DNA of 53,647 bases, filler included, from Bipalium vagum (Eukaryota): NCBI GenBank assembly GCA_037834085.1. It is 3 parts of 3 records of this genome, joined end to end, with 100 filler letters (N's around TTAATTAATTAA, not from the genome) between each part and the next. Parts side by side here need not be neighbours in the genome. Positions count along the whole stretch, not along the records: positions 37,969 to 53,647 come from JBBMKC010152565.1; 2 more parts are not named here. One strand, written 5' to 3'. Below are positions 1 to 53,647 of the stretch, one piece after another (position 1 is the stretch's first letter; the number at the start of each line of letters is the position of its first letter). Below the pieces are notes generated by a model, which was not told the DNA's origin, made no database searches, and saw only the letters and a program-made list of their open reading frames with translations. The position numbers and the translations under genes are program-made.

Positions 1-1110
1 GTTGTCCAGTATGAAATTGCGGATTTTTTATATTAATTTTCAAATTAAAGTTAATCACAAACGTTAACAATAAATTGCTTGTTTATATATAATAAATTAA
101 AGAGTAACTTTCAAACTTTAATATAAATATAAAAGTAATCAAATTAATTTAAAGTAAAAGTTTTTTATCGTTCTTTACTAGGCATGGTTGATCAACAAAT
201 TCGAGTATGCATATTATACGAGTTAAAACTTAACCACAATGCATCAGAAGCAACTCGAAATATTAATGCTGCATGGGGTGAACGTATTATAAGCGAAAGA
301 ACAACACAGATATGGTTCAAAAAATTTCTAGACCGAGACCTAAGTCTCCAAAACCAAGACCGCGGAAGACCCAATTCCCTCTTAAATGAAGCCCAATGAA
401 GTCAGCTGTCAAAGAAAATACTCGAACAAATGTGAGAGAACTTGCCCAAGTTCTCAAGGTGTTCAAATCAACAATTTCCACCCATCTAAAAGGGATTGGT
501 AAGGCTAAGAAGCTTGATTCATGGATTCCTCATGATTTAACAGAAAATCAACAGAAATATCGATTGCAAATCTGTTCGTCATTAATAAATCGGAACCAAA
601 TTGATCCCTTTGTGTCTCGTATTATAATATGCGATGAAAAGTGGATTATGTACAACAATCGTAGACGATCAGCGCAATGGTTAAATGCTGATGAGAAGCC
701 AAAAACCATGTCTAAACCAAGCCTTCACCCAAAGAGGACTATGATAACTGTGTGATGGTCTGAGGATGGCTTAATACATTACAATTTCTTGAAATCAGGT
801 GAAACGATTACCTCACAGTCATACTGTCAAGAAATTGAGGCTATGCGAACAAAGCTGATTTAAAAACAACCAAGTCTTGTAAACCGAAAGGAGCCGATCA
901 TGCTTCAGGATAATGCAAGACCCCATGTTTCTAAAGTGACCTTACAAAAATTACATGCCTTACAGTACGAAGTTTTACCTCATCCAGCTTATTCCTCAGA
1001 TCTTTCACCTACAGAGTACCACCTAATCAAGCAAATGGATGCATTTCTGGCTAATAAAATTTTCCAGGACCAAGATGCCATTGAAAACGACATCGCTCAA
1101 TTTTTTGATT
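1..1110 (+). mobile_element. Mariner (DD34D) element with decayed transposase; 5' TIR at the window edge, 3' end truncated
   Basis: TIR-like gttgtccagtatgaaattgcggatttt at 1-27. ORF pieces 184-399, 396-755 and 900-1175 join into a transposase with an HTH (WFKKF...GRP), WIPHDLT, ICDEKW, QDNARPH and HPAYSSDLSPTEY. Frameshift near 396 and in-frame stops near 753 and 861. Confidence 0.93.
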
Positions 1111-1199
1111 TTACTTTAGGCATTTATTATACCAAAATGTGCCAAAGCACTGAAAAGTTTATTAGTAATTTGTAATTATTGTGGTCGCTTTATCAAGGG

Positions 1200-1930
1200 A
1201 TATGCCAATATTTCGAGACCGTCAGAACAATTGTGTTGAACAAAAAAATGAAAAAACACATGGGTGGATAAATGGGAATAGGTAATAAAAATTATAAACA
1301 GCTTTTACCATCACATTCGCATTAAGGTATCCAAATTTAAAGAGAGCTTATTTTGGATATAGATATTAACTTAGCCGCAATTGGGGAAACAAAAAAGAGT
1401 TACAAAAATGTCTAAGTTAGTACATTGCATCACTCGCATTACTCGCAGGAATTAATTGTGATGCACTACTTCAGCAATCACTTCAGGCACTACTTGTACG
1501 GCAAAAAATTTACAAAAAAAAATTTACAAAAGAGCTAATGGTTTATAACAGGTATTGACTTTCCAAAAAGTTGTGGTTACGCTATAACCTTAAAATAATT
1601 ATATTAGGTACTTTGAAAAGAGACCGACAAAATAAACTGTAGAAAGCCATTGACAATGAAGAATTCACTTTACATTGGAAATGACAATTTTCTTCCAAAA
1701 TTGTTCTTTGGTATCTCTTATTCGATTGTCGACCAGTTTTTGAGAATTCTGTCCGGCTTCTATCACCATTTCTGAATCGATTGAAACATACTTTGTACTG
1801 AGCCTCACTCAATCTATTCTACATAAAAATTCATGTATTTTTAGATGATCAATTATTGTACTTGAGCTCTGATCAAATTATTGTAGTAGACAGTGTCTTA
1901 TGACTTATTTGCATCCATATTTTGATATTT
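1200..1930 (-). mobile_element. Degenerate mariner relic, opposite orientation to the first
   Basis: ORF 1582-1812 begins SEAQYKVCFNRFRNGDRS...GRQ, matching the mariner N-terminal HTH (WFxRFxxG...SGRP). The rest is heavily decayed and boundaries are approximate. Confidence 0.6.
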
Positions 1931-2899
1931 TAAAATATTTTTAGCAACAATGTAATTTAACACAAAATAATAAATGTTACTCGGTTCCAATTTTTCTTCA
2001 ATCTTGTTTCGATTTTGTTTCGATCTAACTGCAGTTCTTCCAATGTCGTCAAAATTCAGCTTCGCATCAACTCAACTTGTTTTAATTCCTAAATGAACTT
2101 TCCTAAATCACCTGATTTCAACTCAAGTTCTTTTTCAACTTCTAATCACTTAACTCAACTTTGCTCTGACTTATTTCTTATTTAGTTTTACTCAAATTTC
2201 AGTTTTGCTTCTGACTGTGATAGCTCAACTATCTCTCTACACAGAAGTTTTCAGATATTCTCTACCAGTCACTCAACGATCCAAGACAGCATTGCAGTCT
2301 TAAAAACTCAAAATCTTCGTTTTTCTCCCTTTTTCATTAACGAATTAGACTGAGCTAAATAATTAATTTATTTCTCATGTCACCATCTATTTCCCTTTCA
2401 TTCGGCCATCTCACATTGGATTCATAAAAGCTCTTAATTTTAGTACAATCAATGGAAAATAAATTACTGTTTTTATTAGCAACATTGCTAATTCAGTTTC
2501 CAAGATTTTATTATAGTTTTTTACATTGTGATTATTATTTTTTGTATGATTATTTATATTATATTTTACTAAAAAATGTAGATTGTTTGATGCAAAGCTC
2601 GAAATCGACATAAGCCCAAACTACACCATCAATATTGTACTTCTTTATATTATACCATTCATTTTAATTATTACTACTCATTAATCATTACTTTTGTAAT
2701 TAACACATTGGTATTTATCTAACAAATCGCGCTTCATCAAAAAAATTTGCAATGGATCATATAAATGAATTAACAAATCTAATTACATGAATCAAACATA
2801 CTAAATTTCGTTAACCTTACTTAAATTATTAAATGAATTAAGACGTAAATATTAATATAAAATAAAATAAAAATGTTAAAATAACTTAACTATGTACTT

Positions 2900-3390
2900 T
2901 AAAAGCACGAGAATAATTTGGAAATATTACTATAAATTATTAATGTTGGCTGGCCAATCAAAAAGACTAAAATCCCTTCCCAATCAGTCATCTAATCAAG
3001 TATTTGATACAAAATCCCAAAATCATCTTTTACAACCAAATACAAATGAGATCACTGATTCCTCTGGTAAAAACCACCAGCGAAAAACAGACTCCACTAC
3101 AAAACGTATTCGCCTTAAACATTATCACTCGTAGATCCACAAATAAAACAACTTCAAATACACCGCACACATACATGACCAGAAAGACACGAAAAACTGG
3201 CCAAGAATGGGGAAGTTGTCACCTAGCTGACAATGCAATCTGGTCTCAATGGGAATCATCGTTGATCTTTGGCCTTTGTCAGCTTGAGCCACTATTCCTG
3301 TGATCTGTATACCCTATCTTTGTATATTCCCTATTTTTATATCAATTAATCAATTTATTTTCGTTGATTTATATAGAACTTACGTATCAC
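2900..3390 (+). mobile_element. Possible 3' end of an LTR retrotransposon (integrase tail, PPT, short LTR)
   Basis: Remnants YLIQ and RLKHYH resemble integrase C-terminal motifs. Purine run aagaatggggaag is followed closely by tgtcacc (~3217), with a candidate ...tcaca end near 3390. Confidence 0.3.
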
Positions 3391-3899
3391 ACCGCAAATC
3401 CCTTACTATAGAAAATATATAGAAAAAACAATAAAATAGAGACCAAAACATGCAAATTAATTGTAAAATCTTTGAAAAAAATTTTCAAGGCAAAACTGTA
3501 TTAATAAGTCATTTAAAATAAAAAAATTACAATGAATAATTAAAACATTATGAAAAACATTATAATAAACATTTAAGCAACTACCAAAATATTAAACTGA
3601 TTATTTTGATTATAATAAAGAAATCTTCCATTATGAATTTTAAAAATATGATCATAATATTGACAATTTTAAAGATAGTAAAATTGAATTAACTACAGAA
3701 ACTAATAATAGAAATATTCACAATTTTAAAAGAGAAAAAATGAAAATATTAGAAAAATACTTTTAAGTAAGTAATAAATTTTTATAATAGATATTAATAC
3801 AATGTAGTTATGAAAGAAATGTTTCTGGAGAAAAACAAGAATTATCATCTTCATATTATTCTAAACCAGAAAAATAAGAAATACACTTTTATCAAATTT

Positions 3900-5150
3900 A
3901 GATCAATTAAATAAGCATATGTAAAAAAAATACAGGATCAGGATGAAATTTTCAGGATATTAAATGAATAAGGCTAGATTCATTTAAATATTAAAGTTTA
4001 GTTGATTCTATGGAAAATATAAGAGAAAAATATTTACAGTATTATGATCTATATTTTTGTTATTGTTATTCTCCAGGTTTAAGTTGGAATTATGAATTAA
4101 AATTTAGTAAAGTCAAATAAAAATATTTTAAAAAAAAGAAACATATGATCAGTTATTATTAATAGAAAAAAGAATATGGGGAAGAATATCAAGTATTTAT
4201 GGAAATAAAAAGTAAAATTAAAGAATAGATATATTAATACAAAATTAGCTTATTATTATAATATGTAAACAACACACCAAGAACTGCAAAATGTACAAAA
4301 TGAACTAAAAATTATTCTCCAAAATTAAAGAAAAGGGTTTTAAACAAATATTTTAAAGAAACATCTTAAGTATTATGACATCTTTATATTCAAGTTCAAT
4401 ACCATTGCCAACAGGAGAGATAAATGAAGAAGAAAATTTAATATACTAAATAATGTCTCATAATATTGTTTATATATATGTAATTGATTTAGAATATCCT
4501 TTTGAATTGCATGACAAAAAAACTTATTTCCATTCTTTCCAGAAAAGATAAAAGTAACAAATTATTAAATGTTATCAAATTAAAAATAAAACTTTAAATA
4601 TCTTCTCAGAAAAATTAATTTTAACTCAATTTGATAAATTAATTATATAATAGAAGGTTTGGTTGGTATTTAGATCATGGAATGATATTTAATAATTCAT
4701 AAGACATTAATTTTTAAAAAATCAACTTGGTTAAAATCATACATAGAATTTAAAATAGAAACAAGAGCAGAAGCTAAAAGAAATAAAATTGATTTGGTGA
4801 TTTTTTTCAAATTATTAAATATTAATAATTCATTTTATAGAAAACTTTAGAAAATGTTATAAAAGGCAAAAAATAGAAAGTTTTAGATAATAATAAACTT
4901 CAATTATGTACTTCTAAATTAACATTTGAAAGAAGTAAAATATTTTCTGATGATTTATCACCTTGTCATATTAAAAGATTTAAAATATTATTTGATAAAT
5001 TTAACTGTAATATTTTGTATTAGAATATTCTAAATTAATTGTATAAATTTATTTACTATGTATTAGAAAAGATTATTCCAGGAAAATATAAAATTCTTGT
5101 AGGAAATAATCTATAAAAAATCAATGGAAAATAATTTTAAATATGATAAA
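3900..5150 (+). pseudogene. Decayed protein-primed family B DNA polymerase (Polinton/Maverick/adintovirus type)
   Basis: Ordered motif remnants across frameshifts: MENIREKYLQYYDL; PGLSW (~4073); YIYVIDLEYPFELHD (~4470-4515); WYLDHGMI; KKSTWLKSYIEF (~4716-4751); FFKLLN-INNSFY-RK..ENV (~4803-4858). These match the pPolB pattern PGLSW / EVDLEYPxELHD / WLKPYIDFN / FFKLMNNSVFGKTMENV. Confidence 0.75.
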
Positions 5151-5199
5151 AATTTAATGCCTTTAAAAGAAAATGAATTTTATATAAAAATTAAACCAA

Positions 5200-5970
5200 A
5201 TAGGCCCTCTAAGTTTGCAAAATGGCAACTCTTTGGAATAGTAAATATTAAAAATTTATTGAGAAAATTGCAAGTTAAATATTTATTTTGAATAATCAAC
5301 CAGATGTAATATTTTTTAAAGTAATTTTTCACCATATATATGTTTGATTGTTTAACTGATAAATTTTAATTAAATTTATTTTTTTTCAAATTCCAGTTTT
5401 CTTTTGCTTTGATTATCTAATTTATCAAATATATCTAATATATCATTATGGAAACACCATCGAAACATAATCCCATTTAAGTTATGTTGATCCAGCCATT
5501 ATTAGAAATGCATCGAGTTGATCTGGCTAAAAGGAGCTTAAAAATGACGATGGTTAACTTTCCAGTAGTAGGGGCAATGGTTTCGGTTTAACAATAGTTA
5601 AGCATTCCTTAGGATTCATTTATTGGGATTCTTGAAAATGGCGAAATTATTGACTCTGAACGTTACTGCAAACAATTAAACAGTTTAAATTTTGTTCTTC
5701 AAAAAATAAGATGCAGTTTTGTTAGTAGAAATGTTTTTTCTTCAATATGATAATGCTAATCAAAGTTGACACAAAAAAAAATTAACACAACTGCGTTGTG
5801 AAGTCTTGGAACATCTACCATATACCCCAGATATGAAAACATGTTTTCATATGACTTAAAAACTTTCTTTGATCAAAGTAATACTGAATTTTATTCCGAT
5901 GGTATTTAATATTTGGTAGATAGGTGGAGAAGAAGAACATATTATCATTTTATTTTCACGTTCTGTTGAT
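5200..5970 (+). mobile_element. Internally deleted mariner relic
   Basis: Remnants ENGEIIDSERYCKQLNSL, LQYDNA, EVLEHLPYTPD and FYSDGI*YLVDRWR, in mariner order. Confidence 0.8.
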
Positions 5971-6079
5971 TAAATTTTTATTTTTAATCTAATTATAATT
6001 ATTTTCTTATTTATAATCAAAAATTTTACTCATAATCCGGAACAGATTATAATTAATTAATATATAAGTCCGTAGTTAG

Positions 6080-7900
6080 GGACTTTAGATACTAAATCAT
6101 TTTCCCACTAACATGATAGAAATTAGCAGCATCGGGAGGAAGAATGGGGAAATATGATATGGAATAATAAATTTTCACACCAAACGATCGGATTGGTCGG
6201 GTAGCTCTGAGGAGTTGATATATAAATAACAAAGAAAAATGCTAATAAATAGTTGTGGTAACATTGTTAATTTAATTTTGGTATTTGAGGAGAAAAGGAA
6301 ATCAATGATTATCGAAGAATTTTCTCAGTTATCGGCTGATGATACTGTAAATTATTGAAAGAGAGGGTCATTTTTTGTAACAGTTGTTTGGTCAAGAAAT
6401 CGTTATTTATTAGAAGAAATATTTTCTTTTGCGCCAGAAGAATTGGAAGAAATTATTAACAAATTTTTTATTAACTCAGTTTGTCAACATTATTTTTCTT
6501 TGACTCTCATAAGCTTGACTTATTTCCGAGCGAATGGTTGGGCTTGATTGACGGTCCATGGGTAAAGGTTTACACGCAGTGGAGAGAGCATCCTTATTTT
6601 TTGTTTTTTATTATCGTTTCATTTTAACTGATTTATTTCTATAATTTGCTTATAATCTCTGTTGATTCTTCTTTATAACAAGATTGATTATAACTAATAT
6701 TTCAATGCATTGACACTGGTTACCTTGAATTGATATTTTGTTGATATTATCAATCCATTGCCATTACCTTTGTTTAGTATTTTTCATATTGCATCAAAAG
6801 AAGATTGGTTTTACCAGTGTACCTTTATTTTGACGTTTGAATTTGATTTTTTTATAACTTCAGTTGTATTTGTTATTAATACAAGTATAATATTGTGTTT
6901 TATATTGACATAAATGACATATAAAGGGTTTTGATTTGAGTTCGATTGTTAAGATTAATTTTAATTTGAGTTGTTATTTTGTAACAATAATAATTTGTCC
7001 TTTACTTGTGAACATTGCTGTTTATTAGGGTTTAACAATCATATTAATTTCGGTATTATTAAAAAATCCTTGATAACCATCCTCTTTCACCTGATCATAA
7101 ATCAAATGCAGTAAATCTATTTTGAATATAATTTAGAGTCTCAGCGCTATTAGGTTGAGAATATTATAGTCATAACCTTATTCTGTACATATTTAGGCTA
7201 TCATTATCCAATACCTAACTAAACGTAAAATAAAACAGTTTTGAAGTCAAATTATCAATGAAATTGGTTAATTCTCATTATCAAATATTCATTGTGATTG
7301 TATTTAAACCAATCACTATCTTATCTTAGTCAATTAAAATAGGATTCTTTGTATTGAGTAATGAAGTGTTAGTCCGAACTACCACTGATTAATCTTCATT
7401 ACCAAACAATATGATTAACAAAGTGTGAACAAATAAAAATAACTTTAGAATTATTATTATTATTTAGAATTACATCAAAAACGTTATCAATGTGAAACTA
7501 TTTTTTTCAAATCACAGAAATGTTTTTCAAATATAGACCCATTCAAAGTGTTTAAGAAATTGTTGGCCGATTCAGCAGTTTTTGAATCTGCCAATGTCTT
7601 TTATTCCACAATGCCATTAGAGAAAAACGTTTTCATTCTTCAAGACCGATAATTACAATCAGGCTCCATGAAGATCACTTTAACTGATGATTATACTTTC
7701 AGAGGACTATTGGCAAAATTCAAGAATAATATTTGATTAATACTGTATAGTCAATGAGATAATGTTTATTTACTTACGGTAGACCATAAATGCTGCCACT
7801 GGGCCTTGTCGAAATAATATTTTAGTTTTATATTTTAAACCATTTATTTCTACTTAATTAACTTTCAGCTAATGAATGTTCATGTTGGAGTTCAAAGTTC
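6080..7900 (-). mobile_element. Probable Penelope-like retroelement relic (RT region)
   Basis: Minus-strand remnants resembling PK...LRPIISQPNSA (~7145-7197), MFTS (~7005-7016), a KQxxGxAMG-like segment (~6755-6776) and a TxxRKP-like segment (~6565-6582), in Penelope RT order. Very decayed. Confidence 0.4.
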
Positions 7901-8899
7901 ATTCTTAAATCGACGTTTATTTAACGAGCCATAAATAATCTTTATTTTTATAAATAAATAATATTTAATTTTTTATTTATATATATGATATCATATGTGT
8001 TATCCTTATTTTAATTTTAATATTTTATTTATTTTTTCATTTAATATTGATTTCTGTCGAATTAATTTTCATTAATTCAACCTTCAATATTGATTTCATT
8101 GACATCACTCCTTAAAGTTTAATCAACTTTTCCTAATATTAATATTAATAATAATTATTAATTATAATTTATAGTGCAGATAGTATAAATAGTAATAATA
8201 TTCATACACAAAATGATCCTAAATTTTAAAATTGATAAGACTGCAAAGTCTAAATTCCACATTGTTTCCATACATGGTTGTCGGTGTGTTATTAATTATA
8301 TTTAATAAGAAATGCTAATTTGTTTATAGTATACAATAATAAACAGTAACAATAAAATATTTAGTAACAACTTAACAATAAGCTTTGTGATTCATTTATA
8401 ATTATAAATAAGATTATGATGTCCTGACAAGCGTCGTGACAGATGTCGTGACCATTCACCAATTTAATTTAGTTGTATTATTTATTAAAATTATATTATA
8501 TTTTATTATTATATTATATACTAATTCTTCACAATTGTACAACTTTTCGTATCAGAGATCAAAAAATATTTTAAGGAATAAATCACAAAATACACATGTA
8601 CAAAGTAATTACCTATTACGGTTCCAGGGAAATTTTTCTAGTCAGGACTAATTTTTTTTTATTCTCACTTCAAAAATAATCGGTTTCCGAAAATATTATA
8701 GCAGGTGGCCAATAAAATATTGATCATTTATTTCATATCGATTTTTTCCAACTGATTCTTATTAACGATTTATTTTGTTTATGTGCAGTATTTAAATATC
8801 TTTCAAAATATACAATATTTCAATTGTGGTGTCTTTATTCCGAATCCGAGAACTTATTCACACACCTAAACACCAAATACACAAAAGTTTTCTATTTAA

Positions 8900-9990
8900 A
8901 AATATTTTTATACAATGACGAATGATGAGAGTGTATGAAATTTAGTAACAACCCACCATAGGAATGGTAAGACACAAGAATAAATTTATCAACCTCTAGT
9001 GTATACTGTACAAAATCTCACTATTTACAAGTGGATTAAACTTTTAATTGTGTTCTCGAAACTCATCTGGACGGCTAAGAATTGTATGAACAAAATCTTT
9101 TGTCGCTAAAATCAAACGAAACAATATAGCAAACAAGCAATTGATATCAGCTAAAACATTAGTCATGGAGTTACACTGTTCTCGAGGAAGTGTTGCTCAT
9201 GCTATACATGATGACTTGGCATTAAAATGCTATATGTGAATCATAGTACCTCATCTATCTGAGTCTGACATTAGTCGACGAAAAACGAGTTCTTATTGGT
9301 TAAGAAAAGATTCTAAGAGGAAACATTAAAGAAAAACATGTTTAGTGATGAGAAACGGCTTGATGCATATGGTCAATGGAATCCTAAAAATGACGGCATT
9401 TATGCTGCCTCAAGGGAAAAGGTAAATCAATAAGATGATCTTTACCAAGAAGAAAGTGATTGTATCAGGATACAACAGAACTCGTATTCTTAACTGCAAA
9501 AAAATCATTTAATTCAGAATTTAAAATAAAACTGTGGAAAGAAGTTACTAAGAAACGATTTAATCTATCAACAGGATGATGCCACTTGTGACACAAGCAA
9601 AGAAACCATTGAAGCAATAAAATGCTGGTATTTCATTTGTTTCTTCTAATCATTGGCCACCGAATTCACTGAATATAATTCTCTTGATTATTTCTTTTGG
9701 GACGGAGTAGCGCAGAAACTTAAACAAAAAGTTCAAAACCGTGGAGAGATGATAAGAAAAATTAAGCAAACAATTAACGAAATTCCTTTAAATGTGATTT
9801 TTCACGCCATTGATTCCATCCGACAACGAGGTTCGGCTGTAAAAAAAACCTTGGGAGATTTAATTAAACGTTGTTTTAACTAATTAAAGTATTGATTATC
9901 TTTCTGTAATTACTTTTATTTGTTTTAACTATCATTATCCATTTCATGTAAATCGCGATTAGAAGGTTTCTCCTTCCTTATTGACCGACC
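8900..9990 (+). mobile_element. IS630-Tc1-mariner relic of DD37D/maT type
   Basis: MFSDEKR (~9338), YQQDDATCDT (~9566), and a WPPNS../DYFFW motif (9654-9700, frameshifted). This matches the FSDEK / QQDGAPxH / WPPxSPDLNPLDY pattern. Confidence 0.75.
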
Positions 9991-10140
9991 GTTACCATGC
10001 TCCGTTGTTAGAAAGAAAGAGGGAATTAGTACAAATGAGTTTATTGCATATAAAAGTTAACTTCAGAATAGAAAAGTATTTTTATATCACATAATTCAGC
10101 GATTGTGTTATTCTTTGACATTTCGTTAATAAAAGGTGAT

Positions 10141-11205
10141 CTATTCTTGAGCTGAAAATGATTCTGTTGCATTCGACTTGATTTCGGGAGTTGTGGACGT
10201 ACCGGAATTGGTGGACACTTTAGGAATGGTCTTTGTGGATGATATATCTATTTTTTTCAGATCCGTCTTAGAATGTCTAATATAATTCGATATATCCATG
10301 ATAAACTTGTATACGTAACGTTTTCCAGCAGTTTTTTCGATTATGTGCTTATCGTAATAATAACGAAGTCCTCTACTCAGTTTCTCGTAATTCATTTTCG
10401 GCTTATTTTTACGCAATCCCCATCGTCGGGCTACTTCGTCAGGTTCTTTGAGCTTGAATTCATAACCATTACCTGTCCAAGATATGAACTGTTCAGATGA
10501 TGGATTACATAATTCTCCCAATAAAAATTGCCATAGTTGAATAGGACCTTTGTTATATTGATCTGAATTGAGAAATATAATAATAATAAAAAAAATAATA
10601 AAATAATAATAATAATAATAAAAGTTAAATATTTAAATAAATCTTAAGAAAATCCAGATTCTACTAATTAAGATATAATAAAAACAATTTTTCTTTTGAA
10701 AATTTTGAAAATAAAATTAATTTTTTTCTTTAATTATTAATAATAATTATACCTTTATTATTTTCGGTTTTCGTGGAAATATTTGGTTCACTAATATCAA
10801 ATTTTGCGCTTTTGTTACTGGTAGATGCTAAATTGGATTCGTTTGATTTTATTTTGATTTCATCGGAATTATGCTAAAAATATTTAATCAAAATGTTATC
10901 TTATGAAAAATCAACCCATTAACCACTTACGTTTGACCAATCAGGTTGTGTAAAATTAGAGTCTGAACGATTCCAGCCTTGCTCGTTGAAGTTAGAGGTG
11001 GAAAGGTAAGGGTTTTGTGAGTTGTATGAATGGTTATGGTAATCACCATTGTAATACATTTCTGCTGTTTGTTGGTTGGCATAAGAGTCGTTGCAAAATT
11101 TCGGGGTAGTATTTGGAAATGCAGTTAAATAAAGAGACTCAGTGGTGGATTCAAAATTCGGTTGTGGCTGTGTCACTAAAAAAATAAATAATAATAATAA
11201 TAATA

Positions 11206-11253
<48 letters not shown>

Positions 11254-13269
11254 TATAATAATAACGATAATTGTAATTATAATTATAATAATATTTTTAA
11301 ACGAGCTCATACCCTTACCACAATAATTTTGAATTTCCTGTCCATCTATCCCAGTTGTAAGACTGGGAATTTCTAGATAAGAATTAATATTGTTCGGAAA
11401 CCAAGTTTGGTCAGACGATGTTGCTAGGTTATTAGTATTTAGGAGTGTCCAACTATGAGGATGGTATTGCTGATGTAAATGAATTATCGAGCTAGTATCC
11501 AAAATGTTTCTTATATCTTCCTGTGTTATCTCTTGTATAAATTGACCTTGATGAATATGCCCCAAAGGTTCCGGATTGACATAACATTCCTGTTTCACAA
11601 AACTTGACGTTGAACCTAATAAAGAAATTGTTAACCAGAGTGTCAATATACTTAAGTATTATTTACATTAATTACAAGTGAAAGGTCATTTATCGTTTCC
11701 CAGGTTCAATATCAAACAAAATATAAGTTACACATGGATATTGAAAAGCTATTATCGTTCAGTGTTTCAATATATTGACCTTATATCAATTGTGCATTTA
11801 AGCCTTATCGACTCACAATTAGTGATACAAGGTAAACAGTTTAAGATAACAGTAATATTTTGCCCCATGTGGCAGAAACCATTAACTTGCTTAATACCGA
11901 TTCTCCTTGTCTAGACATAGATAAAGGGAAGTGTACACCAGCTGGCAATGTTACAAATGCAGATGCAGTCCAACGTATAGCGAGATTAATGGCACGGGTG
12001 AAAAGAGTATTACATTGTTTTCTGTTTTATGCAGATTAGACAACAACAAAATTGGATTTGGGAAACAGATCTTCACACTTATCTCCCCACATTGTTGATA
12101 TAGAGGATTTGTTATTTCGTATACCTTTACCCATTATTGCACGAAGACATGAACACTTATTTCAGTAATCTGCCAAAGTCCGAATATTCATCAAGTATAC
12201 ATTTGTTGTGAATCAACAATGCATTGGTCAGTAATGTATACAAAATAGCTTCGCTTACAGAGGAGTTCGTTTACTTTATTCTGAAGTATTTTAATGTAAA
12301 CTTAATAATAATAATAATAATATTCATCATAATCATCATTGTCATCATTGATTATTATTTTTCTACAGGTGTTTGTTATTATCACTATTATATGTTCATA
12401 AGGAACGTTTCAATGAGTGAAATTCTTAGGGAAATGATCCCAGAAATTATGGGCTCGAATGTTTTTAAAAAATAAATAAAATAAAATAAACAAATAATAA
12501 AGAAAACAGAATTCAAATAAAATATTTTTCTCCAATACATTTTTATCGTGCTAGAATCAATAAAAAGAAAATCAATGAAATCTGAAATGAAGTCTGGAAT
12601 TACTTAAAATAGTTTCATTAATTTTGGTACTTAAAAATTGATTTTAAATGTTTTAACATTCATTACATTAACACGTAAAACCCAGAGATCGTGGTGAGAA
12701 CATAAAATTGCAATTGTGAACGAAAGTAATTGAAGTGTGCTTAACATCCTACCTTGAACGTAAACAGGCTTCTCTTCTTCTACATTTGGGAACTTGTTGA
12801 TCATGTGAATGTTTTTCTGAGTATTAATGTTCGATTGGACATTGATCGATTCTGATGGAAGTAAATAAGAGCTATTGCCATTAACTAGGTCCTGATAACT
12901 AACTGGAAATGTTTGAGATAGATCTTGAGCATAAATGTCGGGATTTGATTGATCAAATTGGGGGATCCCGAACAAGTTCAAGGCTGGTAATATTGGTATC
13001 TCAACTCCACCAACAACTTGAGGATTTGTATCATAGCCCGCATGACTGTAATGAGGACTGTTGCTTTCTGAATCAATATAGCTGCTATCAATATATGAGC
13101 TACTACTGCCTTCTTTGGTCAAAGGACTGAACTCACACCACATCAGATAATCTTTATTTCCGGAATTCAAATCCGGTGTTTGAAAATGATTGTTTTGTAA
13201 ATTTATCATTTTCCAGGAAATGAATTTTACGAAATGAAACTTGGTATGATACATATTGCCAGAACTCAT
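10141..13269 (-). CDS. ets-1: ETS-domain transcription factor, Ets-1/Ets-2/pointed class (~533 aa); exons 13269-12753, 11615-11319, 11175-10931, 10873-10753, 10562-10141
   Basis: Last exon encodes [13 protein letters not shown]...[61 protein letters not shown], diagnostic of ETS1/2/pointed. All four introns are GT-AG with matching phases (1,1,0,1). The start codon is uncertain (13269 or 13209). Confidence 0.9.
11187..11292. repeat. (TAA)n microsatellite in the Ets intron
   Basis: Long TAA run; it explains the poly-I/poly-Y tail of ORF 11176-11646. Confidence 0.95.
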
Positions 13270-14224
13270 TTCATTGGCTGCGGGTTCAAAACGCGATGGC
13301 AACAGCCAATGAAATTATTAGCACTAGCAGAGAACTAGAAGTATTATCTAGGCCACATTTATTTTTGTTTGTATTTGTCAATTGTTAATTACATAAACAA
13401 TGAAAACATAAACAGCAACCGAAATTAGTTAAATGCAACACGTGCACCGTGATTAAGTATATAATTTTGATAATAAAATACTAAAATAATAGTTGATATA
13501 ATTAACCAATAAAATGAAATAAAAAATATTAAAATAACATGAACGGAATTCGTGTGCACTCTAAAGGTTATCCTAATGGTATAATGTTATGACAATTACA
13601 TAATACATTTTTTGGTATGGAAACAGAGCCATTTGAAAAGCAATGTCAAAAATACTTTGAAAATTAAAATAAAATAAGTGAAAATAAATTTTGAGACTAT
13701 TTTTTAGCGATCAATCGGGCTTTTATGGATTTTTAAACTTGTTAGAGTTAAATTAAACCGAAAAGATTATGAAGAATTTATTGTTTTAAATTTTAATCAA
13801 TTAAAAAATTGTTTCCGTAATAATATTGTTATTGGTCCAAGTCAATTTACTTTTATTATAAAGATACCATTGTTTAAAATAAANNNNNNNNNNNNNNNNN
13901 NNNNNNNNNNNNNNNNNNNNNNNNNNNNNNNNNNNNNNNNNNNNNNNNNNNNNNNNNNNNNNNNNNNNNNNNNNNNNNNNNNNNNNNNNNNNNNNNNNNN
14001 NNNNNNNNNNNNAAAAATTCATAATAATAAATAATATTTATGAATAAATTAAATAATTTTTAAAATAAATTTTATCGGTTTATCTGAAAATAAGATAATT
14101 AAACAAAACTTATATTACCTTATTATTAATAATATATTGATTATTATTATTATTATTAAAATTATTATTATTAATATTATTATCTTAATTAATATTAATT
14201 TCTTTTCTGTTATTTTTTAATGTC

Positions 14225-14226
<2 letters not shown>

Positions 14227-14281
<55 letters not shown>
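14227..14281. repeat. (TTA)n microsatellite
   Basis: Visible directly in the sequence. Confidence 0.95.
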
Positions 14282-15571
14282 TGAAGTACTTCGATACAAA
14301 GGTGTTCTTATCTTCAATTAAATAATACATTACATTATAATTAAAAAATAATTATTTTCAGATATATTTTTATTGGATAAGTTCAAAATTAATATTACTA
14401 AACAGAAATTCAGTATATATATGAAAAAATGTGATAATATTTGAGACATTCTTTTCAATTTAGTCTTTGGCTTTGACAAGTCCATCTTAAAACAAGATTC
14501 ACCTGCAAATCAGGTCTCTGTAAAGCTGATGTATAAAATTGATAAATTTTTCGGAAATTTGTGAAAATAAATCATTTTCTGTAACTGTTATTAATAAAAT
14601 GATTATTTCACAAAGGAAATTGTCGAAAAATGTAAATTTTCATTGGTTATAATTCCATGTGAATTCTCTTCAGAATGTGTTCTCCTTTCAAGCCGAATTG
14701 CTTTGTGGAATGCTGTCTGGTTTGGATGGGTGTTCATTTAGTTGAAGGGAATATATAAATTACTTACCATTATTGACTATAGTTAAAATAATCCATAATA
14801 AATAAAATTATCGACTATGTTGGAACGTTCACAGGTAGATCAGAAAATAATTTTGTGAATAAATTTCAAAACCTTAATATTTGATATATCCTACTTACTC
14901 TCCATATCCCGTAATCGCGGATGTAGATTTGACTATTCCGGCTTTTCGACTGATTTTTGACAATGACGTGAGGCTAGATTACAACAGTGACACGGATGCT
15001 GAGATAACAATAATAGGTATATTATATAAATATATCATTAATATAACCAATTCTATCAGCTATTATTCGCTTGGTTTGCAATTTCGCCATAACCATTCTC
15101 GCCATCCATTGTACTTGTGAACGCTAACGTCCACATGTACACACTAAACCATAGAAGGTGCGGGTTTATGTGCTTCATAGAATTCCAGCTTGTAAGCATT
15201 AACAGACAATACAAGAAAGCCTGATAACTTCAACAATTACGCGAAATTCGCTTAGCCATGACCGGATGTTGACAAATATCGCACTGGTAACTATGCGAAA
15301 TTCGACAATTTACGATGGAAATGGTTATGTTTATCAATGATGATTGCATGAAGCACAATCACATGTTGTTCTTCGGTTGTTGGAACTTAAAAGATTTGAC
15401 GCTTTCAAAGTAGAAAATTCTGATTTTTATCATTTATTTTCGTTAGATGTCTGGAAACTCGAAGAGAAAACTCGATCCAGGCAATATAATTTCCATCGAT
15501 TTTCTGATTTGAACAAGTGACTCTAAACGTGTTTATAAATGGTTAAAAATCAATGAGGTGAGGTCGAAGTA

Positions 15572-15609
<38 letters not shown>

Positions 15610-17271
15610 TAATAACAATAATAATATTATTATTAAATAATAATATTAAATAATATTTATAATAATAATATTAAATAGTATTGAAAAATAATAATACAAA
15701 AAATTATCTTTTACTATTAATAAAGAATTTTTGACACCGACCAATTACTTAATATTGAAGTTATGGTCGAATAATCAATTAATTGAAGATTGATTTAATT
15801 GAGCAATAAAAATTGAATAATTTAATTATGAAAGGCTCATTTCATTTCTCGATTAAACAAAGCACTCTTTTTTTCAAAAAGGGTTCCTAAGCTGTGCGGT
15901 AGTGACAGATATTATATATTAGTAACATTTTATTTATTATATCTAAGATAATGGATCAAAAAAGATATTTTTTACACGATTTTAAAATAAATGGTTTGCT
16001 AATAGGTTGATTAGATGAATCCTGATTGAAGTCAGAACTGAAAGCTTCAAAGATGTCAAATTTTATTCCCAGTTAATTATTATTTATTGGTAAATATTCT
16101 GGAAGCCTGAAGATGTGGTCATCTTTCATCCATTAATTGCTTAGTTCATGATATGTCCCTTAAAAACCTTTCTTCAAATCTTAAATTGTTAATTATTTAT
16201 ATAAATATTAATTAATTAAATATAAATATAAAGAATAATAAGCAAAAAACAGTGCTAAAAGTTGAAACTTTAAAAATCTTTAATCTTTATAAACTGTAGT
16301 TCATCAATTTAAACAAAAAAGTTTGTTTGTTAATTTAAGTCCGGAAAAATTATTTATTAAGTGTTTTTATTTAATGAGAAAATAAAAATTCGATGAAAGT
16401 TTGACTTTTTGATCGTGAGAAAAATGATATTTTCAAGTCATGTTTTAAAAAATTCCAATGAGGGTACAGAAGTTCGAAGGGAAAACAATTTGGGAAAGAG
16501 AAACCAGGAGTAATTTTCATCATATATTTTTATATACTGAAAATAACGATGAAGTTAAACGAAGAGAAATATTAAATTAAACGAAGTCATGTCTCACACC
16601 CCATAAGAGCTCAATTTCGATAAAGTAAAACCAAAAGAATATTATAATAGTAAGGGTGAAACAATATTTTCCGCCAGACACTTCGTCCAGGTATCCAGGC
16701 TTCCGTAACGGAAACTAAATCACTTCTAAATTAGTAACCACGTTATTTTCATTGACGAAACCACGAGGGCTTTGCTGAGCTAAATTACATTTTTGACATA
16801 TTAAGAGTATCGCCGAAATATGTGATAAACAACGTTATATAATTTTTCAAGAAGCTTTATCGAATTCCATGAAAATGACGTACTTCAACCACTTTATGTA
16901 ATGTTTGTTTACGTTTTATTTTATCGCAAAACACTGAAAGTGTAACGAAACATTTAGTCACCTTGTCTGAAGATGTCCAGAGAAAGCTCTTATCTTAAGG
17001 ATCTGCAATGATTCGGCAGTGAGGCTGACATGATATACCACCCAACAAAACAACATTTTCGGCCTACCGTAGTTTTTTGATTTTACCTGGACTCAGTTAA
17101 TTAATAAAATTTAATAAATTTTTAATAATAATTTTTATTTAATAAATTTTTAATAAATTTTTAATAAATATTTAAAAAACTTTTTAACAGAATATAAAAA
17201 ATATTTTGATTGCCTCTGTCAAATTTAAAAATATTAAATGATAAAAACTATAAAATGATAAAAAATATTTA

Positions 17272-17440
17272 AATGATAAAAACTCATGATCTTAATATTA
17301 ATAAATAATAAATAATAAAGAAAATATCAATTAATATTCTGAACTGTCAAATATGAGTTTTTTGTTAACTTCTCCTATAAAATAGATTAAATTTGACAAT
17401 TTATTATTTATTAATATTAAGATCATGAGTTTTTATCATT
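17272..17440. repeat. Perfect 42-bp inverted repeat (foldback/MITE-like)
   Basis: aatgataaaaactcatgatcttaatattaataaataataaat at 17272-17313 is the exact reverse complement of 17399-17440. Confidence 0.9.
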
Positions 17441-18149
17441 GGCTGAATAAAAAGTGTAAAGGTATATTTTAGTTGTTATTTTGTAAAGGTATAAAACATT
17501 TTTACAGCTAAACAAAATATTTTAGTTTTCAAAGAAGGAATATTTTCATAATTTACTTAAAAAAAATAATATCTCTTATAAGACTGACATGGCAAAATGC
17601 CATAATTCTTTCCGAAACATGTGCAATAAAATTGAGATGAATAATTAAAAGTTATAATAAATAGTAAATGTATTTAATGACATTGGTAAAAATAATAATC
17701 GTCACTAAAGACCTCTAAGGTTTCCCGAATCAATTTCATTGATAAAAAATAAAATTATCTTCGTCTGATTTGTGAAATTTTATAAAATCATTTAATCAAT
17801 AATCAATAATCAATAATCAATAAATTATAAACTTAAAATAAAATTAAATATTTAGAAATAATATTACTGCTTTTATTATTGTAATAAGAACATTTTTAAA
17901 ATATATTATTATTATTATTATTATTTTATATTTTATGTCATTGAAATTTGCATAGAAATCTTTATTCCTTAAATTCCAATTAATTTCCTAAAAGATATTA
18001 ATAATTAATAATAATAAGAAATAAATATTATTATCAATTAATTAAAATAAAAACAAGTAGACTATTGTTTTAATGGATAATCATTACAATATCAATGTGA
18101 GAAAAATAATGTTATTAAAGATCAATACGAAGATCAATACTCCGAAAAA

Positions 18150-18813
18150 TTTCATAGCAGACTAGTAACTGGTGATGAGACATGGATTTATCGATACGAT
18201 CAGGAAAGTAAAATCCAGTCTAAGCAATGGTTACCCAAAGGATCAAGTGGACCAATCAAATTCAAAGCTGAACATCAATGAAGAAGGTTATGGCCACTAT
18301 TTTTTGGGATTCTGAGGGTGTAATCCTGGTAGACTTTCTCGAGAATCAGCGGACAGTTACTGGTAGGTACTACGAAGAGGTTTTGCGAAAACTTCATGCT
18401 GCACTTGTAAAGCAACGCCCAGGGAAACTTCATCGTCGAATTTTGTTTCATCATGACAATGCGCCAGCACATTCATGTAAGTTATCCTGGGTTGTACTTC
18501 GAGAATATCGTTGGGAAATACTCTCGCATCCACCATACAGTCCTGACTTGGCTCCCTCAGATTTTTTTTTGTTCCCCGAATTGAAAAAAATATCAAGGGC
18601 ATTCGTTGGGAAACAATATTGGAATTCAAAAGAGCTGTTTTGGATTGGTTCAAAACAAAGGATAAAATTTTTATAGAAATGGTTTAAACGCTGGCGACAC
18701 CGTATGGAAAAGTGTTATGAGTTAGATGGTTCATATGTAAAAAAATAAATTTGTACTTTGTACTTTGTTTTGATTTGTATGATTATTCCGGGGAATTTTT
18801 GATTCACTCTCGT
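18150..18813 (+). mobile_element. 5'-truncated mariner (irritans-like) with 3' TIR
   Basis: RLVTGDETWIY, KKVMATIFWDSEG, FHHDNAPAHS, HPPYSPDLAPSDFFLFP (DD34D), with frameshifts near 18277 and 18590. Candidate TIR ccgggaatttttgattcactctcg followed by TA. Confidence 0.92.
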
Positions 18814-18845
18814 AATTAGTATAAATATATCTTCGATCCATTCAA

Positions 18846-18950
18846 TATTAGGTTGTCTAATAAATTCGTGCCGTTTTTTTTTCGATGTCGTTTTGAATGA
18901 CATTAGATGCATCTATTATTAATTTAATATTTAAATAGACAGATCACGTG
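18846..18950 (+). mobile_element. Terminal end of another mariner running into an assembly gap
   Basis: tattaggttgtctaataaattcgtgccgttttt resembles a TA+TTAGGTTG mariner TIR and is similar to the TIR at position 1. Confidence 0.6.
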
Positions 18951-19050
18951 NNNNNNNNNNNNNNNNNNNNNNNNNNNNNNNNNNNNNNNNNNNNTTAATT
19001 AATTAANNNNNNNNNNNNNNNNNNNNNNNNNNNNNNNNNNNNNNNNNNNN
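18951..19050. other. Assembly gap with six-frame-stop linker
   Basis: N44-TTAATTAATTAA-N44; the same construct occurs at 37869-37968. Confidence 0.95.
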
Positions 19051-19115
<65 letters not shown>

Positions 19116-19160
19116 ATTATTATTTATTATTATTAGTATCATTATTATCGTTATTATCAT
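19051..19160. repeat. (TTA)n microsatellite
   Basis: Visible directly after the gap. Confidence 0.9.
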
Positions 19161-19720
19161 CATCATTATTATTATCACTTTTACTACCAGTAATAAAATA
19201 CTTTGGATAAAAGATGCTTTCCTGAAGACTGAATAATTTCTTGTCCTGAATTCGATTGATTATTATTTTATTATTAATCGTAATAATAATAATGATTTAA
19301 TAATAATATAACATTATTCTTTATGATTTTTAAATCTGTACGAAAAGAGACAAAGAAAAACAAACGCCAATGAAACTATTTAATATTTAATACCTTTTCT
19401 GTGATTAAATTTTTTGTGGTGCAAGATTTTTGATGAAAGTATTTTTTTCAGGTCAAATATTAATTTTTATTATTATTAAAAATATATTTATTTTCAAGTC
19501 TGCCTTTTTGAAGATATTATATTTCAATTGTGTATAATCATATTTTGTCTTGGATATATAATTGCATTAATATTTTCTCAGATAATAGATATAATTTATT
19601 AATATTATTTCGTCACGAAAAATAAAATGTAACATTACCACTTTATGATGATGCGATATGCAGAACTATTTTGACTATTTTTAATTTTATATTTTTATTT
19701 AATTTTTTTATATTTTCCAG

Positions 19721-20584
19721 TTTTATTGGGAAACCCCTCAATCTCTGCCGATATTTCCGAACGATTACAGTCAGTCAAGGTTTCGAGTGACAAAAGATGG
19801 TTATCTTAACATTATCAGTGCTCAATCCTCAGATTCCGGTAAATATACGTGCAACGTTCATTCGGCTCTCGACGTCAATCATAGATCCATATGGCTTGAA
19901 GTTTCCAAGCACCAGTTAGACATTTATCCCATCATATCTTTACCTGCTCAAAATCTGACAGTAATCAAAGGGTCCAATATCAATTTGAGATGTGAAGTCA
20001 TTGGAGAGGACATAATCAATATACTGTGGTATATTGGTTTAAATTTCAAAGAGAGACTGATAAAAGATTGGCAAATCTCCTTTCCAACAAAAGAGAGTTT
20101 ATTTATCATTGATTCTGATAGTAAAAGAAACACGAATTTCTATACTTGTGAAGCTATCAATGAGCAAGGTCTGAAATCGAGTTGGACGGCTTTTGTCGAT
20201 GTTGTAGACAATCAGACATTGGCAAGCATCAAAAGCATTCTTGAACTACCCTTACCGCCGGTAGTGGAGCCGCCAAAAAATATCAAATCCAATTCACTGG
20301 AATTAGTATGGTCATCAAATTATAATGCAAACATTCTGATTTCATATTGGGTTGAATATGTTTATTTTGGATCGAAAAACGGATGGGAAATTTACAAAAA
20401 GGACTGGCCTCACAATTTCATAACAGTGGACAACCTCAAGCCGGATACATGGTACCAGTTTCTGGTTCGGTCCAAGCACAATGGTGGCATTGGCAGGGCC
20501 AGCGTGCCAACGGAATATGTGAAAACGAAAAACTTTATGAGCGATGAACCATATTCCGGAAATGTGGGCTTTCAGTTTGATAAT
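19721..20584 (+). CDS. robo: Internal exon of a Roundabout (Robo)-like receptor: part of Ig4, Ig5 and the first FN3
   Basis: Acceptor ttttccag at 19720, then FYWETPQSLPIFP...RFRVTKDGYLNI...DSGKYTC (Ig), PIISLPAQNLTV...LRCEV...ILWY...YTCEAINEQGLKSSWTAFVDV (Robo Ig5-like SWxA motif), and FN3 SLELVW...YWVEY...GW...VDNLKPDTWYQFLVRS. Putative donor gtaggt at 20585; the ORF otherwise runs on to 20674. Confidence 0.8.
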
Positions 20585-21499
20585 GTAGGTTGTTGTTCTT
20601 GTGAAGGTCGTGTTTTCCAACATCAAAAAAATGCGACCAAATTATTTGATCAATATTTTTGTAATGAATATTAAAACCATGCCAATTCTCTTGACCGAAT
20701 CCTAAATATCATCATCATCAGCGGGAACGGTTTTCGTTATTAATTCAATGCTAATTTCGCTGATAAAAGTTGGCTGTGTGATAAAATTTCTCTTTTTCTT
20801 ATCTCACCTTTTTTAATTTCATATAATGATTCTGGATCAGATTTTATTTAATATAAACAAACGACTTTTTCACTGAAAACATTACCGTCTGCAGAGGTTT
20901 TTTTTAGTATTTCTTTTTTTTTTTTTAATAAGAACATACTTTTTCTCTCGACGCATGGCCATATACATAATATGCAGGGATCCAAAAATTAAACTTTTCC
21001 TCTTTTGAACGGGAACTTTTTCAATTTTGTATATAACATATTTTTTATGGCACTGATAAGTAATAAAATTATTATTAGTTTATCATGACTTGTACTGTAT
21101 TATTTTATATTTTTCTATATTTTTATATTTTGCGCAAACCACTAAATGATAATATTTATTGTCGAATCGTTTTAAGACTGTTCTGAGAAATGACGTTTGA
21201 CCACGATAATAATATCAATTTGATAACAAACGAATAATGAGGGGAAAACTTTTTTATTTTATATTATGGTTTTCATGATGGAAAAATTCAACGTAAATAA
21301 AACAAAGTTTGTGATACATTGTCGTTAGGTTCACAATTTGTGAAAGTGCCTATTTTATAAATGGATCTAAAGTCACAATTTAACTGAAATTCTTTTTTTT
21401 TAATTAGTACATTTTAAATTAAAGATAAATAGTTAATTATTTCAAAAATATGAAAATTTATTTTTGTTTTAATGCTTCAAACAAATAACGAAAATTCAA

Positions 21500-22420
21500 A
21501 TTACATTTCAAAAAATGTTTATAAGGCATTGTTTATCATTTTCCTTCCAATTGAAGAAAACGGCATATGATGCTAGAGATGTGCTTATTTCTGCTTTATG
21601 GGGAAGGTACAGTGAGTTATAAAGAACATCGAAAAATGTCAAAATCTTTCATATCCGCACAACGAGGTCAATAAAAACTGAAAATGAAAATTTATTGGAT
21701 AAAAATCCTTGTAGGACGCAAGTAAAGCTCTGAAACTTGAAATTACACAGAAAATTACTCTAACAGCTAAGAAGGATTCAAAAAGCTTCCATATAGGTGC
21801 CCAATTGACATATACTAGAGAACAAGGGAAAGTAATAAATATTTCGGTATCACACCTAAGAAGATTTTAAAACTAATTTTTACACTAAATCTTTACTGGG
21901 AATGAAAATAAGTATATTATGATAACCTGAAACGAAAAAATCTTGAGTTCTTTCAAGTGAACCATTGTGGAGCGTAATATTCAAGCAGTCAAACTTTTGC
22001 TGTGTATTTGCTGGTCTATCATGAGTCGTTGAAACGCGTGAAACAGTCAAACCTAAAAGGTACAAAAAACAGTTGAATAACTTGAAAGTCACTCTTGAAA
22101 AAAAAGACTGATTTTTTTAAAGTATTTTTAATGAAAATGGTATTAATCTAAATTATTTAACGAAAAAATAACTATGGACAAAAATCGATGATATAAGAGA
22201 TGGGGTCGTTATGATGAAAAGTAATCTGTCGATCTCGATTGTTATTTTCAATTATGGAAACCATCTCTGGCATTGCTCTATATTCTTTTAAAACTGAAGA
22301 ACCAGTCAATTATGTTTTACAGGGATTAAAACCTGCCTGTCTTCAAATCCGAATCTAGATCTACGATATATTGAGAAATATTGATAAAATGGAAAAGGAA
22401 TTATAAAACATGAGAGGTTT
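21500..22420 (+). mobile_element. Degenerate mariner relic
   Basis: FIRHCLSFSFQLKKTAYDA...YGEGTVSY is a mariner N-terminus; later decayed catalytic-domain remnants follow. Confidence 0.7.
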
Positions 22421-23624
22421 TCAATTCCATAACATCGTGCAAAAGGAAATGAAACCTTATCGGATAGGAAGTCCCATCACTTTCGTATTATGCTTCAACT
22501 AATCATTTTTAGCTTTTATGTAATGTGATCAGTATTTTGTGAAATGAGCTAATTATCCTGTGAAACGTTTCCGATAAATATCGGGTAAAATTATATAAAA
22601 ACAATCAATAAATCAACATTTTATTCCATTAAAAATTAAGATGGGATAAATATTTTCAAAAAAATTTGGAAAGTGTCTCCATCTTAAAGTCATGTAATAT
22701 AATGTTCCGAGTTTTAATTAATCGGAAAAGTATATTTTATGGAAAAATTAATTTTTTTAAGGTTCAATAAATTATATCATTTGGTCCCACAAATTATTTA
22801 TTAAATTAATATATTCATTATTTACGATGTTATCTTTGAAAAAACATTCCTTTTTAAATTATTAAGATTAAATATTTCTAAGCTGTGTTCTGTTGATTAA
22901 NNNNNNNNNNNNNNNNNNNNNNNNNNNNNNNNNNNNNNNNNNNNNNNNNNNNNNNNNNNNNNNNNNNNNNNNNNNNNNNNNNNNNNNNNNNNNNNNNNNN
23001 NNNNNNNNNNNNNNNNNNNNNNNNNNNNNNNNNNNNNNNNNNNNNNNNNNNNNNNNNNNNNNNNNNNNNNNNNNNNNNNNNNNNNNNNNNNNNNNNNTAT
23101 TAATATTTAAAATAACAAATTAATCATTAAAATAATAACCGTTGGAAAACACATGTAAACGTGTTCCATTGTCAAATGTTTGCGGATATCTCTGAAAACA
23201 AAATAATTTTCTGCGAGCAATCAATAAATAATTACTCATTATTAAAATTATATTTATTCCAATCAAACAAACAAAAAATGCATTAAAATTGTGTTTGCAT
23301 AATTTTCAGTGTTTTCCAATGTTTTGAATTTTTGCTTAATTCTTTTTATAATGACACATTTTAAAACAATTTATGTCCGAAAACTAGACAATCCGAGTCC
23401 ACTATATTGTCACAATTAAGACTTGCAATATTTTATCTTATACATTAGGAAAGTTGTTAAGAGTTTATAAATGTTAAACGGAAAACAAAGTTTTGAGCAG
23501 AAAAATAATGAAAATATTTAAAAATTCCAAATGTTCAAGATGTGAATATTATTTTATTTTTATATTTAATTTTTAAATATAAGGGAAGGTAAGATGAAAT
23601 AATTTTGAAAGATTATTAGAAATA

Positions 23625-24045
23625 TTAGGGTGGTCTAATTTAAGGTAAATTATAAATCCTCATAAAATATATAAAACAAAATTTTGTTCTTTAAAATATA
23701 GTCCATTGTGCTCAATAGTCTTCTACCATATTTTAGCAAGCTGATGGTTTCCTCTGGCATACCATGCAATGTCTTTAGAAGCTAATAATTTCGGATCGCT
23801 TCTGTGACATTATGATCTAACTGGAATTCGTTCACGACTTATATAATTGGTAGTTTTCATTATTTTCTATATGAAAAATATAAAGGATTTTTAAAAATCT
23901 AAGAATCAATATGGATCCGATTGATTCTGTAAAACAAATCCTTTAATCTGATATAACACTTACTAATAATTGGTTAATGCAATAATAAAAATCAGCAAAG
24001 CAAAGTTACCAATAAATAGTTTAAAGACTTTCCGACGCCCTTAGT
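23625..24045 (-). mobile_element. Internally deleted mariner
   Basis: Minus-strand C-terminus AWYARGNHQLAKIW*KTIEHNGLYF, with TIR-like ends ttagggtggtc... and ...gacgcccttag. Confidence 0.65.
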
Positions 24046-24539
24046 TTAATTTGTTTAAAAATATTAATGTATTATGTTAAGAAGTGTGACGGTTGAAATT
24101 ATTTTATTGAAATTATTCTCCAAGATTAGGCCTATTCCTAAAGATGAGTACACATTTATGAAAGGTAGACCATGTGTCTTGACCAAAAAAGTTCGAAGAA
24201 AACATAATTATATATCTTATCAATATAATAATAGGCCATATAATTTTGGAACCTAATCAAACGGTGGTTGCGTACAATATAGCAAGACATAATTTTTTTT
24301 CTTTCACCCCTTTAAAATGTTTATAAATTTAATTTAAAAAATAAAATTATACTTTTTAAAGTTTCTTATGATGCCCCCAGGTATAAACAGTTACTATGCT
24401 AATTTTAGCTGATGCTTATCAAAAAGTGCAAATTGTTTTTCATATTATATCGTCCATTATTTTACATTTTAAATGATGCTTAAGTGTTCTCAAAGTTTTG
24501 AGTAAACGTACAGTGAGCAATATAGATCATTCTAATTTT

Positions 24540-25170
24540 ATTGGGCTGTCCCGAAAGTTCTTTCGGTTTTTACTATGAAATAAAAAGGCACAATTTAAAC
24601 AAACAGAAAAAATTTATTCTTTAAAATATTTTGCATTATTATCGACCATTCGATTTCCCTTTCATGAAACCTCTGGTCTTTTTGAATCTTTATAATAAAT
24701 GATTTTCCGTTAATTCGTGTGAAATCCAGATTTATTTACAAGGTCTTTTAGAACTGAATAAATGAACCACTTTTGTTGAATATAAAGTCTTAATGTAAAG
24801 TGAATATTATTAGCCGACTTCGGTGAGGGAACCGTCTTACAAATTGTTGCAATCTATCCTTTGGTGTTAAATCATGTAGAACCAGTTTGGTTTAATTTCA
24901 TTTCTTTCGAAATTTTCCGTTTCTTTGACATGATAGACTTAAAAATAATTTAATCAAATCATTTCTTAAAGAAACTAATCAACCTCATAGTTGGTTCAGG
25001 TTTTTGATTTTCTGAACAGGAGCAAAATTTCTAATTTCTAAGGCCGACTATGAGCAAATTTTTCCTTTAACATACCTTTGCAAACTTGGCAAATCTTGTG
25101 GTAGGTTACGTCAAACTCAAGTTCATATCATAAATGGAGGAAATGAGTGATTTTCTGTCAGACATATTTG
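24540..25170 (-). mobile_element. Degenerate mariner relic
   Basis: TIR-like ttgggctgtcccgaaagttctttcggtttt at ~24541, and a decayed N-terminus starting MSDRK (ATG ~25145-25166). Confidence 0.6.
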
Positions 25171-39779: not shown

Positions 39780-40900
39780 GATTTTAATGCGTATGATGAC
39801 GAAATACCAAGACCAAGGATACTTTTCAACAGACGTCGAATATTAGGCTGTATTGCATTTTCCCCTTGTGTCATTTCATTAAAAGTGATGAAATTGTTCC
39901 GAAAAACAAAGATCATTTTAGAGTGAATAAAGACATGATAAGCATTCAATTTCTGCCAAAGGTAGAGAATCCTATCAGCGATTGTTATCAGCTCATGTAT
40001 GATTTTTGCAAACAAAGATCTCGGTGGAGAATGGAGATTTTCACAGAAATCAACACCCAAGTAGCGATAAGTTTCATCAACCATCATAGTAGCAATAGGA
40101 GATTCACCAATTCTCAAAAGAAGTGTATTTTGAACTTGAGGGACACGAACAAAAGCACACTTTGAGGGCCGGAATTTCAATTGGAGCCATGATGATACCT
40201 GAACTGCGCGATCCAGGAGGTCGTGCATATGTGGACGACTAGTAGCTAAAAGTACGACATCATCTGCATATGCAAGCGCACTCAACCGATATTCACGAAT
40301 CAGTACACCTCCGCTCAACACCTGATCAAGACTATTTAAAATTGGATTCATTCAAATATTAAATAACAACATCGATAAAGAACAACCTTGTCGAACACCA
40401 ACGTTAACATGATCGAGAGCAAACACCCATTTGCCGAAGACAACCAGTAATGAAGAAAATATCAATACTGCCGAAAGTATTAGCTACATCGAGAAAAGCA
40501 ATATTCAGAGGCATATTCAGTTCTCTCTGATGTCGATCAATTAAGTCTCGAAGAAGAAAATTGTGTTCAGAACACCCATTGAATGGATCAAGGCTCTTTT
40601 GCAACGGATGTAAAAGATTATTGGCATTCAACCAACCAGAAAGTTGTGAAGATAAAGCGGAAGCGAATATCTTGTATAAACATTCAAGTGAAGCAACTGG
40701 TCGCCATGAATTGATATCATGGTACTCTTCTATTTTCATGGGTTTCGGAATAAGCAAATTAGAGAAAGACTTCCAGCGAGAAGGAGGAGATAAATCGTCA
40801 ATTATTCTGTTGAACAAAGGGCAATCAATTTTTAGCAACGGATCACAGTTTTTGATGTCAACATACGTGATGTTGCTAATGCCTGGAGCAATTACAAAAC
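39780..40900 (-). mobile_element. Non-LTR retrotransposon reverse-transcriptase fragment, RLE clade (R2/NeSL/Utopia-like)
   Basis: APGISNITY...DP, LLIPK, SWRPVA...YKIF, LQKSL...GCSEHNFLL, AFLDVANTFGSI, GVRQGCSLSMLLFN, LAYADDVVLL, LKFRPSKC, YRYLG. One stop codon and an internal deletion near 40410; truncated at both ends. Confidence 0.88.
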
Positions 40901-41433
40901 TTTTTCTTAATTCTATTAATTGTATTGAATAAAATAAATATTAATTTATTATTTTATTTATCTTATAATTTCTTCTAATAGTATTTACCAATTTACATTG
41001 GTCTAAGCATACTCTTCAAATTTCAATATCACATATTCACATTAAATTGAAAATAAATTAGAAATAAATTACTCATTGTCATTTAAGGAATATCAATCAT
41101 CTACTTTGATTAAATTTTTCGTCCTAAAAAATTATTGCTCAATCAACAAACGAACTTGAACACTGTTGGGCATATGAGTTTAATTTTACAAAATATCTCA
41201 AATAAATAAACAGAATAGAAAATTTTTTGTTAGTAGTTGTAGGGGAAAGTAAGTCATTATGCAAAAACTATGAAGAACCGAGAAAGAACATAAGCAACCC
41301 TTCTTTCAGTGAGTTTGAGGACTAAAGGAAACTTGATATAAAAAGAGAAATATCAAATCACACAAATCTCACTTATGACTTCGGTTATTAACTTTTTAAA
41401 AATCTCACGGCATTACCAAGAATTTATTATTGT

Positions 41434-41526
41434 AATTATTATTAATTAAAATTATTATTAATTAAAATTATTATTAATTAAAATTATTATTAATTAAAAT
41501 TATTATTAATTATAAATTATTAATTA
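41434..41526. repeat. 16-bp tandem repeat (aattattattaattaa) x ~5
   Basis: Visible directly in the sequence. Confidence 0.85.
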
Positions 41527-42645
41527 AGAATTTTTAAGAAAATCAGTGGAGAGATATTCCCTAATTGGTACAAAAACAGCACTGAGTAACTTAAATCAAC
41601 GGGAAAATCATTTATCAACTATTTTTAATAAGATAAATTCAGTCATGACATTACAATTAGTCTTTATTCGGATATCAAATGATTGGATTGAAATGAAAAC
41701 GTTATTGTAGCAAATGAAGAGGTGGGATCACGTTAGAAAAATAAAAAATAAAAGCTAATAAATATATTTATTTTTATTTAAATTCACATTATTAGACAGA
41801 TTTAAGAAAGTTTTTATATGAAATTTATATTGCTTTATGTCAATAAAAGGACAAAACATCAAAATAAAAATTGATGAAATCTGTAATCCACGTATCATGG
41901 TTTCATAAATTATTTTCAAATAAGAAAACTTTCATCACGAAATTCACGAATTTCTTTAGAAAAATAAGCCGCCTAAATATAAAGAACATTGAGACTTATT
42001 TTTACAATCATTATTTTTAATCATTATATGTACAATTTTGTTATTATTATAACTATTTTATCTGAAATATTGAGTTGGTGTTTTGTACGTGCCGGAACAG
42101 TTTGTAGAATCGAATGCTTGTAATGATATCCTCGTCTTATAACTGATATAATCATAAAGATCCACCTTGAATTACTTAAAATCATTTGATTACATCTAAA
42201 TTGATGAATTTGTTTTAAATCAAATCGATAAATACTCTTCGTCATGACAACTCTAGTTCTCATAAGTTGTGTCAAGAAAATGATTTCGCGAACACTAGGA
42301 ATCTAGAATTAATGACATATAGACTACTCATCTGATTTGTTCTCTTGTGATTTCTTTTAGTTTTCAACAATTAAAAAGAAATTATGTGGTGCTTTTTTTA
42401 GCCTGGAGTATCAATTGCAAAATTCGAAGTTTTTTATCTGAAGTTCCAACTTTACAATGAAAAAGTGCTTTGAAAATTGAATCGATCGCACTCAAAAAAG
42501 ACTCATTTTAAAACATCAATGTATTTTAGGTTTGGGTTTTTTACTAATACTAAATTTCACAAACTTTCCCAACAGCCTATATATTTTGCCGATTTTCAAA
42601 AAATACAATTGTATTTAATATATTAAAATATATACTGTATATATA

Positions 42646-42946
42646 CAGTGAAACCTGTTAATGTTGAGCACCACTGGGACCGAACATTTTTCTCAAAATA
42701 TAGATGGTTCATGAAACCAAAAGTCAATACTTAATTTTTAGTAATAAAATTTTATTAACAAAATCGACAAAGGCGATTGCTTTAGCGAAGAATTTCTTTC
42801 GAGCTGTTTTATTTGAATGGATAATTTATCAAGAGACATATTTTTGAAGCATCTTACTTCTTTGATATTCCAATTATGAGTGTTTTCAATGTTTCACCTT
42901 CAGAACTTGTGGCCAAAAGAGGTTCCCAAATTAACAGGTTTCACTG
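42646..42946. mobile_element. pogo/Tigger-type MITE, 301 bp
   Basis: 17-bp perfect TIR CAGTGAAACCTGTTAAT / ATTAACAGGTTTCACTG, with TA on the left and CA on the right. Confidence 0.85.
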
Positions 42947-42989
42947 CATATATAATATATTTAATATTTAATCAAACATTAAACAGTTA

Positions 42990-43680
42990 AGTATTGTTTT
43001 CAATAATTGTGTTCCATCTTTGAGATGGCTTCATAATTCCATTCTTGAGAAAATTTTAATAAAAAAATGCTGGTTTACAACTTTAAAAAGACCTAAACAC
43101 TTCATTAAAATAACTCTGTATCTATCAAAACAAATATATCTGGAGAACATGGTAATGGTAGAAGAGCATCTCTTCCAAATTTATTCATTTTTGCAGACTT
43201 GCATTAAAAAAAAAATTTATCAAACTTTTTCAATTGCTGCTTTCAGACTTTCCAATTGATCACAATATAATTCATTGTCTGGTTGCTTGCTAAAAGTTCA
43301 TGATACATTATTTCCAATCAATCCAACCGAATGCATTACATTATTTTCTTTTTTTCTAATTATGCTATTCAGCTGTTACAGGCTTTCACGTTTCACTTTT
43401 CAATGCTGCTTTTGTTTAACATGTTTGTTCAGAATCAACTTTCATCTCTCGTAACAAATCGTTTTAAGATTGACCCACTTTTATTTCTATGTAGCAAAGA
43501 AATACTATCAGAAAATCTGTCAAATATGTCTTCTGATAATAGCCTTAAAACCCAAATATCGTACCTATTTTCCAATCCAAGAAATTTTAAATGCCTTCCA
43601 ATTGTGGTACGGTCTAATTCCTTTACTAAAATTACTTTAATTTACTTAAAATATTAAAAATTTTATATATTTATAAACCT
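42990..43680 (-). mobile_element. Degenerate mariner relic
   Basis: Minus strand reads TTIGRHLKFLG...IWVLRLLSE...ILKRFVTRDES*, HELLASNQT, LYCDQLESLKAAIEK, LLPLPCSPDI. Confidence 0.8.
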
Positions 43681-44249
43681 TTTATATTATAATTTAGATT
43701 ATTTAAATTATGATTTTAAAAAAATTTCTTATGGTCTGTTTAAACATTTTTTACCAATGTTCTCAACACTAAAATTCCTTTCCATGAATATTTTCGGTCA
43801 TACACTTTCTACAAGAGTATCTATCTCAACCTTCGACTTTTACTGGATTTTTTTTAATGTGAAAGTATTCATTATCTTATTTCGTCATTCTCTTTTTATG
43901 AAATTCTGTTCCTGAAAGAGTAAAATCTTTTAGTTAAATATCATTTCTGTGGGATTTATTACAATTCTCTTTTAGACCATAGAATTAAAAGTAATTTTTT
44001 TACTGAGGAATTTTATTAACCACTGTACTATTTTGTACTTAGTGAATATCTAACGTTATCAAATCGCGTTTGATTCTGAATTTTCTTTTTATTTAGTTAT
44101 TAATATTCTAACGACAATTGGTCTTAATTCAACTTCTTTGTAAAATCTTTTTTCTTGAATCAAATACATTTTTACAGTCTACGTTGTTCTAATGTTTAAA
44201 AATTAGTTATAATATTAATATTAATAATTATAATATAATAATATTTGTA

Positions 44250-45764
44250 CTATGCTGTCCGAAAAGTTCCTAGCCTAGTCAAGAAAGAACAATGAAATCA
44301 AACAAAAACATTTATTTAAATCAATATAAAACCCTTGTAGATCAATACAACGATACCAGTGATTTTCAATATTTTTCTATGCCTTCTAAAAAATACATTG
44401 ACCGAAATCCTCTACAATAATGCTCTGTTTCCTATTCTACTTCCTCATTTGAATTGAATTTCTTGCCGGAAAAAAATCTTTGAAATTTGGAAATAAAAAG
44501 AAGTCACTGGGTACCAAGTCCGAATAATTTCGAGATTGAGATATCAATCCAAAGCCTAATTCTTCTAATTTTGCTAGAGCAACAAGTGATGTGTGAGAGG
44601 GCACATTGTTATGATGAAACAACAATTTTTCTTCGTCAAATGTGGTCGAATTCTCTTGAGTTCATCCTTCAAAAGATCAAGCAACGCTGCATAATAAGAT
44701 CTCTGAAAGTTTCCCCTTTCTCAAGATAGTCTATGAGTAAAATACCTTTGGCATCCCATAAAATTGTACCAATAATCTTATCAGCCTTCTTTTAGATTTT
44801 CAGTATCTTCTGCGCACTTTCCACTTCTTCAAGTGTTGAGTAGACTCTGGAGTGTAATAATGAATCCACGTTTCATCGCAGGTGACGTATCGACACAAAA
44901 GTTGTATGGGTTTTTTTAAAGTTTCGAATCATTTCTCTCCGAATCATTAACACGTGCTTCTTTTGATCAATAGTTAATGAATACCGCACCTATTTTGCAA
45001 TCATCTTTTTCATATTTTACGACATATGTCTTTTAAAATACTCATAACCTCAGCAATTCGACTAATTTTCACTTTTCGGTCTACCATTACCATTTTGTGT
45101 ATTAGACTAGTATTTTGGTCAGTTGTTCTATCAATTGGACGACCACTACGACATTCATCTTTAGTGCATTTGTGATCTCGTTTGAAATCTGAATATCAAT
45201 TTTTAATAGTGGAATGCGATGATACTGATTTCCCATAATGCTTATCCAAACTTGCTTTGGTTTCCCGAAGTTTTTCCATTTCATAAAATAATTTCATTAA
45301 TATCATAAATTTATATTGGTTCATTTTCAAAAACGCAGCTATTAAAAATGTTAGTTGAAAATTAATCTGAGATATCTGGATTTGAACGTACAAAATTTTA
45401 TTTAAAAAACAAGTTTTTTCTTTCACAAACTTAATCGTTTTCACATAAATGTGCGCCTATTTTGGCTTTGCTTCATCTTCATTTTGGAGCATGTCATCAT
45501 CGTAGTCGTCGAAATTTTCAGCAGCATCATCAGACAAGCACCACAGGCACATGGACTGCTCTGACCGCTGAGCTACATCCCCAGACTAATTTTCAATTTA
45601 TCTCACAAAAAATATTTAAATTGATTGCATAAAAAAATATTTTTTCAAAATCACAAAGATTTTATATTCAATTATTTAAAAGATTGTTCTTTAAAATAAG
45701 GATGTAAATTTTTACTTTTCCTCGTTATTAATGGTTAAGGCCAGGAACTTTATGGACAGCCTAG
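44250..45764 (-). mobile_element. Full-length irritans/Himar-like mariner with both TIRs, dead transposase and a 259-bp insertion in the 5' leader
   Basis: TA-flanked TIRs ctatgctgtccgaaaagttcctagcct and (reverse complement) ctaggctgtccataaagttcctggcct. Transposase from ATG 45324: MNQYKF..ETKASLDKHYGKS..STIKN*YSDFKR, VTCDETWIHYYTPE, FHHNNVPSHTS, YSDLVPSDFFLFPN. Confidence 0.93.
45349..45607 (-). mobile_element. tRNA-cored mini-element, copy 2 (259 bp, internal cargo, perfect 5-bp TSD AAAAA)
   Basis: Minus strand reads TGTGAGATAAATTGAAAATTAGTCT-GGGGATGTAGCTCAGCGGTCAGAGCAGTCCAT...[~150 bp]...GTTCAAATCCAGATATCTCAGATTAATTTTCAACTAACA. Exactly five A's at 45344-45348 and at 45608-45612. Confidence 0.78.
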
Positions 45765-45803
45765 TATAATATATTTGAAAACAAAAATAAATTATAAAAA
45801 TAT

Positions 45804-48800
45804 TTAATAACCTGTTTTTAACCTACAGTTTGAATATGTGAAAATTTTTAAATTTGTGCAGCATTTTTTAAAAAGTTTTATACTTTTATCTGTTATATTC
45901 GCACATCCATCTAAATGTAGTTCCTTAAAGAATATTCTTAAAAATAAAAATAGTTTAAATTTACAAATTACTTCCAATTCCACACAATTTTCGGATTTTA
46001 CAAAAATGCTCAATCCTTTATCCGAAATCTAGAAATAAGAGATTTAGATCATCGCTCAAAGTACAGCAAGTAATTATATTTATCATAAGTTAAGGTACAA
46101 AGTTCATTTAAATTTATGTATAAGTTGTCAAATTGTGACATCGATTTCATGTATATTGTGAAATGTATTCATTATAGTATGTATTAGTACTTTTTATAAT
46201 TAAAATCAATTTAAATAGTTTGAATTTTAAATGCAGGAGCATTTAAGAAAACGTTGAAAATGTTATTTCAAATAATGACAACCGAAAGAGAATTTCTTTG
46301 AATGATTTTTTAATAGAATTATATTGAAAATTAAATATTTTTAACAGAATTTCTAAAAGACGCTAAAAAAAATTATTTGGCTTATAAAAAAACGAACTGT
46401 GAAATTAAAAATATTCAATAGAGTAGTAAAACAAAGTTTTTTTTTTATTGAAAGTAATCCAGGAAAAAGGATTTCATTTAGTAAATTGACTTTATGAAAA
46501 GAATTGCCTCAAAATGTATTGATTTATCGTCAAAGCAAGAAAACAGCAAAAATCCGAATAAATCAAGATAAAGTTTTTAATTTTAATTTTTCGTCAAAAT
46601 GCATTGACATTAACATTGGTTGGACTAATTATATCCCCAGGACCAGTGGCAAGAGTAATGAGTGGCAATTCATAATGATAAAATTGAATAATAATGATAA
46701 TAATAGGGATTTATAAAAATATTGGTTTAAGGTTACTTTTTGGAGATTGGCAAGATTTTAAATGATGGTGTATGAATTATTTCTAAAGAGTCGAAAGGGA
46801 CTGTCTTTAATCCTGACGATCTCAAGCATTTTTTACACAGTCATCTAAAGCACGTTGAATTTTCAGGTTTTTGATAATTGAAGACAGAAAAATTCACTGG
46901 ATTATTCGGGTTATTTAAAATAGCGGACAATGTAATCAGATAGTTAGATCTTTCATATTAATTAATAAAACGGATTCGAGTTCAAAAAGTATCTATTCAA
47001 ACCAAAGTCTTATGTAATCTCTAACTCATTTATTTTATTTTTTGTGTTGAATCCCTTATCCTGATAGTCACAATATTGTTGTCATTACTTAAATAAATAC
47101 AATTTTCGAACTTATATTTTTATTGACCCTCGTTTATTCAAATAAATTATTATATTTTTTATGGATGTTATAATTAATGATTTTTAGAAACGAATTAATC
47201 TCCCTAATTTTAAATAAAGCCAAGTTTATTCACCAATCTGCTGGTGATAAATTTTTTCCTAAAGGAATTTATTAAAATCTTTTTAAAAAAGATTTATGGC
47301 AACCTAAATATTCTTGTACTGTATATCTTTAACATAATTTGTGCTCTCTTTTATAATCCAAAGATCATCAATTAAATTCAGATGTGTGTTTCATGACAGA
47401 AAATCAATAAAAATTGTCTTGCATTCTTAAAAATAAATCAACAGACTTTTGCTCTGTCAATATAAAAATAAATCTATTAAAGATAGACATGATTCTTCTT
47501 TAAGTCTTTCAGAATTTGATAATCAAAATTAAGTTTACATCTTTGTATTTTTAAAGTTAGCTTAAATCCTCAAAACATGGATTGCAATACCTTAAAGAAC
47601 AAAATTCTCACATCAGTTTTTTCCAGACTTAATGATTTAATTTTGGATCTATGATCGCTAAATGCTTTGAGGCTGCTATCTGTAATTTTGGGACATCCGC
47701 ATAAATTTACAACTTGGATCTTGGCGGAGTTCGCAGCTAAAACTACGAAGGGATTGTCAGAAATTATGGCACATCGCTTGAATTGCACATTCTGCAGATG
47801 AAATAATTTACTAAAGACATCGATCAGGCCTTAAACAGAAAGATATATTATTAAATCGGTGAAAATAGTAACCTGAGTCTTGCAAATCGTATCGGTAACC
47901 CTTAATCGAATCTATGCACAATTCCCTAAGATTCACGCAAAATTTTAGCTGACTCAATAAATTATTGTCAACATCACAAAAAGACAAGTCTATTTTGGTA
48001 ACTAGATCATTTCCGAGCTAAGAAAATATAAATATTTCAATAATGTTCTATAATTGATTATTTTTACTTTCATCGTGAAGTCTAAAGTTTGTTAATATTT
48101 ATATAACCAAGCTTACTAAAGATTTGATCTATATATCTATTATAATTTTTATGTTCCGTGTAAGATTAAGTAAAGTTATATGTAACAATATGCTCAAAAT
48201 TGGTTCTCTTGTCAGTAAGATCCTCAATAATCTCGTAACGATAATGTTTTATCGGTTTTGGATTTATTAATTTTATCTTTTTAAGAAATGTGAAAAATAA
48301 TTCTTTTCTCAAAGATTCACAAAACAAACTTTTCTATCCGTAATGAAACTTTAAATCGACATATATGGTCTCAATCCCTAACAATTAATCCAATAAGCTG
48401 AAATATTTCTAATGATATTGAAAGTCTTCAAACAATGAAAATAGCAAAGCGTCATGGATATGTTGTATAAATCTTGATGTTGAAGATGATCATTAATTGT
48501 AAAGTAAAATATTAGCCCGAAAATTTGTTTTTGAAATACTGAAATTGAATAGAAAAACCAGAATAAGATTATTTGTTTAAACCACTTTTTTCCATTTTTC
48601 ATTTCCAGAGTCATTACTTTCTTATCGACAAATTGTAATAATTATTCTTCACAATCCTGCATAAAACTTAACTTTCTCTAATTGAGATAGGTCTTCAGAG
48701 ATACATCATTAGTTTCCAGCCAAACTCGTTCTATCTTTCCTGGGACTTCAAAGATATGTGTGGTTTAGCATTGACGTGCTGAAATAATTTTTTCAGCCAA

Positions 48801-49264
48801 TTGTTTTCACCTTCTTAATTGATTACATAGATATCCAAATCATTTGTTTTATTATATGGCAATTCCGAAGGTCACAATATAATTTTGTTTAATGTCAATT
48901 CCTGTTTTAAAGTTTTAATAAAATGCAAACACTTTTCCCTCCCAAAAATTAAATCTAAATATCTTATTCAATAATTTCTTTAAAAAGTTAAAAATGGTTA
49001 ATTTCACATTTGGTTAAACTTATGTTTGTAAAATTTTAACTAACATGCCTTAGACTTGTTTGGTTTAACTTTCCAATTTTGCAAAGAATTGTCAATATAT
49101 TTCTTTTGTTATTGTTTGTTAATAAATAGAAATCATTTTGATAAGTTACAGGGCTTGATGTGATAATTCTGTAGCATCTATAGAAAAGATATAAATAAAA
49201 ATACATTTAAACTAACTCACAATTCTGACAAAGGTTTTATATTAAAACACGAAAGCCCAACCAT
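45804..49264 (-). CDS. AMN1: AMN1-like leucine-rich-repeat protein (238 aa); exons 49264-49221, 49177-49045, 48017-47873, 47829-47612, 46028-45972, 45923-45804
   Basis: Spliced product MVGLSCFNIKPLSELCYRII...KIDLSFCDVDN...FKRCAIISD...VNLCGCPKITDSSL...ISDKGL...ELHLDGCANITDKSI is collinear with metazoan AMN1 cysteine-containing LRRs. All introns are GT-AG and in phase; total CDS 717 nt. Confidence 0.85.
48130..48900 (-). mobile_element. Mariner debris within AMN1 intron 2
   Basis: Minus strand FQHVNAKPHISLKSQER*NEFGWK, the HDNAxPH...GWE motif, at ~48715-48787. Confidence 0.6.
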
Positions 49265-49799
49265 TTTTTAAATGTTTTCTCAAATAATAATAATTTAAAC
49301 AATCCCCATTATTTATGGTAGAATGTTTAAATAAATTATTTAACAATTTGTTTCTCAAAATGTTTTTTTATTTGATTAGAGTTTTATAATTTTATTTATA
49401 AATTTATACATATATGAATTAAAAATTTTAACTCCTTTGATAAATAACCGATTATATTAAATAAATTTTTGAATAAATTCGTTATCCATCTATTGGGTAT
49501 ACAAATTAATTTTAATTATCCTGTTTTATGTAATTATTTTATTTTTTTATTTTTTCAAACATAATTAAAATTTTTAGTTTTTATCGAATGTAGCCAAATG
49601 ATTGCCTACAAATAAGAATCTTCTAAAGCATGTATCTAATTAATTAGCTAAGAAGCGATATTCTGGCTCGTTTCATAACCAATTTATCTCCACTAATATA
49701 TTTAATGTATTTAACTCCATGTTTGAGACACGATTAAACTCTGAAAGAACTTTCATATCCTTTGGTTTATTCTAAACCAAAAAAGTGATAATAGAATCA

Positions 49800-50420
49800 A
49801 AAAACAAAAATTTTATAACTCCATAGACAGTAAATACTTCTACTAATAACAATAATCGTGGTAATTAAAAGAAAAAAGAAACAAAAATGAGAAAAATCTC
49901 ACAAAAAGCTATATTGACGATCATGATATTCACTGTTTGGATATTTAAGTTATAATCCAAATCAATAAAAATGGTTCGGTACCTGTAGCACAGCAAAAAA
50001 TTTAATTGTCTGTTTCTTTAATTTAGAGTTTGGCAGCAATAATTTTAGAGAATCAAAGAATTGTTTACGATAATGTGCTTACTATAAATGATTTCCAAAA
50101 TTAGAGAGAACAATCGATTTCGACAAATAATTCTTCATAATGACAACTCCAACTCTCATAAGGCATATCAAAATGCGAAATTCTCAACTTTTAGAAATTT
50201 ATTATTTTGTATTTATATATATATATTATACATATATATTTTGAATACATAACCTTTAATTTCTTTTTATTCTCAACTATCAAAAATAAATGATGTGATG
50301 AGGTCATTTCGTCGCCTGAAGCAGATATTACAAAATTCGAGGTATTGGTATCTGAATTTACAATATCAGAATGGAAAATACTTCGAAAATTGATTCGATC
50401 AAATGCAAAAGCTGATGGTA
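49800..50420 (+). mobile_element. Degenerate mariner relic
   Basis: IILHNDNSNSH (~50127-50160), with decayed flanking motifs. Confidence 0.5.
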
Positions 50421-50499
50421 ATTTTTTTAATAAAATTATAAAAATTCATTACTTTTTCATCCGTGTACATTTTTCAACAATAAAGTTATTAGATTATTA

Positions 50500-50599
50500 C
50501 AGTGTAACCCGTTTAATATCACCTCGCTTAATATCACGACCCGGTTAATATCATGACTTTTTCTGTAACGGACGCCGTGATATTAAGCGGGTTGCACTG
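50500..50599. mobile_element. 100-bp pogo/Tigger-type MITE with TA target duplication
   Basis: TA-CAGTGTAACCCGTTTAATATCAC ... GTGATATTAAGCGGGTTGCACTG-TA, with three TTAATATCA copies at the left end. Confidence 0.88.
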
Positions 50600-51674
50600 T
50601 ATTATTATTAACCAGTATAATCCTTTTATCTTACAATATCTTGTATGATTTTGATTACTAATTACATTTATTATTCTTAACTATGTACCAAATGAAATTC
50701 CTGGTTGTCTGTTATGGAGAAATATATTCCGGAATTTTTCTGGATTTCATTTTTAAAAAAAATCTATGATTTTGATCTCTTTCAAAAAAGATAAAAATAT
50801 TAAGTGTTTTCATTTTGACTATTCTCATCAAGGCATCTGTTCTCTTGATATTAATATCCAAATCTTCGATTTTACAGACATTGCGAAATATGTTGCTATG
50901 TCTGTCCTCTGCCATAAATAGTTTATCACAAATAATAGAATTTCAGTAATGATATCTTCCTATATCAAATATATCCCTGTTAAATGATATCATCAACATA
51001 ACATAGCTGCTTCCAGCATGTTTACCGAAACAAGACATGAAACCAAAAATCTCTTTAACATAAAAACCCATTTTAAAAAATCAACAAAATTAGTATGCAT
51101 ATGATGATATTTTATACTAAGAGTTCTTGCAATCTGGTCAGACGAGTACTGTTGACTGTTATCAACAAAGGTTGTAAAAGATGAGTAGAACAATGAAAGA
51201 TATTGGAAAGTCATTTTTCTGCATAATGCGTAGTGTTATGTAAAAAACAACAAAAGAAACATTGAATGTCTTACCTATATCTTATTCACCAGATATTGGT
51301 CCATCTAGTTAATATTACTTGTTTAGGTCGATGACACATTGTCACTCTAAAAACCTTTTCTACAATTTCAAAAATGTCAAAAACTGAATTGATTATAAAG
51401 CTGCTTTACTGATTTTACTTTTATCTTTCAAACTGTATAGTAAACACTAACAACGAAAGTAATTATTTAACAAAGTATTAATCAAAGTGATCGCAAAAGT
51501 AACTTTGATTTAGTTGAACACAACTAACTCCATTTCAAAACTGGTTGACACGAACAGAAATGACATATTTGGATAGTTCATGAAAAAGTTAAGAACCACC
51601 GTTTTAATCCAATTAAAGCAAAAAATATTTTTTGAGTAATCTTTAAACAAAATATATTTTTCATTAAAACACAA

Positions 51675-52459
51675 TCATTGATCCATTAAGGTTCCTTTAT
51701 ACCGTTTGGCTCTCGCTTCCTCATTAGCCTAAAATAAATCAATAATTAAATATCTGTCAAATGAAAAAATACCTCGTCAACTAATCGCTTTTTTATCAAA
51801 CCCTTTCGAATCATTTCCCTTTCAATGATCTTGGCATTGACTGCATATGAGTCTGCAATCTCTTTAGCTTCAAGTTGCTCTTCTTCATCTTCAATCGTTG
51901 ACACTGTGATAGAACTGAATTTTCCCATTGTTCTTGTGGTTTTCGTTATGGTAATTCTGTCGTTGTATGTCTCTGAATCATTGGTTTCTGTTTTAACGGC
52001 AACTTGGTTGTTGACATTTATTGACACTGGAGTTATCAGTTCATTCTGGTACTTCAGTGCATCTTTCAAAATAAATCCAATCTACAAAATTTGCTTTCTA
52101 AGGAAGATATTTTGTGAAATTCTTACCACTGGTTTCTCTTCATCGTGCTGATAGAATAAATACAATTCACATTTCTTACATTTTCTTCGATATTGTTTTT
52201 CAATACCATCATCCCATTTGATGTAATATTTTTCTGGCTTACTGGCTGTAATTTTATGTACATGTTTTTTCGAATCAATTACCAGAGATTTGTCTCGAGG
52301 CCTTTGAGGTAGCTTTATTAAAGGGCAATCAATGATAAGACATAATTGTCCACACAAACAATAATAATTATATAATGGACGATCACTGGTATATTCCTCC
52401 TTATTTTGTTCATCAGTAACAACTATCGGGTTTTTATTATTATTCTTTGTATTAGACAT
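51675..52459 (-). CDS. STEEP1: STEEP1/CXorf56 (UPF0428) homolog, 231 aa; exons 52459-52127, 52081-51773, 51728-51675
   Basis: [78 protein letters not shown] and terminal KGTLMDQ* match CXorf56. Introns are 45 and 44 bp, GT-AG, phase 0. Confidence 0.95.
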
Positions 52460-53522
52460 AAATAAATATTTAGATTAAAAAAATTAATTTAAAATTACAT
52501 AAAATAATATGTAATATACAAACAAAGTAATTGTTAAAAAATATTCCAATGTGATCAAATTTTAAACTGGTTGATTAGTTGATTTTTTTTTCATATATAA
52601 AATAAATATTTAACATAAAGTATTTGCTTAAAAGGAAGACAAACATGAATTAAATAAGTTTTCTTGAACTCTGAGAAATGATTTTAAGAATAAGTAGGCT
52701 TGAAAACATTAAACTGGGAAATTTCAAAAAATTAACCATTAAATTTAAATTATTAAAAATACTTTAAGAATAATCTTGGTATTCAAATTTTAAATAAATA
52801 TAAATAATGCTTTTAAAAACATTAATAACTTCATAAATATATTAAAAATTTCATAATTATTTATTTATGATTATAAAGCCCTGTATTTTTAGAATAGTAG
52901 AATGCATAGTTTACAATTTTTAAGTATGTAATTAACAAAACATTTCTACTTTAAAAAAAATTATTTTTCTATATATATATATATATATCCTACAAATACG
53001 GATAACATATTTATTATTTCCTAAAATAAAAATATTAAATATTTTTGGATATCTAGGTTTCCTAATTTGCAAAAATTAATATATAAATGTCTGATATTAA
53101 TTTTGGATTTAGATTCAAATGGATTGGTTGTGATGGTTTATTTCAAATTGTTAGCTTAGACAGTTGAGTCTGGCTTGTCTTCATTGTTGGCTACGAGTTC
53201 TCATGCTGGGACTTAATAGTGTTTTTCATATTTTGTAAGAGTTGGAAAAGTCAATGTCATTAAGAAAATTTGATTAACAGAATCATAAATCAGAACAATA
53301 TAATTTTTAATCAATGGTTATTGCTAAGAACAATATTTACATATATTTTAGTGATGTTTTGTCATGTGGATACAGTGTAATAATCATTTTATTTTAGTTA
53401 TTTGTTTATTAAATTTTTTAAATTAATTTTTTAATAATAATAAAGAGATAATTTCAAGGATCAAATAGGTAATAATAGTGATAAAAATATAAAAGAAAAT
53501 AATAATAAATAAATTAGTAAAA

Positions 53523-53524
<2 letters not shown>

Positions 53525-53573
<49 letters not shown>
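53525..53573. repeat. (TAA)n microsatellite
   Basis: Visible directly in the sequence. Confidence 0.95.
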
Positions 53574-53647
53574 TGTTAGTTACTGCCACGTTATCGACAG
53601 TTTCAGTATTCAAAAACTCGAGATTGTTTAACATTTTTATTTCAAGA

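Follow-up and report, generated by a model that had tools for sequence, protein, structure and literature searches.

Host mariner and inserted segment

The question raised by this locus is whether a 259-bp segment in the leader of a decayed mariner is a mobile element that arrived there after the mariner, to which class such an element would belong, and how it came to carry a foreign sequence. The segment was analysed within a stretch of Bipalium vagum DNA of 53,647 nt, filler included (the window). The main features are as follows.

44250-45764, minus strand: host mariner, decayed, TA on both sides, ATG at 45324
45349-45607, minus strand: element copy 2, cargo-bearing, 259 bp, TGT...ACA (contig loose ends at 45349 and 45607)
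45608-45612, minus strand: upstream copy of the 5-bp TSD, T5 on the element strand (flank comparison)
45344-45348, minus strand: downstream copy of the 5-bp TSD (flank comparison)
45602-45607, minus strand: 5′ terminal short inverted repeat TGTGAG, integrase-type end (LTR end consensus in the available part of PMC3601003)
45349-45354, minus strand: 3′ terminal short inverted repeat CTAACA
45582-45596, minus strand: subterminal 15-bp inverted repeat, 5′ arm, which runs on into the tRNA acceptor stem
45355-45369, minus strand: subterminal inverted repeat, 3′ arm, with a T4 run

The dimensions of the host given in the initial annotation were re-measured and agree: the mariner is 1515 bp long, is flanked by TA and has a leader of 440 nt ahead of the ATG at 45324. 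Excision of the 259-bp unit and one 5-bp duplication (259+5 nt) was recomputed and again yields a mariner of 1251 bp, with a leader of 176 nt. The TIRs are alike at 23 of 28 positions, the N-terminus matches the DNA-binding domain of SETMAR/Hsmar1 (E 2.8e-4), and the ORF is interrupted by stops and frameshifts. Two further mariner remnants with Transposase_1 matches, at 396-755 and 18156-18676, belong to other families; the protein of the latter is 34-52% identical to pieces of the host mariner.

Ends of the element and length of the duplication

Copy 2 begins with TGTGAG and ends with CTAACA. These termini match at five of six positions and are followed by a 5-nt offset and then by the 15-bp arms, which pair at 14 of 15 positions and are set in from the 5′ and 3′ ends by 11 nt and 6 nt, respectively. 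The near-perfect terminal stem described earlier is therefore correct in its pairing but subterminal in its position, the real termini having gone unnamed. An equally long end stem was found in one of 7196 control windows of 259 nt. Folded as RNA, the whole unit shows no unusual stability (z −1.40; 13 of 200 shuffles did equally well).

A cargo-free copy with the same ends is present elsewhere in the window, outside every mariner detected there.

37037-37149, plus strand: element copy 1, cargo-free, 113 bp, same ends as copy 2
37032-37036 and 37150-37154: TSD of copy 1, 4/5 alike (flank comparison)
37062-37134, plus strand: whole tRNA-like body of copy 1 (Rfam tRNA alignment)

Searches of the window by BLAST and with an nhmmer profile recovered copies 1 and 2 and no third. 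Copy 1 has 25 nt before the tRNA body and 15 nt after it, and the two copies are identical at 54 of 66 nt over the 5′ end. The best end stem of copy 1 is only 9 nt long, and its RNA fold is no better than those of shuffles (z +0.71).

On the element strand, copy 2 is flanked by T5 on both sides. The earlier caution that a poly-A duplication is weak evidence holds for this copy, where the run is T5/A5, but the duplication of copy 1 is of mixed bases (4/5) and backs a length of 5 bp, so that poly-A is not the sole evidence for the TSD. The flanks of copy 1 agree at 4/5 positions for a length of 5 bp, at 1/6 for 6 bp and at 0/4 for 4 bp, the last being the length expected of an animal Helenus element, on which the T run of copy 2 is uninformative. 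When 81 boundary shifts were combined with five lengths, all nine solutions that passed in both copies lay on the diagonal of element length plus 5; a 5-bp TSD in the same register is thus present in 2/2 window copies, the two copies from which the length was determined. As background, the left 5-mer of copy 1 is matched at four or more of five positions at 391 of 52,859 sites (0.7%), and the left 5-mer of copy 2 exactly at 1056 of 105,718 sites (1.0%). An alternative TSD of 6 bp, in which the final A is given to the target, also fits both copies; it is opposed by 123 contigs that retain the final A and by the symmetry of TGT...ACA.

Copy number and mobility in sequencing-run contigs

The locus is contained in one public sequencing run, in which the flank 45579-46000 is identical (0 differences); since the window itself may derive from this run, it does not count as an independent sample. 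No RNA run containing the locus was listed, which says nothing about expression. Contigs of the run were aligned at ≥80% on 44000-46000, and 4027 records were placed. Contig depth, which is not equal to copy number, was 25-76 in the flanks, ∼510-3590 over the mariner and 412-546 in the leader beside the junctions; it rose to ∼1910-2592 in the cargo (bins 1910 and 2592), to 19,061 at the 3′ end of the element, where ∼40 nt are common to the short form, and to ∼207,000-278,000 (206,798) at its 5′ end. Division by the mean record depth of 23 gives ∼9,000-12,000 for the 5′ end, 86-109 for the cargo and 18-67 for the leader, values that are read only as a scale of thousands, about a hundred and tens of copies, respectively.

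Loose contig ends coincide with both ends of the element (123 contigs at 45349; 212 at 45607 and 144 at 45608), and the flanks beyond them are unrelated to one another (agreement 0.43-0.45). At least seven mariner contigs (two alignment rows) match as far as 45608, lack the insert and pick up again at 45265 or 45292, the letters in between not being given; one further joint row, among those listed, is internal to the mariner. Because contigs depart precisely at either end of the element and these mariner contigs are without it, a high-copy family inserted into the mariner is supported. The boundaries of the 259-bp unit with its 5-bp duplication hold, and the proposal that the element was mobile after the arrival of the mariner is borne out by the TSD in the same register, the divergent contig ends and the mariner contigs that lack the insert.

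The other explanation offered at the outset, spread by hitch-hiking inside a mariner subfamily, together with the possibility that the segment is an original part of the mariner, has the slimmest chance of the readings considered and is largely refuted as the main route. The leader beside the junctions has a depth (412-546) ∼4-6 times below that of the cargo (1947-2469) and far below that of the element 5′ end; hundreds of contigs depart at the element ends; at least seven mariner contigs lack the insert; and copy 1 is not located in any of the mariners detected. A few insert-carrying mariner copies are possible. The search for an empty site that had been suggested succeeded in so far as mariner contigs lack the insert, but no clean site with a single A5 was seen. 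With the mariner N-terminus as query, metagenomes gave 61 pattern matches and 0 confirmed relatives, and consequently no empty site was obtained from outside sources. Contigs from metagenomes, viruses and prokaryote genomes gave 0 matches to a 24-27-nt element pattern.

Within the mariner, at 44701-44820, four mariner-family contigs have 132 different letters versus 118 in the window, so that either the window copy or a subfamily deviates over that stretch.

tRNA core

The core of the unit is of tRNA origin. In copy 2 it is present in two parts.

45542-45582, minus strand: tRNA-derived 5′ half with the acceptor 5′ strand, the D-arm with the A-box (45575-45558) and a degenerate anticodon arm (likeness to copy 1)
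45369-45387, minus strand: tRNA-derived 3′ part with the B-box (45387-45378) and the acceptor 3′ strand

The body of copy 1 scored 24.1 bits against the Rfam tRNA model (cut-off 29), with the anticodon stem unpaired, and presumably resembles tRNA-Ala. Copy 2 had no tRNA match in Rfam, ARAGORN predicted 0 tRNA genes, and the intact cloverleaf of a functional tRNA gene is found in neither copy. Copy 2, unlike copy 1, matches the patterns TRGCNNAR (A-box) and GTTCRANNC (B-box), in agreement with the initial annotation, which had described the A-box as better kept in copy 2 and the B-box as preserved beyond the cargo. The spacing from A-box to B-box is 46 nt without the cargo and 188 nt with it.

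Cargo

Between the two parts of the tRNA lies a segment that is foreign to it.

45388-45541, minus strand: 154-nt cargo in place of ∼11-12 nt from the variable loop and the T stem's 5′ side (contig joints 45387 to 45542 and variant rows)
45457-45546, minus strand: acidic coding-like stretch of 29 codons, of which the first two fall within the tRNA half; stop at 45457-45459
45397-45409, minus strand: T6 run at 45409-45404 (Pol III terminator-like) and AATAAA at 45402-45397

At the joint 45387 to 45542 the window has 154 nt, versus ∼11 other letters in contigs. Cargo-skipping contigs account for 11 rows and at least 52 contigs among the 15 joint rows listed of 255, which makes the cargo-free form common. 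The edges of the cargo are without a TSD, and ∼12 nt of the tRNA are missing. Variant rows of the cargo comprise 30-38 contigs each, so it is multi-copy in the run; at four listed positions the window copy deviates from 87-99% of the depth.

The cargo frame contains 11 D/E in 20 codons, a composition equalled in 0 of 2058 control windows, and after the stop there follows AT-rich sequence with T6 and AATAAA. By these features the cargo looks like the 3′ end of an mRNA; a decayed GAT/GAC repeat or the end of another TE is a possible alternative. With the 29-aa acidic peptide, a weak query in such searches, 0 matches were obtained in PDB and 0 in Pfam; a protein collection gave two candidates, none at E≤10, and there was no usable Atlas match. 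Two identifications were rejected. For a snoRNA, the Rfam search over copy 2 gave eight sub-threshold matches at chance level, C/D snoRNAs included (best E 0.12); for the internal region of a TRIM, TGGTGC is found near the start of the cargo together with an 11-nt purine run, neither of which abuts an LTR end. An 86-codon open frame at 45199-45456, which leads from the cargo through the 3′ arm of the element to the mariner ATG and has no upstream ATG, is probably due to chance.

Irrespective of the class of the element, a cargo-free unit may have entered the mariner and then gained, at this locus only, a piece of a separate repeat (from a multi-copy gene, the end of another TE or a GAT/GAC microsatellite in decay). 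We regard this as a tentative possibility that carries some weight: the cargo is multi-copy, with 30-38 contigs per variant row, but the rows listed are silent on its continuation into the tRNA halves, and the window copy is the deviant one at the four positions mentioned. It is opposed by a depth that is high in each of the two cargo bins (1910; 2592), by the lack of a loose end at a cargo edge among the six rows listed (575 further rows), and by cargo edges that have no TSD and have cost ∼12 nt of tRNA.

Sequence context of the window

The window is AT-rich animal DNA with a GC content of 26.7%. Genes for an ETS-domain factor (10141-13302), an Ig-Ig-FN3 receptor (Robo/DSCAM-like; 19787-20674) and STEEP1 (52082-52459) identify the host as an animal; a search with STEEP1 gave a single match, at 56%. 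A TA-flanked hairpin of ∼100 bp at 50500-50601, with ends CAGTG...CACTG, is taken to be a Tc1/pogo-type MITE, and an inverted pair at 42615-42971 (82% over 61 nt) with TA-CAGTGAAACC ends is probably a pogo-like MITE of ∼300 bp. The broken reverse-transcriptase remnant (RVT_1) at 39746-40838 is presumably of the non-LTR type, as judged by its motifs. An identical 77-nt repeat that flanks a 100-N gap (31433-31686) is likely to be an assembly overlap artefact.

Class of the element

The reading that we favour, with a probability of about 0.55, is that copy 2 is a solo LTR left by a tRNA-bearing TRIM of the Helenus-like type, that is, by a miniature non-autonomous LTR retrotransposon. Fixed TGT...ACA ends combined with a fixed short TSD argue for insertion of the integrase type, and since a tRNA fills most of the 113-bp unit, the simplest parent would be a TRIM with a Pol III promoter in its LTR. 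The 113-bp unit, mostly decayed tRNA, would be this LTR, and its A- and B-boxes a putative internal Pol III promoter. A copy with the structure LTR-internal-LTR would be reverse-transcribed and integrated by the reverse transcriptase and integrase of an autonomous partner, the integrase using the TGT...ACA ends and producing the 5-bp TSD; recombination between the LTRs would then reduce this copy to one solo LTR, still flanked by the TSDs. Copy 2 would be a solo LTR of this kind, which had entered the A5 run of a pre-existing mariner leader. The 154 nt of foreign sequence may, most simply, have been gained by a template switch or by templated repair onto an mRNA-like 3′ end; in the available part of PMC5131818, LTR-mediated capture of mRNA is described as replacement rather than clean insertion.

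The available part of PMC3601003 gives an LTR end consensus of TGTTRNR...YNYAACA, with end repeats of roughly 7 bp; the ends of the element, TGTGAG/A...CTAACA, agree with it at 6/7 positions on each side. As expected for solo LTRs, no TGG lies within 17 nt downstream of either copy as part of a PBS, and no clear PPT precedes either copy. A second LTR was not found in the window (nhmmer profile; two copies only), nor an LTR-retrotransposon domain in the 8/13 window ORFs scanned, nor a high-copy internal region among the 15 joint rows listed of 255. Head-to-tail units occur in at least six contigs (one row; total depth 110, about a single copy each). All six resume at 45348, one T past ACA and with no T preceding; the post hoc chance of this offset is 0.0004-0.014 if the commoner offset class comprises 0-3 contigs (15 of 255 joint rows listed), and it gives a weak hint of a PBS that starts with TGG and of a PPT. 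What counts against a TRIM, besides these negative results and the 4-bp TSD of described animal Helenus families, is the 15-bp subterminal repeat, which is more MITE-like than LTR end repeats of ∼7 bp, and the T6 and T4 runs together with the 188-nt box spacing of the cargo form. T runs and a stretched spacing from A-box to B-box should hinder read-through by Pol III.

The closest known system is Helenus (TRIMp3), whose LTRs are 104-323 bp long, many of them 110-130 bp, and some families of which are known solely as solo LTRs with TSDs (Kojima 2024, PMC10886601). Like these, the element is a TGT...ACA unit, its 113 and 259 bp fall within the 104-323 range, a non-functional tRNA with A- and B-boxes fills most of it, the copy number is high (LTR-11_DR has 5575 LTRs, and there are thousands in zebrafish; PMC10886601), solo copies lie between TSDs, and 5 bp falls in the fixed range of 4-6 bp. 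By this analogy the element probably works like a Helenus solo LTR. It differs in its 15-bp subterminal stem, in the 154-nt cargo inside the tRNA and in its TSD, which is 5 bp here versus 4 bp in all those animal Helenus families whose TSD has been determined, fungal and plant families having 5 bp (Table S1 of PMC10886601). Elements of the Gypsy type with 4-bp TSDs have been proposed as partners of animal Helenus (PMC10886601). Four short motifs of the element were searched in the Helenus supplement (PMC10886601) and none was found, a comparison in which FASTA line breaks can hide matches. Ajax and Cassandra also have a Pol III-type RNA gene in the LTR, and Ajax is an animal element with 5-bp TSDs; theirs is a 5S rRNA gene, whereas that of the element is a tRNA (PMC10886601).

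The main rival reading, rather unlikely in itself, is that the unit is a MITE-like DNA element, in which a tRNA gene bracketed by inverted repeats is moved as a single unit by a Ginger2/TDD-like transposase and the cargo form is a Pack-TIR-like product of gap filling. A subterminal stem equalled in 1/7196 control windows is what such an element would show, the two copies in the window, like hundreds of contig ends, have the appearance of single units, and a DNA route would be indifferent to terminators in the cargo. In the available part of PMC2836005, Ginger termini are TGTNR, which the element follows with TGTGA and TGTTA, inverted repeats lie near the ends, and 5 bp is the TSD length for both TDD-4 and TDD-5; the 5-bp TSD of the element thus fits Dictyostelium TDD and not metazoan Ginger2, the metazoan Ginger1/2 elements being given there with TSDs of 4 bp and TIRs of 40-270 bp. 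The TIRs of the Ginger2/TDD elements are long and start at the termini, those of Ginger2 MITEs measure 16 bp and likewise begin at the terminus (available part of PMC3845634), and no tRNA core occurs in the descriptions compared from these two sources. In the element, by contrast, the inner arm sits 5 nt further in at one end than at the other, the end stem of copy 1 is just 9 nt, and an internal region of fixed extent is hinted at by the head-to-tail joints.

Multicopy Pack-TIRs exist in animals, according to the available part of PMC8277862. Both they and LTR-mediated retrocopies resemble the cargo form in that host-like sequence substitutes part of the element and can amplify with it; the available parts of PMC5131818 and PMC8277862 describe replacement of an internal ORF or of the body of a TIR element, whereas here part of the tRNA promoter of a 113-bp unit is replaced, and no parent gene was found. 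In the literature searched, a scope that left out most subscription papers and Repbase, we found neither a capture inside a tRNA-bearing LTR nor a tRNA-cored MITE, and Helenus came closest.

A tRNA-derived SINE, or a processed tRNA pseudogene, placed by target-primed reverse transcription of a LINE is highly improbable. SINE2 elements have a tRNA head at the 5′ end, an A-rich or repeat tail and a variable, longer TSD, and none of these features was found. The element shares with them a tRNA body with A- and B-boxes, and a non-LTR reverse-transcriptase remnant is present in the window (39746-40838); it differs, however, in that conserved sequence of 25 nt precedes the tRNA, the ends are fixed as TGT...ACA, a tail of the A-rich or repeat type is lacking, and the TSD is short and equally long in both copies.

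Doubtful, though less so than a SINE, is a mover of a kind of its own, neither SINE nor TRIM nor described MITE: a tRNA-cored single unit of ∼113 bp with integrase-type ends, a closing stem and thousands of copies, which has no second LTR, PBS or PPT, and of which a subfamily of about a hundred copies would have amplified a captured mRNA 3′ end within a split Pol III promoter. Most likely the class of the element is already described. As judged from the sequence, what would be new here is a TSD of 5 bp in an animal element, a stem that closes the unit and a cargo that is itself multi-copy.

Significance

Nesting in a mariner is ordinary in itself. If the element is a Helenus-like TRIM, it would add an animal family with a 5-bp TSD, which suggests that its partner is not one of the Gypsy elements with 4-bp TSDs, and foreign sequence would have been taken up within the tRNA promoter itself. 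A TSD of 5 bp may, in animals, be linked with BEL or Copia. tRNA-bearing families such as Helenus inflate the counts of tRNA pseudogenes in annotation. The coexisting short and long forms would provide a test case for the capture and spread of host transcript ends by elements with Pol III promoters, and for the need for a two-LTR parent.
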